In this document: positions 1 to 64,000 of the stretch, piece after piece
Layout of the letters: the number at the start of each line of letters is the position of its first letter
Position numbering within the stretch: the stretch's first letter is position 1
Origin: an uncultured Candidatus Saccharibacteria bacterium
GTDB lineage: Bacteria > Patescibacteriota > Minisyncoccia > 2-02-FULL-40-12 > GWA2-44-9
NCBI GenBank assembly: GCA_964356795.1
Contig: CAYHIK010000005.1
Coordinates: 10,767 to 74,766 of the forward strand
Reading direction: 5' to 3'
Length of the DNA: 64,000 nucleotides
The notes under the pieces: model-generated
Database searches by the model: none
Seen by the model: the letters and a program-made list of their open reading frames with translations, nothing else
What the model was told of the DNA's origin: nothing
Made by a program: the position numbers and the translations under genes

Positions 1-677
1 CGCTTCGCAATTTCTTGAAGTATCTCGCAAAGCGTCAAATCAAATCGGTGGCACCCGAGCGGGTTGAGCTGGGCAAGCAAGAAGACAGGCAGGTGAGTTT
101 CCTGGAGCCTAGCGAGCTTGAGCGATTACTCGAGGCACCCGAGGGTGGCGACTTACCTGCGCTTCGCGACCGCGCAATGCTGGCTATGTTGTTCTCGACC
201 GGCATGCGCGTGTCGGAGTTGTGCTCACTTAATCGTGACATGGTGTCCATTGAGCGGGGAGAGGTGTCGGTGCGAGGAAAGGGTGGCAAGGTGCGCCCAG
301 TCTTCGTTTCCGAGGATGCCGCAGAGCACTTGAAGGCATACACGTCAGCGCGCGTCGATATAGACCCCGCGCTCTTCATCCGCATTCCGCGCAACAAGTC
401 ATTTGGGAAGTACGACAACCTGCGCCTCACTTCGCGCTCTATCCAGCGCATCGTGCATCAACACGCGACTGCTGCGGGCATCGTGGGCAAGCAGGTGAGC
501 CCACACACGCTGCGCCATTCATTTGCTACCGACCTTTTACGCAATGGCGCAGACATTCGCTCCGTGCAGGCAATGCTTGGCCACTCAAGCGTGACTACTA
601 CGCAAATTTACACCCATGTGACCGACAAAGGCCTCCGCGAAATCCACGCAAAGTTTCTAAAGGGACCGAAGAAATAA
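1..677 (+). CDS. Tyrosine site-specific recombinase, XerC/XerD-like. The frame is open to the window edge, so the gene is 5'-truncated and only the C-terminal ~220 aa are present.
   Basis: C-terminal catalytic region with conserved R...HxxR...Y spacing (LRHSFATDLLRNGADIRSVQAMLGHSSVTTTQIYTHV) and the LRDRAMLAMLFSTGMRVSEL core-binding motif. The frame continues to nt 1 with no stop. Confidence 0.8.
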   Translation, partial: LRNFLKYLAKRQIKSVAPERVELGKQEDRQVSFLEPSELERLLEAPEGGDLPALRDRAMLAMLFSTGMRVSELCSLNRDMVSIERGEVSVRGKGGKVRPVFVSEDAAEHLKAYTSARVDIDPALFIRIPRNKSFGKYDNLRLTSRSIQRIVHQHATAAGIVGKQVSPHTLRHSFATDLLRNGADIRSVQAMLGHSSVTTTQIYTHVTDKGLREIHAKFLKGPKK

Positions 678-707
678 AAAGCGAGCGCGTGAGGCGCTCG
701 CTGGGAG

Positions 708-1139
708 TCAGAGCTTCTTCATTTCTGTGGCGTAGAGAAGCATTTCTCGAGCGCCTCCACATATGCATCTGAAATGCACCTCGTATTGTCGCGCATGCAT
801 ACCGTTGAGTGCTCCGCCGAGCCACTTGCTGTTGTACTCCTCATCTGGCGGGTTCGGTGAAAGCACGCGGGCTACGACTGCCTCGATGCGGAATGAGCCC
901 TTCTTTTTGCTACACCTAGCCAGTTCGCGCCACGTAACCCTATCGCCAAGGGCAAACTTCTTTGGCTCTGTAGGCATTGCCGCGCATTTTTGTGCTTGCT
1001 TGAGAGTCGCATAGCCCGTACGGCAGATGTTGCAGAGGAACTCTACTTGCGTTCGCCTGCGTCGGATGATTTTACCGAGCTTCTTGTCCTGAATTTTGTC
1101 CATCTCCCACTCCCTTCGCCACCACTGCAATTTTATCAA
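708..1139 (-). CDS. Hypothetical protein with paired Cys motifs (CNIC..C, CICGG); possible zinc-binding protein.
   Basis: Long ORF in the gap between the recombinase and the amidotransferase; no recognisable family. Start uncertain (internal Met MDKIQDKK). Confidence 0.35.
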   Translation of the reverse strand: MIKLQWWRREWEMDKIQDKKLGKIIRRRRTQVEFLCNICRTGYATLKQAQKCAAMPTEPKKFALGDRVTWRELARCSKKKGSFRIEAVVARVLSPNPPDEEYNSKWLGGALNGMHARQYEVHFRCICGGAREMLLYATEMKKL

Positions 1140-1168
1140 GGTTCGTTCCTTGCGAAGTCGCGGAAAGT

Positions 1169-1927
1169 ATGCACAATATCTACTATATGTGCAAGGTACT
1201 CGTGCCTATGGCGACGCGGGGCGGGAAGGGGGAAGAAATTGGCGCGCTGAACTATGCGCGAATTCCATATGTGCGCCAACTCGTAGAGCGGGGGCTTGAG
1301 CCACGATTCGTGTCGATGCTGATGACGCCCGTAATGATCGCGCGGGCATACGATGAATCCGCTGGCATCCTCTGTATGGGTGGGGGCGATATTAATGCGC
1401 GCATGTATGGGCATACGAATCATGTACGGAATGACCGCGCAGAACCCGAACGCGACGTTATCGAAATCGCCCTGATTCGTATGGCGATGGCTGACCGGAA
1501 GCCAGTGCTCGGCATTTGTCGTGGCATGCAGGCAATTGCGGTAGCATCAGGCGGAACACTTCATCAACACATTCCAGATATCGTGCCCGACGAGGAGCAT
1601 GGTATTGGAGAGGGGAATGGCTACGATGCGCTTCGAGAGCGGGCATATCACGCGGTGCGTCTTGATGCCGACTCTCGCATTGCACGCATCATGGGTACGC
1701 ACGAGGTTCGTATGAATACGGGGCACCACCAGGCGGTGGCGTCGACGGGCGAGGTGGTCCGCGTATCGGGTCGCTCTCCGATGGGCATTGCTGAGTTCCT
1801 TGAGGGTGTCGATGATTCGTACTATTGTGTCGGTGTGCAGGGGCACCCCGAGGCGCAAGATGATATCGTCGCTCATGCGCTCTTTGATTCTTTTGCGAAC
1901 GCTGTACTAAATAATTCTTTTCGATGA
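1169..1927 (+). CDS. Class I glutamine amidotransferase-like / peptidase C26 (gamma-glutamyl hydrolase, PuuD-like).
   Basis: LGICRGMQ nucleophile-elbow Cys and C-terminal GVQGHPE His motif typical of GATase1/C26. Stop overlaps the next start (ATGA). Confidence 0.75.
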   Translation: MHNIYYMCKVLVPMATRGGKGEEIGALNYARIPYVRQLVERGLEPRFVSMLMTPVMIARAYDESAGILCMGGGDINARMYGHTNHVRNDRAEPERDVIEIALIRMAMADRKPVLGICRGMQAIAVASGGTLHQHIPDIVPDEEHGIGEGNGYDALRERAYHAVRLDADSRIARIMGTHEVRMNTGHHQAVASTGEVVRVSGRSPMGIAEFLEGVDDSYYCVGVQGHPEAQDDIVAHALFDSFANAVLNNSFR

Positions 1928-2439
1928 ATCAGAAAAAACTCATCATGATAGTTGTGGGATTGCTCGTGGTCGGTGCGGTGAGCTCCTATGGAAGCCGATA
2001 TTTTGCCGAGCGATCTATTGAGGGTTCGATCGAGGATGCGACTGGCGGTCGCGTGAACGTTGATAGCGATGGAGGTGATGTGACGATAAAGACTGATGAC
2101 GGTACCTGGACTTCAAGCGATGATTCGCTTCCCAAGGATTTTCCGAACGATGTTCCTGTGTATCCGGGCGCATCGATACAGGGTTCTATCGGCACGACAA
2201 GCGGAAGCGAGGGGAATGGAAACTATGTCGGACTCGAATCGACAGACGCATTTGCTGTCGTAGTCGCATGGTACCAGAAAGAGGTTGCTGAAAAGGGGTG
2301 GAGTATCGTGTCAAACCTCAACGTAGACAACGTTGTCAGCTTGAGTGCATCGAAGGATAATCGAACACTTGTGGTGAGTATCACCAAGGACGCTGATTCT
2401 GGAAAGGTTGGCATTGGCCTCTTTGTGTCGCAGAAGTAA
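1924..2439 (+). CDS. Hypothetical membrane-anchored/secreted protein.
   Basis: N-terminal hydrophobic segment (LIMIVVGLLVVGAV) followed by a Gly/Ser/Asp-rich ectodomain; translationally coupled to the upstream gene. Confidence 0.5.
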   Translation: MNQKKLIMIVVGLLVVGAVSSYGSRYFAERSIEGSIEDATGGRVNVDSDGGDVTIKTDDGTWTSSDDSLPKDFPNDVPVYPGASIQGSIGTTSGSEGNGNYVGLESTDAFAVVVAWYQKEVAEKGWSIVSNLNVDNVVSLSASKDNRTLVVSITKDADSGKVGIGLFVSQK

Positions 2440-2579
2440 TGGGGGCTCGAATAGGAGTGAGCTATTGCGTAGAGGGTCAAAAGTGTGTTACGGTGCAAGT
2501 GTATTGACTGGTATGCCGACTCTTTCGTGGTCATACGGCGCCTCTGGTGTCGTAGTCGTGCGGCGAGCGGTCATAAATC

Positions 2580-2738
2580 ATGGACGAGAAGAAATGTTCC
2601 TCATGCGAAGGCATTGAGTTCGCAGATGGTAAGTGTGCGAAGTGTGGCGCTGAAGAGCCAAAGGTAGAGGTTTCTGCACCAGCAGAGGTCTCTGAGCCTG
2701 TAGAGGCTCCTGCACCAGAAGAAACGCCCGCACAGTAG
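2580..2738 (+). CDS. Small zinc-ribbon protein (52 aa, CxxC-x9-CxxC) with a Pro/Glu/Ala-rich tail; absent from the ORF track because it is under 60 aa.
   Basis: ATG at 2580, stop TAG at 2736-2738, four Cys in zinc-ribbon spacing, immediately followed by an intrinsic terminator. Confidence 0.45.
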   Translation: MDEKKCSSCEGIEFADGKCAKCGAEEPKVEVSAPAEVSEPVEAPAPEETPAQ

Positions 2739-2750
2739 TCTGTAGCAAAA

Positions 2751-2779
2751 AACCGAGTTCATCCGAGCTCGGTTTTTTA
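2751..2779 (+). terminator. Rho-independent terminator downstream of the small zinc-ribbon ORF.
   Basis: AACCGAG...CTCGGTT stem (contains the palindrome CCGAGCTCGG) followed by TTTTTT. Confidence 0.6.
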
Positions 2780-2782
2780 ATG

Positions 2783-2979
2783 TGTGCTCTCGGCAGGAAT
2801 CACCCTCCACTCTCGGCGTCGCCAGTCGCGACGTCTCGGTTTCAGGCTCCCGCCCTCGCGGTGTCGGCTTCTACCGCCACATCGCTCCGGGCTTCGATTC
2901 CTGCCGACGGGATAGCATCTGCAAAACAACGCCGAGCCAAATGGCTCAGCATTGTTTTGATGTGCTCTCGGCAGGAATC
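2783..2979 (-). repeat. Repeats derived from the tRNA-Arg 3' end: 19-bp direct repeats at 2783-2801 and 2961-2979, plus an inverted 15-bp copy (TTCGATTCCTGCCGA) at 2893-2907.
   Basis: The identical string tgtgctctcggcaggaatc occurs twice in the same orientation; the second copy is the actual tRNA-Arg 3' end. The reverse-sense T-arm/acceptor fragment lies between them. Confidence 0.7.
2925..2957 (-). terminator. Hairpin terminator following the tRNA-Arg 3' end on the minus strand.
   Basis: Nested inverted repeat (CAAAACAA...GAGCCAaatGGCTC...TTGTTTTG) followed by a T-rich stretch in minus orientation. Confidence 0.45.
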
Positions 2980-3034
2980 GAACCTGCATTTCCGGCTTCG
3001 GAGGCTAGCGTCCTATCCATTGAACGACAAGAGC
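2963..3034 (-). tRNA. tRNA-Arg (anticodon CCG).
   Basis: Manual cloverleaf fold: acceptor GCTCTTG/CGAGAGC, D-arm GTTC/GGAC, anticodon loop CTCCGAA, T-arm GCAGG-TTCGATT-CCTGC. One A-C mismatch in the anticodon stem. CCA not encoded. Confidence 0.8.
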
Positions 3035-3045
3035 TGACATTGCGG

Positions 3046-3129
3046 TGCCTGGGGTCGGACTCGAACCGACACGGCCTTGCGGCCACAACATTTTAAGTGT
3101 TGCGAGTCTACCGATTTCTCCACCCAGGC
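3046..3129 (-). tRNA. tRNA-Leu (anticodon UAA), type II with a long variable arm.
   Basis: Acceptor GCCTGGG/CCCAGGC, anticodon stem CAACA/TGTTG with loop CTTAAAA, variable arm TGGCCGCAAGGCCGT, T-arm GTCGG-TTCGAGT-CCGAC, discriminator A. Confidence 0.85.
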
Positions 3130-3141
3130 AGAAATGAACTG

Positions 3142-3214
3142 AGGTGCCGGCGGGATTTGCACCCGCGAATGTCGGTTTTGCAGACCGATGTGTTAGCTAC
3201 TTCACCACGGCACC
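3142..3214 (-). tRNA. tRNA-Cys (anticodon GCA).
   Basis: Acceptor GGTGCCG/CGGCACC, anticodon stem TCGGT/ACCGA with loop CTGCAAA, T-arm GCGGG-TGCAAAT-CCCGC, discriminator U73 as expected for Cys. Confidence 0.85.
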
Positions 3215-3892
3215 ATTACGCATTCTCAAATACCTACGCATCACCGCTCTCTTTCTTTCAAGATATAGATGATGGGGCACTCTTCTGTACAAGAAGGTGC
3301 ACAATATAATACTATCATGAGTTGAATATCGCAATTGGAAGGATCGATGTGATACGCTGATCTTTCTCTTTTGTAGCTCAAGTCTCGCTCTTACGACCTC
3401 TTCAAGGCCGCAAAGGAAGTTTCGACTTCCTGAGGTGAAGATAGTCGACAGGCGTTTTAATATCCGCTGGCCTCTCTTTCCTGTGCCCATTTCTAGGTAA
3501 ATACATCCATCACCATCAAGATATCCTCGGATGAAATGAGCCAGATACGAGGATGGTACGTTTGGGAAGGGAATTGTCAGTGATTTATTTGGGTAAAGGC
3601 CCAACCTTGTAAGATCGTCGAAAATCTTATGACTCCCTATCCTTAGCGTATAGCGTGGCTTCCCAGGATATTTGACATCGTGTCGCAATGGCGTGATGGT
3701 ATGCTCGGAGCCCATCCACTCTCGCATGCGTTCAAGCATTATCCTGTCAGTGCTCGTTACGCTTGTATATTTCCCACGCATATACGGAGCATCCGTGAGG
3801 GATCCGTCGGCATAGAGGTAACCGAGAAGATAGGCCATTCTTGGGTGCCACCTGGAAAAGAAGTCCTCATTGACGGCATATTTTATCCCCAC
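3197..3892 (-). CDS. Free-standing double-motif LAGLIDADG homing endonuclease.
   Basis: Two LAGLIDADG motifs (LLGYLYADGS near residue 22; IRGYLDGDGC near residue 125) about 100 aa apart, as in monomeric I-SceI/I-DmoI-type enzymes. The last 6 codons (GAVVK*) are encoded by the first 18 nt of tRNA-Cys. Confidence 0.8.
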   Translation of the reverse strand: MGIKYAVNEDFFSRWHPRMAYLLGYLYADGSLTDAPYMRGKYTSVTSTDRIMLERMREWMGSEHTITPLRHDVKYPGKPRYTLRIGSHKIFDDLTRLGLYPNKSLTIPFPNVPSSYLAHFIRGYLDGDGCIYLEMGTGKRGQRILKRLSTIFTSGSRNFLCGLEEVVRARLELQKRKISVSHRSFQLRYSTHDSIILCTFLYRRVPHHLYLERKRAVMRRYLRMRNGAVVK

Positions 3893-3930
3893 GCACCAAT
3901 TATAGGTGGTAATAGGTAGCTATGTAAACT

Positions 3931-5478
3931 CTATAACGACTGCGCGACCTGCGCTTCGGTGATGAACTCTATTGTATCACCTTCCTGAATTTTGCCGTCG
4001 AATCCTGAGGTGTCAATGCGCATACCACACTCAACGCCTTGTCCAACTTCTGACACATCTTCTTTTTCCTGCTGAAGGCTCGTGATTTTCCCAATACGTG
4101 TGGGCGTCTCGCCGCGCATGAGATCAGCAATTGCACCCTTCTTCACGACACCCGAAACGACACGCCCTCCAAGGATAATCGTGCGAGCTTCGGTCTTGAA
4201 GATTGCAAGTACGCGGAGTTTTCCGACGACGGTGCGCTCGGTGGTGCTGGGTAAGAGTGTGGTGAGTTCATTTCGAACCGCTTCGATGAGTTCGTAGATG
4301 ATGTCGAATGAGCGGATGATGATTGCGTCGCGCTCGGCAAGTTTCTGTGCAGCGGATTCAGTTTGCACTCGGAACCCAATTACGATGGCTCCCTTCGCGG
4401 CGGCGGTCTTCACGTCTGCCTCGGAGATGTTGCCAATGCCAGAGCTGAGCACGCGTACGCCGACCTGCTCGCTCTTGATGGCGCCCAGTGACAACTCGAT
4501 TGCTTCCAGCGAGCTTGCAACGTCTGCTTTGAAGATAACATTCAGCGTGAGGCGCTTTGTATCGGCGGTGTATTCACCGCGGTAGGTATCAAATGCCACA
4601 GGCGGGGGAGTGACCGAATCCGCGGCGAGCTCTTCGGCTGCTTTCTTTGCGCCCGCGGTTCGGAATTGCTCGCCAACGCGTGGCGCCTCTTGCCATCCCG
4701 TAATCACTACGGGTTGCGAGGGGCGTGCCGTATCAATGATGACGCCATTAAAATCTTCCATACTCTTCACTTTGCCGACGACATGACCAACCACAATCCA
4801 GTCGCCGACGCGGAGGATGCCGTGTTGCACGAGTGCTGTTGCCACATATCCTCGACGCTTATCGAGATTTGATTCGATGATGATGCCATCAGCTGGCCCA
4901 CTCACGTGCTCCTTGAGTTCAGCGAGTTCAGCGACGAGGAGCACCATCTCGAGAAGTTCGGGTATTCCTGCACCAGTTTTTGCAGAGATTTCAATTGCGG
5001 GAGTTTGCCCGCCCCACTCTTCGACGAGCACATCTTCTTGGGCGAGGTCTTGCTTGACCTTGGCGGAGGTAGCGCCTTCTTTGTCTATTTTGTTGATTGC
5101 GACGATGCAGGGGATGCCAGCGTCTTTGATGATGCGGATTGCTTCTTTGGTCTGCGGTTTTACCGATTCATCGGCAGCGATGACGAGAATAGCAATATCG
5201 GCAACTTTCGCACCGCGGCTTCGGATTGCAGTAAACGCTTCGTGGCCCGGGGTGTCGAGGAACGTGATGAGTTTGCCATTCGCTTCTGCTTGATAGGCGC
5301 CGATGTGTTGAGTGATACCCCCTGATTCGCCCTCAATGACATTCGCTTTACGAATGGTATCGAGGAGCTTCGTTTTGCCATGGTCAACATGCCCCAACAC
5401 GACCACGACGGGAGGACGCAACGTTTCCGCTGATTTTTGAGTGGTTGAGGGTGCCATAGCGACGTTGAAGGATACCAC
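3931..5478 (-). CDS. infB: Translation initiation factor IF-2 (short form starting at the G domain).
   Basis: G1 motif VVVVLGHVDHGKTKLLD, DTPGHEAF, NKID, plus the conserved C-terminal beta-barrel domains. Confidence 0.9.
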   Translation of the reverse strand: MVSFNVAMAPSTTQKSAETLRPPVVVVLGHVDHGKTKLLDTIRKANVIEGESGGITQHIGAYQAEANGKLITFLDTPGHEAFTAIRSRGAKVADIAILVIAADESVKPQTKEAIRIIKDAGIPCIVAINKIDKEGATSAKVKQDLAQEDVLVEEWGGQTPAIEISAKTGAGIPELLEMVLLVAELAELKEHVSGPADGIIIESNLDKRRGYVATALVQHGILRVGDWIVVGHVVGKVKSMEDFNGVIIDTARPSQPVVITGWQEAPRVGEQFRTAGAKKAAEELAADSVTPPPVAFDTYRGEYTADTKRLTLNVIFKADVASSLEAIELSLGAIKSEQVGVRVLSSGIGNISEADVKTAAAKGAIVIGFRVQTESAAQKLAERDAIIIRSFDIIYELIEAVRNELTTLLPSTTERTVVGKLRVLAIFKTEARTIILGGRVVSGVVKKGAIADLMRGETPTRIGKITSLQQEKEDVSEVGQGVECGMRIDTSGFDGKIQEGDTIEFITEAQVAQSL

Positions 5479-5517
5479 AGAAAATGTGGTATAGCAACGA
5501 TTTGATTGTGCGGACGC

Positions 5518-5838
5518 TTAGAGAATTCCTTCCTTGCGAAGGGCGGCTACAATGGAGTAGTCGGTGCGACCCGACTCATGCCGGTGCTTTAAGTCAGCTT
5601 CAATGACGTCCCAGATGGATACTTTGACGATGTGATCGTTGTCGACTTGGATGGGGAGCTTTTCCATTTTGTGGACGTGTTCAGTGATGTGGTGGCCCTC
5701 GTTGTCTACGAGATCGTAGATGAAGTACTGAGTGTCTTCTCGAAGATTTGCATCGGGATAGCGTTCGCGCAACTCAGCCATACGAGTTTCGATCTTTTCA
5801 ATAGAACGTTCTCCGCTTGGTGTCTCGTGGTGTTTCAT
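5518..5838 (-). CDS. Hypothetical protein (106 aa). The track ORF was trimmed to the internal ATG that abuts the upstream gene.
   Basis: Begins MKHHETPSGERSIEK; it starts 9 nt after the stop of the upstream membrane-protein gene. The track's 188-aa version overlaps that gene. Confidence 0.5.
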   Translation of the reverse strand: MKHHETPSGERSIEKIETRMAELRERYPDANLREDTQYFIYDLVDNEGHHITEHVHKMEKLPIQVDNDHIVKVSIWDVIEADLKHRHESGRTDYSIVAALRKEGIL

Positions 5839-5846
5839 GGGTGACG

Positions 5847-6275
5847 CTATTTGTACGATGAACGAATCTGGAACAAGACGTACAGCGAAATGCCCGTGCC
5901 AATCAAGAATCCAAAGATGTCGAAGCGGATAAGCGAGCCAACTGCATTCAAGAGTGTGCTGTAGTATAGGAGCTTCCAGCCTGATGCGCGGTGAGCAAAG
6001 AGTCCAGAAACGGCGAGCGCAAGACATACCGCACTTGCAAGCGTGAGAACAGCGCCAAGAATGCCCCCGCCAGCGTACATCCATGCACCCGATGCAAGCA
6101 TCATCTTGCCCGCCATAGCGCTAAAGCCAAACAATGCCAGAATGAACGGCAATGCAAGCACGATACTTACGAGTGCGTAGTACGGAGCTACCTTTATGAG
6201 AAACGACTTAACGTTTGCAGGGAGACTGGGGAGGCCCGCAAACAGATCCGATAACATTTTTTCGAGTTCCTTCAT
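5847..6275 (-). CDS. Hypothetical integral membrane protein (about 4 TM helices).
   Basis: Strongly hydrophobic segments; likely in an operon with the 106-aa downstream gene. Confidence 0.55.
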   Translation of the reverse strand: MKELEKMLSDLFAGLPSLPANVKSFLIKVAPYYALVSIVLALPFILALFGFSAMAGKMMLASGAWMYAGGGILGAVLTLASAVCLALAVSGLFAHRASGWKLLYYSTLLNAVGSLIRFDIFGFLIGTGISLYVLFQIRSSYK

Positions 6276-6340
6276 ATAAATATGATATTAATACGTGCCA
6301 CTATGGTATCACGAGCGCGTGGGGGATGCTATGGAAACTG

Positions 6341-6981
6341 TGCGGAGAGGGTGGGATTCGCCCTCAATTCTTTCGGAAAAAATTTGGGGGCTATCCATAA
6401 AAACTAATTCAGTTTTGAGTAAACTATCTTAAGCATTTCTTGCGGAGATAATTTACTACTATCAATTATACAAAAGTCGTCAAAAGATTTCGACTGCTGT
6501 GCTTTGAAGGTGAAGTCGAAACGATTTTTGTCAAAATCTTTACCCCTGCTTTCGTCTCGCTCCTTCACTCGTGAATGTAATACATCATAAGGTGCAATGA
6601 GAGAAAACTTGTGGAATTGAACACCATACTCATTTGAAATCATTTCGAGCCTTTTCAAGCGTTCTTCTGAAATGCCACTATCAATTACAGCATTTTTATT
6701 TTGCTCAAAAACTCCTTTCAATTTTTCAGTTATAATCTCAAACGCTCTTTTGTTGTCGCTATCTATCGAATCGGTTCTTTCAAGAAGTTTTCTCTCATTG
6801 TCCAAACTGAAAAATTCTGTATTAGAAAGATTGTTTTTGAGCAATTCTGAAAGTGTAGATTTTCCTGAACCTTTTGGCCCATCAAGAAGAATTAGATAGT
6901 TTTTCATATTAAACTTTCAATATTTCTAGTTCTCATATAACTTTTCGTGCAACTCTCTATTTGCGGAGAGGGTGGGATTCG
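6341..6981 (-). mobile_element. tRNA-associated integrated islet: a ~600 bp AT-rich (~30% GC) segment carrying a P-loop kinase gene, bounded by 20-bp direct repeats of the tRNA 3' end (att-like).
   Basis: tgcggagagggtgggattcg occurs at 6341-6360 and again at 6962-6981 (the 3' end of the tRNA at 6964-7050). GC content of the intervening DNA is far below the window average. Confidence 0.55.
6404..6907 (-). CDS. P-loop NTPase / small-molecule kinase-like protein (Walker A GPKGSGKST).
   Basis: N-terminal Walker A motif followed by a kinase-like architecture; very low GC and AT-rich codon usage relative to neighbours. Confidence 0.6.
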   Translation of the reverse strand: MKNYLILLDGPKGSGKSTLSELLKNNLSNTEFFSLDNERKLLERTDSIDSDNKRAFEIITEKLKGVFEQNKNAVIDSGISEERLKRLEMISNEYGVQFHKFSLIAPYDVLHSRVKERDESRGKDFDKNRFDFTFKAQQSKSFDDFCIIDSSKLSPQEMLKIVYSKLN

Positions 6982-7050
6982 AACCCACGAGACTCGTGAG
7001 AGTCCGGCGGTTTAGTAAACCGCTGCTTTCAACCACTCAGCCACCTCTCC
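6964..7050 (-). tRNA. Type II (Ser-like) tRNA with anticodon loop TTACTAA, formally anticodon ACU (A34); discriminator G73.
   Basis: Acceptor GGAGAGG/CCTCTCC, D-arm GCT...AGC, anticodon stem GCGGT/ACCGC, 18-nt variable arm (GGACTC-TCAC-GAGTCT), T-arm GTGGG-TTCGAAT-CCCAC. Aligns position-by-position with bacterial tRNA-Ser but has A rather than G at position 34. Confidence 0.7.
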
Positions 7051-7084
7051 AGGGGTGAATACTAGACCACTCTATACAATCTTT

Positions 7085-7117
7085 CCGAATTTTAAAACCC
7101 CAACATCACGAAGATGT
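7085..7117 (-). terminator. Rho-independent terminator for the minus-strand gene at 7130-7561.
   Basis: CCCCAACATC...GATGTTGGGG 10-bp stem followed by a T-tract in minus orientation. Confidence 0.5.
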
Positions 7118-7129
7118 TGGGGTGGTTAA

Positions 7130-7561
7130 TTAGGGCCTGCTTGTTTGCGTAGACGCCGCTCGCAGTAGTGGGGCGAAGCGGGCGGTGAGCGATGGGAAGA
7201 TTCTGACCAAATTCGTCAAAATGTCCGGTAGTGCTTGATGGACCAGCTGGACGTGACTCATTTCGATCGCGCTGGATCCCCAGTCGGCCGAGTAGGCGTA
7301 CACACCACGACCTCCCACGTGAACAGAAGCGTTAATTCCGACGTGGTCTCGCTTACACATGATGATTTCCCAGCTGAGCCCGGGAGTGGTGAATGCGCAA
7401 ATGATCTCGTGATAGCGAAAATGGGCGACATCCTGTTTGGTGAGGAATCCTCGGGCGATCCCGATGATAGCATCGATTTCCCATTTCATCTGGTTAAGTC
7501 TTTGAGAGCCCGCCAGAATTTGCTGGATTTGCTTCATGTTAACTGCAATTTCGTTTTCCAC
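7130..7561 (-). CDS. Hypothetical protein (143 aa).
   Basis: ORF with normal GC and a downstream terminator; no recognisable motifs. Confidence 0.5.
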   Translation of the reverse strand: MENEIAVNMKQIQQILAGSQRLNQMKWEIDAIIGIARGFLTKQDVAHFRYHEIICAFTTPGLSWEIIMCKRDHVGINASVHVGGRGVYAYSADWGSSAIEMSHVQLVHQALPDILTNLVRIFPSLTARFAPLLRAASTQTSRP

Positions 7562-7735
7562 TGATTCGGCTCCTGTATCCAGGGCCCCCTATCGGGGTCG
7601 GTTGTGAACGTGCTGCTACTGGCGGGGACGATGTCCCGAAATTAGAACCAAAACGGCTTAATTTCAGGAGCGTTGATAAAATGGTACGGGATTTAAGGCG
7701 AATATTCAACGAAAATCCTGCCTTATTCGATATTC

Positions 7736-7930
7736 CTACTTTCGCGCAGAAACAGTATTAACTATCTGCTCAACTTCTTTATCTGTAACCTTTGAGCCCG
7801 AAAGGCGGGCAGATGCACCAGTGGAGGCTATAAGCGTGGCACGACGAAGTTCCGCCAGACGTTCTGATGAGATGCCAGTACTCTTCTTTATGTGCTTAGA
7901 TTTTGTCATAGAAATGTTCTTTTTAAGCAA
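7736..7930 (-). CDS. Small basic hypothetical protein (~57-64 aa).
   Basis: Start overlaps the stop of the upstream hydrolase gene by 8 nt (translational coupling); AT-rich. Weak support. Confidence 0.35.
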   Translation of the reverse strand: MLKKNISMTKSKHIKKSTGISSERLAELRRATLIASTGASARLSGSKVTDKEVEQIVNTVSARK

Positions 7931-8489
7931 CTATATCTTGAAACTCCTTAATTAATATTGGAGCTTCAATAAAGCCGTCACTTTCAGAAATATGTCCGGC
8001 ATCATGAAGCACTGTAATCTTTGATCCCAACTCTGCAAATTTCTCCTTATTTTCCTCAAATGCTCCGAACGGATCATTATCAGAAATAACCAATGTCGAT
8101 TTCGGAAGCACTGTCTTAACTTTCTGGATATTGATAGGAGTTTCTAACCAAGGTTTGGCTATTTCTTCTGTTTCTTCATCCTCCAAATTTTCTAGATTAA
8201 ACCAGCCAGCCACAAAGAGTGCTCCACCAACAGGAGTATTAATATTTTCTAGGTATCTTAAGATAGTCTGACAACCTATTGAGTGACCAATAAAATAAGT
8301 ATTGTTATCCGGAGTGCCGACAACTTCCGCAAGTTTAGCCACCCATTTTTCAATGACAGGTGTATCAATATCTGGCATGTCAGGCAACAAAACTTGGTAT
8401 CCTAATTTCTCCAACTCTGTTTTAAGCCAAGGTCTCCAATCGCCTTGTGCCCCTGCCATCCACTGATGAATAATAATTACTTTTTTCAT
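7923..8489 (-). CDS. Alpha/beta-fold serine hydrolase of the RBBP9/YdeN-like family.
   Basis: GHSIG nucleophile-elbow motif (GxSxG) in a ~190-aa alpha/beta hydrolase with Asp/His later in the sequence; low GC. Confidence 0.7.
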   Translation of the reverse strand: MKKVIIIHQWMAGAQGDWRPWLKTELEKLGYQVLLPDMPDIDTPVIEKWVAKLAEVVGTPDNNTYFIGHSIGCQTILRYLENINTPVGGALFVAGWFNLENLEDEETEEIAKPWLETPINIQKVKTVLPKSTLVISDNDPFGAFEENKEKFAELGSKITVLHDAGHISESDGFIEAPILIKEFQDIVA

Positions 8490-8550
8490 GTCAGTTCGAA
8501 TCCCTTTGGGGGTGTACCTAAAAAATCATTTATTTACTTAATAAAATCAC

Positions 8551-8642
8551 TGGCGGAGGCGGGAGGATTCGAACCTCCGAGGGGTTTTGAAGCCCCTGCC
8601 TCTTTAGCAAAGAGGTACATTAGACCACTCTGACACGCCTCC
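8551..8642 (-). tRNA. tRNA-Ser (anticodon GCU), type II, with encoded CCA.
   Basis: Acceptor GGAGGCG/CGCCTCC, anticodon stem CCTCT/AGAGG with loop TTGCTAA, long variable arm CAGGGGCTTCAAAACCCCTC, T-arm GGAGG-TTCGAAT-CCTCC, G73, CCA. Confidence 0.85.
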
Positions 8643-8698
8643 AGTATTATGTATTGCACTGACGGAACGTCATATTCTAGCACGTTTTTTGTGCCTCA

Positions 8699-9421
8699 TC
8701 AACCGTGCGCGATGGTGATGGCGGACACGGTGTGTGCGCCTGATTCCTTGAGTGCGGACGCACAGTTTTCCAGTGTGGCTCCGGTGGTGCGTACGTCGTC
8801 AATGATGACAAAGTTTTTTCCACGAACCTCCGAAGCATCGTTCACGCTAAATGCTCCCGACATATTTTGGATGCGCTCCTCGCGCGAGTGAGTTGTGACT
8901 TGAGAGTCGGTACGACGATTTCGAGTGAGGATGGTGTCGTCGAATGGCATCGCGGCGATTGCGGCAAATTCTTTTGCGATAAGAGATGCTTGGTTGTACC
9001 CGCGTTCACGGAGGCGTGCGCTGTGGAGGGGGACGGGGATGAATACCGGATTGTGGCCCAACAATAAATGAGGGCGAGATGATGAGATTCCGAGTGCGTA
9101 TGCTGTGGCACGCGCGAGGGGGACTGCTAATCCGCGGATTCCTCGGTATTTCAGATGATAGATTGCGGTTTCGACGACGCCGTCCATAAGAAATGCCGAT
9201 ACGCAGCGGTCGATGGTGGATTTCGGCGAGTGCTGATACGACGCGATTTTAAATCCTCGAACACACTCATTGCACAGGTCTATGCCGATGGTCGAGCATC
9301 CAACGCATCGCGCGGGCCAGAGCGTGTCGATGAGCCATGTTTGTAGTTCGCGTATATTCATCCACACATGAGATAAATTGATTGTCCATCGTGGTATACT
9401 TGAAATACGCATGGCATTCAA
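8699..9421 (-). CDS. comF: ComF family competence protein (phosphoribosyltransferase domain with N-terminal zinc finger).
   Basis: N-terminal Cys cluster (CVGCS...CNEC) and C-terminal PRTase motif VIIDDVRTTGATL. Confidence 0.8.
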   Translation of the reverse strand: MNAMRISSIPRWTINLSHVWMNIRELQTWLIDTLWPARCVGCSTIGIDLCNECVRGFKIASYQHSPKSTIDRCVSAFLMDGVVETAIYHLKYRGIRGLAVPLARATAYALGISSSRPHLLLGHNPVFIPVPLHSARLRERGYNQASLIAKEFAAIAAMPFDDTILTRNRRTDSQVTTHSREERIQNMSGAFSVNDASEVRGKNFVIIDDVRTTGATLENCASALKESGAHTVSAITIAHG

Positions 9422-10505
9422 CCTCTTCGGTTCAAAGAGTCACATTGGCATTGATATTGGAACTGCCTCTATTAAGATTGTCGAATTAAGCCAGGAGTCT
9501 GGTCGTTGGAAGGTTGAGAACTACGGTATGTATGAGCTGCACGCCCAAGGGGGGCAGGCAGATAGCGCGAAGACGGTCATGGACATGTCTGATGCAGAGG
9601 TGTCGCAGGCAATCAAAGATGTGCTCGCTACCGCAGGCATCAAAAGCCGAGATGCTGTCGCTTCTATTTCTTCGTTTAGCACATTCGCGACCGTCATCGA
9701 GCTTCCATATACAAGCGAAGAGGACCTCGCGAAGACGATTCCATTCGAGGCGCGCAAATACATTCCTGTTCCGCTCGATCAAGTTGTGCTCGACTGGTCT
9801 ATCGTTGGTGTCGTCGATGGCAAGGGTGGCACGTCACCGGTTCCGACGGGCCCTGTGCCCGCGGGCTCATCGGTGACGGTTGAGGTATTTCTTGCCGCAG
9901 TGCCCAAGGATGAAACGGCGCGGTACCAACGCATCATGAAGGCCGCGGGCGTCAACTTGCTCGCGCTCGAGCTTGAGAACTCAAGCCTTGTGCGGGCGCT
10001 GTTGGGAAACGACCTCTCGCCGACAGCAATATTAAATGTAGGGGGGAGGAGCACCTCTATCTTAGTGGTGAGCAAGGGGTATGAGCGTTTGAGCCATAAT
10101 TACGAGATTGGCGGGTACGAGATAACCAAAGCAGTTGCAACCGATTTAAACATCAGCCCCGAGCAAGCCGAAGGATTAAAGCGAACATACGGACTTATTG
10201 ATAGTGCCGAAAACAAAGCCCGCCCCGCGATGATGCCGCTCATTGACATGATGATTTTTGAGACTAAGAAAACGATTGAATCGTTCGAAGCTGCGCGCGC
10301 ACAGCGCATCAGTCGCGTTGTGCTCATTGGGGGATTGGCGAATATGCCTGGCCTTGCGCAGTACGTGAAGCAGCGCATTCCCCGCGACGTGCTCATTGGG
10401 AATGTATTCGCGCGCCTCGTGCATCCGCCCGAGCTTGAGCCGTTACTCCAGCAATTAAGCAATACATTGGCGGTAGCTGTTGGCTGTGCGATGCGCGAGA
10501 CGTGA
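9411..10505 (+). CDS. pilM: Type IV pilus assembly protein PilM (actin-like ATPase fold).
   Basis: N-terminus MAFNLFGSKSHIGIDIGTASIKIVEL is typical of PilM; first gene of a pilMNO-BC order. Track ORF trimmed from TTG 9378 to ATG 9411. Confidence 0.85.
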   Translation: MAFNLFGSKSHIGIDIGTASIKIVELSQESGRWKVENYGMYELHAQGGQADSAKTVMDMSDAEVSQAIKDVLATAGIKSRDAVASISSFSTFATVIELPYTSEEDLAKTIPFEARKYIPVPLDQVVLDWSIVGVVDGKGGTSPVPTGPVPAGSSVTVEVFLAAVPKDETARYQRIMKAAGVNLLALELENSSLVRALLGNDLSPTAILNVGGRSTSILVVSKGYERLSHNYEIGGYEITKAVATDLNISPEQAEGLKRTYGLIDSAENKARPAMMPLIDMMIFETKKTIESFEAARAQRISRVVLIGGLANMPGLAQYVKQRIPRDVLIGNVFARLVHPPELEPLLQQLSNTLAVAVGCAMRET

Positions 10506-10525
10506 TATACTTTTAGGAACGAGCA

Positions 10526-11098
10526 ATGCCATATAAAGGAGGGGTACAATTATTGCCAGAGACTCAGCGTCGTCCGACGCTTGCTTCGTATACGAGTGGG
10601 AATTCATATTTCTATGCAGCGGTTGTGATTATCATCGCCGTGCTCGCTCTCGGTGCGGTGATCTCCAGCTATTCATATAGCCTGAAAGATAAGATTGCGA
10701 CGATTGATGGACAAATGGGGGAGAGCGAAAAAGCGCGCACAAAAGAAATCGAACAAGAGCTTGTCGCCGCCTCGAGACAGTCGAAGATTATGAAGCAGCT
10801 ACTGGCGGGTAAGATGTACTGGACGCAGGCGCTCGATATGATGGAGCGCATGACGCAGTCATCTGTTTCGCTTACGCGTCTTGAGGCAAATGCTACAAAG
10901 GGCACCATCTCATTCCGCGCAAGCGCGGACTCCTATGCATCTGTTGCGCGTCAGATTGCCGCATTCGTATCGGTGACGGGTGTGGATGACATTACCGTGA
11001 AATCAATCAAAGCGAACGCGCGAGGGAGGGTAGAGTTCGATGGGGAGCTTCTCATTGATGCGCTGAAGCTATTAAAGAAAACAGAACCAACCAAATGA
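10526..11098 (+). CDS. pilN: PilN-like pilus assembly protein (single TM plus coiled coil).
   Basis: Position after pilM; N-terminal TM helix followed by a periplasmic coiled-coil region. Confidence 0.65.
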   Translation: MPYKGGVQLLPETQRRPTLASYTSGNSYFYAAVVIIIAVLALGAVISSYSYSLKDKIATIDGQMGESEKARTKEIEQELVAASRQSKIMKQLLAGKMYWTQALDMMERMTQSSVSLTRLEANATKGTISFRASADSYASVARQIAAFVSVTGVDDITVKSIKANARGRVEFDGELLIDALKLLKKTEPTK

Positions 11099-11631
11099 AC
11101 GGTAAAAAAATATTTGGAGCATTCACGCTTGCCGCCGCCCTCTTCTTCTTTTGGCCGGGCGTTGTAGGCTCGTGGCAAGAGATGCGCGCGTTACGCGCGG
11201 CGCTCGACGAGCGAACGGTGCTGAACGATGAGCGCACCAAGATTCTCGCAAACGCTGCAGAGGAGTATAAGAAATACAAAGAACTACTTGGGAGTAGCGA
11301 TGGGCGCACTTTCATATCGTTGGTGCCCGTGAAGAAAGATTCGGCCGAGCTTGTGTCTGCGGTGCAAGATATGGCATCGGGCGCTGGTGCGCAGCTCATC
11401 GAGCTTCGCATGCAAGAAGAGAAGAACGCCAAGGAGTCAGCGTACAAATCGCTCTCGCTTTCCATTGAGTTAAATGGTTCATATCGATCGTTGAACACGT
11501 TTCTCTCAAGCCTCGAGCAGTACGTGCGCATCCTGAACGTGACAGGAATTGAGGCGAGTAGCGCGAATGCGGATCGCGCGGGTGATGCATTGAGATTTAC
11601 CATTCAGGCGACAGCTTATTTCATTAAATAG
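11095..11631 (+). CDS. pilO: PilO-like pilus assembly protein.
   Basis: Overlaps the pilN stop; single N-terminal TM and coiled-coil periplasmic domain; position in the operon. Confidence 0.6.
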   Translation: MNGKKIFGAFTLAAALFFFWPGVVGSWQEMRALRAALDERTVLNDERTKILANAAEEYKKYKELLGSSDGRTFISLVPVKKDSAELVSAVQDMASGAGAQLIELRMQEEKNAKESAYKSLSLSIELNGSYRSLNTFLSSLEQYVRILNVTGIEASSANADRAGDALRFTIQATAYFIK

Positions 11632-11632
11632 A

Positions 11633-11899
11633 ATGGCACCCAACAAGCAAAACTCACTAATTCCACTCCTGATTGCATTTTTAGGCTTTGTCGTGGGCAT
11701 GCTCTATAACGGCCAGACAGATCCCGCTATTAATGTTCCACCGATTGAGACTCGTTTTCAACTCACCTCACTCCAGGGGCTTCGCGACGTGCGCATCGAC
11801 GACTCGGTGCTCATGAGCGCCCAATTTAAAGCATTACGCGTGTTTGGCTCGCTTCCGGTTGTGCCAGGTAGTGGCGGAAAGAGCGATCCATTCCAGTAA
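11633..11899 (+). CDS. Small membrane protein, possibly PilP-like.
   Basis: 88-aa ORF with an N-terminal TM segment, between pilO and pilB. Confidence 0.4.
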   Translation: MAPNKQNSLIPLLIAFLGFVVGMLYNGQTDPAINVPPIETRFQLTSLQGLRDVRIDDSVLMSAQFKALRVFGSLPVVPGSGGKSDPFQ

Positions 11900-11911
11900 T
11901 GCATAGACGCA

Positions 11912-13681
11912 ATGGCAACGAGAATTCCCCAAACACTCATCAATGAACTGGTGCGCGTCGGCCGCCTGAAGAAGGAGGATGCCGACGCTCTTATTGCGAG
12001 CGCGCAAAAAGATCAAAAAGATATTGGTGCAGCGCTCATCGAGGCGAACGTTCTGAGCGATGCGGAGCTGGTGAAGTTCAAGAGCGAGCTCTATCGACTT
12101 CCATCGGTTGACCTCGAGCAATCTGAGCCCGACCCGAATGCATTTCGAGAAATCAGTGAGGACGTCGCTGGATTTTATCACGTCGTGCCATTCGCGGTGG
12201 GGGATGGGGTGCTCAAGGTTGGCATTATAGATCCTGAAGATATCAACGCGCTCGAAGCGCTCAAGTTTATCGCGACCGATAAAGGTCTCAAGCTTGAGAA
12301 GTACGTTATTGCATATAAAGACTTCGGCGCCACACTCAAAAAGTTCAAATCACTCACCGGTGAAGTCGGCAAGGCACTTCAATCGATTGCGGAAGAGGCT
12401 GGGAAAGAGGTTGGTGGTCAAGAGGAGGTGCTTGCGCTTGATCAAATCACTGCCGAGAGTCCCGTTACAAAAGTCGTTTCTGCCATGTTGGGGAATGCAA
12501 TTGATAATCGCGCATCTGATATTCACCTCGAACCATTCGATGACCACACTCGCGTCAGATTCCGCGTGGACGGCGTTCTACAGGCGGTGTTGAATCTCCC
12601 CAAGAATCTTCATGCTTCAGTGGTGACGCGCATCAAGATTCTTTCGAATCTCAAGATTGATGAGACGCGCGTTCCACAGGATGGACGCTTCAGTATTTTT
12701 CAGGGAAAAACCAAGATTGATTTTCGTGTCAGCACCTTCCCCACGAAGGCGGGAGAGAAGGTGGTGATGCGTATCCTTGATCCGCTTTCGAGTCGAATCG
12801 ATTTGGCCGGATTGGGTATCACGGGGCGTAGCAACGAGATGCTTCAAGAGGCAATCGCACGACCGTTTGGAGTTATCCTTATCACGGGTCCTACGGGCTC
12901 CGGAAAATCAACCACGATTGCGGGCATCCTGAAGCAGATGAACACGGAACAGATAAATATCGTCACACTCGAGGATCCAATTGAGTACTTTATCGATGGG
13001 GTGAATCAATCCCAGGCGCACGAAGAAATCGGATACACATTTGCGAATGGACTCCGTTCGATCCTTCGCCAAGACCCCGACGTGATTATGGTTGGTGAAA
13101 TTCGAGACCGAGAAACGGCACAACTTGCGGTGCAGGCCGCGTTGACGGGGCACATTGTGCTCTCCACGCTCCACACGAATGACGCGCTCGGTGTGATTCC
13201 GCGTCTCGTTGATATGGGCGTTGAGAAGTACTTGCTTCCACCCGTGCTCAATCTTGCCGTTGCACAGCGGTTGCTGCGTCGGCTGTGCGCTACCTGTAAG
13301 GTGAAAGATGTTGCAAACGACGCAGAGTCCAAGATTATCTCAGATGCACTTGCGACGATGCCTGAAGCAATCGCAGCACCGCTTCGTGCGGCGTCGTACC
13401 AAGTCTACCGTCCCAGCAAGACGCCCTGCAAAGAGTGTGGCGGAAAAGCGTTCAAGGGTCGCATTGGTATCTTTGAGATGATTCGCATGACCGATACGCT
13501 TGAGCGGGTTATTCTCGGTGATCTCTCGGAGGCCGCAATGCGTGAAGAGTCGGAGCGACAGGGGATGGTAACCATGTTCCAAGACGGAGTCATCAAGGTG
13601 CTCGAAGGGACGTGTTCGCTACAGGAGCTCCTCGAGGTTGCGCAAGCAAAAGAAGAAGAGGAGAAGGTTCCAGCAAAATAA
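11912..13681 (+). CDS. pilB: Type IV pilus assembly ATPase PilB (GspE family).
   Basis: Walker A ILITGPTGSGKSTT, Asp box, His box and a C-terminal tetracysteine motif (CATC...CKECGG) typical of the GspE/PilB family. Confidence 0.9.
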   Translation: MATRIPQTLINELVRVGRLKKEDADALIASAQKDQKDIGAALIEANVLSDAELVKFKSELYRLPSVDLEQSEPDPNAFREISEDVAGFYHVVPFAVGDGVLKVGIIDPEDINALEALKFIATDKGLKLEKYVIAYKDFGATLKKFKSLTGEVGKALQSIAEEAGKEVGGQEEVLALDQITAESPVTKVVSAMLGNAIDNRASDIHLEPFDDHTRVRFRVDGVLQAVLNLPKNLHASVVTRIKILSNLKIDETRVPQDGRFSIFQGKTKIDFRVSTFPTKAGEKVVMRILDPLSSRIDLAGLGITGRSNEMLQEAIARPFGVILITGPTGSGKSTTIAGILKQMNTEQINIVTLEDPIEYFIDGVNQSQAHEEIGYTFANGLRSILRQDPDVIMVGEIRDRETAQLAVQAALTGHIVLSTLHTNDALGVIPRLVDMGVEKYLLPPVLNLAVAQRLLRRLCATCKVKDVANDAESKIISDALATMPEAIAAPLRAASYQVYRPSKTPCKECGGKAFKGRIGIFEMIRMTDTLERVILGDLSEAAMREESERQGMVTMFQDGVIKVLEGTCSLQELLEVAQAKEEEEKVPAK

Positions 13682-13684
13682 TCC

Positions 13685-14896
13685 ATGCAATTTAATTATC
13701 AAGTCAAAAGCACGGATGGAAAGGCGATCACAGGGCTCATCGAGGCCGTCGATGAGACTGCTGCGGTTGCAGAGCTTCACGGTCGTGGATTTGTGGTGCT
13801 TTCGCTTGGCGTTGTGCGGAAGGGTCTTTTGAGTGGCGACCTCCTCCAGTTCTTCAATCGTCCAAAGATGAAGGACGTGGTCGTGTTCACGCGACAACTC
13901 AGTACGCTTATTGAGGCAGATGTACCGCTTGCTGAGGGCATGCGGACGCTCGCGAATCAAACCGACAATCCAATCTTTTCCCACATCATTGGAGATATTA
14001 GCGATAAGATCGAGGGTGGCTCTTCGCTGTCTGCGGCTTTCGCAGCTCATCCGAAATTGTTTTCACAGTTTTATATTAAACTTGTCCGTTCAGGCGAAAT
14101 CTCTGGGCGTCTTCAGCAATCACTGCTCTATCTCGCAGATTACCTCGAGCGCAATCAGGCGATCACGAGCAAGGTTCGCAACGCGCTTGCATACCCAGTG
14201 TTCGTGATTTTTGCGATGGTCGTCGTCGCGCTTGTGATGGTGGTCTACGTGTTGCCGCAGTTGCTGGTGATTTTCAAAGAGTCTGGTGTGACCGAGCTTC
14301 CAATTACGACGCGTGCATTGATCGCGGTCACTGATTTTGTGAACGCCTACATCTTTCTCGTTCTTGGTGGAATCGTTATTACGGTGGTTGGTGTGTATCA
14401 GTGGATCCAATCGCCAGATGGGACGGCGTGGTGGGACCGCGCAAAGATTAAAATTCCTGGGTTTGGCATTATCCTCAAGTCGCTCTATCTCGCACGTGTT
14501 GCAGAAAATATGGCAACACTCATCAAGTCTGATATCGCCATCCTCGATGCACTTCGCGTGACGGGGGATATTGTCGACAATGTTGTGTATCGAGACATTC
14601 TCTTACACGCAGAAGAAGAGGTTCGTGGCGGAGGGAGTGTGTCGGATGTATTTCGTCAGTATAAGCAGGAAATTCCATCGCTCATGACGTCAATGATTGG
14701 CATCGGTGAGCGCACGGGGAAGATTGACTACATGCTCGGCCATGTATCTAAGTTTTATCGTACCGAGTCCGAGAATCGCATCGATTCTATCTCTTCCTTG
14801 ATTGAGCCGGTGTTAGTTGTGACACTCGGATTAGGTGTTGCAGTTTTGGTGTCGAGTGTACTCCTTCCGCTCTACTCGTTGGTGAATGTTGCGTAG
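13685..14896 (+). CDS. pilC: Type IV pilus inner-membrane platform protein PilC (GspF family).
   Basis: Two GspF repeats, ~400 aa polytopic membrane protein, directly after pilB. Confidence 0.9.
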   Translation: MQFNYQVKSTDGKAITGLIEAVDETAAVAELHGRGFVVLSLGVVRKGLLSGDLLQFFNRPKMKDVVVFTRQLSTLIEADVPLAEGMRTLANQTDNPIFSHIIGDISDKIEGGSSLSAAFAAHPKLFSQFYIKLVRSGEISGRLQQSLLYLADYLERNQAITSKVRNALAYPVFVIFAMVVVALVMVVYVLPQLLVIFKESGVTELPITTRALIAVTDFVNAYIFLVLGGIVITVVGVYQWIQSPDGTAWWDRAKIKIPGFGIILKSLYLARVAENMATLIKSDIAILDALRVTGDIVDNVVYRDILLHAEEEVRGGGSVSDVFRQYKQEIPSLMTSMIGIGERTGKIDYMLGHVSKFYRTESENRIDSISSLIEPVLVVTLGLGVAVLVSSVLLPLYSLVNVA

Positions 14897-14965
14897 TGTT
14901 GATAGGTTGCTATTGCACGCGCTCGGAAGTGTATATAATAGAAGGGTATTGCTAACGAACCTCTT

Positions 14966-15463
14966 ATGGTAAACGTAACTGATATCATGCATCGTCGGCG
15001 CTTGGGTTGGCAGAAAGGGTTTACCCTTGTGGAGTTGCTGGTGGTTATTGCCATCATCGGCGTACTCGCCACACTCGTATTGTTGCAGCTAGGAACCGCA
15101 CGTGGACGTGCTCGCGATACGAAGCGCATCACGGACGTGAACCAAATCCGCAGTGCTGTTGAACAGTATTTTGAGGATAATGGCGGCAAGTACCCAGCAG
15201 CAGCAGCATGGGAGACGGATATCGCGGGCTACATGACGCGCGTTCCGAAGGACCCCTTGTCGGATGTATCGTATGACTACAACGTAGATCCGACATTTCA
15301 GGCATTTCAGATTGTTGCGGAGCTTGAGAATAAGGCGGCGGCTCTCACCAATGATTCCGATATCGTATCAGGTGACTTTACTGGTGCAGTTGATGCGGGA
15401 GCGGCAAACGAAACATGTGCTGATCCTGCAACATGTCTCTATGACCAAGGTGTAAAGCTATAG
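14966..15463 (+). CDS. pilA: Type IV major pilin (prepilin with class III signal peptide).
   Basis: Prepilin motif ...GWQKG|FTLVELLVVIAIIGVLA with Glu5; a strong upstream promoter (TTGCAC...TGtATATAAT) and a downstream terminator. An alternative ATG exists at 14987. Confidence 0.85.
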   Translation: MVNVTDIMHRRRLGWQKGFTLVELLVVIAIIGVLATLVLLQLGTARGRARDTKRITDVNQIRSAVEQYFEDNGGKYPAAAAWETDIAGYMTRVPKDPLSDVSYDYNVDPTFQAFQIVAELENKAAALTNDSDIVSGDFTGAVDAGAANETCADPATCLYDQGVKL

Positions 15464-15474
15464 GCTTTGCAGAA

Positions 15475-15506
15475 CAGAAGACCCGCTTCGGCGGGTCTTC
15501 TGTTAT
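15475..15506 (+). terminator. Rho-independent terminator after the pilin gene.
   Basis: CAGAAGACCCGC-ttcg-GCGGGTCTTCTG followed by a T-rich stretch. Confidence 0.55.
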
Positions 15507-15514
15507 AATGGGGT

Positions 15515-16276
15515 ATGATGATTTTCGTCGTCGGAGTTGTTGGTCTTATGCTCGGAAGCTTCTTGAGCGTGCTCATTCAACGCTGGCCCTCGTGGCGCGG
15601 TGTCGCCATGGGGCGTTCGGAGTGCCCGCACTGCAAGCACGTGCTCGCATGGTATGACTTAATCCCGCTTTTGAGCTGGGTACAACTTCGTGGGAAGTGC
15701 CGATACTGTCGCGCGCCTATTTCTTGGTTCTATCCGATCCTCGAGGTAAGTGTTGCAAGCGCGCTCGTCGCTTCTACAATCATTCACGGAATTGGAACCG
15801 AGTGGTATATCGCTGATCTTGTGATGCTCTTTGGCCTTATCACGCTTTTCTTCTTCGATCTTCGGCACCATATGTTGCCCGATGCAATCATGGCGCCACT
15901 CGCGGGACTGGTGATTCTTCGACTTGGCATGCTTCGCCCTGATTTGCTTCTGAATAATGTTGCGATGGGCACTCTCCTTGCCGCGCTCGTAGGTTTGCTC
16001 TATCTCGTGTCGAATGGCCGGTGGATTGGATTCGGCGATGTGAAACTCGCGTTCGTTATCGGCTCACTATTTGGATATCCGGGAGCAATTGGTGTGACGC
16101 TCATTGCAATCTGGACTGGCGCGCTCGTGGGCGTCGCGCTCATCGCGCTTCGCCGAGCGTCGATGGAGACGGCGCTTCCGTTTGGTTCGTTCTGGACCGC
16201 TGCTGCGGTGATGATGATATTGTGGCCAGCACCTGTACATTTTCTGAGCGGACTTCTGATTCCAACATTCCAATGA
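15515..16276 (+). CDS. pilD: Prepilin peptidase PilD (A24 family).
   Basis: N-terminal tetra-Cys motif CPHC...CRYC and the polytopic membrane core typical of A24 peptidases. Confidence 0.85.
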   Translation: MMIFVVGVVGLMLGSFLSVLIQRWPSWRGVAMGRSECPHCKHVLAWYDLIPLLSWVQLRGKCRYCRAPISWFYPILEVSVASALVASTIIHGIGTEWYIADLVMLFGLITLFFFDLRHHMLPDAIMAPLAGLVILRLGMLRPDLLLNNVAMGTLLAALVGLLYLVSNGRWIGFGDVKLAFVIGSLFGYPGAIGVTLIAIWTGALVGVALIALRRASMETALPFGSFWTAAAVMMILWPAPVHFLSGLLIPTFQ

Positions 16277-16818
16277 AAGGGTTCACGCTTATCGAGGTGC
16301 TCGTGGTGGCAAGTATCACGGTCATGATTGGTGGGCTATTGATTTCCAATTTTTCACGGACGCGCCTTGATTTGAATCAGGCGACCCTCATCATTCAAGA
16401 CGCAATTCGCGAGGCACAATCCATGGCGCTTTCCGGAGCATTGTATGGCCGGCCGGGGACGTATCGGTGCGGATATGGGGTTCACTTTCTTCCCGATGGT
16501 GTTCAGATTTATGCGGGGCCTGACTCGAGTGGAGGCGCTTGCTCGTCGCAGGATAGGAACTACAATGGAGGGACTGACCAGATCGTTCGGGATATCATTC
16601 TTTCGAATACCGCGATTGAGATACCGAGCGCTCCCGATATATTCTTTGAGCCTCCGAATCCAAAGACATACATTAACGATGTGAGTACGCCGAATACGAG
16701 TGCGGTGATATCGGTGCGCAAGAAGGGAGCGCCATGCCCGGCGCTCTTCACTGATCCGCGAACACCTGATTGTCGACAAATCTATGTATCAACCGCAGGA
16801 CGCATACAAACGCAGTAG
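16273..16818 (+). CDS. Minor pilin / pseudopilin with an N-terminal methylation motif. Track ORF trimmed to the ATG overlapping the pilD stop.
   Basis: MKG|FTLIEVLVVASITVMIGG prepilin leader. Confidence 0.7.
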   Translation: MKGFTLIEVLVVASITVMIGGLLISNFSRTRLDLNQATLIIQDAIREAQSMALSGALYGRPGTYRCGYGVHFLPDGVQIYAGPDSSGGACSSQDRNYNGGTDQIVRDIILSNTAIEIPSAPDIFFEPPNPKTYINDVSTPNTSAVISVRKKGAPCPALFTDPRTPDCRQIYVSTAGRIQTQ

Positions 16819-17290
16819 GGGATTTACGCTTGTCGAGTCGCTCGTCGCACTGACGCTGTTGACGGTCGCGCTTGTGCCTGCATTTATCCAGGCCACATCG
16901 GCAATGCAGCTATCGACGACTATTCGAAACTCTTTGATTGCGGCCAATCTCGCACAGGAGGGCGTCGAGGTGACGCGTGCCATGCGAGACGCGAATTGGT
17001 TTGCCGGAGCTCCTTTTGGCTCTGGATTAGACGCGTGCGCATCGGGGTGCTTGGTGCAGTGGGATTCAGTGGCGCCCATGCCGTTCACACCCAACACACC
17101 ACTCCGCTTCGACGCGCTCACGGGTCTCTATCAATACAGTCAGGGTGACAACACATTGTTTTACCGCACCATCTACGTCACTGAGATTTCGGCGGGAGAG
17201 CTCGCAATCAAGAGTGAGGTGACATGGAAAGACCGCCGAAATGCAAAATCATTTTCTGTTGAGCATCATGTATTTGACTGGATACAATGA
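16784..17290 (+). CDS. Minor pilin / pseudopilin.
   Basis: Leader ...KRSRG|FTLVESLVALTLL; overlaps the upstream gene by 35 nt. Confidence 0.65.
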   Translation: MYQPQDAYKRSRGFTLVESLVALTLLTVALVPAFIQATSAMQLSTTIRNSLIAANLAQEGVEVTRAMRDANWFAGAPFGSGLDACASGCLVQWDSVAPMPFTPNTPLRFDALTGLYQYSQGDNTLFYRTIYVTEISAGELAIKSEVTWKDRRNAKSFSVEHHVFDWIQ

Positions 17291-17847
17291 AACGCTACGC
17301 ACCACAATCGGGATTTTCACTCATTGAGCTCCTCGTGGCAGCTTCTATATTTTCATTTGTCGTCACGGGTGTGACGGGACTTTTTATGCAGGCACTTGAT
17401 ATGCAGCGCCGTGCGAGCGGTATTCAGAAGATTCAAGAGAATGCACAATACACGCTCGAGTCGGTGACGCGCGAAGTGCGCGTGAGTCGAGTGGTGAGTG
17501 GCAACACGGGGGATTGTAATCCGGGAAATGCGGCAACGCAAACCATGACGCTCGATCACCCCGTAAATGGAACCGTTGTGTACGAATACGACCGTTCAGG
17601 GGGAATTGGTGTTATTCGCCGCTCATCATCGGTTGCGGGCAGTGTTACTGAGCCGATTACTTCGACGGATGTAGATATCACCAAGTTTGCGTTCTGTGTG
17701 AGTGGATCAGGGCCTGATGGCACACAGGCGCGCGTCACAATCCCTATGACGCTTGAGTCCAGATCGGGGCGTGCATCGACACGGGTCTCGGTGTCGGTTC
17801 AGTCTACTATTATATCCCGAGACGTAACCGAGGATTTACTTCAATAG
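17287..17847 (+). CDS. Minor pilin / pseudopilin.
   Basis: Leader MKRYAPQSG|FSLIELLVAASIF. Confidence 0.65.
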   Translation: MKRYAPQSGFSLIELLVAASIFSFVVTGVTGLFMQALDMQRRASGIQKIQENAQYTLESVTREVRVSRVVSGNTGDCNPGNAATQTMTLDHPVNGTVVYEYDRSGGIGVIRRSSSVAGSVTEPITSTDVDITKFAFCVSGSGPDGTQARVTIPMTLESRSGRASTRVSVSVQSTIISRDVTEDLLQ

Positions 17848-17849
17848 CT

Positions 17850-20254
<2,405 letters not shown>

Positions 20255-20256
20255 GC

Positions 20257-20339
20257 GGCGGCATGGCCGAGATTCTGGTCAGGTGGAGGGCCTGCAAGTC
20301 CTCAGACGCGGATACGTTCCAGTCCCGCTGTCGCCTCCA
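20257..20339 (+). ncRNA. Candidate 83-nt structured RNA with a tRNA-like 7-bp acceptor pairing, a tmRNA-TLD-like 3' end and a terminal NCCA; function unassigned.
   Basis: 5' GGCGGCA pairs with 3' TGTCGCC, followed by U-CCA. The 3' part GACGCGG..GUUCCAGUCCCGC resembles the tmRNA T-arm/acceptor, and GAUUCUGG resembles the tmRNA 5' region. No anticodon arm could be folded. An intrinsic terminator follows. Confidence 0.35.
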
Positions 20340-20364
20340 AGCCTCATTCGTGGGGCTTTTTTTA
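20340..20364 (+). terminator. Rho-independent terminator.
   Basis: AGCCTC-attcgt-GGGGCT stem followed by TTTTTTT. Confidence 0.6.
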
Positions 20365-20394
20365 TGCCGAAAATTATGCTAGTTTCACTTTACG

Positions 20395-20697
20395 ATGCTG
20401 ACTGAGAAAGAGATAGAACATATTGCAAAACTTGCGCGACTTGAGCTTACTCATGAGATGCGTGAGCGGATGCGCAAAGACTTATCGAGCGTCCTCGACT
20501 ATATTGCGCTCCTTGAAACTGCAGATACGAGCGGTGTTGAGCCGTTGTATCAGGTGACTGGCTTGCAGAATCAGACGCGTCCCGATGTGCGTCGAGGGGA
20601 TTTTTCCATGGATGCAGCGGCAACCGAGCGACTCATTGGGCAGGCGCCTGCACAGCAAGGGCGATTCGTGAAAGTAAAATCAGTCAAAGCAACATGA
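20395..20697 (+). CDS. gatC: Asp/Glu-tRNA amidotransferase subunit C.
   Basis: Conserved GatC N-terminus ([14 protein letters not shown]...) and ~100 aa size; overlaps the gatA start. Confidence 0.85.
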
Positions 20698-22109
20698 GTG
20701 ATATCGGATACACAATTTCATCAGCACGTGCGGCGCTTGAATCCGGCTCACTGACGCCGGAGCGTTTGTTTGAGCACTACCAGCGTCGTATCGCAGAGCA
20801 CGATGGAGACATTCACGCGTACCGTAATACGAAGTTTTCTTTTATTCCACACGAGCTCGAGACGTCGGCACTTTCAGGAATCCCATACGCACTCAAAGAC
20901 AACATGCTTGTGGCGGGGAGCGTTGCAACGGGAGGCTCAAAGATTTTAGAACACTACGTATCTTCATATGACTCGACCGCGTATCAGAAGTTACTTGCCG
21001 CAGGCGCGCAGTTGCTCGGCAAGACCAATATGGATGAGTTCGCGATGGGCTCTTCGGGTGAAAATAGTGCGTATGAAGTCGTGCGCAATCCCCGCGACAC
21101 ATCTCGCGTTCCGGGAGGAAGCTCTGCGGGGTCTGCTGCCGCTGTTGCGGGGGATTTATGCGTCTTCTCACTTGGCTCGGATACAGGCGGTTCGATTCGT
21201 CAGCCCGCTGCTCTGTGTGGTGTTGTTGGCTTGAAGCCAACGTATGGCCGTGTGTCGCGCCATGGCTTGATGGCGATGGCGTCATCGCTCGACCAGATTG
21301 GGCCCATCACAAAGACCGTGCACGATAGCGCGCATGTGCTTTCAGTGATTGCGGGGCACGACGTGATGGACTCTACAACTGCTCCACGGGAGACGCAGGA
21401 TTACACCGAATCGCTCGAGCAAGACATCACCGGTCTCCGCGTGGGTATTCCCGAGGAGTACTTCGGAGAAGGGCTCGCCGACGAGGTGCGCGAACGAGTT
21501 GAGGCGGGGATTGAAGTGCTTCGGAGTCGAGGCGCAATCATCACGCCCATCTCCCTTCCGCATTCAAAGTATGCGCTCGCGGTGTACTACATCATTCAAC
21601 CGTCAGAGGTTTCTGCAAACTTAAATCGCTATGACGGTATTCGGTATGGCTATTCTGCTCCCGACGCGGCGAACTTATTCGAGGTGTACACCAAGAGTCG
21701 CGGCTCGGGATTTGGTCCAGAGCCAATTCGTCGTATCATGCTCGGCACCTACGCGCTCTCAGCTGGGTACTTTGATGCCTACTATATAAAAGCACAGAAA
21801 GTGCGTGCGCTGATTCGTCGAGATTTTGACCGTGCATTTGAGCGGGTTGACGTTATCGCAGGCCCCACAGCGCCAACCGTCGCATTCCCAATTGGCGAGA
21901 AGAGCGATGATCCGCTCGCAATGTATCTCTCCGATATTTACACAGTGCCAGTCAATCTTGCCGGAGTTCCCGCCATCTCTGTTCCTTGCGGAGTGGGAGC
22001 CTCGTCTGGGTTGCCGGTCGGACTCCAATTCATCGGACCCATGTTTGGTGAGGCGGCTATCTTGCGCGCGGCATGGCACGTAGAGCAGGGTTTGATAGCG
22101 AATAAGTAA
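20694..22109 (+). CDS. gatA: Asp/Glu-tRNA amidotransferase subunit A (amidase signature family).
   Basis: Amidase signature [12 protein letters not shown] and Ser-cisSer-Lys catalytic context. Confidence 0.9.
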
Positions 22110-22714
22110 TGGTATACGAAAACATTCCTACAATTCTCAATTCGGTCGTGATGATGTTTTATAACAGCGGCAAGCTTGGCGTTGGCGAATATTCTCTTGC
22201 GCGTATGTGGGATATCTTCCGCACCGATGGCAACGTTTCAAGCGTGACCACAATTCTTTCGCAAATTGCGTTTGTGGTAAGCATTGCGCTCGCGCTGTTT
22301 ATTTTGTATGTACTCGCGCAAAAGCGCGCACTCAAGGCGGGCGCGCCAGCTCCCGTTGTGGCTCCTGTGGCATCGAGTGAGGCAGAGGCTCGCGCGGGGA
22401 TGCTCCGTGGGCGCTGGGGTGAGATTACGAAATTGCTCGATTCTCCTCGAGAGGCAGATTGGAAGGTTGCGGTGCTCGAATCCGACAAACTCATGGATGA
22501 TGCTCTTGCACGCTCTGGATTTTCTGGCGATACGTTTGGCGACCGCTTGAGCAATATTCAACCCGGCACTCTCTTGTCACTTGATGGTATCTGGTGGGCA
22601 CACAAGATACGAAATCGGCTCGCCCATGAGACGGATTACTTCCTTCGATATACTGAGGCCCGCCAGGCGGTGGGATATTTCGAAGCGGCGCTCGCTGAGT
22701 TACAATTGATCTAA
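22109..22714 (+). CDS. Hypothetical membrane protein.
   Basis: TM helix (IAFVVSIALALFILYVLA) plus a soluble domain; translationally coupled to gatA. Confidence 0.5.
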   Translation: MVYENIPTILNSVVMMFYNSGKLGVGEYSLARMWDIFRTDGNVSSVTTILSQIAFVVSIALALFILYVLAQKRALKAGAPAPVVAPVASSEAEARAGMLRGRWGEITKLLDSPREADWKVAVLESDKLMDDALARSGFSGDTFGDRLSNIQPGTLLSLDGIWWAHKIRNRLAHETDYFLRYTEARQAVGYFEAALAELQLI

Positions 22715-24552
22715 TGAGTCGATCGACTTTTTTTGCACATATGAGAGCTCGCGCTGCCTGGGTTGTTGTAGTTGCTTTTTTTGTTATCGCACTTGCGAGC
22801 ACGTCGGCATACGCGGGATATTTTTCGGAACGGATTGTGCGTAACGTGCGCATCGGGTCCGTTGACGTCGGAGGACTCACGCGCGACGCCGCGGTTGAGC
22901 GGTTGCAGATAGCGCTTGATACGTTTCATGTTGAAGATGTGAAGTTGATTATTGAAGGCTCCGAAGAGCTTATTCAGCTTGATGCGATTGGATTTGATTT
23001 AAATCTCGCAGAATCTGTTGAGCGGGCATTTCGCATCGGGCATGAGGATCGCTTGGTAGGGGATGTCTGGCGGCGTGTGAGCGGACTTTGGCGCGAGCAG
23101 TCGGTGGACGCTGCGGTGCGCGTCGATGAATCGGCGCTCCGTGCGAATATCTCCATGGTGGCTGGTGCAACGGATGTGGAGTTGCAAGATATTCGCCTGT
23201 CTGTCAACAAAACATCGGTCGCGCTTCTCGCTGACACGAAGCCGGGTCGCGCTATCAACGAATCGGAAGCTGAGCAGAAGATTCGTACACAAATCTCAAG
23301 CCTTCAGTTGGGGGCTATTGAGCTCTCACTGCACGACGTGGTCCCCAGCACTGATCCTGCAACTGGACAGAGTGCAGTCGCAGCCGCTCAGAAGTTTATA
23401 TCCCGCTCGATATTGTTGCAATACGAAGATCTCCAGTTTTATATTAGTCGAGAGCGTATTGGTTCGTGGACGATTTCGGCATACGAAGGAGCCGCACTTC
23501 AGGCAGGATTAGACCGTGAGAAGATTGCTGCCTATGTCACTACTATAGCGTCTGCAATTAATATTGCCCCCGAGCCGCCGCGCATCACAACGCAGGATGG
23601 GCGAGTGACTGGCTTTGAAATTCCGAAAGTTGGACGGGCGGTCGAAGAGGATGCGCTTGTGCAAATGATTATCGATACGATTACGTCTCGCGCTGGCACG
23701 GATAAGCTCGGTGACACCATTCTCGTTCCTGTGAAGTCAGCGAAGATGGCCGTCATTGGACTCAATGAAACATCCGGTATTGTGGAGCTTATTGGCCGCG
23801 CGACTACGCCATTTACGGGGAGTCCCAAGAATCGGATTAGCAATATCAAAAACGGTGTGAAGTTTTTGTCGGGAGTCGTAGTGCCAGCAGGGGAGGAGTT
23901 CAGCACGCTGGGTTCGCTTGGCACTATAGATAACACCACTGGATATTTGCCCGAGCTCGTCATCAAGGGTGACCGAACCATTCCTGAGTTTGGCGGTGGT
24001 CTTTGCCAGGTTTCAACCACACTGTTCCGCTCGGTTATGGACGCCGGTCTTCCGGTCACCGCGCGCCGGAACCATTCGTATCGTGTTTCGTACTACGAAA
24101 AGGATGGGAATGGAAAAGTTATCGGACCCGGTCTGGATGCAACGATTTATGAACCGGATGTTGATTTTAAATTTCGCAACGATATGGCAACCCCCGTGCT
24201 CATCATTGGATACGTCATTGGAGACAAGATTACGTTTGAGTTGTACGGCACAAAAGATGGGCGCACGAGCTCGATTGTTGGGCCCAAGATGCTTACCGAG
24301 ACATCCCCAGGAGAGCCGGTGTATATCGATGAGCCGACGCTTGCGGTTGGCGTGAAGAAGCAGGTTGAGACTCCGCATCCAGGAGGTTCTGCGATTGCTA
24401 CGTACCACGTGACGTATGCAAATGGGGAAAAGGTGACGACTGAATTTAAGAGCTGGTATCGTCGCTGGCCCGCGAAGTATCTCGTCGGCACCGGTGGCGC
24501 GACTCCTATGCCCGTCTCTCCTCCGATCCCGTCTGTACTCCCGACACCGTAG
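22714..24552 (+). CDS. VanW family protein with a C-terminal G5-like domain.
   Basis: N-terminal TM, VanW core motif GGGLCQVSTTLFRSVMDAGL, and a C-terminal G5-like segment (...PAKYLVGTGG). Confidence 0.75.
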   Translation: MSRSTFFAHMRARAAWVVVVAFFVIALASTSAYAGYFSERIVRNVRIGSVDVGGLTRDAAVERLQIALDTFHVEDVKLIIEGSEELIQLDAIGFDLNLAESVERAFRIGHEDRLVGDVWRRVSGLWREQSVDAAVRVDESALRANISMVAGATDVELQDIRLSVNKTSVALLADTKPGRAINESEAEQKIRTQISSLQLGAIELSLHDVVPSTDPATGQSAVAAAQKFISRSILLQYEDLQFYISRERIGSWTISAYEGAALQAGLDREKIAAYVTTIASAINIAPEPPRITTQDGRVTGFEIPKVGRAVEEDALVQMIIDTITSRAGTDKLGDTILVPVKSAKMAVIGLNETSGIVELIGRATTPFTGSPKNRISNIKNGVKFLSGVVVPAGEEFSTLGSLGTIDNTTGYLPELVIKGDRTIPEFGGGLCQVSTTLFRSVMDAGLPVTARRNHSYRVSYYEKDGNGKVIGPGLDATIYEPDVDFKFRNDMATPVLIIGYVIGDKITFELYGTKDGRTSSIVGPKMLTETSPGEPVYIDEPTLAVGVKKQVETPHPGGSAIATYHVTYANGEKVTTEFKSWYRRWPAKYLVGTGGATPMPVSPPIPSVLPTP

Positions 24553-24639
24553 TTGACTAAAATATTATAGCGTATTATAGTACGAACGTTTATTTTCGTT
24601 TGCTTCGTGTCGGATTCGCACATGAAAAAGGAGGGCGGT

Positions 24640-25443
24640 ATGGGCTGGGTGGTAGCGCTGTTCATTGCGCTTGGGGTGATCTATTGGATCATCGGCGCAG
24701 CTGTAGTCGCCGTATTTTTTGCCGTTGGCACGCCGGCATTCTGGCTGGTGTTTGCGATTGCGGTTGTGGGGGCGTGGTATCTCGTGTCCGCCGAAGAGGA
24801 TGGGGTGTTGGCGGTCCTCCCGATTGCAGCCTTCCTCGCCTTCACTCACTTTATCGCGAAATTCAACCTTGTTGAGTGGGTGAGGTGGAATATCCAGTTT
24901 ATCCTTCAGAACGTGGCGTGGTATCTGCTCGCAGCGTTCTGTTATGCGGTATTCCGTTTCTTGCTGCACCTGCGGACGAAGGCTCGCGAAATCGACAACC
25001 TCGAGAAGACATTCCGCAGAGACCACCCATTCGAGGGGTCGCTTGCACTTGCAGACGATGGTGTGAGGTTTAGATTCGGCGAGGTTCTACACAGTAGCTA
25101 TCACCCAGACATCAAGCCGGGCCGTTCATTCGATCCTTCCAGCGATGGAGTGGTCCCGACCTTCGACCGGAACAAGTACACCATCTTCCGGTGGTTCTGG
25201 TGGTGGCCCCTTTCGTTGCTCGGATGGATCTTCAATGATCTCATCCGCACCATCTGGGATGTCATCAAGCAGGGGCTTCGTGGCGTCATTGACTGGATGT
25301 CGTCCGCCGTGTTTGGGGATAGGGCGAAGTACACTCTCACGGGCGCCCAATATGCTGAAATGTGGAAGCGTAGGCAGGAGGAAGCTTCGCGCCAGCCCGA
25401 CGATTCCGGATACCGCAGGGGCCCGGGCAAGAAGGTTAGTTAG
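24640..25443 (+). CDS. Hypothetical polytopic membrane protein with a Trp-rich cytoplasmic domain.
   Basis: Strong RBS AAGGAGG before ATG 24640; four hydrophobic helices; slightly elevated GC. No recognisable family. Confidence 0.5.
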   Translation: MGWVVALFIALGVIYWIIGAAVVAVFFAVGTPAFWLVFAIAVVGAWYLVSAEEDGVLAVLPIAAFLAFTHFIAKFNLVEWVRWNIQFILQNVAWYLLAAFCYAVFRFLLHLRTKAREIDNLEKTFRRDHPFEGSLALADDGVRFRFGEVLHSSYHPDIKPGRSFDPSSDGVVPTFDRNKYTIFRWFWWWPLSLLGWIFNDLIRTIWDVIKQGLRGVIDWMSSAVFGDRAKYTLTGAQYAEMWKRRQEEASRQPDDSGYRRGPGKKVS

Positions 25444-25521
25444 TTCGCGGCTGGACGAGGGAGTAATCCCTCGTCCTTTTTTCTTGAAAAAATAGCAATA
25501 ATTCGCTAGAGTACAGAGACT

Positions 25522-28500
25522 ATGTTTGATTTCAAGCAGCTCGAAGAGCGTGTTCTCGCGTTTTGGGATGAGAGCGAAATCTTCAAGAAAAGCGTCGAAC
25601 AGCGCCGCGGTAACAAGCCTTTCGTGTTCTTCGAGGGCCCGCCAACGGCCAATGGAAGCCCCGGCATCCACCATTTCGTGGGGCGCATTTTTAAAGACAT
25701 CTTCAACCGATATCAGGCCATGCGCGGACGCTATGTGTTGCGCAAGGGGGGATGGGATACGCATGGTCTACCCGTAGAGCTTGGTGTGGAAAAAGAGCTC
25801 GGATTCAAGAGTAAGAAAGATATCGAGGCCTACGGCATTGCTGCGTACAATGCGAAGTGTCGTGAATCGGTGTGGAAATACAAGTCAGAGTGGGAGCAGT
25901 TCACGCGCCGCATCGGATACTGGGTTGACCTCGATGATCCGTATGTCACGTACGAAAGCGCATACATCGAGTCGCTCTGGAATGTTATTGGAAAAATATG
26001 GGACAAGAATTTGCTCTATCAAGCGCACCGCGTTGTCCCGTTTTGTACGCGTTGTGGAACCCCACTATCAAGCCATGAAGTTGCACAGGGATACAAAACG
26101 GTCACCGACACATCGGTGTTCTTGAAGTTCAAGGTCACGAAGTCCAAACTCAAACTTCCTCCGGAGACATATATCTTAGCTTGGACGACGACGCCGTGGA
26201 CGCTTCCGGGGAACATCGCCCTTGCCGTTGGGAAAAACATCCAGTATGTGCTCGCGCGTCGCAATGGTTCCGATGAGCACTTCATTCTTGCCGCTGACTT
26301 GGCGCAGACGGTGCTCGGCGCGCCTCTGGCGATTGTGCAAGAGTTTTCTGGAGCACAATTAGTGGGTACCGCGTACGAACCGCTCTTCCCAGTGCGTGCG
26401 CTGAAGAAGCCGAAATCGTACAAGGTATACGACGCCGACTTCGTATCGACAACCGACGGCACGGGCGTTGTGCATACGGCAGTTATGTACGGAGAGGATG
26501 ATTATCAGCTTGGCACAAAGCTTGGACTCGCAAAGGTCCATACTGTCGATGAGCAGGGGAAGTTTGTGGGCGTTTCCGGCGAGCTTGATGGGTGCTATGT
26601 GAAGTCGACAAAAACAGAAGAGCTTATTCTTACGTCGCTTGAATCGCGTGGGCTCCTCTTGAAGCGCTTGCCATTTGAGCACGAGTATCCATTTTGCTGG
26701 CGCTGTGAGACTCCGCTTTTGTACTACGCAAAGGATAGCTGGTTTATTCGCATGAGTGATGTGAATAAACAAATGATTGCGAATAACAACACGATTAACT
26801 GGATCCCATCCCACTTGAAAGATGGACGATTTGGGCAGTGGATTAAAGAGGGGAAAGACTGGGCATTCTCGCGAGAGCGATATTGGGCAACGCCACTTCC
26901 GATTTGGCAGGCGCGAGATAAGCATGGCCGAGGAACGGGAAAGTATCTCGTCGCCTCGTCACTTGAAGACCTCGACACCTATCGAGCCGACGCGCCCGCG
27001 ACATTCTGGACGATGCGTCATGGGGAGTCAAAGATTAATGTGGAGCAGGTGCTTGATTCTGGGCAGCAGGCGTCTCCATTGACTGACATTGGGCGCGAGC
27101 AGGCGCTCCGTACCGCGCAAGAATTAAAGAAAAAACTCAAGGCCTCTCGTGGAAAGATTGCAGCAATTATTGCTTCTCCGATTCAGCGCACAAAAGAAAC
27201 CGCAGAAATTGCTGCGCGGGAATTAGGAATCAAGACCGTTATATTCGATGAGCGACTCCGCGAGATTCATCTGGGACCATCGCTGAGCGGATGTCACGAC
27301 TCAACGTATCACGAGCAATACCCAACCTATGAGTCGAAATTCGCGAACCGTCCTCCTGGCGGAGAGTCTGTTGCCGACCTTAAGGCACGCGCGTGGAATT
27401 TCCTCAAAGAGCTGAATACGACCTATGCCGGCAAGCAGGTGCTCGTCGTGAGTCATGAATATTCAATCTGGGCGCTCGCTGATGCCGCCAATGCGTGGAG
27501 CGTGAAGCAGTCAATTGAGGAAAAGACGAAGCGTGGCGATGATTTTATCGGACTTGCGGGCCTTGAAAAGATTGTTGTTCGCAATGTGCCGAGGAATGAC
27601 CGAGGTGAGCTTGATATGCATCGACCCTATGTCGACGATATTATCCTCAAGCATCCGAAGTCGAAGGTTCCACTCTATCGTGTACCCGAGCTTTGCGATG
27701 TGTGGTTTGACTCGGGCGCGATGCCGTATGCTCAGTGGCATTGGCCGTTCGAGAATAATGAGACGTTCAAACAGCAGTTTCCTGCGGACTTTATTGCGGA
27801 AGGAATTGATCAAACACGCGGGTGGTTCTACACGCTTCTCGCTATTTCGACATTGCTCGGAAATCCGGCACCGTTTAAGACTGTGCTCTCATTCGGGCAT
27901 GTGCTCGATGAGAAGGGGCAAAAGATGTCGAAGTCGAAGGGAAATATCGTGAAGCCTGATGAGGTTATCGACGCCGTTGGCGTGGATACTGCGCGTTGGT
28001 ACTTCTATACACTCAATGCTCCGGGCGACTCGAAAAACTACTCCATGAAAGAAGTGCGCGAGCGATTGACGGGCTTTATGATGACGCTTCAGAATTGCAT
28101 TCGATTTTACGAATTGTATCAGGCGGAGCACCATGCCCCGGTGCGCGTTGACGTTCCTGATGCAACGAATCAGCTCGATGTGTGGATGATGTCCCGCCTT
28201 GAGCGTCTTACCGCGCTCGTGTTTGAGCGTCTCGAGCAATTCGACCTTACGGTTGCGTCTCGCGAGATTGAGCGATTTGTGGTGGATGATTTTAGTCAGT
28301 GGTGGCTACGGCGGAGCAGAAAGCGTGATGATGCCCTGCCGTTCATGCGCCACATCCTCCGAAGGCTCTCGCTTCTGTTGGCTCCATTCATCCCATTTAC
28401 TGCTGAAGATCTCTGGGGAAAGTTGCGGGGCAAAAATGATCCTGAATCTGTCCATCTCGCTGACTGGCCGAAAGCCCATACGAGTGCTGTGAACGAGTCT

Positions 28501-28992
28501 CTTGAGACGCAGATGGCGCAGGTTCGCGAATATATTCGTGCCGGACTTGCGATTCGAAAAGACCAGCAAATTAAAGTCCGCCAGCCACTCCAAAAGGTGA
28601 CCGTTCCCGGTACGCAACTGCACGAAGATATGGAGCAGTTGATTCGCGACGAGCTCAATGTGAAAGAAGTCACATATGCCGTGGGTGAGCCCGTGGCGCT
28701 CGATGTTCATATTGGCACCGAGCTTCGTGCGGAAGGGTTCGCGCGCGAAGCTATGCGTACCATTCAAGATATGCGCAAAGAGATTGGATGCCAGGTTTCT
28801 GACAAGGTATATTGCCAATGGCATAGTACCGATGACGAGGTTTCCCGGGCACTACGCTCATACGGGGGCGCAATCGCTGACGACACTGGCCTCACTGAAT
28901 TTGTAGAGCGGCCCGACGACAAAACGCTCACGATTGAGAAGAATTTTGACCTCGCAGCCGGAAAGCCTCTCTGGATTGGTATTCGGAAATAA
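25522..28992 (+). CDS. ileS: Isoleucyl-tRNA synthetase, eukaryote/archaeal-like type 2, carrying an in-frame ~200-aa histidine-phosphatase (PGAM-like) domain insertion and a non-canonical HIGH motif.
   Basis: IleRS hallmarks: GPPTANG..., GWDTHGLPVE, WTTTPWTLPGN editing motif, WAFSRERYWATPLPIW, DVWFDSG, KMSKS. Between PIW and LDMHR (normally ~35 aa) lie ~250 aa containing RHGES..N, LTDIGREQA, SPIQRTKETAEIA and VVSHE motifs of branch-1 histidine phosphatases. Confidence 0.85.
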   Translation: MFDFKQLEERVLAFWDESEIFKKSVEQRRGNKPFVFFEGPPTANGSPGIHHFVGRIFKDIFNRYQAMRGRYVLRKGGWDTHGLPVELGVEKELGFKSKKDIEAYGIAAYNAKCRESVWKYKSEWEQFTRRIGYWVDLDDPYVTYESAYIESLWNVIGKIWDKNLLYQAHRVVPFCTRCGTPLSSHEVAQGYKTVTDTSVFLKFKVTKSKLKLPPETYILAWTTTPWTLPGNIALAVGKNIQYVLARRNGSDEHFILAADLAQTVLGAPLAIVQEFSGAQLVGTAYEPLFPVRALKKPKSYKVYDADFVSTTDGTGVVHTAVMYGEDDYQLGTKLGLAKVHTVDEQGKFVGVSGELDGCYVKSTKTEELILTSLESRGLLLKRLPFEHEYPFCWRCETPLLYYAKDSWFIRMSDVNKQMIANNNTINWIPSHLKDGRFGQWIKEGKDWAFSRERYWATPLPIWQARDKHGRGTGKYLVASSLEDLDTYRADAPATFWTMRHGESKINVEQVLDSGQQASPLTDIGREQALRTAQELKKKLKASRGKIAAIIASPIQRTKETAEIAARELGIKTVIFDERLREIHLGPSLSGCHDSTYHEQYPTYESKFANRPPGGESVADLKARAWNFLKELNTTYAGKQVLVVSHEYSIWALADAANAWSVKQSIEEKTKRGDDFIGLAGLEKIVVRNVPRNDRGELDMHRPYVDDIILKHPKSKVPLYRVPELCDVWFDSGAMPYAQWHWPFENNETFKQQFPADFIAEGIDQTRGWFYTLLAISTLLGNPAPFKTVLSFGHVLDEKGQKMSKSKGNIVKPDEVIDAVGVDTARWYFYTLNAPGDSKNYSMKEVRERLTGFMMTLQNCIRFYELYQAEHHAPVRVDVPDATNQLDVWMMSRLERLTALVFERLEQFDLTVASREIERFVVDDFSQWWLRRSRKRDDALPFMRHILRRLSLLLAPFIPFTAEDLWGKLRGKNDPESVHLADWPKAHTSAVNESLETQMAQVREYIRAGLAIRKDQQIKVRQPLQKVTVPGTQLHEDMEQLIRDELNVKEVTYAVGEPVALDVHIGTELRAEGFAREAMRTIQDMRKEIGCQVSDKVYCQWHSTDDEVSRALRSYGGAIADDTGLTEFVERPDDKTLTIEKNFDLAAGKPLWIGIRK

Positions 28993-29003
28993 AAACGCTC
29001 GCC

Positions 29004-29516
29004 TTAATGGCGAGCGGGGCGGACACGAAGGAACGACTGGACCTCCTCGTAGTGTAGCCACGGGATTGGCATATTCGTGCCACGTTCATTGAATACACCA
29101 AAGTGGAGATGGGGATACGTTGCGTACCCCGTCTGTCCTGAGCGTGCGATGATGGTTCCTGCGGATACTCGGGTGTTGTCTGGGAACATACGCGATTGAT
29201 GCGCAAGGTGCGCATAGAAGCTCGTCTGCCCATCATTATGAGCTATGACAATGAAGTTGCTGTGTCGTCCTTGAGGGCCGGGCGTTCTCCAGGTGCGTTG
29301 TACGTCGAATCGCTGGGAAGTGATGACGCCACTCCGCGCTGCGATGATGGGCGTCCATTCCGGCATTGCGAAATCGATGCACCAGCGTGAGTTACGAAGC
29401 GTGCGGTGGTAAGGCGCAGGTCGCCGGGCGACGTGTCCACACCGCGCGAAGGGGAGTCGATACAAGCCAGTAGGCATACTACACTCCTTCATTCCGTGTC
29501 GGTATACCACATGCAT
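29004..29516 (-). CDS. M23 family metallopeptidase (LytM domain).
   Basis: IDF...GTPI...GNFVIIAHNDG..SFYAHL...GQTGYATYPHLHF motifs. Confidence 0.7.
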   Translation of the reverse strand: MHVVYRHGMKECSMPTGLYRLPFARCGHVARRPAPYHRTLRNSRWCIDFAMPEWTPIIAARSGVITSQRFDVQRTWRTPGPQGRHSNFIVIAHNDGQTSFYAHLAHQSRMFPDNTRVSAGTIIARSGQTGYATYPHLHFGVFNERGTNMPIPWLHYEEVQSFLRVRPARH

Positions 29517-29533
29517 TTGCTATACTCAATGGC

Positions 29534-30265
29534 ATGAGCGATTCACTGCAACACATACAGGAACGATTGCGCGCGCTCGCTCACCCCGAAAAAGCAAAGA
29601 TACTGAGCGGGTTTTTCAAGACTGGCCCGGGGGAGTACGGGGAGGGGGATCGATTTCTTGGCATTACCGTTCCTCAGATTCGGGACCTTGTGAAAAGGTA
29701 TGCCGATATACCGCTCGAATATCTGGCGGTTTTCGTGACGTCGGAATTTCACGAGGAGCGACTGTTTGCGCTTCTCGTTGCCGTGCATCAGTATGAAAAA
29801 GGATCTATTCGCGTACGGAATGCTACCTATCGATGGTACATTAAGCATCTCGCAACGATTAATAATTGGGACCTTATTGATTTGAGTGCTGATAAAATTA
29901 TTGGCAGGCATCTTATGGAGACGCGTGCCAGCGGTGGCGTTCTTGAGCAATTCGCGAAATCAAAAAATCTCTGGCGCCGACGCGTCGCAATCATGGCGAC
30001 GTTTGCATTCATCAAAAAGGGAAGACACGTCCCTACATTTAATATTGCGCGTATGCTGTTGAAGGATTCTGAGGATCTTATTCATAAAGCGGTTGGATGG
30101 ATGCTTCGCGAGGTGGGGAAGCGCATCGGGCAGGACGTGGAAGAAGACTTTCTTCGGGCGCACTACCAGGCAATGCCGCGAACGATGCTGCGCTATGCGA
30201 TTGAGCGGTTTCCTCGGCGTCTGTATCGCGCCTACCTCACGGGCCGAGTGGAGCCATTGACATGA
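29534..30265 (+). CDS. DNA alkylation repair enzyme (AlkC/AlkD-like HEAT-repeat glycosylase family).
   Basis: Overall similarity to the PF08713 family (LFALLVAVHQ..., NWDLIDLSA..., WRRRVAIMATFAF). Confidence 0.65.
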   Translation: MSDSLQHIQERLRALAHPEKAKILSGFFKTGPGEYGEGDRFLGITVPQIRDLVKRYADIPLEYLAVFVTSEFHEERLFALLVAVHQYEKGSIRVRNATYRWYIKHLATINNWDLIDLSADKIIGRHLMETRASGGVLEQFAKSKNLWRRRVAIMATFAFIKKGRHVPTFNIARMLLKDSEDLIHKAVGWMLREVGKRIGQDVEEDFLRAHYQAMPRTMLRYAIERFPRRLYRAYLTGRVEPLT

Positions 30266-30331
30266 AATGTGGGCGACGTATGATTTTTCAAGCGTGGCAC
30301 ACGTGGTGCTCGCTACTCGCTGGGGGATGAG

Positions 30332-30808
30332 ATGTTCGAAGTTATTTCGGAGAAGCCACCTTCGTTCGTGGCAAGGCACAAGGTCTTGGTGTTTGTGATG
30401 CTTGGCGTCATCGCGGCTATTGCGTACGTTGGCAATCAGTATCGGGTGGCGACGCTGCGGGCCGAGGAGTCTGCTCGCATTGAGCGGCAATGGCTTGTTG
30501 TTACCGAGCAGCGCGTTAGGGGTCTCTCCGGAGAGGTGCGTGGCCTTGCGGTAGAGGTTGATCGGATTGCGAAGGCAAACAGCGAGCCTCTCCGTCCTGG
30601 CGGGCGTGAGGTTCCGCGAGAGAAGTGGACCCAGCTCGGTGAGCTTGGGTACGTCGATGCGGTCTCAGCCCGAGATGCCGCGGCAAAAAAGCTCGACGCA
30701 CTTGTTGACGAGTACAGCGTTCGCCGTGCTGACTATCGTGGGGCATGGCCCGTTGGAGTGAATCCTCCCCCTGAGAAGTTGGGTGGCAGCGGAGTCGACT
30801 ACAAGTAG
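30332..30808 (+). CDS. Hypothetical protein with an N-terminal TM anchor.
   Basis: Hydrophobic N-terminus VLVFVMLGVIAAIAYV; followed by a terminator. Confidence 0.45.
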   Translation: MFEVISEKPPSFVARHKVLVFVMLGVIAAIAYVGNQYRVATLRAEESARIERQWLVVTEQRVRGLSGEVRGLAVEVDRIAKANSEPLRPGGREVPREKWTQLGELGYVDAVSARDAAAKKLDALVDEYSVRRADYRGAWPVGVNPPPEKLGGSGVDYK

Positions 30809-30815
30809 ACGCAAA

Positions 30816-30843
30816 ACGGAGAGCACCGCTCTCCGTTTTTCTT
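30816..30843 (+). terminator. Rho-independent terminator.
   Basis: ACGGAGAGC-acc-GCTCTCCGT followed by TTTTTCTTTT. Confidence 0.6.
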
Positions 30844-30871
30844 TTCCCTTATTCAGCGATACACTTAAGCG

Positions 30872-31615
30872 ATGGATCCATCGCTTATATACATTCTCAT
30901 TGCAACAGGAGTTATTGCCCTCGGGCATGCCGCAGGTCTTGTGACGCTCGCGATCAACGAACAACGGCTTCGGAGTTCGCTGTTGTACATGGTTGCGCTC
31001 TCTGCGGGCGCCCTCATGACGACGTCGCTCACGCATCTCTTGCCGGAGGCCGTGGCATTATCAGGCGATGCTATGACGCCATACTATATCGTCCTGGCCT
31101 CATTTGCAGGATTTTTCTTACTGGAGAAGATTATTCATTGGCATCACTGCCACGGCGGATTTTGTGAGACGAATACGCTTGGAGTTATGAATCTTATCGG
31201 GGATGTTATTCATAATATTATTGACGGGTTGATTGTCGCTGCGGCATTTCTTGCTGATGTGAAGCTCGGAGTACTTACCGCAACCGCGGTTGCGATGCAC
31301 GAGATACCTCAGGAGATAGGGGATTTCGGAGTACTTCTGTATTCGGGGTTTGGGAAGTGGCGCGCGCTTGCATCGATGATGTTTGTTTCGCTGGGGGCAA
31401 TTGGCGGTGGCGTGCTTGGCTGGTTTCTTTCATTTCGAGTTGAGCACCTTGTCGCATACCTTCTTCCTGTCGCGGCGGGGGGATTTATATACATAGCAGC
31501 ATCTGACCTTATGCCCGAAATTCGCCATGAGCGATCATTCCTGCGATCTGTTGCCGCGTTTCTTGTATTCTTACTTGGCAGCGGGGTCATCCTTGGCATC
31601 ACGAGCTTTATCTAG
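30872..31615 (+). CDS. ZIP family metal (zinc) transporter.
   Basis: Conserved HEIPQEIGDFGVLL motif and 8-TM topology of ZupT-like permeases. Confidence 0.8.
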   Translation: MDPSLIYILIATGVIALGHAAGLVTLAINEQRLRSSLLYMVALSAGALMTTSLTHLLPEAVALSGDAMTPYYIVLASFAGFFLLEKIIHWHHCHGGFCETNTLGVMNLIGDVIHNIIDGLIVAAAFLADVKLGVLTATAVAMHEIPQEIGDFGVLLYSGFGKWRALASMMFVSLGAIGGGVLGWFLSFRVEHLVAYLLPVAAGGFIYIAASDLMPEIRHERSFLRSVAAFLVFLLGSGVILGITSFI

Positions 31616-31618
31616 GGC

Positions 31619-32122
31619 ATGTCGCTTCGATCAATCCTACGTTCATTTCTGAAGCGCCGTCGACGTACTCGGCAGGTTGGTCGACGAGCATATGAGCGTT
31701 TTCGTGAGGATGCGCGAATAGTCATCGGCGCTCGCGTTGCATATTGGCGATCAGTCCAACCGTTTACTATTGGGCGCATTAGTATAAAAAATCACCAAAG
31801 ACTGTGGGGGAGTTGCTCGAGTCGTGGCAATCTTAACTTTAACTGGCGACTTCTTTGTCTTCCACAACATCTTGCCGATTATGTTGTTGTGCATGAGTTG
31901 TGCCATATTCGCGAAATGAATCATTCGCGGCAATTCTGGGCGCATGTAGAATCTCTCTTGCCTGAGTGGCGCACACATCGCGCCGAACTGCGTCGATATG
32001 CTCCCACGTTTTTCAATGCTCACTATTCGGCGTATACTACACAGCAACGGAAGGAATTTCTTCCAGACGTGGTTCCTCAGTCCGTATTAACGCTTCTAAC
32101 CTCAACTACGCATGAAACGTAA
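31619..32122 (+). CDS. YgjP-like metal-dependent hydrolase (DUF45 / M48-like, HExxH).
   Basis: YVVVHELCHIREMNHSRQFW motif characteristic of the YgjP/DUF45 family. Confidence 0.65.
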   Translation: MSLRSILRSFLKRRRRTRQVGRRAYERFREDARIVIGARVAYWRSVQPFTIGRISIKNHQRLWGSCSSRGNLNFNWRLLCLPQHLADYVVVHELCHIREMNHSRQFWAHVESLLPEWRTHRAELRRYAPTFFNAHYSAYTTQQRKEFLPDVVPQSVLTLLTSTTHET

Positions 32123-32705
32123 TCCATATTCATTGATGTTCCGTGTTGGCGTGATGTGTGCCAGCCTGTTTGTACTATCTCTCCTTATCGTGCTCCCCGT
32201 AAGCGCACGTGAGGTCGAAGAGCGAGCTGAAGCATCGGAAACTCCTGATCAATATAACGAACGGAGTGGCGATGACCTGTGGAGTGATCTCGAGAAGGAG
32301 GATCCAGAGATGAGCCGTGACGATTTGGATGAAGAAGATCTTGAGGAGGAGTCTGAGATTGAGGTTCCTGAAAATATCGAGGACGAGGCAAGCGATCTGA
32401 GCGATGATGACCATCAGATTCGGGGAATTGATATTGCCTCGGGAAGCGCAGACATCCGCGTTCGATATCAACAGCGCGCGCGATTATTTGGCTTTATTCC
32501 GGTGCCGTATTCTTTCGTTGCACGCGTGAACTTAGCGGATGATACCGTAGAGGTGTCGCGACCCTGGTGGCTATTTCTCGCATCTGATGGCGTCGACGAT
32601 ATCGAGGCAGGCCTGCAAGCTCAAAAGGATACACTCACCTCGTCTGATACGGCCTCGGTTGTGTTGAAAAAATTGAGTGCGCTTCTCAAGGCACTCTCGC
32701 AATAA
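32112..32705 (+). CDS. Hypothetical secreted, highly acidic protein.
   Basis: Signal-peptide-like N-terminus (CASLFVLSLLIVLPVSA) followed by a long Asp/Glu-rich tract. Confidence 0.45.
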   Translation: MKRNPYSLMFRVGVMCASLFVLSLLIVLPVSAREVEERAEASETPDQYNERSGDDLWSDLEKEDPEMSRDDLDEEDLEEESEIEVPENIEDEASDLSDDDHQIRGIDIASGSADIRVRYQQRARLFGFIPVPYSFVARVNLADDTVEVSRPWWLFLASDGVDDIEAGLQAQKDTLTSSDTASVVLKKLSALLKALSQ

Positions 32706-32762
32706 CCACTCAGCTGTTGACCTCATAGTTGTGTTCGGTATGCTCTCACTGGGAGTTGTGGT

Positions 32763-32945
32763 ATGGCCGATATCGACCGCGCTGTGCGCGCAGTTCGTAC
32801 ATTGCAGGATCTTAACTCTGCGTTTCCGGAAACCCAAGCCTTCCTTCGGGCGCGTGGACTGAGTAATGTTCGCGAGCTTGATGCGCGCGGGAAGCAAGAG
32901 CTCACCGAGTATCTTGTGAGGGTTCTTCGAAGAATGGCAAACTAG
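32763..32945 (+). CDS. Small hypothetical protein (60 aa).
   Basis: GGGAG about 10 nt upstream of the ATG and a bidirectional terminator immediately downstream; no homology recognisable. Confidence 0.3.
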   Translation: MADIDRAVRAVRTLQDLNSAFPETQAFLRARGLSNVRELDARGKQELTEYLVRVLRRMAN

Positions 32946-32954
32946 TCTTCGTCG

Positions 32955-32985
32955 AAAAAGCTGGCCCCGTGGCCAGTTTTTCTTT
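32955..32985. terminator. Bidirectional rho-independent terminator between convergent genes.
   Basis: GCTGGCC-ccgt-GGCCAG stem flanked by an A-tract upstream and a T-tract downstream. Confidence 0.5.
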
Positions 32986-33000
32986 GCCTACTGCCCATGC

Positions 33001-33606
33001 CTACTGGGCGGGAGTTGGTGTTGCTTGTTTACATGCCGCATCTTCGCTCGCGAATAACGTGCGAGCAGCTTTCACTGCAGCTTGGTAGGCGTCGATAGCT
33101 AACTTTTTCGCTACCTTATAGGCGTCATTTGCGCTTTTCTGTGATGAGCGAAATGCTTCATCAGCGGATTTCTTTGTGGTGCGATATGCCTCGTGTGCCG
33201 CTGTTCGTGCTGCATCATCAATTGCTGCTTTGAGCGCTACGTCTCGGACCGTGCGTGCATTCTTGACTGCGGTGTTTCGTGTCGTGCGCGCATGTTCAAC
33301 AACGGTTGAGCGGGCGCTCTTTGCAGAGCGGTACGCCTTCTGAAGTACGTCTTTTGCGGCCTTTACCGTAGCTACGCGCTTCTCTATAGAAGACTTTGTG
33401 CACACGAGAAGCGCTTCACGGCGTATGTTCTTTTCGTCGCGATTTTCTTTCCGATCTTCTTTGCGCTCTTCACGTTCTTCTCTTTTCTCAAGCTGCGGAC
33501 GCGTGCCTCCTGAAGGGGATGGGCGAGGGCTTTCTGATGCGCCTGCGGGCAATGCGAGGGCAAGCATTACCGCTCCGAGGACTGTCGTTTTAAGGAGTGT
33601 ATTCAT
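33001..33606 (-). CDS. Secreted protein with internal ~22-aa Ala/Lys-rich repeats.
   Basis: Signal peptide, then repeated units such as EAYRTTKKSADEAFRSSQKSANDAYKVAKKLAIDAYQAAVKAAR. Confidence 0.5.
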   Translation of the reverse strand: MNTLLKTTVLGAVMLALALPAGASESPRPSPSGGTRPQLEKREEREERKEDRKENRDEKNIRREALLVCTKSSIEKRVATVKAAKDVLQKAYRSAKSARSTVVEHARTTRNTAVKNARTVRDVALKAAIDDAARTAAHEAYRTTKKSADEAFRSSQKSANDAYKVAKKLAIDAYQAAVKAARTLFASEDAACKQATPTPAQ

Positions 33607-33706
33607 TGATTATTAATAGGGGAATCGTTTGTACAAGCAGTATGACGTGCATATGTGAACATTCTTTCACATCACGTCTCTGCATTAATGATATACTACA
33701 CGCAAC

Positions 33707-34261
33707 ATGGCGAAGCGTCACTATCAAATACAGGATTCACCTATCGAGCGGTTCCTATTTAATGATACGCGGACCGCGTGGTTCTGGCTCCTGGTGCGAT
33801 TGTATGCTGGTTGGGCATGGCTTGATGCTGGCTGGGGTAAGATAGGGAGCGACGTCTGGGTTGGAGCAAATGCCGGCAAGGCCTTGGGAGGTTTTGTGCA
33901 GGGGGCTCTCACAAAGACGGGTGGGTTGCATCCAGACGTCCAATCGTGGTATGCATGGTTCCTCTCACATGCCGTTGCGCCATACGCGGAGGTGTGGAGC
34001 TATGTCGTTGCGTGGGGAGAGGTTGCTGTCGGACTTGGCCTTATACTCGGCATATTCACGGGAATCGCGGCATTCTTTGGGGGGTTCATGAATATAAATT
34101 ATTTGTTCGCTGGAACGGTGAGCACGAACCCCATTCTTGGAATATGTGCACTTGGCCTCGTGCTTGCATGGAAAGTTGCTGGTACTATAGGTGGTGATCG
34201 GTGGATTCTTCCGATGCTGGGTACTCCATGGAGGCCTGGCACAGTATTGAAAAATATATAA
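33707..34261 (+). CDS. DoxX family membrane protein (DoxD-like).
   Basis: Four TM helices with Trp-rich loops typical of DoxX/DoxD. Confidence 0.55.
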   Translation: MAKRHYQIQDSPIERFLFNDTRTAWFWLLVRLYAGWAWLDAGWGKIGSDVWVGANAGKALGGFVQGALTKTGGLHPDVQSWYAWFLSHAVAPYAEVWSYVVAWGEVAVGLGLILGIFTGIAAFFGGFMNINYLFAGTVSTNPILGICALGLVLAWKVAGTIGGDRWILPMLGTPWRPGTVLKNI

Positions 34262-34268
34262 CGTATCT

Positions 34269-34577
34269 ATGAGCGATTCTGAACTTGTTCAGCAGGCAGT
34301 AGAGGAGGTGCAAAATGGTCTTGCCGTGCTTTTTGATGTTCGCACGGAAGATGAGTGGGTTGCTGAGCACGCAGTCGGCGCGCAGCATTTCGACGTCGGG
34401 CGTCTTATGGAGGGAGAGCTCCCAAGTACTCCGAGAGATATTCGGACGTACACGTACTGCGCTTCAGGTGGGCGTGCATTTGAGGCGGCTGAGATATTAC
34501 GAAGTAATGGATGGACTACGGTCGATTCACTGGGCGGTCTTTCTGATTGGGTAGAGGCAGGAGGGGAGAAGGAGTAG
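34269..34577 (+). CDS. Single-domain rhodanese (sulfurtransferase).
   Basis: LFDVRTEDEW...YCASGGRA active-site Cys loop. Confidence 0.8.
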   Translation: MSDSELVQQAVEEVQNGLAVLFDVRTEDEWVAEHAVGAQHFDVGRLMEGELPSTPRDIRTYTYCASGGRAFEAAEILRSNGWTTVDSLGGLSDWVEAGGEKE

Positions 34578-34590
34578 AAATGCACACACT

Positions 34591-35067
34591 ATGAAAACCG
34601 TACTTACCATAATCGGGATTCTCATCCTTCTTATTATTGCCGAGCTTGCCGGCTACTCATTTGCATCAAAGCGGGGACTTCTTCCAGGCGCCTCAACGTC
34701 AACACCGAGCGCATCACCTACGCCAACAAGTAGTAATCCGCTCGACGACCTCATCATCTTGGACGCACCGCTTGAGGGCGCCAGCATAAGCTCGCCGCTC
34801 AAGATTACCGGCCGAGCTCGGGGGACGTGGTATTTCGAGGCGAGCTTTCCCGTTGTACTTACGGACTGGGATGGATTAATTATTGCGGAAACACATGCTG
34901 ATGCAAAAAGTGACTGGATGACGACCGATTGGGTCCCGTTTGAGGCGACTATTACATTTTCGAAGCCAGCATACGGTTCTCGTGGTTCGCTCATTCTAAA
35001 AAAGGATAATCCATCGGGGCTTCCCGAGCATGACGCGGCTCGTGAGATAACTATTTTCTTTAAGTAA
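34591..35067 (+). CDS. Gmad2 immunoglobulin-like domain protein (membrane-anchored).
   Basis: GRARGTWYFEASFPVVLTDWDGLIIAE motif of the Gmad2 family after an N-terminal TM and a Pro/Ser/Thr linker. Confidence 0.6.
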   Translation: MKTVLTIIGILILLIIAELAGYSFASKRGLLPGASTSTPSASPTPTSSNPLDDLIILDAPLEGASISSPLKITGRARGTWYFEASFPVVLTDWDGLIIAETHADAKSDWMTTDWVPFEATITFSKPAYGSRGSLILKKDNPSGLPEHDAAREITIFFK

Positions 35068-35084
35068 TACTTAATTAATTACCC

Positions 35085-35477
35085 ATGAGTACACTCCTCA
35101 TTATTAAGGTGTTTGCGATTATCGGGCTTCTCGACACGATGTATCTTATGTGGCACAAGTTTCGAGGAACAGATGTTGCGTGTATCGGGTTTCCAAAAGA
35201 GTGGTGCCGTCGTGTGCAGTATAGCCCACAATCTAAAACATTGGGGATTCCAAATTCGATTGCCGGATTTGTGATGTACGCGCTTATTCTTATGCTTGCG
35301 GTGACTCAGATTTCTGGCGCGCTTTGGTGGCCGCTCTTATTCCTTATTGCATTCGGCTTTGCATTCTCGCTGTACTTCATGTTTGTACAGATATTTGTAT
35401 TGCGCGCGTTGTGCACGTGGTGTGTCGTTTCATTTGTAAATTTCTCAGTGATGGCGTGGGTCGCTTTTCTCAGGTAA
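35085..35477 (+). CDS. Vitamin K epoxide reductase (VKOR) family protein.
   Basis: Loop Cys pair (C..C) after TM1 and a CTWC active-site motif at the TM4 N-terminus. Confidence 0.6.
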   Translation: MSTLLIIKVFAIIGLLDTMYLMWHKFRGTDVACIGFPKEWCRRVQYSPQSKTLGIPNSIAGFVMYALILMLAVTQISGALWWPLLFLIAFGFAFSLYFMFVQIFVLRALCTWCVVSFVNFSVMAWVAFLR

Positions 35478-35536
35478 TGCTCACGCGGTGCACGTGATGG
35501 GTGCCGACCTATCAATTTTGTGATAGGAATGACGGT

Positions 35537-36106
35537 ATGCACATCGAGGCGATTGTGATACGAAAAATGCCCGTGCGCGAGCACGACCAGTGGGTCGTGC
35601 TATACACGCGCGAGGAGGGGAAAATTGGAGCTGTTGCTCGCGGCTCGCTCCGCGCGCATAGCAAGCAGTCTCCTGCATTGGATGAGGGGAATATGATTCA
35701 GTGTGAGTTGGTGTTTGGAAAATCAGCTCCTATTATCACGAGCGCGCATACCGTACGCTCGTGGAGCACAGCGAAGCGCTCGGGGGTGCGCTGGGCTGCA
35801 ATTTTATTTTTTCTCCAGGTGTTTGATACGGTGATATATGAGAGTCAATCTGATGAGAGGCTTTGGGCGTGCCTCCTTCAGACAATCCAGGATATTGACG
35901 TGAGCGCCGATGGCGATGCTGTTCGTGTGTTCCGGATGTGCCAGCTACGCATGCTGGATGTGCTGGGATACGGATCCGAGCTCGTAGGTGTCGCTTCGGA
36001 AAAAGTGGCTCGTTCAGATATTGATGATGCATTTGAGCAGATAGCGCAGCGGCGATTATCGTCGCTCGACCTATTTTATGGCATGGCCTCGAAGCATGTT
36101 TTGTGA
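35537..36106 (+). CDS. recO: DNA repair protein RecO.
   Basis: N-terminal OB-fold region (MHIEAIVIRKMPVREHDQWVVLYTREEGKIGAVARG) and size; track ORF trimmed to this ATG. Confidence 0.7.
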   Translation: MHIEAIVIRKMPVREHDQWVVLYTREEGKIGAVARGSLRAHSKQSPALDEGNMIQCELVFGKSAPIITSAHTVRSWSTAKRSGVRWAAILFFLQVFDTVIYESQSDERLWACLLQTIQDIDVSADGDAVRVFRMCQLRMLDVLGYGSELVGVASEKVARSDIDDAFEQIAQRRLSSLDLFYGMASKHVL

Positions 36107-36120
36107 TATATTGCAGTATT

Positions 36121-37968
36121 ATGCCTGTTGATTTTGAGATTTCACCGATTATTCCGCCGACCTCCGCTTCGCAGGTCCCACAGCAATCTGCGCCTCCGAA
36201 TCCTCCAGAAAACCCGATGTTCCCACGGACGTCGGATGTCATGCCCATGAAACGATCCAATAATACCCTAAAGTGGCTTATCTTGATCGCTGCTGGCTTG
36301 TTTGTTTTTGCCGTTGGCTCTCTCTGGTGGGGAGGAAGTTCATTCTCGGATAAGGGTGTGACGCTTACGCTTGAAGCGTCGGAGCGGGCAACCTCTGGGG
36401 ATGAGATTACGTATGTCATCACGTATCGAAACGACACTCGCGTCGAGCTGACCGATTTAAGTTTCCGGATGTTTTATCCGACGGGCTCAATTGTAATTAT
36501 TGACGGAGAAGCGACCCGTTCTGAGAGCGAGGGCTTTATCGTGGACAAGCTCGGCCCTGGTGAGTCTGGCGCAAAGGAACTTAAGGTGTTTATGGTGGGG
36601 GATAAGGGCATGATTCGGACGGCCCGAGTGAATCTCATTTTCAAGGCGGGTGATCTTAGGTCGTCATTTGAGAAAGAGGCAACCGTCAACACAACGATTA
36701 CGGCATTGCCCGTGGTGCTGACACTCGTTGCTCCTCCTCAATCAGTTTCAGGCCAGACCATCGAATACATTCTTGATGTACGAAACGAATCGGGTGAGGA
36801 TATGTCTGATTTGAAAGTCATGCTTACGTATCCTGATGGATTTAGTGTTCAAAAGATGGATCCTGTGCCGGGGTCGGGAAATACAGTTTGGAATCTTGCC
36901 AAGTTGAACGCGGGCGACGCAACGCGCATTAAGGTGACGGGCGGGCTTTCGGGAAATGAGCGGGAGACAAAGACCGTCACGGCTGTGCTCCAACATAATT
37001 TAAATGGGCAATACGTCGACTACGTGAGTACCGAGGCGTTTACAATGATTTCGAGTCCGCTTCTCTCGGTGACGGTTTCCCCCGAGGATGGTAGGGACTA
37101 TGTGGCATTTCCAGGAGACACACTCCGGTACGTGCTGACATATAAGAACAATTCACGATTCACACTGCTTGGGCTGTTGCTGGGCGTGCGATTCGAGGGC
37201 GATATGTATGACACGGCAAAGCTTCGTGCTGATGACGGATTCTACGATGATGCAACGCGCACACTTGTCTATGATTCTGCGGGGATTCCAAATTTTTCAT
37301 CACTCTCCCCGGGCGCATCAGGGAAAATTTTCTTTTCGATTCCATTAAAATCGGGGCTGAGTGGCTCATCTCTCGGTGGCGCGAAGAGCTTCTTCGTGAA
37401 AGCGACGGCGCGACTGAGCACGCCAAATGTTCCGTCGGGCGTCGATGGGGCTGAGGTTTCTGCGCTGGATAGCGTCATCACAAAGATTGGCTCACAGCCA
37501 ACGCTCTCTCAATCTGTGCTCTATGATGACGGAGCGGGAACGGGCCCACTTCCTCCAAAGGTTGGCGCGGAGACGGTCTTTACCATTCGTTGGCAGCTCA
37601 CAAATCCTGGCAATGACGTTCGTGATAGTGTTGTAACCGCGACACTTCCGCCGGGCGTCACATTCAAAGACGCCGCATCCGCAACTCACGGAACACCGCC
37701 AGTCTATAATCGTACACGTAACACGATAACGTGGAGTGTTGGGCTTCTTCCATTTGGAACTGGCAACGGCACTCCTCGATACGAGGCGCGATTCCAAATT
37801 TCAATTAAGCCCGCATCAAATCAAGTCGGTTCAAGTGTGTCACTGGTGGGCGCGGCAACATTGCAGGGGACGGACTCATTCACGGGTCAGGCAATTCTTT
37901 CGAAGTTACGAGATTGGAGCACTGATAGTATTGAGGGCCATCCAGACGATGGGCGCGTTCAGCAGTAA
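36121..37968 (+). CDS. Large cell-surface protein with DUF11-type (CARDB-like) repeat domains and an N-terminal TM anchor. Could start at GTG 36103, overlapping the recO stop.
   Basis: Repeated segments of the form xxITYxLxYxNxS..xLxDL (ITYVITYRNDTRVELTDLSF; IEYILDVRNESGEDMSDLKV; LRYVLTYKNNSRFTLLGL). Confidence 0.55.
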   Translation: MPVDFEISPIIPPTSASQVPQQSAPPNPPENPMFPRTSDVMPMKRSNNTLKWLILIAAGLFVFAVGSLWWGGSSFSDKGVTLTLEASERATSGDEITYVITYRNDTRVELTDLSFRMFYPTGSIVIIDGEATRSESEGFIVDKLGPGESGAKELKVFMVGDKGMIRTARVNLIFKAGDLRSSFEKEATVNTTITALPVVLTLVAPPQSVSGQTIEYILDVRNESGEDMSDLKVMLTYPDGFSVQKMDPVPGSGNTVWNLAKLNAGDATRIKVTGGLSGNERETKTVTAVLQHNLNGQYVDYVSTEAFTMISSPLLSVTVSPEDGRDYVAFPGDTLRYVLTYKNNSRFTLLGLLLGVRFEGDMYDTAKLRADDGFYDDATRTLVYDSAGIPNFSSLSPGASGKIFFSIPLKSGLSGSSLGGAKSFFVKATARLSTPNVPSGVDGAEVSALDSVITKIGSQPTLSQSVLYDDGAGTGPLPPKVGAETVFTIRWQLTNPGNDVRDSVVTATLPPGVTFKDAASATHGTPPVYNRTRNTITWSVGLLPFGTGNGTPRYEARFQISIKPASNQVGSSVSLVGAATLQGTDSFTGQAILSKLRDWSTDSIEGHPDDGRVQQ

Positions 37969-38009
37969 TATAAAAAAGAAAAAGAGGGAGCCACGGGGCT
38001 CCCTCGGTG

Positions 38010-39851
38010 TTACTTTATTTCAAGCTGATTCTCGAGGAGTCGCTGATATACAGAGCATCGGGCGGCGAGTTGCTCGTGCGTTCCGATATCAACCATGCGA
38101 CCCTCATCCATCACGAGGATGCGGTCAGCGCTGCGAATCGTGCTGAATCGATGGGCGATAATCAGTGTCGTTCGGTTTCGACTTACCTCTTCGAGTGCCT
38201 TTGAGATGAGCTGCTCGCTTTCGGAGTCGAGGCTATTGGTCGCCTCATCCAAGATGAGGATTGCCGGATTCTTGATGATCGCGCGTGCGATGCCTACGCG
38301 CTGACGCTGACCACCTGAGAGCTGAATGCCGCGCTCGCCAATGACGGTTTCGTAGCCGTGCTCAAGGCGGTGCATGAATTGGTCGATGCGACAGAGACGA
38401 CAAATACGATCAAGCTCATCATCGGTGATTTGGGACCGCGCATGATCATCGAGGCCGAAGATGATGTTGTAGCGAAGCGTGTTGTCGAAGAGTGTCACAT
38501 CTTGTTCTACAAGGCCGATGGCACCGCGCAGCTGTCCAATCGAGAGGCTTCGAATGTCGTAGCCGTCGATATCGATGTGGCCGCTGGTCACATCAGATGC
38601 TCGAAGTACGAGCTTGATGAGAGTTGATTTGCCTGCGCCTGATGGCCCCACAATGGCAACGCGTTCGCCGGGATGAATCGAAAACGAAACATCCGTTATC
38701 GATTCCTGCGTTTCGACGGGTCGCGATGGTGTTTCATCTTCTTCGTCCTCGTCACCGGCGTGTGGAGCGCCGCTTACGCGATCAGGGTACGCGAATGAGA
38801 CGTTTCGAAACTGTATCTTTCCTCGAATCGTTGGTGGCGCCACGGGCGTCGGAGCTTCGACGACATCGGGTTCGATTGCGAGCATGTCCCAGAATTTTTC
38901 GATACTGGACTGCATGGTGAGCACGCGACGCTGAATCGCGGTCAGGGACTCGATTCTGCCGATGGGGGAGAGCGACCACCAGATAAGGGTGACGAACTGC
39001 CCCATGGTGCATGCGTGTGTTGCGACTGCGTACCCAGCAGACACAACCACGGCGGCAGTAATGATGCCAATGACGACACCGTTTTTCAGCGCGGTTTGAA
39101 GCTGGTACACGAGCCAAATCTTCTTGGCGTATTCACCGAGGCTTGCGACGCTCGCATCGCATTCTGCGGCGATACGGCGCTCCTGCGCGTTGAACTGAAC
39201 AACGGGCAAGTTCCTGATGACCTCGTGTTGGAATCTGCTGTTTGCGTGCCATAGTTTTTCGTACCGCTTCAGCTTTGGCACGAATGGCGTGTTAATCATG
39301 ACCGTCGCAACGACATAGAGTGTGATTCCGCCGAGTACGACGAGTCCGATGCGCCAGTTGAGCCACAGAAGGCCGAGCACGAGGATGCTGCACTCCATGA
39401 TGATGGGCACGAGCTCGTAGACGGTGGTGTAGGCGAGCGTGTTGAGTGCATGCTGGCCCTTGTTGATAACGCTCTGCTTGAGTCCAGAGTTTTCTCCGAG
39501 GTGTTGTCCTGGGGAGAATGCGAGCAACCTCGCGAGCGTAGCGCCCTGGATATAGCGATCCATCTCATGATCAAGGTGCTTCACCTCAATCGCCTGACGA
39601 ATTGCCCAGAGGCCGTTTGATGCCATCGCGCTGAGCCAGACGATTCCCGCGATGAGGATAACCTCTTGCATCGTGTCGGGGAGTGACAGCTGACGCTGCT
39701 GAGCATCGATGAGCGTGTCGCTCGCCATACCGAAGAGCCAGGGGCGTGTCATCGAGATGATCTGTGTGACCATCATGATGAAGAACACCGCGAGCGCGGG
39801 GCGTCTGAACGTTTGATACGTCCGCACAATTCGTCCGAAGAACGCAATCAT
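38010..39851 (-). CDS. ABC transporter, fused permease/ATP-binding protein (exporter type) with an acidic insertion in the NBD.
   Basis: Six-TM domain plus NBD (GPSGAGKSTL Walker A, LSGGQRQRVGIARA signature, ILILDEATNSLD Walker B). A Glu/Asp-rich insert (HAGDEDEEDETPSRP) lies before the Walker A. Confidence 0.85.
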   Translation of the reverse strand: MIAFFGRIVRTYQTFRRPALAVFFIMMVTQIISMTRPWLFGMASDTLIDAQQRQLSLPDTMQEVILIAGIVWLSAMASNGLWAIRQAIEVKHLDHEMDRYIQGATLARLLAFSPGQHLGENSGLKQSVINKGQHALNTLAYTTVYELVPIIMECSILVLGLLWLNWRIGLVVLGGITLYVVATVMINTPFVPKLKRYEKLWHANSRFQHEVIRNLPVVQFNAQERRIAAECDASVASLGEYAKKIWLVYQLQTALKNGVVIGIITAAVVVSAGYAVATHACTMGQFVTLIWWSLSPIGRIESLTAIQRRVLTMQSSIEKFWDMLAIEPDVVEAPTPVAPPTIRGKIQFRNVSFAYPDRVSGAPHAGDEDEEDETPSRPVETQESITDVSFSIHPGERVAIVGPSGAGKSTLIKLVLRASDVTSGHIDIDGYDIRSLSIGQLRGAIGLVEQDVTLFDNTLRYNIIFGLDDHARSQITDDELDRICRLCRIDQFMHRLEHGYETVIGERGIQLSGGQRQRVGIARAIIKNPAILILDEATNSLDSESEQLISKALEEVSRNRTTLIIAHRFSTIRSADRILVMDEGRMVDIGTHEQLAARCSVYQRLLENQLEIK

Positions 39852-39952
39852 GGGGCGATACCTCCTAGTATTGGAAATGAACGTGGAACATATTATAGCA
39901 CGAAATATTGATAATGTAAAAGACTCGTGTCACGCTGGATTCTGGGTAAAAA

Positions 39953-41296
39953 GTGAGCTATGATGCCGTAACTATGGCGCACGAACAGGACATCATGGAT
40001 AAGGTTGTATCTCTCGCGAAGCGACGCGGTTTCGTGTATCCCGGCTCTGATATTTATGGGGGTCTCGCGAATAGCTGGGACTATGGTCCGCTTGGCGCAG
40101 AGCTTCGCAATAATATTAAGCGCGCATGGTGGCGACGACACGTGCAAAAGCGCGATGATGTCGTTGGTGTTGAAACAGCAATTGTCATGAATCCGCGTGT
40201 CTGGCAGGCGAGTGGGCACACGGGCGCTGGTTTTGCCGATCCACTCGTGGAATGCAAGAAGTGCCATGAACGATTTCGGGCCGACCAAATCGATGCAAGC
40301 GCGCCCTGTCCTAATTGCGAGGCAAAGGGTCAATTCACCGAGCCACGAGCGTTTAACATTCTCATGAAGACGTATCTTGGTGCGGTCGAGGGAGAAAAAT
40401 CGGAGGCGTATCTTCGCGGAGAGACTGCGCAGGGCATGTTTACCGATTTTAAGTTAATTGCCGATACGAATCGTGTGAGGGTTCCGTTTGGTGTCGCACA
40501 GATTGGAAAGGCGTTTAGAAATGAAATCACCCCGGGAAACTTTATTTTTCGCACGCGCGAGTTTGAACAGATGGAGATTGAGTATTTCATAAAGCCCCCA
40601 GCGGATGAAGCGCAGTGGCAGGAGGTGTTCGAGTCGTGGCGCGTAAATATGTACGCATGGATGGAAGAGGTCGGTATCGATACGTCTCTTGTGAGTGAGT
40701 ACGAGGTTCCCGAATCGGATCGGGCGCACTATTCGAAGCGCACGATAGATTTCATGTTTGCATTTCCTTTTGGCGTGAAAGAGCTCTATGGGCTTGCCTA
40801 TCGCACCGACTTCGACCTCAAGAATCACATGGAGCACAGCGGTCAGGATATGACCTACCTTGATCCCGAAACGAACGAGCGATACATTCCGCACTGTATC
40901 GAGCCGACCTGGGGCGTAGATCGTACGTTGCTCGCGATGTTGTTGTCTGCATATACGGAAGAGGGGGAGGGCGATGAGCGTCGAGTGGTGCTCAAGCTAA
41001 AGCCAGCTCTCGCGCCGTATCGTGCGGCCGTATTTCCACTCCTGAAGAATAAGCCCGAGCTCGTCGCAAAGGCGCGAACGATTCTTGGGGAGCTTCGTGA
41101 AGATTTTATGATTGCGTGGGATGAGCGTGGCAATATTGGAAAGCGATATCTTGCACAGGATGAAATCGGCACCCCCGCCTGCATTACGGTTGACTTCCAA
41201 ACCCTCGAAGACGATACGGTCACTATCCGTGATCGCGATACCAAGGAGCAGCGTCGCGTCGCAATTGGAGAGCTCGCATCGATTCTCCGTGGGTAA
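39953..41296 (+). CDS. glyQS: Glycyl-tRNA synthetase (alpha2 dimeric class II type).
   Basis: N-terminal VSLAKRRGFVYPGSDIYGGLANSWDYGPLG and class II motifs (FRNEITPG..., GxGxGxER). Confidence 0.9.
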   Translation: MSYDAVTMAHEQDIMDKVVSLAKRRGFVYPGSDIYGGLANSWDYGPLGAELRNNIKRAWWRRHVQKRDDVVGVETAIVMNPRVWQASGHTGAGFADPLVECKKCHERFRADQIDASAPCPNCEAKGQFTEPRAFNILMKTYLGAVEGEKSEAYLRGETAQGMFTDFKLIADTNRVRVPFGVAQIGKAFRNEITPGNFIFRTREFEQMEIEYFIKPPADEAQWQEVFESWRVNMYAWMEEVGIDTSLVSEYEVPESDRAHYSKRTIDFMFAFPFGVKELYGLAYRTDFDLKNHMEHSGQDMTYLDPETNERYIPHCIEPTWGVDRTLLAMLLSAYTEEGEGDERRVVLKLKPALAPYRAAVFPLLKNKPELVAKARTILGELREDFMIAWDERGNIGKRYLAQDEIGTPACITVDFQTLEDDTVTIRDRDTKEQRRVAIGELASILRG

Positions 41297-41366
41297 GCGC
41301 GTGTTCGTTTGACACGCTATCTCGATAAGTATAAAAATGCTTGTCCTTTAACATACTCAAGGAGGC

Positions 41367-42287
41367 GTGATGACTCTGAACGCGTTATCGCGACGGGGTA
41401 TGCTTTTCTCGTTGCCGGGCATTGCCCTTATGTGCGGGTCGTGCGATGGAGCGCCAACCCCTTCGATTACGGGCTCTGATTCGGTGCCTGATGCCGGTCC
41501 ACGAATTCTTTCGGGGTTAACCGGGCTACCCATCCTTCACGCGGATATCGTGCATGACGGTCAGTGGATGACGATTGGGGCTTCTGGCTACTTTTCGCTT
41601 CGCACGCAACGTGGCATGGGCGATGTGTATCTGTGGCCTGCAGACGATGGCTTCATTTCTTCTGCATACACGAGATTCTTCGTGTATCGAGGACTCGATC
41701 CGGGCACGCTGTATCGATTGCCATCGCGGGTGTGGCATGTTTCGGTTGTGCTCGATGATCACATCGCGGAGACTCCATGGGCGGTCCAGCGCGTCGAAGG
41801 CGCAACTCAATCGCTGACGCAGCTCCATGGCGTCCTATCGTTCGATATCAGTGGTCTTGGAGATGTTGTGATTCCCATCGTCCTCGACCCTCTTGATAGA
41901 GGATTTGAATTGCTTCCGCATGCCGCGATGCTTGCGTATACGATGACCAACGATCAGGGTGTTATTTTCGGGGGTCGAATCGTTGTGCGCTCGCTTGCTG
42001 TTGAATCGTTTTGGTATGGCGAGGAGAATTTCAAGACTGCAATTCTTCACGAACTCATACACATCACAGGGCTCGATCACCTTCAGTCGGGTGACCTCGG
42101 GATCATGTCTGGAAATTCTGAATCATATCGCTTCCCCGTGCCGACGGAGCGTGAGATTTTGGTGATGCGCATGCAGTATCGAAGGTCTGCGGGTACGGTG
42201 CTGAGTGGAATGATCGAGGCCGAGCGTGAGGTGGCCGCTACGTCTAGCCCTTCGAATGCAACGTGGCGTCTGGTGTGCGCTCGGTAG
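41367..42287 (+). CDS. Putative metzincin-like zinc metalloprotease lipoprotein.
   Basis: HELIHITGLDH (HExxHxxGxxH) zinc-binding motif; N-terminal signal peptide with a Cys-containing lipobox-like segment (IALMCGSC). Confidence 0.55.
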   Translation: MMTLNALSRRGMLFSLPGIALMCGSCDGAPTPSITGSDSVPDAGPRILSGLTGLPILHADIVHDGQWMTIGASGYFSLRTQRGMGDVYLWPADDGFISSAYTRFFVYRGLDPGTLYRLPSRVWHVSVVLDDHIAETPWAVQRVEGATQSLTQLHGVLSFDISGLGDVVIPIVLDPLDRGFELLPHAAMLAYTMTNDQGVIFGGRIVVRSLAVESFWYGEENFKTAILHELIHITGLDHLQSGDLGIMSGNSESYRFPVPTEREILVMRMQYRRSAGTVLSGMIEAEREVAATSSPSNATWRLVCAR

Positions 42288-42339
42288 TGGGTCGCGAGTA
42301 AGCCTCGCGACCTTTTTTATTTCGTGCTAGGATGCGCGC

Positions 42340-42822
42340 ATGAGGAACCCAAAGGTAGTACTTTGTAAAGCTGAGAACTATCTCGCGATGGTGCGCAATG
42401 CTGCCCGCGGAGAGAACCACATGTTTCAGAATCTCTTCGCAAACGTTGATGGCGTGCGCACGGATATCGTTGATGGCGGAGCTCTCGCGTGCTCATTCTT
42501 CCTTTCGGCCGTGCTCTACCTCAACAAGCTCATCGATGACATGCACTCCAACATGGCTGGTCTGGAGCGTGACCTCGAGCGGAATGGTTGGGTGCAAGTG
42601 GAGGAGCCCAAAGATGGAGCGGTCTTGATTTGGGAGCCGCGCCAATCTGCTAGGGAGCGCGCATTCGATCCTACCCAGCTTCACGCGGGTATCTACGTTG
42701 GCGATAATCGAGCCGTTTCCAATGGCTCAAATACGACACTGATGCCGGAAGAGCATCACTGGGCGTATGATGGCGCTCGCAAGGTGCTTCGCATCTGGTG
42801 GCACCCGGCGTTGGGGGAGTAA
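42340..42822 (+). CDS. Hypothetical protein, possibly an NlpC/P60- or papain-fold hydrolase.
   Basis: Cys in DGGALACSFF followed later by HAGIYVGDN, reminiscent of the Cys...His arrangement of NlpC/P60. Weak. Confidence 0.4.
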   Translation: MRNPKVVLCKAENYLAMVRNAARGENHMFQNLFANVDGVRTDIVDGGALACSFFLSAVLYLNKLIDDMHSNMAGLERDLERNGWVQVEEPKDGAVLIWEPRQSARERAFDPTQLHAGIYVGDNRAVSNGSNTTLMPEEHHWAYDGARKVLRIWWHPALGE

Positions 42823-42959
42823 GGACGGCTCATTCGTGAGCCGTTTTCTTTTTGATGGTGCGAATATCGGGGGTTGCAATGAAGTGGGTTCTGGGTTATT
42901 ATTCTTTTGCATTTTTGCCCGGTGACAGCGGGAAACTCTGTCAAAGTCCCGGGGATGAT

Positions 42960-43033
42960 GCGGGCGTAGCTCAGCTGGTTAGAGCGCTTCCCTGTCACGG
43001 AAGAGGTCACCGGTTCGAATCCGGCCGCCCGCG
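42960..43033 (+). tRNA. tRNA-Asp (anticodon GUC).
   Basis: Acceptor GCGGGCG/CGCCCGC, D-arm GCTC-AGCTGGTTA-GAGC, anticodon stem CTTCC/GGAAG with loop CTGTCAC, T-loop TTCGAAT, discriminator G. Confidence 0.85.
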
Positions 43034-43043
43034 CAATTAAGAA

Positions 43044-43067
43044 AAGAGCTCGAAAGGGCTCTTTTCT
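43044..43067 (+). terminator. Rho-independent terminator after tRNA-Asp.
   Basis: AAGAGC-tcgaaagg-GCTCTT stem followed by TTCT. Confidence 0.5.
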
Positions 43068-43081
43068 GGTATACTACCCTC

Positions 43082-43441
43082 ATGAGGATACGTCCCATAT
43101 TTGTTACATTGCTTACATCGGCGCTTTCTATTGCTGCCCTCGCCGCGGTGGTAAGCACAACTGAGCCAGAAAACGCGCAAGCATCAATCCGCGCGCTTTT
43201 ATGGGCTGCACTAGTCTTGTCGGTGTGGGGTGTCGCGACGACCCTGCTCTTGGGTGTTCGTTTTTCACTGGCGCAAGCATCTGGCGGGGGTCTCGCTATC
43301 ATGCTTGGTGCGGTAAGCGCATTGTTGTCTGCTCAGTATGGATTTACCGATAGACGATTGATGATTGGCATTATTTTGGCTACACTTGGCCTATTGATTT
43401 ATTTCTGGTGGCGTTTTATGCCACTGAAGCCGCATGACTGA
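43082..43441 (+). CDS. Hypothetical membrane protein.
   Basis: Three to four hydrophobic helices; overlaps the pheS start. Confidence 0.45.
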   Translation: MRIRPIFVTLLTSALSIAALAAVVSTTEPENAQASIRALLWAALVLSVWGVATTLLLGVRFSLAQASGGGLAIMLGAVSALLSAQYGFTDRRLMIGIILATLGLLIYFWWRFMPLKPHD

Positions 43442-44441
43442 CCATATTCAACGAATTCGAGATTTAGCACAGAAAGACTTAGAAAATCTTCAGTCATTGG
43501 CTGATTTGGAGTTGGCTCGCGTGCGTTCGCTGGGGAGGAATTCCGAGCTCTCTCAATTTTTGCGCTCGCTGAAGGAAAAGACAGAAGATGAACGTCGTGA
43601 GCTTGGGCGTATAGCCAATGAGTTGCGCGTAGAGCTCGAGGCGCAATTCGCCAAAGCGAAGGATCGTCTTGATGATATGGCGTATGCCGCACTCGGAGCT
43701 CTCGATGTGACCGCTCCCGCACAAAAAATTCGCCGTGGTCACGTGCACCCGCTCACGCTTGTGCAGGAAGATATCAACACGATTTTTTCTTCTATGGGAT
43801 TTCGTATTCTTGAGGGGCCAGAAGTTGAGACGGAGTGGGCCAATTTTGACGCGCTGAACACGCCACCCGATCACCCTGCGCGCGGCATGCAAGACACGTT
43901 CTGGCTGAAGGGTATGCAGCATCTCATGCGCACTCATACAAGTCCGATGCAGGTTCGGTTTATGCAGGCGCATCAGCCTCCATTCCGGATTATTGTTCCG
44001 GGTAGGGTCTATCGAAACGAGGCAACTGATGCAACGCATGAATTTCAATTTCATCAAATCGAGGGGCTCATGGTCACGCGAGTCGGCGAGCATGCGCCAT
44101 CGATTGCGAGCCTGAAGGGTGTTATGGAGCATTTTTATCAGCGCTTCTTCCGAGACCGGAATATCAAGGTTCGATTCAATGCGAGCTTCTTTCCGTTCGT
44201 TGAGCCTGGCGTGGAGGTGTTTATCCAGGGAAGTTCAGGCAAGCTTGCAGGTCGTTGGCTAGAGGTTGCTGGAGCTGGCATGGTGCACCAGAACGTATTT
44301 GAGAATGTTGGATATGTGCGCGGCGAGATGCAGGGGTTTGCATTTGGTATGGCGCTCGAGCGCATGGCGATGCTCAAGTATAAAATTGATGATATTCGCT
44401 TATTTAACGGGGGGGATGTGCGATTCCTCCAACAATTCTGA
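43434..44441 (+). CDS. pheS: Phenylalanyl-tRNA synthetase alpha subunit.
   Basis: Class II motifs including FQFHQIEG..., FPFVEPG..., GAGMVHQNV. Confidence 0.9.
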   Translation: MTDHIQRIRDLAQKDLENLQSLADLELARVRSLGRNSELSQFLRSLKEKTEDERRELGRIANELRVELEAQFAKAKDRLDDMAYAALGALDVTAPAQKIRRGHVHPLTLVQEDINTIFSSMGFRILEGPEVETEWANFDALNTPPDHPARGMQDTFWLKGMQHLMRTHTSPMQVRFMQAHQPPFRIIVPGRVYRNEATDATHEFQFHQIEGLMVTRVGEHAPSIASLKGVMEHFYQRFFRDRNIKVRFNASFFPFVEPGVEVFIQGSSGKLAGRWLEVAGAGMVHQNVFENVGYVRGEMQGFAFGMALERMAMLKYKIDDIRLFNGGDVRFLQQF

Positions 44442-45004
44442 TGAATCTCGACGCGGAACCGGTACAGGGAATGCAAGAGCTGCCGCCCAAGATATTCTTG
44501 GAAGTTGGGACTAGGTACTCGCCAGTTTTAGTGGTGGGCAATAAGAGATTGGGAGCGGACCAGCGATATGTCGGTATCGATATCAATTTGGATGATCTAA
44601 AGACAGCGCCTTCCGCTGCAGACATTGTTCAGCCCGAAGCAGCGGACCGCATGTTGTTTATCAATGCAGCCGGTCGGCGGCTTCCGTTATTGGGTGCATC
44701 TGTCCACGAGGCGCTTCTCAATAATGTATTGGGCGATCCGAAATCCTTTGACCGGGAGCTCATTATCCGTGAACTGTACCGCGTGCTCGCGAGTGGTGGA
44801 ACACTGACTGTCGCTGAGATGTACTCACCGCAGTATGCCGAAGAAAGCTCTGTCACCGCGATGTGTCAGGATGCGGGGTTTGCATTGCGTCGTCTCATTG
44901 TGCCCCGTGATGAAAACTGGAAGCAGGAGTCGTTGTTGTACGGGTATATTGGATCCGAAAGACCCGATACTGACGCATACATCGCTGAGTTTCTAAAGCC
45001 CTAA
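44441..45004 (+). CDS. Class I SAM-dependent methyltransferase-fold protein with a degenerate motif I, inserted between pheS and pheT.
   Basis: FLEVGTRYSPV (motif I-like, GxGxG degenerate), acidic residue after beta2 (YVGIDIN), LASGGTLTV (motif III-like). Start overlaps the pheS stop (ATGA). Confidence 0.45.
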   Translation: MNLDAEPVQGMQELPPKIFLEVGTRYSPVLVVGNKRLGADQRYVGIDINLDDLKTAPSAADIVQPEAADRMLFINAAGRRLPLLGASVHEALLNNVLGDPKSFDRELIIRELYRVLASGGTLTVAEMYSPQYAEESSVTAMCQDAGFALRRLIVPRDENWKQESLLYGYIGSERPDTDAYIAEFLKP

Positions 45005-45005
45005 T

Positions 45006-47084
45006 ATGAAATTTTCCTACGAATGGATACGAGAGCTGTCAGGCACAACCCTCACTCGAGATGAGGCTGCTTCGCTGTTGACTGCAAAAGCATTTGAGTC
45101 GGTACCAAGCGAAGTTTCCGAGGTGCTCGATATTGATATTCTTCCCAATCGCCCCGATGCGCTCTCGCATCTCGGTGTTGCGCGCGAGCTCGCCGCGCTT
45201 TCTGGCTCTCATGCAAGGCCGCAATCATTTGAGTGGCGTGTGAGCGAGCAGCCATCACGCGAGGTGGCAATCGAAGACGCTACCGCGTGTCCGCGATATA
45301 GTGCGCTCGTTGTACGGAATCTCACCGTTGGACCGTCGCCCGAATGGATGATTGAGCGGTTGCGTCAATGCGGTCTTCAGAGTATTAATAACGTCGTCGA
45401 TGTGACGAATTATGTGATGCTGGAGCTGGGTCAACCTATGCACGCATTCGATTTGGCTCGCGTTCAGCGCATCGAGGTGCGCCATGCGCGCGTGGGCGAA
45501 GAGCTCGTCGCTATCGATGAGGCGCGGACAACATATCAACTCGATGAATCAATGCTCGTCATCGCCGACGGCGATACGGCGGTTGCAATTGCAGGAATCA
45601 AGGGCGGCGCCGGTACCGGTATTAGCAACGATACGACGGAGGTGCTCCTTGAGGCTGCGAATTTCTCACCAGAATCAATACGGGCCACGAGTAGGAAGCT
45701 CGGGCTTCGCACGGATGCCTCGATACGGTTTAGCTATGGCGTAGACCCTAATCTTACGGCGCCCGTGCTGATGCGTGCCGCAGAGCTGTTGGCAAAAGTC
45801 GCAGGCGGTCACGCTGCAGATGGAATTATTGATGTCTATCCAGCGCCAACTCGCGAGCGCGAGGTTATGCTCTCGGCATCGTCTGTGAATAGTCTGCTGG
45901 GCGTTACGCTCAGCGAGGCGCAGATTCGAGGAATACTCGAATCTCTTGGATTTGAAGTTCATCATGATGGCGAGCGCATGCGGGTTGTGGTGCCAACGCG
46001 TCGAAGCGATGTTGTTTCCTCAGAGGATTTAATTGAAGAGGTTGGAAGGGTGTATGGATTCGATGTAATTCCCTCAGTGGCTCCTGTGACCCCGGTATAC
46101 GATGAGCATTCATGGGTTCAGGAAGATGAGTCGGTCGCATGGGATGAGTACTCATTCATGCGTGAGCGTGGGGTGATAGGCCGAGTGCTCGCCGGAGTTG
46201 GATATTCCGAGGTTTACAATTATGTATTTCTTTCCGACGAGCTCACGAGTGTGCTACGCCTGGAGGGCGCCCACGAGCTCGCCGCGCCACAGTCTCAGGA
46301 ATATCGTTGGCTGCGAACGTCACTCGTTCCGCGTCTTCTTGTGAATGCGCGTGATAATTTACGATTCTTCGATGAAGCTCATTTGTTTGAGACGGGGCAC
46401 GTGTTTGATCGTGTTGGTCAGGGGAAGGAATCGGCACGCGTGGGATTGATTATTACTCGGAAGAAGGGTGAAGATATTTTTTATGAATTAAAGGGTGCTA
46501 TTGATGTGTTGTGTGAAAAGCTCGGCATCCGCGATTACTACTTCGACGATGCGCCACCATTCACATGGGATGCGGGCGCGGTTAATGCTACCGCTCCTGG
46601 GCGACAGGCGATTATTCGCCTCGATTCTGGCGCAGTCATAGGATTCATCGGGGTTGTTCACGGACGCGTATCCGACGCACTCAAATTGAAGGGTGTCGCT
46701 GCGGTCGCGGAGCTCGATCTTCGGGCGCTCATCGTCCATGCCCAGCGTGAGCGCGAGTTTGCTCCGATTCCGAAGTATCCGTCTGTTATTCGGGATATTG
46801 CAGTTATGGTTTCTGATGCGACGAAAATCGATGCAATCCTCCAGGTCATCCAAGGCGCTGACGATTCGGGTATCATAGAAGACGTCGATGTGTTCGATGT
46901 CTTCGTGCCGACAGGCAAAGAGAAGCTCAAGGCAGAGGGGGATACTCCTGAGTACGGCAAGAGCGTTGCATTTCATGTGATATTCCGCTCAGGTGACCAT
47001 ACTCTAACTGACGACGAGGTCACCCAAGTTGAGTCGCATATTAAGGAGGCACTGCAAGAAAAAATAAGTGCTCAGATTCGCTAG
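45006..47084 (+). CDS. pheT: Phenylalanyl-tRNA synthetase beta subunit (compact form).
   Basis: B3/B4 and B5 domains, catalytic-like and C-terminal anticodon-binding (FDVF) regions in pheT order. Confidence 0.9.
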
Positions 47085-47154
47085 TATAAGCCCTCGGAAA
47101 TGCTCATATTTGCTTCATTTTTATGCACGAGCTGTGTATTGCGTTTCTCGTTAG

Positions 47155-49320
<2,166 letters not shown>

Positions 49321-49370
49321 TGTTCAGGGCCTGTTTATTGACATAATCGTTAGCTTCTGGTAGTGTGATT

Positions 49371-49391
49371 CGGTCGCCTGCGGGCGTTTTT
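49371..49391 (+). terminator. Rho-independent terminator / possible attenuator between gyrB and secE.
   Basis: CGCC-tgcg-GGCG stem followed by TTTTT, preceded by a -35/-10-like TTGACA-N17-TAGTGT at 49337-49365. Confidence 0.45.
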
Positions 49392-49392
49392 G

Positions 49393-49461
49393 ATTCCAAT
49401 TTGCATAGGCAAAATTGGAATCAGGCAGAATCGTAGCCCGAAGGGCTTGGACGATTCTGAG
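49393..49461 (+). promoter_or_regulatory. Two tandem strong hairpins / palindromes in the secE-nusG leader.
   Basis: Perfect 14-bp inverted repeat GATTCCAATTTTGC-atag-GCAAAATTGGAATC (49393-49424), then a nested hairpin CAGAATCGT[AGCCC-gaa-GGGCT]tggACGATTCTG (49428-49461). Confidence 0.3.
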
Positions 49462-49483
49462 TTACCATAGTATTCTACATCTG

Positions 49484-49666
49484 ATGGATCGCATCGTTAC
49501 ATTCTTAAAAGAAGTCCGCGTTGAGCTCACCAAGGTGAGCTGGCCTTCACGTTCTCAGCTCTTCATGTATTCAGGCGTTGTGATTGGTATCTCCCTCTTT
49601 TTTGCACTCTATCTTGGTGGACTCGATATGTTGTTTGCCTGGATTTTGGGATTGCTGGTTGTCTAA
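49484..49666 (+). CDS. secE: Preprotein translocase subunit SecE.
   Basis: 60-aa protein with a single C-terminal TM helix, immediately upstream of nusG; track ORF trimmed to ATG 49484. Confidence 0.75.
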   Translation: MDRIVTFLKEVRVELTKVSWPSRSQLFMYSGVVIGISLFFALYLGGLDMLFAWILGLLVV

Positions 49667-49678
49667 TAATTAATCGAT

Positions 49679-50224
49679 ATGCCTAAGCAAGTAAGCACGG
49701 GACAGCGAGAGTGGTATGCAATTCACACCTATTCAGGATATGAGGATAGTGTGTCGCGCAACCTTCAGCAGCGTATTGAATCTCTTGGTTTTGAAGACAA
49801 GATTTTCAGCGTACTCGTTCCCAAGGAGAAAAAGATTCGCGTAAAAGGTGGAAAGCGCGAAGTCGTCGAAGAGAAGATTTATCCCGGATACGTACTCGTT
49901 GAGATGATCGTCTCAGATGATAGCTGGTACGTTGTTCGTAATACACCGAGCGTGACCGGATTCATTGGGGCTGGCACCACGCCTACGCCGTTGGCGCGTG
50001 CCGAAATTGATGGCCTTCTTGCTCGTATGGGTGTAGACGAGCCGAAGTACAAGGTGGATGTGCAGGTGGGCGAGCGGGTCAAGATTTCCGACGGTCCGTT
50101 CAAGGATTTCGATGGCAAGGTTTCCGAGGTTGACATGGAGAAGGGCCGCATCAAGGTGCTCGTGACCATCTTTGGTCGTGAGACGCCGGTGGAGTTGGAC
50201 TTCCTTCAGATGAAAAAATTATAA
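49679..50224 (+). CDS. nusG: Transcription termination/antitermination factor NusG.
   Basis: NGN domain (WYAIHTYSGYE...) and a C-terminal KOW motif. Confidence 0.9.
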   Translation: MPKQVSTGQREWYAIHTYSGYEDSVSRNLQQRIESLGFEDKIFSVLVPKEKKIRVKGGKREVVEEKIYPGYVLVEMIVSDDSWYVVRNTPSVTGFIGAGTTPTPLARAEIDGLLARMGVDEPKYKVDVQVGERVKISDGPFKDFDGKVSEVDMEKGRIKVLVTIFGRETPVELDFLQMKKL

Positions 50225-50269
50225 TTTGACCGCTATCGGAGCGCTTCTCCCGATGGCGATTCACATGAC

Positions 50270-50692
50270 ATGGCAAAGAAAGTAAAAACAATAGTAAAGC
50301 TGCAAGTCGAAGGTGCTCGTGCAACGCCAGCGCCACCAGTGGGTGCCGCACTTGGACCGCACGGTATTAACTTGCAGCAGTTCGTACTTCAGTTCAATGA
50401 AGCTACCAAGGACAAGGCTGGCCAGGTGACTCCGGTTGAGATTACGATTTACGAAGATCGTACATTCGAATTCAAGCTGAAGACTCCTCCCGCAGCATAC
50501 CTCCTCCGTGTAGCCGCAGGATTGGAGAAGGGAAGCGGAGAGCCCAACAAAAAGAAAGTTGGCACCGTGACCAAAGAACAGCTTCGCAAAATCGCTGAGC
50601 AGAAGATGGAAGACCTCAATGCCAACGACGTCGAAGCCGCGATGCTCATCATCGGCGGTACAGCCCGCTCCATGGGAATCGAGATTAAGTAA
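50270..50692 (+). CDS. rplK: 50S ribosomal protein L11.
   Basis: [34 protein letters not shown] conserved N-terminus. Confidence 0.9.
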
Positions 50693-50712
50693 AGAATTGC
50701 CCCTGTGCAAAA

Positions 50713-50739
50713 CCCCTCCTTGTGGAGGGGTTTTGCTTT
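50713..50739 (+). terminator. Rho-independent terminator directly after rplK.
   Basis: CCCCTCC-ttgt-GGAGGGG stem followed by TTTTGCTTT. Confidence 0.6.
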
Positions 50740-50778
50740 GCTATGCTGATGGTCCAGTTCTTTTTTGTGGAGGCGAAA

Positions 50779-51417
50779 ATGTTCATCTTGTTCGAAGGAC
50801 AAGAGGGTGTCGGCAAGACAACGATTGCGAGGCGATTCGTCGAAGCATTGACGGTGCTTGGTATTACGCCCCTTGCGGTTCGTGAGCCCGGGGGTACCGA
50901 GGCTGGTGCGGCGATTCGTGAAGTTCTGCTGAATCCTACGAGCAAGCTGACAGCACTCGCAGAGTTCTTCCTGCTTCAGGCATCACGGGCACAGTTGCTG
51001 AAGGAAAGGGTTGAGCCAGAGCTCTTCCGTGGTGGCGTCGTCGTGATGGATCGCTACTCGCTTTCGACGCTGGCATATCAAGTCGCGGGCCGCGGGCTTC
51101 CGTTGGCCCCTGTGCTCTCGACGTTGGACTTCGCTACCGGTCGCCTCATTCCCGACATCACGATTCTGCTGACGGCAAGCGTTGATGTGGGGCACGCTCG
51201 TCAGGCACAGATGAAGAAGGTGGCAGACAGGTTCGAGGCCGAAGAGGAGGCGTTCCATCAGCGGGTGCACGATGGGTACCGTTCGTTTGCGGCCGTATTG
51301 CCCAAGTGGAATATCAGGACCATCGACACTAACTCGCTGAGCGAGGATGAAGTGTATTGGCGTGTGGTGCAGGAAATTGCCAAAGTCTGGCAGCCAGCGA
51401 TGAAGCTGGTGCGGTGA
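50779..51417 (+). CDS. tmk: Thymidylate kinase.
   Basis: P-loop FEGQEGVGKTT, DRY-like motif DRYSLS and lid region. Trimmed to ATG 50779, which has GGAGG 8 nt upstream. Confidence 0.85.
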   Translation: MFILFEGQEGVGKTTIARRFVEALTVLGITPLAVREPGGTEAGAAIREVLLNPTSKLTALAEFFLLQASRAQLLKERVEPELFRGGVVVMDRYSLSTLAYQVAGRGLPLAPVLSTLDFATGRLIPDITILLTASVDVGHARQAQMKKVADRFEAEEEAFHQRVHDGYRSFAAVLPKWNIRTIDTNSLSEDEVYWRVVQEIAKVWQPAMKLVR

Positions 51418-51475
51418 GCGGGGGCACGCGGCCCCCGTTTTTTTTCGGCAAAAAGCGTGCTACAGTACCCTGTAC

Positions 51476-52942
51476 ATGACTGAATACAGCACCACCATTG
51501 GACTTGAGATACATGCGGAGCTCAACACGAACACAAAGATGTTTTGTGATTGTGCGAATGATTCACTCGAGAAGACGCCAAATATGAACGTATGTCCCGT
51601 GTGTATGGCGCATCCAGGTGCGCTACCCGTGATGAACCGTGCGGCAATTCAGAAGATTGTCGCGGTTGGCCTTGCACTCGGATGTTCTATTGAGAAGGCA
51701 TCATTCTTTGAGCGTAAGAATTATTTTTACCCCGACCTTCCGAAGGGGTATCAAATCTCCCAATTTCAGGTGCCGTTTTGTCGTGAAGGCTCGCTGACCG
51801 TGAATGGGAAAAAGATTCGTATCGAGCGCATTCATATGGAAGAAGACGCCGGGAAGTTGATGCATGAACCAGGGAGTGATTATTCGCTCGCAGACTACAA
51901 CCGCGCAGGTGTTCCATTGATGGAGCTGGTGACGCACCCTGATTTATCAGAAGCAGAAGACGTGCGTCGATTCGCGACAGAGCTCCAGCTCATCCTTCGC
52001 TACCTTAAAGCATCAGATGCGGATATGGAAAAAGGCCAGATGCGCGTCGAGGTAAACCTCTCTATCCGTCCGAAGGGGCAAAAAGAATACGGCACCAAGG
52101 TTGAGGTGAAGAATATTAACTCTATTTCTGCTGCGGCAAAGTCAGCTGACTATGAAGTGAAGAGACAGATGGACGTCCTTGAGTCTGGTGGCGCACTCGT
52201 GCAAGAAACACGTGGCTGGGATGATGTGAATCAAAAGACGGTAAGTCAGCGCGTAAAGGAGGGAAGCGCTGATTATCGATACTTCCCAGAACCCGACCTT
52301 CCGCCCGTCGTTCTTACCGATGAAGAGATAGAAGCGATTCGCGCTTCACTTCCCGAGCTTCCCGCAGCCCGTCGTGAGCGATTCGTGCGTGAATATGGAG
52401 TCCCTGCGGCTGACGTAGAGATTCTCACGGTGTTTAAAGAATTAGGAGATTATTTTGAAATGGTGGTTTCGGAATTAAGATCAGAGCATAATCCCATTAC
52501 AGGTGAGGCGGCTGATTACGGAAAACTCGCGAAGACGGCGGCGAACTGGCTTATCACGCAGCTTCAGCCAAAACTTTTTGCGGTGTCTGCGAATCCACAG
52601 GATACCAAAATCACCCCCGCGCTCTTTGCTGACTTCGTGGTACGCGTCGCATCAGGGCAGATTGGAAGCACTGCTGCGCAAACAGTGTTGCAGGAGATGT
52701 GGGAGACGGGCGAGGATCCCGAGGACATCATCAAAGCAAAAGACCTCGCACAGGTATCTGATTCGGTTTCATTGAATGTATTCGTGGAAGATGCGATTGC
52801 GCAATCGGAGCGGGCTGTGGCCGATTTCAAGGCTGGCAAAGAGCCCGCACTCAAAGCAATCGTCGGCAAGGCGATGATGCTCTCCAAGGGCAAGGCAAAC
52901 CCGCAATCTGTGGAGCAACTCCTCCGAGAGAAGCTAAAGTAG
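51476..52942 (+). CDS. gatB: Asp/Glu-tRNA amidotransferase subunit B.
   Basis: N-terminal GLEIHAELNT...KMFC.C and the overall GatB/YqeY architecture. Confidence 0.9.
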   Translation: MTEYSTTIGLEIHAELNTNTKMFCDCANDSLEKTPNMNVCPVCMAHPGALPVMNRAAIQKIVAVGLALGCSIEKASFFERKNYFYPDLPKGYQISQFQVPFCREGSLTVNGKKIRIERIHMEEDAGKLMHEPGSDYSLADYNRAGVPLMELVTHPDLSEAEDVRRFATELQLILRYLKASDADMEKGQMRVEVNLSIRPKGQKEYGTKVEVKNINSISAAAKSADYEVKRQMDVLESGGALVQETRGWDDVNQKTVSQRVKEGSADYRYFPEPDLPPVVLTDEEIEAIRASLPELPAARRERFVREYGVPAADVEILTVFKELGDYFEMVVSELRSEHNPITGEAADYGKLAKTAANWLITQLQPKLFAVSANPQDTKITPALFADFVVRVASGQIGSTAAQTVLQEMWETGEDPEDIIKAKDLAQVSDSVSLNVFVEDAIAQSERAVADFKAGKEPALKAIVGKAMMLSKGKANPQSVEQLLREKLK

Positions 52943-52944
52943 CT

Positions 52945-53383
52945 TCTTCATCGCATTGGCGGAATGCCTTTGTTCGGTACGACTATCGCTCGCTGGTGCG
53001 AGCGCGTCTCACCCTCGGCTCGTCAGCCTGCGAGAGCCCTCCCAAAGGCACTCCGCCACTGCTCTTCAGTCTCTCGTTTTTCTCTGGGAGGAATCTTTTG
53101 CCGGCGTACCTTTACGAGGACTTTCGGAGGCCGACTGGGCCGAGAACGAGACGGCCCGCCAGTAAGGCGGGAACGTCGTGCCGAGTAGGGGTATGCCGGC
53201 GGAAAGATTCCTAATGTGTGGCTGTGGATAACTTTTATTGAACTTAGCTGCGAGGGGCGTAGGGTGTAGGTGGGATTCAGAAGACGGAAGGTCAGCCGTA
53301 AGGGGAAGCCGATAGTGTGCAACAAAACTATATTGCTTCTGGGTCCCACACAAAGAACCACGCTCGTGGCTCTTTGTGTTTTT
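52945..53383 (+). ncRNA. Candidate ~430-nt noncoding structured RNA region (no plausible ORF) ending in a strong intrinsic terminator; identity unassigned.
   Basis: All ORFs in this region are short and low-complexity. Several local hairpins are present (CCCGCC-agtaa-GGCGGG; CTCGC-tggt-GCGAG), with long-range complementarity GGAATCTTTT-GCCGGC ... GCCGGC-GGAAAGATTCC spanning ~130 nt. Terminator CACAAAGAaCCACG..CGTGGcTCTTTGTG+TTTTT at 53349-53383. Confidence 0.25.
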
Positions 53384-54317
53384 ATAGGGAATTTTCTACA
53401 CGCCTCACCGCATCTTCTGCTGTCTTAACCCACTGAATGTCTTTGTTTTTGCGCCACCAGGTGAGCTGGCGTTTGGCGTAGGCGATGATGTCGTGGAGAA
53501 GTGCGGTGCGCATTTCGGTGCGTGTGATGTTGCGCTGCAGGAATCGTGCGACCCAGCGATACTCAAGTCCGAATCCTTCGAGTCGTTTCCAGCTTACGCC
53601 GTTGGCACGGAGTTCTTTGATTTCAGCTATCATGCCGATGCGGAGGCGCGCATCGAGGCGTTTTTCAATGCGAGTTTTCAACTCATCCATGGGGCGAGAG
53701 ACGCCGAGATACAGAAGTTCGTAGCTCGTAGCTGGCAGGCGGATAGGGGGGACGGGTTTGCCTGTAGTCATGACAATCTCTAGCGCACGAATGAGTCGTA
53801 CATGATTATGACGATCAATTGAGCGGGCACGAGCTGGGTCGAGTTTTTTGAGTTTAGAAAAAAGTTGGGGTGCGGAGAATTTTTGGAGTTGCGCTCGGAG
53901 CTTTGCATTCGGTTTTACTTCTGGGATTGATTGCCCGTATACAAGCGCATCAATCCAGAATCCTGTGCCACCGCAAATGATTGGAGTCTTACCGCGTCGT
54001 GTGATATCGCGAATTGCCTTTTTGGCATCGCGCACGAAATGGGCCACCGTGTATTGGCGCGTAGGGGAGGCGACGTCGAGGAGCCAGTGTCGCGCGAGTT
54101 TTTGCTCGCGCTTGGTAACTTTTCCGGTACCGATATCCATGCCACGGTAAACCTGCCGGGAATCGGCGGAAATGATTTCGCCATTGCAGTTTCGAGCAAT
54201 CTGAATTGCCATATCTGATTTTCCAGATGCGGTCGGCCCAGATACTACAATAAGTTTTACTTTTTTGCCTTCTTTACCTTTTTGCATAAGCGTGGCATAG
54301 TATAGCTCTTCGTTCAT
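53382..54317 (-). CDS. miaA: tRNA dimethylallyltransferase.
   Basis: P-loop VVSGPTASGKS and the conserved ISADSRQVYRGMDIGT motif. Confidence 0.9.
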   Translation of the reverse strand: MNEELYYATLMQKGKEGKKVKLIVVSGPTASGKSDMAIQIARNCNGEIISADSRQVYRGMDIGTGKVTKREQKLARHWLLDVASPTRQYTVAHFVRDAKKAIRDITRRGKTPIICGGTGFWIDALVYGQSIPEVKPNAKLRAQLQKFSAPQLFSKLKKLDPARARSIDRHNHVRLIRALEIVMTTGKPVPPIRLPATSYELLYLGVSRPMDELKTRIEKRLDARLRIGMIAEIKELRANGVSWKRLEGFGLEYRWVARFLQRNITRTEMRTALLHDIIAYAKRQLTWWRKNKDIQWVKTAEDAVRRVENSL

Positions 54318-54336
54318 TGAACTTCAAGGAGGCGCT

Positions 54337-54936
54337 ATGCAGAGATGGTGGGTGTCGTGGCCAATCGCCGCGGCAGCAGTCATCACGCTCGTAAACGTCG
54401 AATTGATTCTTATCCCCCTGCTCGTTGGTGTTGGGGTGACTGGCCTCACGCTGTTTGCTATCACATCGGTTGCGTCGGCGGCGGAAGTGACGTACTGGTA
54501 CTGGTTTGCGGGATGGATTGGAAGGCAGGCGTCATTCATTCCCGTCGTTCAGTCCACAGTATCCGATTTCACGGGGCAGGGGCTCACAGGGCTTGTGCGC
54601 GCGCAGTTTGCCCGAGTCCATATGCTCATGCTTGAGATTTGGAATTGGTTCGTGGGCCATGTTCAGTCGCAAATGCAGGCGAGTAGCCCCATTCCGCGTT
54701 GGCTCTTAGCCTGCGCGCTGGACATCATCCGAACGAGTCCCATTTGGATGATGTATCCATTGATGATTGGATTGGGGCTGTGTCCGCTCGGATGGATTCC
54801 CGGGATTCTGATTTGCAGAAAACATCGAGTGCGTGGAGCGTTCACTACGCTTCTCGTGCTTAACGCAATTAAGACCTATGGAATCGGTCTCGGATGGACG
54901 GCGCTCCTCGACGTCGTACGACAACTGTTCGCCTGA
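54337..54936 (+). CDS. Hypothetical polytopic membrane protein.
   Basis: Multiple hydrophobic helices, Trp-rich. Confidence 0.45.
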   Translation: MQRWWVSWPIAAAAVITLVNVELILIPLLVGVGVTGLTLFAITSVASAAEVTYWYWFAGWIGRQASFIPVVQSTVSDFTGQGLTGLVRAQFARVHMLMLEIWNWFVGHVQSQMQASSPIPRWLLACALDIIRTSPIWMMYPLMIGLGLCPLGWIPGILICRKHRVRGAFTTLLVLNAIKTYGIGLGWTALLDVVRQLFA

Positions 54937-54971
54937 TAACTCAAGAGCCCACTCGTGGGCTCTTTTTACGT

Positions 54972-56756
54972 TTATGCGTGACTCGTAATTTCTTGATTGA
55001 GCATTGAGAGGAATGCCTCGATAGGCATTTGTCCCAAATCTTCGCCACCACGCTTTCGCACGGAGACGACGCCAGCTGCGATATCTTTATCGCCGATGAT
55101 GAGTGCGTAGGGGACTTTCATCGTCTCGGATGCACGAATCTTTTTTCCGATGGTGTCGTTGTCTGCGCGCACCTCTACGCGAATACCTGCAACCTTGAGC
55201 TCGCGTGCAATGCTCGCTGTGTGCTCGATGTGTTTCTCGGAGATAGGGAGTACGGAGACCTGCACGGGAGAGAGCCAGAGGGGGAATACGCCAGCGGTGT
55301 GCTCGATGAGGAGTGCCATGAATCGCTCAATTGAGCCCATGATAGCTGCGTGAATCATCACGATGCGTTCCTTCTCGCCCTTTTCATTTGCGCAGGTGAG
55401 ATCGAATCGCTCCGGCATGTTCATGTCGAGCTGGATGGTTGCGACCTGATGCTCTCGTCCGATGGCGTCTCGTCCCATGAAGTCTAGCTTCGGACCGTAG
55501 AATGCAGCCTCGCCGAGGCCGTCGAGTGCTTCAACTTGCTTATCTGCGATAATTGAGCGAAGGATGTCTTCTGCTGAATCCCAGTTGCTCGCATCACCAA
55601 GATACTTCTCAGGATGTGCCGGATCGCGGAGCGAAAGTCGAACTCGAAGCGGAATTTTGAACGCACCGTAGAACTCATGGATAATATCCCACACATGCAG
55701 GGCTTCCTCTTTCACTTGGTTCATTCGGCAGAAGACGTGTGCATCGTCCTGTGTAATTGAAAGGACTCGCGTGATACCAGAGAGCTCACCTGACTGCTCA
55801 TCGCGGTAGACCATTGTGGTGTTCGCGTAGCGCTGGGGGAGTTCACGATAGCTATGAGGGCGTCGTGCATAAATCTGCGTATGATGGGGGCAGTTCATCG
55901 GCTTCATCGCAAACTCATGCTTCTCGCGCGTGGTAATCTTGAACAAGTCGTCTTTGTATTTGTCCCAGTGGCCACTCTTCATGTAGAGCTCTTTTTTGGT
56001 GATGTGCGGAATTTCGACTCGCTCATATCCGCGTGCGCTTCGAAGTGACCACACGAAGTTGTCGAGAAGATTACGCACGAGCGTGCCCCGAGGCGTCCAG
56101 AGGGTGAGACCCGAGCCAATTAATTCGGAGAACGTGAAAAGGTCGAGCTGGATACCGAGCACTTTGTGGTCGCGCTTCTTCGCCTCTTCGAGCATAGTTG
56201 CGTGCTGTGTGAGCGATTCGGCAGTCTCGAATGCAAAGCCGTAGATGCGGGTGAGCATTTTGTTCTTCTCATCTCCGCGCCAGTATGCGCCCGCGAGCTT
56301 GTCGAGCTTGAATGAATTCGGATCTATCTCGGACGGATTCTCGACGTGGCCACCACGGCACAGGTCGGTGAACTCACCCGATGTGTAGAGGGTAATCTTC
56401 TCGCCCTTTGCTACGATTTCATCGACGAGCTCGAGTTTGTAGGGGTTATTGGCAAATACCTCGCGCGCTTCATCGGCGGAGACTTCTTTGTGTGCAAACT
56501 CCTTCCATGTGGGGAGCATCTTTTTCATCTCCGCTTCGATGGCGGGGAGCGCTTCATCAGAGATGGGGGACGAGAATTCGAAATCGTAGTAAAAGCCCGT
56601 ATCAATGGCAGGTCCAATTGTGCGCTTGGCATCGGGATACTGCTTAAGTACTGCTGCCGCGAGGAGGTGGGCAAGTGAATGCCGGATATGCTCGATATTC
56701 TGTGTCATGGGCGCAGAATACCAGATATTGCGGCCAACGGAAAGCCCTATTGACAT
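54972..56756 (-). CDS. thrS: Threonyl-tRNA synthetase (form lacking the N-terminal TGS domain).
   Basis: N2/editing-domain start (HIRHSLAHLLAAAV), class II core motifs and a C-terminal anticodon-binding domain. The true start may be ATG 56708 (MTQNIEH). Confidence 0.9.
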   Translation of the reverse strand: MSIGLSVGRNIWYSAPMTQNIEHIRHSLAHLLAAAVLKQYPDAKRTIGPAIDTGFYYDFEFSSPISDEALPAIEAEMKKMLPTWKEFAHKEVSADEAREVFANNPYKLELVDEIVAKGEKITLYTSGEFTDLCRGGHVENPSEIDPNSFKLDKLAGAYWRGDEKNKMLTRIYGFAFETAESLTQHATMLEEAKKRDHKVLGIQLDLFTFSELIGSGLTLWTPRGTLVRNLLDNFVWSLRSARGYERVEIPHITKKELYMKSGHWDKYKDDLFKITTREKHEFAMKPMNCPHHTQIYARRPHSYRELPQRYANTTMVYRDEQSGELSGITRVLSITQDDAHVFCRMNQVKEEALHVWDIIHEFYGAFKIPLRVRLSLRDPAHPEKYLGDASNWDSAEDILRSIIADKQVEALDGLGEAAFYGPKLDFMGRDAIGREHQVATIQLDMNMPERFDLTCANEKGEKERIVMIHAAIMGSIERFMALLIEHTAGVFPLWLSPVQVSVLPISEKHIEHTASIARELKVAGIRVEVRADNDTIGKKIRASETMKVPYALIIGDKDIAAGVVSVRKRGGEDLGQMPIEAFLSMLNQEITSHA

Positions 56757-56778
56757 TGTATCAACTATATGATAATAT
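56750..56778 (+). promoter_or_regulatory. Sigma70-like promoter consensus (TTGACA-N17-TAATAT) on the plus strand between thrS and dnaE.
   Basis: Near-consensus -35/-10 with 17-bp spacing; the -35 overlaps the annotated thrS start codon on the opposite strand. Confidence 0.3.
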
Positions 56779-56899
56779 TAATTCCAGTAGCACGCATAGG
56801 CGTCGGTCGCCCCGCGCGCCACGGGGCATCATTAGTAACCCTAGAACTCAGAGGAGGACAAGGGAATGGTGCCAGATCCCGGCAGTCCGCCGCGTGTGA

Positions 56900-56936
56900 G
56901 CGGGAGTAGCAACGAATCGCTACTCCCGCTTTTTGT
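56900..56936 (+). terminator. Strong plus-strand intrinsic terminator, also immediately 3' of dnaE on the minus strand.
   Basis: GCGGGAGTAGC-aacgaat-GCTACTCCCGC followed by TTTTTGTTT on the plus strand; A-tract on the other side. Confidence 0.5.
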
Positions 56937-56938
56937 TT

Positions 56939-59900
56939 CTACGCCACAATAGCGATGGGCTTCGCGGTATCGCAGAGGAACTTCATCGAGCCGTCGCGGT
57001 TATCGATTTTGCCAGCCAGTACGACGACGGTATTTGGCGCCCACGCATTGGGCGTTTTTTCGAGCACGGAGGGGAAGACCACAACTTCAATCTTTGCGGA
57101 GAGATCTTCAATAACGGAGAAGAGCATCGGCTTGCCAGTTTTGGTGACGATGCGCTTGGTGCTGGTAACGATTCCTGCAATTTTTGCCTGTACTCCCTGG
57201 AGGGGTTTCAAATTTTTAATTGGAGTTGGCCGCTCAAGTGCAAGCCGCGCCTCATACTCTGAAAGTGGGTGATCGCTCACGTACAAGCCGATGAGTTCTT
57301 TTTCCCAGCGGAGGCGGTCGGGCTTGGTCGCTGGTTCGGCGAATGCGAGTTTCACGGGCGGGAGCTCCGCTTCCATGGCATCACCGAAGAGACTAACCTG
57401 CCCAGCGGTGGAGTGCCTCTGCTTTTCCTTCGCATGAAGTATGAGTGTGTCGACGTTCGCAACGAGCATTGCGCGCTCGCCCATTGAATCGAGTGCGCCA
57501 CATTTTGCGAGCGTCTCAAGGGCTTTGCGCGTCATGTCTTTGTGTTGGACGCGCGTGATGAGTTCATCGATGCCAGCAAACGGACCGCTCCCGCGTCGCT
57601 CCGTGATAATCGCTGATACGACAGTCGCTCCGATATTTTTAACCGCAGTTAGACCGAATCGAAGTGATGGCTTCTCAGCGCGCTGAATGACCGTGAAACG
57701 CTCAAAGCTTTCATTGATGTCGGGGGGTAAGACAGCGATTCCCATTTGGCGCGCCTCATCTACGAGAAATGCGATACGTTCGATGTCGCCCGTTTCCGAA
57801 TTCATGAATGCCGCCATGAATTCACTTGGATAATTTGCCTTCAAGTACGCGGTTTGATACGCAACCATCGCATAGCATGCGGCATGACTTCGGTTGAATG
57901 CATAGCGGTTGAACGGTTCGACGAGCTCCCAGAATTTATTCGCCACTGCTTCGGGGGTTCCCATGGTGGCGCATCCGCTTTTGAACTTTCCCTCTTGTTC
58001 GTCGAGAAGTGATTTAATCTTTTTCCCGACCGCTTTTCTCATGACGTCCGCTTCTGCGAGCGTGAATCCTGCGAGTGCGCGCACTGCTGCCATGAGTTGC
58101 TCTTGATACACCATGACGCCGTAGGTGTTCTTCATGATTGGTTCGAGCGCCGAATGGAGATACTCAACGCGTTGGCGACCGTGTTTGCGCTCGACGTAGT
58201 CGGGGATAAGGTCCATCGGGCCTGGGCGATACAGTGCGACCATTGCGATGATATCTTCGATATCGGTAGGTTTGAGCTCTTTGAGATATCGCTTCATGCC
58301 CGATGATTCGAGCTGGAATACGCCAGTGGTATTGGCGCGCTGAAGGAGTTTGAACGTGGGGGCGTCGTTGAGCGGTATTGTGTCGATGTTGACGTCGATG
58401 TCGTGGTTTTCGCGCACCATATTGAGCGTGTCTTCGATGATGGTGAGGTTTGCAAGCCCGAGGAAGTCCATCTTGAGGAGTCCCAAGTCTTCGACGGCGT
58501 GCATTTCGTATTGCGAGATGATGTCGCCTTCATGGGTGCCCTGCTGGAGGGGAACATAGTGCGAGAGCGGTTCGGGGGTAATCACAACTGCGCACGCGTG
58601 CGTGCTGGCGTGCCGCGCAACACCCTCGAGTTTGCACGCGGCATCAATGAGGGCCTTTGCTTGCGGATCTGATTGGTAGAGCTGTTTTACTTCATCTTGC
58701 GTCTCGACACAGTGGAGAAGGAATGGCTTCCCATCGCGTTTGCCGGGATAATCGGGCACGGGGCCGCCAGGAATGACTTTCGCAATCTTGTCGCAGAAGT
58801 CATAGGTGTATCCGAGCGCACGTCCTGCATCGCGGAGGCTTCCGCGTGCCGCCATTGTTCCGAATGTGATGATTTGAGCGACGTGGTCTGCTCCATATTT
58901 CTGGGATACGTATTTCAAGACCTCACCACGACGAGCGTCGGCGAAATCGAGGTCGATATCAGGCATCGAGATGCGAGCAGGATTGAGGAATCGCTCAAAC
59001 AGGAGGTTGTACTTGAGGGGGTCGACGTTGGTGATATTGAGAAGGAATGAGAGGAGTGAGCCGGCTGCAGATCCGCGTCCTGGCCCCACAAAGATGCCTT
59101 GTGACTTCGCCCAATTCACAAAGTCTTGCACAATGAGGAAGTAGCCCGAGAATCCCGTTTCCTTGATGACTCCGAGTTCGTATTCAAGTCGCTCGATGGT
59201 TGCCGAATCTGGTTCGACACCATATCGGCGTGTCAGTCCCTGATATGCAAGTGCCCGTACGTATTCAAATGCGTCAGTGTATTCCTTGGGGAGGGGGAAG
59301 CTTGGGAGTTGGAGCGTGCCAAGCTCGAGCTTCACATCGCATCGGTCGGCGATTGCGAGGGTGTTTGCGAATGATTCCTCGATGACATCCGCAGGGAGTG
59401 AGCTGAACTTTTCGCGCATAGTATCTCCTGAGCAGAATGAGAAATCATCTTGGTTCATGGAGAACCGCTTCTCATCGTGAATAGTGTTGCCCGTTTGCAC
59501 CGCAAGCAGAATGTCTTGCGCAGTGGCGTCCTCGGGCGTGCAGTAGTGAGAGTCTTGGGTGGCAACAAGCGGAATGCCGAGCTCTCGTGCGAGGGCCACG
59601 AGTTTCGGCGTCATTTCGTTTTGTTCGGGCATCTTGGTGTGCTGTTGGAGCTCGATGAAGAAATTTCCTTCTCCCATGATGTCGACGTATTCTCGGGCGA
59701 TTGTCTTCGCCTTATCTTCGGCGCCCACCATAAGTGCTTGAGATATTTCTCCTCCGAGACACGATGAGAGCGCGATGAGGCCATCGTGATGCTCGCGAAG
59801 AATTGCCTTATCGATGCGGGGCTTGTAGTAGAATCCTTCCAGATGCGCCGCAGTCACGAGCTTGATGAGATTGCGGTATCCCACCATGTCTTTGGCAAGC

Positions 59901-60181
59901 AAGATGAGGTGCCAGCGCTTGTCGCCATCGATACCTGGTTGTTTGTCGTGTCGAGATTTATCGGTGATATACATCTCGCATCCGATGATTGGCTTGATGC
60001 CGGCTTTGGTGGCTTTTTTGTAAAACTCAATCGCACCATACAGCACTCCATGATCGGTAAGTGCCATGGAGGTCATGCCATGCTCCTTGGCGCGCTTCAC
60101 GAGCGCGTCAATTTTGCTCAATCCATCGAGGAGCGAGTAGTGAGAGTGTGTGTGTAGGTGGACGAAGGGTGTGGCGGTCAT
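56939..60181 (-). CDS. dnaE: DNA polymerase III alpha subunit.
   Basis: N-terminal PHP domain (HLHTHSHYSLLDG), polymerase core motifs and OB fold; 1080 aa. Confidence 0.9.
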   Translation of the reverse strand: MTATPFVHLHTHSHYSLLDGLSKIDALVKRAKEHGMTSMALTDHGVLYGAIEFYKKATKAGIKPIIGCEMYITDKSRHDKQPGIDGDKRWHLILLAKDMVGYRNLIKLVTAAHLEGFYYKPRIDKAILREHHDGLIALSSCLGGEISQALMVGAEDKAKTIAREYVDIMGEGNFFIELQQHTKMPEQNEMTPKLVALARELGIPLVATQDSHYCTPEDATAQDILLAVQTGNTIHDEKRFSMNQDDFSFCSGDTMREKFSSLPADVIEESFANTLAIADRCDVKLELGTLQLPSFPLPKEYTDAFEYVRALAYQGLTRRYGVEPDSATIERLEYELGVIKETGFSGYFLIVQDFVNWAKSQGIFVGPGRGSAAGSLLSFLLNITNVDPLKYNLLFERFLNPARISMPDIDLDFADARRGEVLKYVSQKYGADHVAQIITFGTMAARGSLRDAGRALGYTYDFCDKIAKVIPGGPVPDYPGKRDGKPFLLHCVETQDEVKQLYQSDPQAKALIDAACKLEGVARHASTHACAVVITPEPLSHYVPLQQGTHEGDIISQYEMHAVEDLGLLKMDFLGLANLTIIEDTLNMVRENHDIDVNIDTIPLNDAPTFKLLQRANTTGVFQLESSGMKRYLKELKPTDIEDIIAMVALYRPGPMDLIPDYVERKHGRQRVEYLHSALEPIMKNTYGVMVYQEQLMAAVRALAGFTLAEADVMRKAVGKKIKSLLDEQEGKFKSGCATMGTPEAVANKFWELVEPFNRYAFNRSHAACYAMVAYQTAYLKANYPSEFMAAFMNSETGDIERIAFLVDEARQMGIAVLPPDINESFERFTVIQRAEKPSLRFGLTAVKNIGATVVSAIITERRGSGPFAGIDELITRVQHKDMTRKALETLAKCGALDSMGERAMLVANVDTLILHAKEKQRHSTAGQVSLFGDAMEAELPPVKLAFAEPATKPDRLRWEKELIGLYVSDHPLSEYEARLALERPTPIKNLKPLQGVQAKIAGIVTSTKRIVTKTGKPMLFSVIEDLSAKIEVVVFPSVLEKTPNAWAPNTVVVLAGKIDNRDGSMKFLCDTAKPIAIVA

Positions 60182-60348
60182 GGCATAATAAAACCCCTCG
60201 TAAGGGGAATATGAAATTGGCAGGGGCGGCGGTCCATGGGGGCATTGTAGCCCTATGTGGCCGGGGGCTCAATGTTGACAGTGTGGGGATTGCAAATAAA
60301 TGTTTTTGTGGTATAACTTGTCTGTTCGTTTCACGAAAGGAGTCGACC

Positions 60349-60960
60349 ATGGTTTCCATGCTCGACGAAGACGCTCTGGCCTCTGTGGCTGGACCGCTCA
60401 AGACGTTTTTCGAACGACTCGCGGGAGATGATGGTGAGCAGTGGTTTGAGGGATTCAAGCGGTTCCTCCGCAAAGAGCGCCCCTGGCCACGTCCCAAAAT
60501 CTGGAGGCCTGTAACGCTCGGGCGCTACAAGACCCAACAAAAGCTCGCGGAGGCGCTCGGTACGCGTACTGGTGTGTATGCTGCTTCCATATTGAGCGTG
60601 ATGGCTGTCAGCCCCAAGAGGGTTGGAGTCGACATTGCCGTCATGTCTGGGCTCGACCTCGGAATCACCTGGGAAGCGCGCCGATCAGACATCTACGCAA
60701 AGGCATGGGGGTTTGGCTATCGTCCGTGTCCGGCAGAAGTCGGAGCTGTACTCGCCCTGAAGCACTACGGCAAGAAGACTTCACAGGTGGATCTTACGAT
60801 TGCCATGCAGCCGATCACCCTGCCGCATGCGGCACAGACGAGCTGGATTTTCCGAGTATTGGGTAATCCCAATGGCGTACAACTTCTCGGCAACTACGCG
60901 GACCCCGACGTTGGTTGGAGTCCGAGGACGCGCTGGGTGTTCATGGTGCCACGAGGCTAG
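60349..60960 (+). CDS. Hypothetical protein (203 aa), GC-rich; first gene of a two-gene cassette.
   Basis: AAGGAG RBS before ATG 60349 (track ORF N-terminus overlaps dnaE and was trimmed); promoter-like TTGCAA-N16-TGgTATAAC upstream; terminator downstream. Confidence 0.5.
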   Translation: MVSMLDEDALASVAGPLKTFFERLAGDDGEQWFEGFKRFLRKERPWPRPKIWRPVTLGRYKTQQKLAEALGTRTGVYAASILSVMAVSPKRVGVDIAVMSGLDLGITWEARRSDIYAKAWGFGYRPCPAEVGAVLALKHYGKKTSQVDLTIAMQPITLPHAAQTSWIFRVLGNPNGVQLLGNYADPDVGWSPRTRWVFMVPRG

Positions 60961-60976
60961 GTATTCAGTAGGCGTA

Positions 60977-61009
60977 GGGACGCTCACGCTTCGCGTGTGC
61001 GTCCTTTTT
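60977..61009 (+). terminator. Rho-independent terminator.
   Basis: GGGACGC...GCGTCC stem followed by TTTTTC. Confidence 0.55.
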
Positions 61010-61081
61010 CATTCTATTGCATGAATTGTGCGGTATCTTGATTTTATAAATTTATATTGCATAATAATTTAGGTAGTGATG

Positions 61082-61116
61082 GACCCGTTTCGGGTACCCA
61101 AAGACCGCGGTCTTTG
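61082..61116 (+). promoter_or_regulatory. Tandem palindromes in the leader of the second cassette gene, including an 18-bp perfect palindrome CAAAGACCGCGGTCTTTG.
   Basis: GGACCCG-ttt-CGGGTaCC hairpin (61082-61098) directly followed by the perfect palindrome at 61099-61116, ~27 nt upstream of ATG 61144. Confidence 0.35.
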
Positions 61117-61143
61117 AAAACAAATGTCAGAAAGGAACTGCTG

Positions 61144-61899
61144 ATGGCTTCCCCAAAGAAGAAGACCAATCAGACTGTCCGCTCGGCGACCACTCGACAG
61201 CTCAAGCAGGTGTGGGCGCTTGCCCTACAAGCGTTTCCTGAGCGCCTCTCATGGCAACAGGCGCAGTACTGGATTGGGCATGGCTCCGAGTTGGGCGCAA
61301 AAATCCGCGCTATCTTCTCCGCCCCTGCTTCTCCCATCCCAAACTTCGATGCCCTCACGCCGTGGGTCAACTTCTACTGCGACGAGTTCGGCGTCGAGCT
61401 AGACCCCGCCACGGTCCACGTCCCAGATCCAAGGCCCGGCTTCGGCCAGCTGATCGTGGTTGTCCCCAGCATCACCGTCGAGCGTGTGCTCGAGCATTGT
61501 GGCAAGTACTTCAGGGTCTGGCGCTGGACCGACGCCAACCTCGACGAGTGCGTCGAATCCACCCGCAAGGCGGTCACGGCCCCGTACGCTGTCTGGGCGC
61601 GTTGCCGTATCGAAGCGGACTCGGAGCACCAGAACAAGTCCTACGACGTGCTTCAGCGGGAAGGCATCGTCGGTATCACCATTCTGGAGTACCTTCTCTA
61701 CCACCTAATCCATCTCCTCGTCATCTCCACGCATCTGGACCCCGCGACCGCTGTGCTCTGCACCGGGTCGTTGTATCGCGGTGGCGACGTTGCGCTCGCG
61801 GGCTGGAACGCCGACGACGGCGTGCTGTGCGTGGATCGGGACGGCCGTGACAGTACGGGCGGCATTGTGCGTGTGCGTGAGGTAGTTCCGATGCCGTAA
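61144..61899 (+). CDS. Hypothetical protein (251 aa), GC-rich.
   Basis: RBS GAAAGGA before ATG 61144 (MASPKKKTNQ...); followed by a terminator. No recognisable family. Confidence 0.5.
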   Translation: MASPKKKTNQTVRSATTRQLKQVWALALQAFPERLSWQQAQYWIGHGSELGAKIRAIFSAPASPIPNFDALTPWVNFYCDEFGVELDPATVHVPDPRPGFGQLIVVVPSITVERVLEHCGKYFRVWRWTDANLDECVESTRKAVTAPYAVWARCRIEADSEHQNKSYDVLQREGIVGITILEYLLYHLIHLLVISTHLDPATAVLCTGSLYRGGDVALAGWNADDGVLCVDRDGRDSTGGIVRVREVVPMP

Positions 61900-61904
61900 C
61901 CCTC

Positions 61905-61937
61905 GTCCCGCCATAATTCCATGGCGGGACGTTTTCT
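61905..61937 (+). terminator. Rho-independent terminator.
   Basis: GTCCCGCC...GGCGGGAC stem followed by GTTTTCT. Confidence 0.55.
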
Positions 61938-62037
61938 ATTGCAAAACCAGTTGTTTCGTGGTACTATCAGTCGTCAGTTTTGCCCACACGGGAGTACTAA
62001 TATATACTGAAACGAAATGGGAGTTCCACGACATCAC

Positions 62038-62241
62038 ATGGCCAAGGGCAAGCAACTGCGCCGTCGCAGTCACTTGGCATTAAAGAAGCAGTCCCTCACC
62101 GCATGCAGTCAGTGTAAGAAAATGATTAAGGCGCACATGGTGTGCAAGTATTGCGGCTTCTACAAGGGTCGCGAGGTGGTCAACGTTGTTGCCAAGCAGA
62201 TGAAGAAGGCAGAAAAGAAAAAGCAGCGGTCCGCGAAGTAA
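62038..62241 (+). CDS. rpmF: 50S ribosomal protein L32 (zinc-ribbon type).
   Basis: MAKGKQLRRRSHLALK... with CxxC...CxxC (CSQCKK...CKYCG) and YKGREV, typical of L32. Trimmed to ATG 62038. Confidence 0.8.
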   Translation: MAKGKQLRRRSHLALKKQSLTACSQCKKMIKAHMVCKYCGFYKGREVVNVVAKQMKKAEKKKQRSAK

Positions 62242-62272
62242 TTGTACGTTTCATTAGCTCTACTACAACGCT

Positions 62273-62791
62273 ATGGCATCTCGGCATCTAGCCCGATCGG
62301 TTGCGATGCAGTCCCTCTATGAGTGGGACTTCAAAGGTCGCAAGGATGAAGTTTTGCCAGGTATTTTGGAGCACATGATTAAAGAGTTCGGAGAGGGACT
62401 CGACGAGCCTGAGTTTATCTTACAGCTCGTCAAGGGAACACTTGAGCACGTGGAAGAAATTGATGCAATCATCGTGCGTGCCGCTCCACAGTGGCCGATT
62501 GATCAGATTGCCATGGTAGACCGCAACGTCTTGCGCCTCGGCCTCTATGAGCTCATGTGGGGCGATCGAGAAGCGGTACCACCCAAGGTTGCCATCAACG
62601 AAGCTATCGAGCTTGCGAAGTCGTTTGGCGGAGAGTCCAGCGGCCGCTTCATCAATGGTGTGTTGGGTACGGTATACAAGGAAATGGGAGAGCCCGGGAA
62701 AGATGATGCACCGCCTCGCGATACCAAAGAGGGCGGCGAGGTGAGTGAGGCACCAGTCACAGAGCCAGTAGAGCCCGTTATCGGAGAGTAA
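62273..62791 (+). CDS. nusB: Transcription antitermination factor NusB with an acidic C-terminal extension.
   Basis: RHLARSVAMQSLYEWDF N-terminus and all-helical NusB fold signature. Confidence 0.85.
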   Translation: MASRHLARSVAMQSLYEWDFKGRKDEVLPGILEHMIKEFGEGLDEPEFILQLVKGTLEHVEEIDAIIVRAAPQWPIDQIAMVDRNVLRLGLYELMWGDREAVPPKVAINEAIELAKSFGGESSGRFINGVLGTVYKEMGEPGKDDAPPRDTKEGGEVSEAPVTEPVEPVIGE

Positions 62792-62836
62792 TAATTATTT
62801 TCTTGGCCATAGATCAGGCATGGTGGTTCCACCGTC

Positions 62837-63571
62837 GTGCATGCTGTGTGGCTGGGCATCAGAACGATGTCGAATCAGTCGCTCGCGTCCTTACAGGAAC
62901 GCATTCAGTATACATTTAAAGATGTGAAGCTCTTGGAGCAAGCGGTCACGCACCGCTCATACCTCAACGAGCACCCGGATTTGCAAACAGGGCACAATGA
63001 ACGCCTTGAGTTTTTGGGTGACGCGGTGCTTGAGTTGGTAGTTACGGAGTATCTCTACGAGCACTATCCGTCGCACCCCGAAGGTGAGATGACGAACTGG
63101 CGCGCGGCACTCGTGAATGCAAACATGCTCTCGAGCATCACGAATGTATTTGATTTGAATGCCCACATGCTCCTCTCGCGCGGAGAGGCGCGTGATATGG
63201 GGAGAGCTCGCCAGTATATTTTGGCGAATGCGATTGAGGCGCTCATCGGTGCAATGTATTTGGATGGCGGATACGAGCCGTGCAAGCAATTCATTGGAGA
63301 GTTTGTGCTCATGCATCTGCCCGACATTATTTCAAAGCGTCTCTACCGAGACCCGAAGTCGCTTCTTCAAGAAGAGGCACAGGATCGCATCAGTGTGACG
63401 CCCACGTATCATGTGATGGAAGAGTGGGGGCCCGATCATGCGCGTCAATTTAAGATTGGAGTGTATCTGGGCAAAGAACTCGCAGGCGAGGGGCAGGGGG
63501 AGTCAAAGCAGGACGCCCAGCAGGCCGCCGCAGAGGACGCGCTCGCCAACAAGCATTGGGCAGGGAGATAA
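62837..63571 (+). CDS. rnc: Ribonuclease III.
   Basis: Catalytic signature ERLEFLGDAVLELV and a C-terminal dsRBD. Confidence 0.9.
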   Translation: MHAVWLGIRTMSNQSLASLQERIQYTFKDVKLLEQAVTHRSYLNEHPDLQTGHNERLEFLGDAVLELVVTEYLYEHYPSHPEGEMTNWRAALVNANMLSSITNVFDLNAHMLLSRGEARDMGRARQYILANAIEALIGAMYLDGGYEPCKQFIGEFVLMHLPDIISKRLYRDPKSLLQEEAQDRISVTPTYHVMEEWGPDHARQFKIGVYLGKELAGEGQGESKQDAQQAAAEDALANKHWAGR

Positions 63572-63632
63572 TACGGCGCACGCCCGTACAGACTCTTGCC
63601 AGATTTCTGCTTATGTAGTAGGATAGTGCACT

Positions 63633-63920
63633 ATGTTGAAGATTCGACTACAGCGTATCGGAAAGAAAAAGCAGGCTCACTTCCGCATTGCGGTTATGGA
63701 GCACACCAAGAAGCCCCAGGGCGAATACTTGGAGTTGTTGGGCACCTATGATCCCCACGCAAAGGCGTTCAAGGTGGATCGTGAGCGCGTCGAGCACTTC
63801 ATGAAGAATGGAGCACAAATCAGCCCCACCGTGAACAACCTTATGGTGAACTACAAGGTGTGGGATCGGCCAAAGATGGAGAGCTGGAAGCCCAAGAAGA
63901 AAAAGGAAGAGGGTAAATAA
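63633..63920 (+). CDS. rpsP: 30S ribosomal protein S16.
   Basis: MLKIRLQRIGKKKQAHFRIAVMEH conserved N-terminus. Confidence 0.9.
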   Translation: MLKIRLQRIGKKKQAHFRIAVMEHTKKPQGEYLELLGTYDPHAKAFKVDRERVEHFMKNGAQISPTVNNLMVNYKVWDRPKMESWKPKKKKEEGK

Positions 63921-64000
63921 GGATGTCATCAACAAGGAGCCATACGGCTCCTTGTTGCTATAAATCCATGCAAATCCTCAAAATTGATTTAAGCGACGAC

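Follow-up and report, generated by a model that had tools for sequence, protein, structure and literature searches.

Few enzymes have been studied as closely as the aminoacyl-tRNA synthetases, and the nested catalytic module known in the bacterial ones is, to our knowledge, the editing domain. In class Ia enzymes this hydrolytic domain, CP1, is nested in the Rossmann fold, where it takes the 3′ end of the tRNA; it is universal in isoleucyl-, valyl- and leucyl-tRNA synthetases (IleRS, ValRS and LeuRS) and hydrolyses aminoacyl esters. IleRS can also host an extra enzyme domain, as in the family NF040702 (IleRS, N-acetyltransferase domain-containing). Branch-1 histidine phosphatases (His_Phos_1, PF00300) such as Rv2419c GpgP (4pz9), PspA (4ij5), PhoE (1h2e/1ebb), CobC (6e4b) and TIGAR (3dcy) are free-standing, often dimeric metabolite phosphatases, and the superfamily also includes the protein phosphatases SixA, PGAM5 and Sts-1; we know of no His_Phos_1 enzyme that acts on RNA ends. 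Covalent linkage of a nucleic-acid enzyme to a CobC-like His_Phos_1 domain has a precedent in the bifunctional RNase H-acid phosphatases of the Rv2228c / SCO2299 type.

The locus analyzed here lies in a 64,000-nucleotide stretch of DNA from an uncultured Candidatus Saccharibacteria bacterium (the window) and encodes an IleRS within which a His_Phos_1 domain is nested. Unlike CP1, this insert is lineage-specific and a predicted phosphoesterase, and with CP1 as the classical precedent, an additional nested active site is conceivable on mechanistic grounds. The insert shares the fold and the R-H-G, R, E and H residues of the five metabolite phosphatases named above (20-36% identity), whereas these are free-standing and it is nested in another enzyme. 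In Rv2228c / SCO2299 the fusion is end-to-end and the partner is an RNase H, whereas the window phosphatase is internal and its host is an IleRS. In contrast to NF040702, the window protein has no GNAT domain and scores 292 bits on that model against a cut-off of 1999. The likeness to T4 Pnkp and bacterial Pnkp1/Hen1, namely a phosphatase and, in some relatives, a PNK/PSTK-like kinase on a tRNA-handling protein, is conceptual only: the phosphatase belongs to His_Phos_1 rather than to HAD-PNK3P or the metallophosphoesterases, and there is no ligase partner. The window protein was rejected as a polynucleotide kinase-phosphatase, which would combine a P-loop 5′-kinase with a HAD or metallophosphoesterase 3′-phosphatase, since it has no kinase domain and its phosphatase fold differs.

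The isoleucyl-tRNA synthetase and its gene

The earlier note had described a 1156-aa open reading frame (ORF) as a type-2 IleRS containing, in frame, a PGAM-like domain, and both parts of this description are borne out. The ORF scores 837.8 bits on the IleRS equivalog model TIGR00392, above the cut-off of 621.4, and its Pfam tRNA-synt_1 match consists of two stretches, one on either side of the His_Phos_1 match. A phmmer comparison of the IleRS body with IleRS2 structure sequences gave an E-value of 5.6e-246. The best structure matches of the protein were IleRS2 8c8v/8c8w and 1ile, its C-terminus matches DUF5915, and in Foldseek the full-length AF2 model (mean pLDDT 89.7, pTM 0.81) reached TM 0.83 to IleRS2 8c8v and 0.92 to 1ile (target-normalised). 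By these comparisons of sequence and predicted fold, the ORF is confirmed as a bona fide type-2 IleRS of class Ia. Residue conservation was assessed in an alignment of 115 close homologs (A1) and another of 29 divergent fusions (A2), and the gene and the features of its synthetase body are as follows.

25453-25476: terminator-like hairpin, assigned to the upstream gene, 5′ of the promoter-like site
25484..25512, + strand: promoter-like site just 5′ of the IleRS start (consensus scan only, weak)
25522..28992, + strand: complete, uninterrupted IleRS-phosphatase ORF, 1156 aa, with its stop codon at 28990-28992
25663..25674, + strand: class I 'HIGH' signature, here the non-canonical G48-I-H-H51, read from the sequence; H51 is invariant in A1
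26182..26202, + strand: Thr-rich peptide of the CP1 editing domain, W221-TTTPW-T227; T222, T223 and T224 are invariant in 115 homologs
27607..28161, + strand: second half of the Rossmann/HUP catalytic fold, aa 696-880, with LDMHRPY, DVWFDSG and KMSKS (Pfam, alignment, conservation)
27922-27936: KMSKS, aa 801-805, read from the sequence
28162..28989, + strand: anticodon-binding and type-2 C-terminal domains, aa 881-1156 (Pfam Anticodon_1 at 886-1026, DUF5915 at 1058-1129)

GXHH in place of HIGH is a known natural variant among IleRS2 and is shared with the hyper-resistant IleRS2. In the second half of the catalytic fold, D726, W728, D730, S731, G732, K801, S803 and K804 are invariant across the 115 homologs of A1. 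The editing domain also contains G313-TGVVH318 and D327, with H318 and D327 invariant in the same 115 homologs, and the roles of the Thr-rich peptide, H318 and D327 in editing are presumably those established for IleRS; retention of all three elements indicates that the post-transfer editing site is intact, as predicted from sequence. The Rossmann/HUP fold, CP core, CP1, CP2, CP3, anticodon-binding domain and type-2 C-terminus of P. megaterium IleRS2 (8c8u/v/w) and T. thermophilus IleRS (1ile) are all matched. Relative to these structures, the window protein has ~205 additional residues in CP3, lacks the CP3 zinc cysteines, and lacks the ~80-aa INS of ARD2 found in P. megaterium IleRS2, where the alignment passes from query 1050 (8c8w chain 847) to query 1057 (chain 936).

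A second IleRS was not found within the 64-kb window, and the gene is predicted to be the housekeeping type-2 IleRS of the organism and to charge tRNA(Ile). The position of the promoter-like site after the terminator-like hairpin of the upstream gene weakly suggests that the IleRS-phosphatase gene is its own transcription unit.

Extent, fold and insertion site of the phosphatase

The Pfam His_Phos_1 model matches the whole protein at aa 496-662 (E 2.4e-34, 119.2 bits, cut-off 21.7) and the insert alone with E 1.9e-35 (122.7 bits, cut-off 21.7). The range 26995-27600 given by the earlier note, which corresponds to aa 492-693, agrees with the domain, and every branch-1 motif that it had named was located, with RHGES at 499-503, LT..G..QA at 520-527, SP..RT.ETAEI at 552-563 and SHE at 644-646. 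The insert, its predicted catalytic residues and the surrounding CP3 segments are listed in order.

26854..26886, + strand: CP2-3 linker K445-DWAFSRERY-W455, assigned by correspondence with yeast IleRS; R451 and R453 are invariant in A1
26908..27000, + strand: native N-terminal half of CP3, aa 463-493 (strand 471-477, helix 481-486), from alignment with relatives and predicted secondary structure
27001..27537, + strand: inserted branch-1 histidine phosphatase (His_Phos_1 / PGAM-like), aa 494-672 (Pfam, AF2, Foldseek)
27016..27021, + strand: RHG-motif residues R499-H500 (clamp for the phosphate and nucleophilic His), invariant in A1, in A2 and in every copy of multi-copy variants
27187..27189, + strand: R556, second phosphate-binding Arg (SP..RT motif), invariant
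27262..27264, + strand: E581, general acid/base (proton donor) position, invariant in A1; 25 E and 4 D in A2 (n=29)
27454..27456, + strand: H645, second catalytic His (SHE/SHG motif), invariant
27538..27606, + strand: return segment into CP3 after the phosphatase, aa 673-695 (strand 681-685), from AF2 secondary structure and alignment

The AF2 model of the insert alone (pLDDT 95.8, pTM 0.92) has the PGAM-like fold, and Foldseek aligned it with Rv2419c GpgP, PspA, TIGAR, PhoE and CobC at E-values of 1e-14 to 1e-11 and TM ~0.7, with probability 1.00 to many His_Phos_1 structures. The gathering threshold, catalytic core and predicted fold together confirm the assignment to His_Phos_1 branch 1 (PF00300), and the model depicts an independently folding domain on short linkers. 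The catalytic residues are invariant in the 115 close and 29 distant homologs, apart from the E/D variation at position 581, and in all copies of variants with two to four of them; this conservation, an excess of synonymous changes in the insert (see below) and the confident fold prediction suggest a complete phosphatase that is predicted to be catalytically competent and is apparently active.

Identities within the superfamily were compared with curated models and rejected, as follows: dPGM (TIGR01258, 25.9 bits against a cut-off of 81.7; NF038349, 86.5 against 225; PRK14115, 25 against 305), the alpha-ribazole phosphatase CobC (TIGR03162, 77.8 against 162.9; PRK15004, 51.5 against 250), SixA (TIGR00249, 29.6 against 74.5, over the first 74 residues only) and the phosphoserine phosphatase PspA (NF045917, 54.8 against 350). 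The RNase H/acid phosphatase model PRK07238 was the best NCBIfam match of the insert, at 102.6 bits, and was likewise rejected against its cut-off of 326.

In the alignment with 8c8w, the closest solved IleRS2, residues 465 to 696 of the window protein span chain positions 460 to 485, such that ~205 extra residues replace a connector of ~25 aa, in keeping with the large insertion between conserved blocks that the earlier note had described; insert-free relatives have ~30 aa at this site. That note had placed the insertion between the conserved PIW and LDMHR blocks, and this requires correction: by alignment, the site is not simply between generic Rossmann blocks but in the CP3 subdomain, inside the zinc knuckle of relatives (for the definition of CP3 and the zinc motif of T. 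thermophilus, see PMC7191050). Both cysteines of the CxxC half of the knuckle are absent from the N-terminal half of CP3 in the window protein, and after the return segment the native second half reads 'LKHPKSKV' where relatives have 'LKC..CGG'; the window protein has thus lost all four cysteines of the knuckle, which in most relatives lie on either side of the insert, with knuckle and insert both kept. In yeast IleRS, the segment 453-ARDWNVSRNRYWG-465 lines the pocket for the tRNA 3′-CCA and R462 binds the phosphate of A76; R453 of the window protein corresponds to this arginine by sequence (PMC7955072). As judged from sequence positions, CP3 starts directly after this A76-binding linker and the insert begins 41 residues after R453.

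Authenticity, distribution and elaboration in relatives

A chimeric assembly or a frameshift fusion of neighboring genes was considered and rejected. The ORF is continuous, and GC content is flat across both insert junctions. L082, an independent Logan assembly with 91.3% nucleotide identity, has an identical ORF length and the same gene order, and more than 100 independent homologs have the same junctions. Nothing in the window favors an artefact, and an ORF broken in or near the insert occurs at three distant loci (L017, L039 and L042); as far as sequence data allow, this explanation is refuted. Between the window and L082, the insert has 25 synonymous changes to 3 nonsynonymous ones, and the body has 239 to 23; by this comparison, purifying selection on the insert appears as strong as that on the synthetase. 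Mean identity is 41% for the insert and 62% for the body, indicating that the insert evolves faster. The median pI of the insert family is 6.2, against 8.2 for the body, and the window insert is itself basic (pI 9.1); an RNA-binding role based on its charge was dropped in view of the family median.

The same IleRS-phosphatase architecture was present in all of the best 120 homologs, which come from many assemblies. An exhaustive search covered 1.84 billion proteins, and among the best 150 cluster representatives examined, 116 were IleRS fusions. Insert-bearing IleRS forms a single deep CPR (Patescibacteria) clade, and the design appears from these sequences to be old, widespread and not rare in Patescibacteria. 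Two lineages nested in this clade, L062 and L050, have no insert and apparently represent two losses; P0349 and P0351 also lack it. Many matches resembling free-standing phosphatases of 190-210 aa lie on 1-5-kb contigs, and at least one of them, P0164, clusters with the 723-aa P0271; they were therefore not accepted as genuine stand-alone genes. The neighbors of another free-standing relative, P0188, had no Pfam matches. No other His_Phos_1 gene was found within the 64-kb window.

Several relatives carry further domains. Some have two to four active-looking phosphatase copies, with the additional ones placed either at the CP3 site again or at a second one that precedes the anticodon domain, and one has a non-homologous HAD phosphatase of the phosphoglycolate-phosphatase/PpaX/nucleotidase type at the CP3 site in place of His_Phos_1. 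Other, distant relatives have an added P-loop kinase, whose best matches are the Ser-tRNA(Sec) kinase PSTK and Pnkp1, an enzyme of RNA repair (E 4.5e-10 and 7e-4, respectively; both weak and below curated cut-offs). The insertion sites also host GNAT, nuclease-like (DUF559) and transposase-like (Y1_Tnp) domains; in IleRS of Gracilibacteria/Peregrinibacteria, GNATs occupy the CP3 site directly after the His_Phos_1 domain.

The earlier note had held the architecture to be undescribed. A literature search found no paper linking IleRS to a histidine phosphatase, nor is a phosphatase-bearing architecture mentioned in a 2026 survey that covered 96,219 IleRS sequences; in public databases, however, the proteins are abundant across Patescibacteria, and JGI automatic names are sometimes already fused ('isoleucyl-tRNA synthetase/phosphohistidine phosphatase SixA/...').

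Possible roles of the nested phosphatase

The explanation favored here, to which we assign somewhat under an even chance, is that the insert is an active phosphatase tied to nucleotide or tRNA-end chemistry linked to IleRS. It would hydrolyse a phosphomonoester through the standard phospho-histidine intermediate, with H500 as the phospho-accepting nucleophile, R499, R556 and H645 holding the phosphate and E581 as the proton donor. Its activity would be tied to what IleRS handles, adding a third catalytic center to the synthetic and editing ones, and the substrate may be a phosphorylated nucleotide-type ligand or a tRNA(Ile) 3′ end bearing a 3′-phosphate or pyrophosphate that blocks charging; the IleRS body would provide binding and the insert dephosphorylation. 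A link to IleRS is argued for by the 116 fusions among the 150 best representatives and the single clade of insert-bearing enzymes, by the extra phosphatase copies at either site and the HAD substitute, by the kinases added in other relatives, and by the position of CP3 directly after the A76-binding linker, taken with the short linkers and the whole-protein pTM. A narrower proposal, which we consider unlikely, is that the nested phosphatase is a third destination of the tRNA(Ile) 3′ end and strips a 3′-/2′-phosphate or pyrophosphate from A76 to make charging possible. Sources of such groups include toxSAS-type pyrophosphorylation of CCA ends and the action of nucleases or kinases. If this proposal were true, the IleRS would be a self-repairing 'charge-and-heal' enzyme, and relatives with a PSTK/PNK-like kinase and a GNAT would be multi-enzyme platforms for tRNA-end modification or repair.

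Coupling to IleRS has a close rival, possible and rated a step lower, in which the insert is an autonomous enzyme active on a free small metabolite, in house-cleaning or central metabolism, and uncoupled from aminoacylation; IleRS would then be no more than a stable carrier, expressed constitutively from a minimal genome, with CP3 as a permissive site. Several observations weaken coupling and favor this rival: in structure and family-model comparisons alike, the nearest matches of the insert are all small-molecule phosphatases, the HAD domain found in its place belongs to a metabolite-phosphatase or nucleotidase type, the insert evolves faster than the body and, being usually mildly acidic, is not obviously an RNA binder, and the two losses imply that IleRS works without it. 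The sites may simply tolerate insertions, given that they also accept GNAT, DUF559 and Y1_Tnp domains; the weakness of the kinase similarities further lowers the case for coupling, and the absence of another His_Phos_1 gene from the window suits a hosted metabolic enzyme. Against such an enzyme stand an association seen, within the 150 best representatives, with no host other than IleRS, the repeated addition of phosphoryl-transfer domains at two IleRS sites, the short and rigid attachment next to the CCA-pocket linker in the model, and the scores below the thresholds of all curated metabolic equivalogs. If the insert removed an inhibitory phosphate from IleRS or a partner protein, it would be a built-in regulatory or antitoxin switch; such a phosphate might come from a toxin kinase, of the HipA type or another, or from the P-loop kinase that some relatives have. 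The protein phosphatases of the superfamily, the joint presence of kinase and phosphatase on some related IleRS and the JGI label 'SixA' speak for this role. It is nevertheless improbable, as the insert scores below the cut-off of the SixA model, its structural neighbors are metabolite phosphatases rather than SixA, Sts or PGAM5, the kinases inserted in relatives belong to the nucleotide/RNA-kinase type and not to the protein kinases, and the window protein has none. Still less probable is a pseudo-enzyme, a structural, tRNA-binding or protein-docking module standing in for the CP3 zinc knuckle: the loss of the four cysteines and the basic window insert would fit, but five catalytic residues retained over deep divergence and in all duplicated copies would not be expected of a pseudo-enzyme, and knuckle and insert coexist in most relatives.

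Conservation of the phosphatase through a deep CPR branch, and its elaboration in relatives into two to four copies with kinases and acetyltransferases, suggests that organisms with minimal genomes attach some unrecognised chemistry to the charging of isoleucine by an essential synthetase. The usual label of these proteins, only 'class I tRNA ligase family protein', calls for caution in annotation. If the phosphatase is only a hosted metabolic enzyme, the family offers a clear natural domain insertion in CP3, with L062 and L050 as insert-free controls, that would be useful for synthetase engineering. Should tRNA ends or adenylate-type ligands prove to be its substrates, translation would gain a new step of quality control or repair, one that might also counteract tRNA-phosphorylating toxins.

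The reading frame and its nested phosphatase

The isoleucyl-tRNA synthetase (IleRS) of the window is encoded in a single uninterrupted reading frame:

25522..28992, + strand: IleRS-phosphatase ORF, 1156 aa

Its product scores 837.8 bits against the NCBI equivalog model for IleRS, TIGR00392 (cut-off 621.4), and the Pfam class I synthetase model is broken on it into two stretches, with a His_Phos_1 domain between them at aa 496–662 (E 2.4e-34); the insert alone (aa 476–703) matches this Pfam family at E 1.9e-35. Both parts thus qualify as members of well-known families, IleRS and His_Phos_1. The earlier note had placed a phosphatase domain in frame within the synthetase at 26995–27600, which corresponds to aa 492–693; these coordinates are therefore right, and the motifs quoted for both parts, like the continuous frame, are all found. 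No second IleRS or other His_Phos_1 gene was found within the 64-kb window, which is ordinary, Patescibacteria-like housekeeping DNA (LigA, GatA, GatB, PheT, GyrB, ThrRS, DnaE, IF-2 and pilus genes).

It is scarcely credible that the nested architecture results from an assembly or fusion error. GC content is unchanged over the insert junctions, the ORF is continuous, and the 120 best homologs in the databases, which range in identity from 98% to ~50% and stem from NCBI, JGI, ENA and Logan assemblies (contigs as long as 615 kb), all contain both PF00133 and PF00300. The closest of them, P0001, was assembled independently: on its Logan contig (L082), the ORF has a length identical to that in the window, a nucleotide identity of 91.3% and the same gene order (LigA-GatC-GatA-hyp-VanW-membrane protein-IleRS-M23 peptidase-DNA alkylation repair). 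The two sequences differ by 25 synonymous and 3 nonsynonymous changes in the 197 codons of the insert, compared with 239 and 23 in the 959 codons of the IleRS body; thus, purifying selection on the insert equals in strength that on the essential synthetase.

Judged from its residues, the IleRS part appears intact and functional: KMSKS, the editing-site residues T222–T224, H318 and D327, the CCA-pocket arginines and the CP-core zinc cysteines C175, C178, C392 and C395 are invariant in 115 homologs. The HIGH motif is G-I-H-H (25663–25674, aa 48–51), in which H51 is invariant and for which insert-bearing homologs have the consensus PGIHH; this is an [A/G]XHH variant, a form tied to mupirocin hyper-resistance in IleRS2 (recent preprint). 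The full-length AlphaFold model, predicted with confidence (pLDDT 89.7, pTM 0.81), superposes on IleRS2 and Thermus thermophilus IleRS with target-normalised TM 0.83–0.92. The ~80-aa INS subdomain of ARD2, which touches the tRNA D-loop in Priestia megaterium IleRS2, is missing (~28670–28700, aa ~1050–1057), and the alignment to that enzyme skips from chain residue 847 to 936 at the INS position.

Two serine tRNA genes lie elsewhere in the window, the first with an unusual A34:

6963–7050, − strand: type II tRNA (long variable arm), tRNA-Ser, anticodon ACU, anticodon loop TTACTAA
8551–8642: normal tRNA-Ser(GCU), near tRNA-Ser(ACU)

In many relatives (L008, L013, L016–L018, L021, L026, L029, L032, L033, L035–L040, L042, L043, L045, L062), a 530–630-aa ORF directly upstream of the IleRS gene (~1–2.5 kb) weakly matches the class I synthetase KMSKS-block profile and is probably another class I aminoacyl-tRNA synthetase; the window does not have this neighbour, and the genes ahead of IleRS are those for VanW and a membrane protein. 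In three MAG loci (L039 3681–7158, L042 3663–7345, L017 3854–6605), the IleRS frame is broken in or near the insert, leaving two overlapping ORFs, which could be due to sequencing or assembly frameshifts or to a truly split gene.

Insertion site in CP3 and the phosphatase fold

Among solved structures, the closest is that of P. megaterium IleRS2 (8c8w, E 5.6e-246), in which chain residues 460 to 485 are the counterpart of query residues 465 to 696; therefore, ~205 residues have been added to a ~25-residue connector. An alignment of the window protein with the insert-free L062, L050 and L073 enzymes and the insert-bearing L011 enzyme shows that the insertion splits a small zinc knuckle, separating one CxxC half from the other (W.CG.C....GS..EL, insert, LKC..CGG.M). 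According to published structures, the CP3 subdomain comprises residues 473–534 in Candida albicans and 459–526 in yeast, and the T. thermophilus enzyme has a zinc motif in CP3 (PMC7191050). CP3 starts immediately after the CP2-3 linker (453-ARDWNVSRNRYWG-465 in yeast), which lines the tRNA 3′-CCA pocket and whose R462 binds the A76 phosphate (PMC7955072). The window counterpart is K445-DWAFSRERYW-455, including R453; R451 and R453 are invariant in the 115 homologs, and the first phosphatase strand begins at F494, 41 residues past R453. The knuckle is present in most relatives, with or without the insert. The window protein has lost its four cysteines (QARDKHGRGTG and KHPKSKV; 26908–26950 and 27640–27670, aa ~463–476 and ~707–716), and with them, presumably, the ability of its CP3 to bind zinc.

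The nested phosphatase looks active from its conserved residues and predicted fold. R499, H500, S552, R556, E581, R623 and H645 are invariant in the 115 homologs, and R499, H500, R556, E615 and H645 remain so in 29 far more divergent fusions (insert identity 27–53%), in which position 581 is E or D. Modelled alone, the insert reaches pLDDT 95.8 and pTM 0.92, and its Foldseek neighbours (E 1e-14 to 1e-11, TM ~0.7) are short branch 1 small-molecule phosphatases: Rv2419c GpgP, the mycobacterial hydrolases 6s2q/6s2r, PspA, TIGAR, riboflavin-pathway HFP, PhoE and CobC. It missed every curated equivalog threshold for dPGM, CobC, SixA, PspA, GpmB and RNase H/acid phosphatase. It forms a distinct His_Phos_1 subfamily. 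In the model, short linkers join it to CP3 as a rigid graft.

Distribution and elaboration among relatives

An exhaustive search of 1.84 billion cluster representatives with the insert alone yielded 9032 matches at E<=1e-3, of which 493 reached E<=1e-10. Among the 150 best representatives, IleRS sequence was present on one or both flanks in 116, and 35 were full-length fusions. In a scan of GTDB species genomes, IleRS with the insert came from Yanofsky-, Harrison- and Colwellbacteria, Paceibacterota, Parcubacteria and “Patescibacteria group” MAGs, and type-2 IleRS without it from Bacteroidota, Chloroflexota and others; a more distant variant has homologs in Gracilibacteria, Peregrinibacteria and Peribacteria. 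Neighbour-joining trees built on the IleRS body alone, without the insert, unite all insert-bearing enzymes in one clade. Also nested inside this clade are two Patescibacteria enzymes that lack the insert and thereby offer natural deletion controls:

L062, 3681–6518: Yanofskybacterium IleRS, 946 aa, without insert, CP3 zinc knuckle intact
L050, 3582–6632: “Patescibacteria group” MAG IleRS, 1017 aa, without insert, CP3 zinc knuckle intact

The most economical interpretation is that the insert was acquired once, early on, and was afterwards lost at least twice, a history that is provisional because the trees carry no support values. Several MAGs titled “uncultured Candidatus Saccharibacteria” (L001, L003, L004, L007 and others), whose IleRS are 65–68% identical to that of the window over the queried region, are placed in the tree beside the window and two MAGs of Yanofskybacteria (L002, L006); these titles may be generic, or they may assign the wrong taxon.

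Some relatives carry several phosphatases: two in tandem at the CP3 site (P0147, P0176, P0224, P0253), one at CP3 plus a second that lies after the KMSKS/stem-contact block and ahead of the anticodon-binding domain (P0163, P0261, P0266), or four copies (P0126). These variants are genuine; the cluster of P0261 comprises six members, found on contigs as long as 1.06 Mb, and every complete copy in multi-copy variants keeps the catalytic residues. At the CP3 site of Gracilibacteria/Peregrinibacteria-type IleRS, a GNAT acetyltransferase or P-loop kinase comes after His_Phos_1; an AAA_33/Zeta-toxin-like kinase can occupy the second site, and the N-terminal part is where DUF559 or IS200-transposase-like domains are found. 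In P0347, a HAD phosphatase (phosphoglycolate-phosphatase/PpaX/nucleotidase type) replaces His_Phos_1 at CP3. The best matches of the co-inserted kinase are weak: L-seryl-tRNA(Sec) kinase (E 4.5e-10, 39 bits, below cut-off) and, among solved structures, the RNA-repair enzyme Pnkp1 (E 7e-4).

The heavily decorated IleRS of Gracilibacteria, Peregrinibacteria and Peribacteria (P0286, P0288, P0298, P0347, P0348, P0363, P0367, P0369) reach 1860 aa and carry, at two or three recurrent sites, one to three His_Phos_1, GNAT, PSTK/PNK-like P-loop kinase, Zeta-toxin-like kinase, HAD phosphatase, alpha/beta hydrolase, DUF559/PDDEXK nuclease-like and IS200 Y1-transposase-like domains. Proteins of ~380–450 aa with two tandem insert-related His_Phos_1 domains, intact catalytic residues and no IleRS flanks (P0148, 450 aa, from a transcriptome of the dinoflagellate Gymnodinium smaydae; P0159, P0182, P0230, P0242, P0244, P0247, P0249, P0264, P0265) may be free-standing relatives, contaminants or fragments of multi-copy fusions.

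Possible function and precedents

The phosphatase mechanism would be canonical: R499, R556 and H645 would hold a phosphomonoester for attack by H500, E581 would protonate the leaving group, and the phospho-histidine would be hydrolysed last. IleRS shuttles the tRNA CCA end between two active sites. The reading tentatively favoured here is that the phosphatase acts in connection with the ligands of IleRS, its target being a nucleotide-type molecule or a phosphorylated tRNA(Ile) 3′ end, because the insert is associated exclusively with IleRS among the best 150 representatives, phosphoryl-transfer domains (among them a non-homologous phosphatase in the same position and a partner resembling tRNA/RNA kinases) have repeatedly accumulated at two IleRS sites, CP3 borders the A76-binding linker, and the CCA end is already moved between active sites. 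Blockage of the 3′ end is biologically plausible, since toxSAS toxins pyrophosphorylate tRNA CCA ends and thereby stop charging.

A close rival, which also deserves serious weight, is an autonomous small-molecule phosphatase for which IleRS is merely the host. The nearest relatives of the insert are all metabolite phosphatases, its pI is usually acidic (median 6.2 versus 8.2 for the body), it evolves faster (mean identity 41% versus 62%), it has been lost in two lineages, and CP3 also accepts unrelated domains. A role as a protein phosphatase is unlikely, and a non-catalytic role still more so.

No described system combining IleRS with a histidine phosphatase was found in the literature, in agreement with the earlier note, and a 2026 survey of 96,219 IleRS sequences makes no mention of the architecture. 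Near precedents are the actinobacterial RNase H-CobC fusions, which are joined end-to-end, and the NCBI exception model “IleRS with GNAT domain”; the CP1 editing domain and the PNKP end-healing enzymes are conceptual precedents. The sequences are already public and are sometimes auto-named by the JGI pipeline; therefore, the novelty lies not in new sequence but in the recognition and interpretation of this architecture.

Follow-up and report, generated by a model that had tools for sequence, protein, structure and literature searches.

The window analysed here is a stretch of 64,000 nucleotides from an uncultured bacterium. The source genome belongs to Patescibacteria (CPR) and is close to Candidatus Yanofskybacteria: in a protein search, the relatives of the gatB product were 80-87% identical, and some of them are named Yanofskybacteria or Paceibacterota in their sources. 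The local gene order is gyrB-secE-nusG-rplK-tmk-gatB on the plus strand, an intergenic gap, miaA on the minus strand, a conserved hypothetical gene of 199 aa on the plus strand and thrS on the minus strand. The gap and its borders are as follows:

51476-52942, plus strand: gatB, a 488-aa ORF whose homologs carry Pfam GatB_N/GatB_Yqey, the last gene of the gyrB-secE-nusG-rplK-tmk-gatB run
52940-52942, plus strand: gatB stop codon TAG, 5' border of the gap
52943-53381: gatB-miaA gap of about 440 bases, lying between the two stops of convergent genes
53382-54317, minus strand: miaA, a 311-aa ORF whose homologs carry Pfam IPPT, convergent to gatB

Two further features of the neighbourhood were observed. 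At 50270-51417, rplK (L11) leads to tmk and gatB rather than to rplA (L1)-rplJ-rplL, and the same arrangement is present in all relatives fetched (L081-L098). This order may relate to the L1-lacking subgroup of Parcubacteria, and rplA could be located elsewhere. In addition, a tRNA-Ser with a long variable arm was called at 6963-7050 on the minus strand; its anticodon loop is UUACUAA and its anticodon is ACU with A34, and a normal tRNA-Ser(GCU) is also present at 8551-8642. A34 is unusual in bacteria outside tRNA-Arg(ACG).

The gap region holds far more structure than expected by chance. The plus-strand fold of 443 nt has a free energy of -196.6 kcal/mol, against -160 ± 5.9 for shuffled sequences (z = -6.2), and the minus-strand fold reaches -176.5 kcal/mol (z = -6.65 against shuffles). 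The initial annotation had described an ORF-free, highly structured region behind gatB, which agrees with these values of z about -6. ORFs do occur here, of 69-74 aa in all three plus frames and of 95-112 aa on the minus strand, the shortest mechanical ORF that overlaps the gap having 52 aa (53270-53428; overall range 52-112 aa), but none of them is conserved in the relatives.

No known RNA family was recognized in the gap. Rfam 15 at gathering thresholds returned six tRNAs only from the whole 64 kb, and ARAGORN on the window likewise found six tRNAs and no tmRNA. At E ≤ 10, both a query of 701 nt (52800-53500) and one of 129 nt gave just chance-level miRNA and leader matches on the terminator hairpin. 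RNase P RNA, tmRNA, 6S, SRP and 5S RNA are thus all absent from the gap by Rfam 15 and ARAGORN, and the suggestion that the size fits RNase P RNA, tmRNA or another housekeeping RNA found no backing. Searches of the gap region against the rest of the window by nhmmer and blastn detected no other copy; the region matched solely its own reverse complement.

To compare the locus among relatives, syntenic loci (L081-L098) were obtained by a gatB protein search and contig look-ups. Only the part at about 53215-53400 of the window is conserved, and it aligns to L084, L086, L088, L089, L092, L094 and L095. After identical sequences were collapsed (L086 = L087 = L093; L095 = L096-L098), eight distinct homologs remained, including the window. 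In L086, L088 and L092 the whole gatB-miaA spacer is about 155 nt and consists of this unit alone, which we call element A. On the other hand, the 5' part of the gap, about 270 nt, aligns to L084 only and is inverted there. The gap is not one unit, because relatives keep its 3' part of about 160 nt alone. We therefore favour, with somewhat better than even confidence, the view that two unrelated structured elements make up the gap, element A in its 3' part and a second one, element B, in its 5' part.

The presence of element A at this locus is patchy. L081, L082, L083, L085, L090 and L091 hold other content and no homolog of element A at the locus, and L081, L082, L083 and L085 are closer relatives (gatB 84-87% identical). 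Element A is either dispensable or located elsewhere in such organisms. Protein genes at this site in relatives had been named as evidence that would speak against an RNA; several relatives do carry protein genes in the gap, but the 3' unit is kept in eight distinct sequences. A gatB scan of genome contigs gave, among the matches listed, a best relative of 54% identity that has no homolog of the gap region. A metagenome pattern scan for element A returned three loci from a collection that evidently lacks some JGI samples, L084 fitting the pattern yet not being among them, so that absence from this collection is uninformative. Neither element A nor element B was matched in viral contigs or in phage and plasmid collections. 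A covariance model built from element A (R1) scored 127.8 bits on the window; it also gave a weak match at 15446-15507 on the plus strand (19 bits, E about 0.03), probably a mere terminator-like hairpin.

The gap also behaves as a variable hotspot in L081, L082, L083, L085, L089, L084 and L095. Its contents include ORFs of 98-100 aa (one of them weakly MazG-like), a ParE/YafQ toxin pair with its neighbours, a His_Phos_1 gene, and ORFs of 131, 157 and 216 aa without Pfam hits. In L094 (1-1807), a short contig, the homolog of element A lies outside the gatB-miaA context, adjoins an IS30-like (integrase-core) transposase ORF (11-757) and is flanked by long perfect hairpins, such as GCCCCTGAACGGCTCATATGG/CCATATGAGCCGTTCAGGG.

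Element B is a structured element of about 120 nt, of which two diverged, oppositely oriented copies occupy the 5' part of the gap:

52950-53068, sense strand minus: element B copy D, R2 model score 131 bits on the minus strand, MFE -65.7 (minus) vs -57.1 (plus)
53089-53212, sense strand plus: element B copy I, R2 model score 116.6 bits on the plus strand, MFE -76.3 (plus, z = -7.65) vs -58.7 (minus)

The relationship of the copies was evident from nhmmer, which matched this 5' part with the reverse complement of itself (E = 3.4e-10). A third copy is present once in L084, in opposite orientation, and absent from the other relatives: by BLAST, L084 4475-4593 is 82% identical to 53115-53185 of copy I on the opposite strand and 68% identical to 52968-53041 of copy D on the same strand. 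The fold consists of a closing stem of 20-27 bp around the core GAGGACUUUCGGAG, a 4-bp hairpin, GAGAACGAGACG, a 6-7-bp hairpin and GUCGUGCYGAG. The long-range complementary pair pointed out in the initial annotation is real; its arms, GGAATCTTTTGCCGGC (53090-53105) and GCCGGCGGAAAGATTCC (53195-53211), close a 27-bp helix in the MFE fold, which is the closing stem of copy I. This pair and the GC-rich hairpins had been taken as parts of the same RNA as the terminator, but they belong to element B and are not conserved at the site in most relatives.

Among the three copies, the closing stems have no common sequence and their pairing is kept, and the core is conserved. There are 41 pairs, of which 18 are doubly changed. 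The MFE differences between strands (9-18 kcal/mol) agree in all three copies, favouring the plus strand for copy I and the minus strand for copy D and the L084 copy, and the R2 model, built from the three copies, scored 106-131 bits on these predicted sense strands only. Element B appears to be a second strand-specific structured element, which this lineage would have gained by insertion or duplication. Candidates for its nature are a diverged mobile palindrome, a stabiliser of the 3' UTR and a strand-specific RNA/ssDNA element. A 6-bp direct repeat, TCTTCA (52945-52950 and 53063-53068), flanks copy D and is either a target-site duplication or due to chance. We also considered copy I as an inverton and rejected this, as its flanking repeats are not common with L084 and no recombinase is nearby.

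A selfish repeat is an alternative for element B. It might be an ordinary MITE- or ERIC-like imperfect palindrome whose structure simply reflects terminal inverted repeats, which we regard as possible but rather doubtful. The size of about 120 bp, the occurrence in either orientation relative to flanking genes with two copies adjoining, the location in an intergenic hotspot where accessory genes accumulate as well, and the possible TCTTCA repeat, found around copy D only, are all in line with such an origin. However, terminal inverted repeats conserved among copies, as expected of a MITE, were not found; the closing stems diverge and stay paired around a retained core, contrary to what a recent MITE burst would leave. 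The ratio of 14 G-U to 3 C-A cells indicates a strand, and two copies were found in the 64 kb and one in L084, the R2 model detecting no further one in the window or 28 related loci.

Element A, the conserved part of the gap, is a predicted sRNA with the following anatomy:

53223-53383, plus strand: self-contained sRNA gene including the promoter-like signal, about 160 nt
53223-53231, plus strand: upstream box TGTGGATAA, an exact DnaA-box 9-mer in reverse orientation
53238-53243, plus strand: -35-like hexamer TTGAAC, TTGAC(C/G) in six of eight homologs
53260-53265, plus strand: -10-like hexamer TAGGGT (TAnnnT), with T1, A2 and T6 invariant and the middle three positions variable in all eight homologs
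53270-53383, plus strand: element A, predicted sRNA of about 112 nt, from the R1 model and eight distinct homologs
53270-53349, plus strand: three-way-junction core, from the RNAalifold consensus, pair counts and independent MFE folds
53270-53283 with 53336-53349, plus strand: P1, closing helix of 14 bp
53290-53292/53308-53310 and 53296-53297/53302-53303, plus strand: P2, a 3-bp helix, an internal loop and a 2-bp helix
53298-53301, plus strand: P2 tetraloop GUAA, GUAA in seven homologs and GCAA in L088 (GYAA)
53312-53316/53327-53331, plus strand: P3, 5 bp
53317-53326, plus strand: 10-nt loop of P3, GUGCAACAAA, conserved as GUGYAAYARR
53350-53383, plus strand: intrinsic terminator, stem 53350-53361/53366-53377, loop GCUC, U5 at 53379-53383

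We hold this anatomy with high confidence. Its 35 pairs give 280 cells in the eight homologs, 98.6% of which are standard pairs, and eight pairs (21 cells) are altered on both sides, so that the covariation expected of a genuine RNA was indeed found across relatives. The covariation score was 0.364 against 0.225 ± 0.017 for shuffled alignments and was reached by none of 500 shuffles, a statistic that is inflated by shared ancestry since the homologs are 70-94% pairwise identical and form a narrow clade. When the partner was slid by 1-3 columns, pairing fell to 34-50%. The same helices appear in single-sequence MFE folds of L084 and L086, and in three homologs in all. G-U pairs account for 41 of the 280 cells, and element A was assigned to the plus strand because these would be lost on the opposite one.

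Conservation within the element is uneven. The two arms are 21 and 20 nt long, and the P2 tetraloop is closed by C-G and C-G/U-G pairs. Invariant features include the junction purines (GAA and AAGGGRAAGC) and the GYAA class of the tetraloop, and the 10-nt loop is largely conserved. In P1, the middle covaries freely and the G-C pairs near the outer end are invariant. Inspection of the conserved motifs as k-turn, hammerhead, twister or T-loop gave no fit.

The plus-strand terminator that had been noted at the end of the region is real as a hairpin with T5 at 53379-53383, but its stem has 11 bp with an A-C mismatch instead of 14 perfect pairs. The mismatch is invariant, the loop is 4 nt, the sequence is conserved and all (100%) of the pair cells are paired in the eight homologs. 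As in an intrinsic terminator, the U-tract comes immediately after a hairpin containing G+C, on the transcribed strand; a simple terminator scan did not list it. The hairpin abuts or overlaps the convergent miaA stop, the overlap being 13 nt in L086 and L088.

Upstream of the RNA, the conservation pattern TTGAC-N16-18-TAnnnT, seen in all eight homologs, suggests a putative sigma-70-type promoter for element A. The spacer between the two hexamers is 16-18 nt (16 nt in the window) and not conserved in sequence; the -10-like hexamer matches three of six consensus positions and the site was not flagged in a consensus promoter scan. Placing the start 4-7 nt past TAnnnT, we infer the 5' end in the window at 53270-53273. 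Six nucleotides upstream of the -35-like hexamer lies the box TGTGGATAA, the reverse complement of TTATCCACA, which has a single exact copy in the 64 kb and is kept as GTGNAYAA in all eight homologs. In L095, a separate terminator occurs directly upstream of the box, which argues for independent transcription of element A. Two other explanations of this region were rejected: a DnaA-box cluster or origin, given that there is one exact box and the GC skew is monotonic across the window, and a longer RNA with a covarying hairpin between TTGAC and TAnnnT, given that such a hairpin is missing from L092 and that invariance coincides exactly with positions 1, 2 and 6 of the -10. The proposal of a plus-strand ncRNA thus stands in that the RNA would end at the noted terminator and covaries in relatives, but it would be about 112 nt long instead of about 430 nt and would start from its own promoter-like signal inside the region.

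Taken together, element A is a predicted sRNA family absent from Rfam and restricted to a narrow Yanofskybacteria-like CPR group. The promoter-like signal would drive a structured transcript of about 112 nt that stops at the terminator on the miaA stop codon. Where element A directly adjoins gatB, no terminator separates the two, and the mRNA of the gatB operon would have element A as its 3' end as well. Element A would then be an sRNA of the 3'-UTR type that has an internal promoter of its own. The RNA may act in trans, its compact fold being bound by a protein or another partner; we judge such a partner-binding role and cis roles to be at roughly even odds. The partner would recognise the junction purines, which are invariant, together with the 10-nt loop, and not a linear antisense seed; sequences complementary to the loop occur 8 times in the window against 5.4 expected, which is no enrichment. 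Docking of the GYAA loop on the tandem G-C pairs of P1, which are invariant as well, is probable; this docking and the trans role are both proposed from the general behaviour of RNAs. The hairpin of element A probably also terminates miaA transcription.

Element A could also be a cis device as such, either a bidirectional terminator and antisense partner of the miaA 3' end or a riboswitch-like aptamer with a terminator that controls read-through. In the window, L086, L088, L092 and L095, the terminator does abut or overlap the miaA stop, and a P1-closed junction with a terminator right behind it is reminiscent of transcriptional OFF switches. However, there is mostly no downstream gene on the same strand to be controlled: in these five loci the convergent miaA comes next, and a plus-strand ORF follows in L084 only. 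Moreover, other genes or hairpins lie between element A and miaA in L084, L089 and L094, the 14-bp P1 is too stable to switch, we saw no conserved alternative pairing that involves the terminator, and a covarying three-way junction would not be needed for an antisense role. We consider either form of cis device unlikely.

Two bolder readings, which we would offer only as long shots, are that element A is a lineage-specific, radically reduced SRP-type or other housekeeping RNP RNA of Parcubacteria of the L1-lacking type, in which the hairpin resembling SRP domain IV would genuinely bind a protein, and that element B is a new kind of strand-specific, structure-conserved mobile RNA/ssDNA element with an orientation that flips between genomes.

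Element A might be a highly reduced or divergent universal RNP RNA, with SRP RNA as the most plausible candidate. It has a GNRA-capped short helix beside an internal loop, flanked by a G-C/G-C/U-G helix; its size, promoter-like signal and terminator are those usual for ffs genes; and no canonical SRP RNA is present in the 64-kb window, though such a window would rarely hold one. Against this, the Bacteria_small_SRP and large_SRP models were silent on the 129-nt query at E ≤ 10 and on L092/L094 at E ≤ 1, element A varies at internal-loop positions where SRP RNA is nearly invariant (column 28 C/G, column 30 G/C/A), the core is a three-way junction and not the single extended hairpin of domain IV, and close relatives lack element A at the locus. 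This makes an SRP RNA quite improbable. A search of the literature on CPR sRNAs and on peculiarities of SRP or 5S RNA found nothing relevant.

Even less credible is that the whole region of about 430 nt is one large, divergent housekeeping RNA (RNase P RNA, tmRNA, 6S or similar): size, strong structure and a terminator at the end would fit, but there is no Rfam match at gathering thresholds or at E ≤ 10 and no ARAGORN tmRNA, L086, L088 and L092 keep just the 3' unit in about 155 nt, and the separate element B, in two inverted copies, accounts for the 5' part. Finally, we give next to no credence to a small protein encoded by the 3' unit with a decayed gene as the 5' part, for which gene-caller ORFs over the unit in some assemblies (L084 4414-4800) and the 52-aa ORF of the window might speak, since element A is non-coding because of a 1-nt indel that separates the window, L094 and L095 from the other homologs, so that the frame is not conserved, and of one to four stops in nearly every plus frame of each homolog, and its helix substitutions are compensatory.

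CPR/Patescibacteria genomes are tiny and tightly packed, and to our knowledge almost nothing is known about their ncRNAs beyond rRNA, tRNA and the universal RNPs. Element A, backed by covariation and without an Rfam family, offers a testable entry to RNA-based regulation in these uncultivated symbionts, and the R1 covariance model is directly usable to chart its distribution. The locus also illustrates that a mosaic can underlie a long structured gap, in this case apparently of a conserved sRNA and diverged inverted copies of another structured element. The weight of the finding is modest because the family is narrow; it would rise only if element A were a housekeeping RNP RNA or element B a new mobile RNA element, and an RNP RNA in the case of element A, or a mobile RNA/ssDNA element in that of element B, would, if true, constitute a new CPR RNA class.

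Several known systems invite comparison. ERIC/IRU, Correia and RUP elements are imperfect palindromes of 100-150 bp in transcribed intergenic regions, and element B resembles them in size, long closing stem, occurrence in both orientations and intergenic site downstream of an operon. Unlike them, it is known in three copies, its stems covary and it shows a clear strand polarity.

Among the housekeeping RNAs, the likeness to RNase P RNA, tmRNA and 6S is limited to the size of the gap and the terminator. RNaseP_bact_a/b had no match at gathering thresholds in the window or at E ≤ 10 in 52800-53500, and instead of one unit of about 330-400 nt the relatives keep only about 160 nt. The 6S models in Rfam also had no match, and the consensus of element A is a three-way junction, whereas 6S RNA forms a long helix interrupted by a central bubble. 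The 5S_rRNA model gave nothing at E ≤ 10 on the 129-nt query, and the arms of 21 and 20 nt do not have the normal size of the 5S helix II-III and IV-V domains; local strings of element A are similar to E. coli 5S (CAGAAG..GCCGUA..GCCGAU..AGUGUG) and fall in non-equivalent structural positions, so that 5S rRNA was rejected. The parallel to SRP RNA is closer. P2 of element A reads GGU-CAG-CC-GUAA-GG-GGAA-GCC, and domain IV of E. coli 4.5S RNA, GGU-CAGG-UCC-GGAA-GGA-AGCA-GCC, has the same succession of G-C/G-C/U-G helix, internal loop, 2-bp helix and GNRA tetraloop. Element A differs in its extra hairpin, three-way junction, variable loop residues and patchy presence among close relatives.

Some bacterial sRNAs of intergenic or 3'-UTR origin, for example type I 3'-UTR sRNAs such as DapZ and MicL, have their own promoter and a Rho-independent terminator. 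Element A is distinct from these in that it is conserved in a covarying three-way junction and not in a single-stranded seed and that its host has a reduced CPR genome. It shares with them a promoter-like signal just past or inside the end of the upstream operon, a predicted structured product of about 110 nt and, where it abuts gatB, a terminator common with the upstream mRNA.
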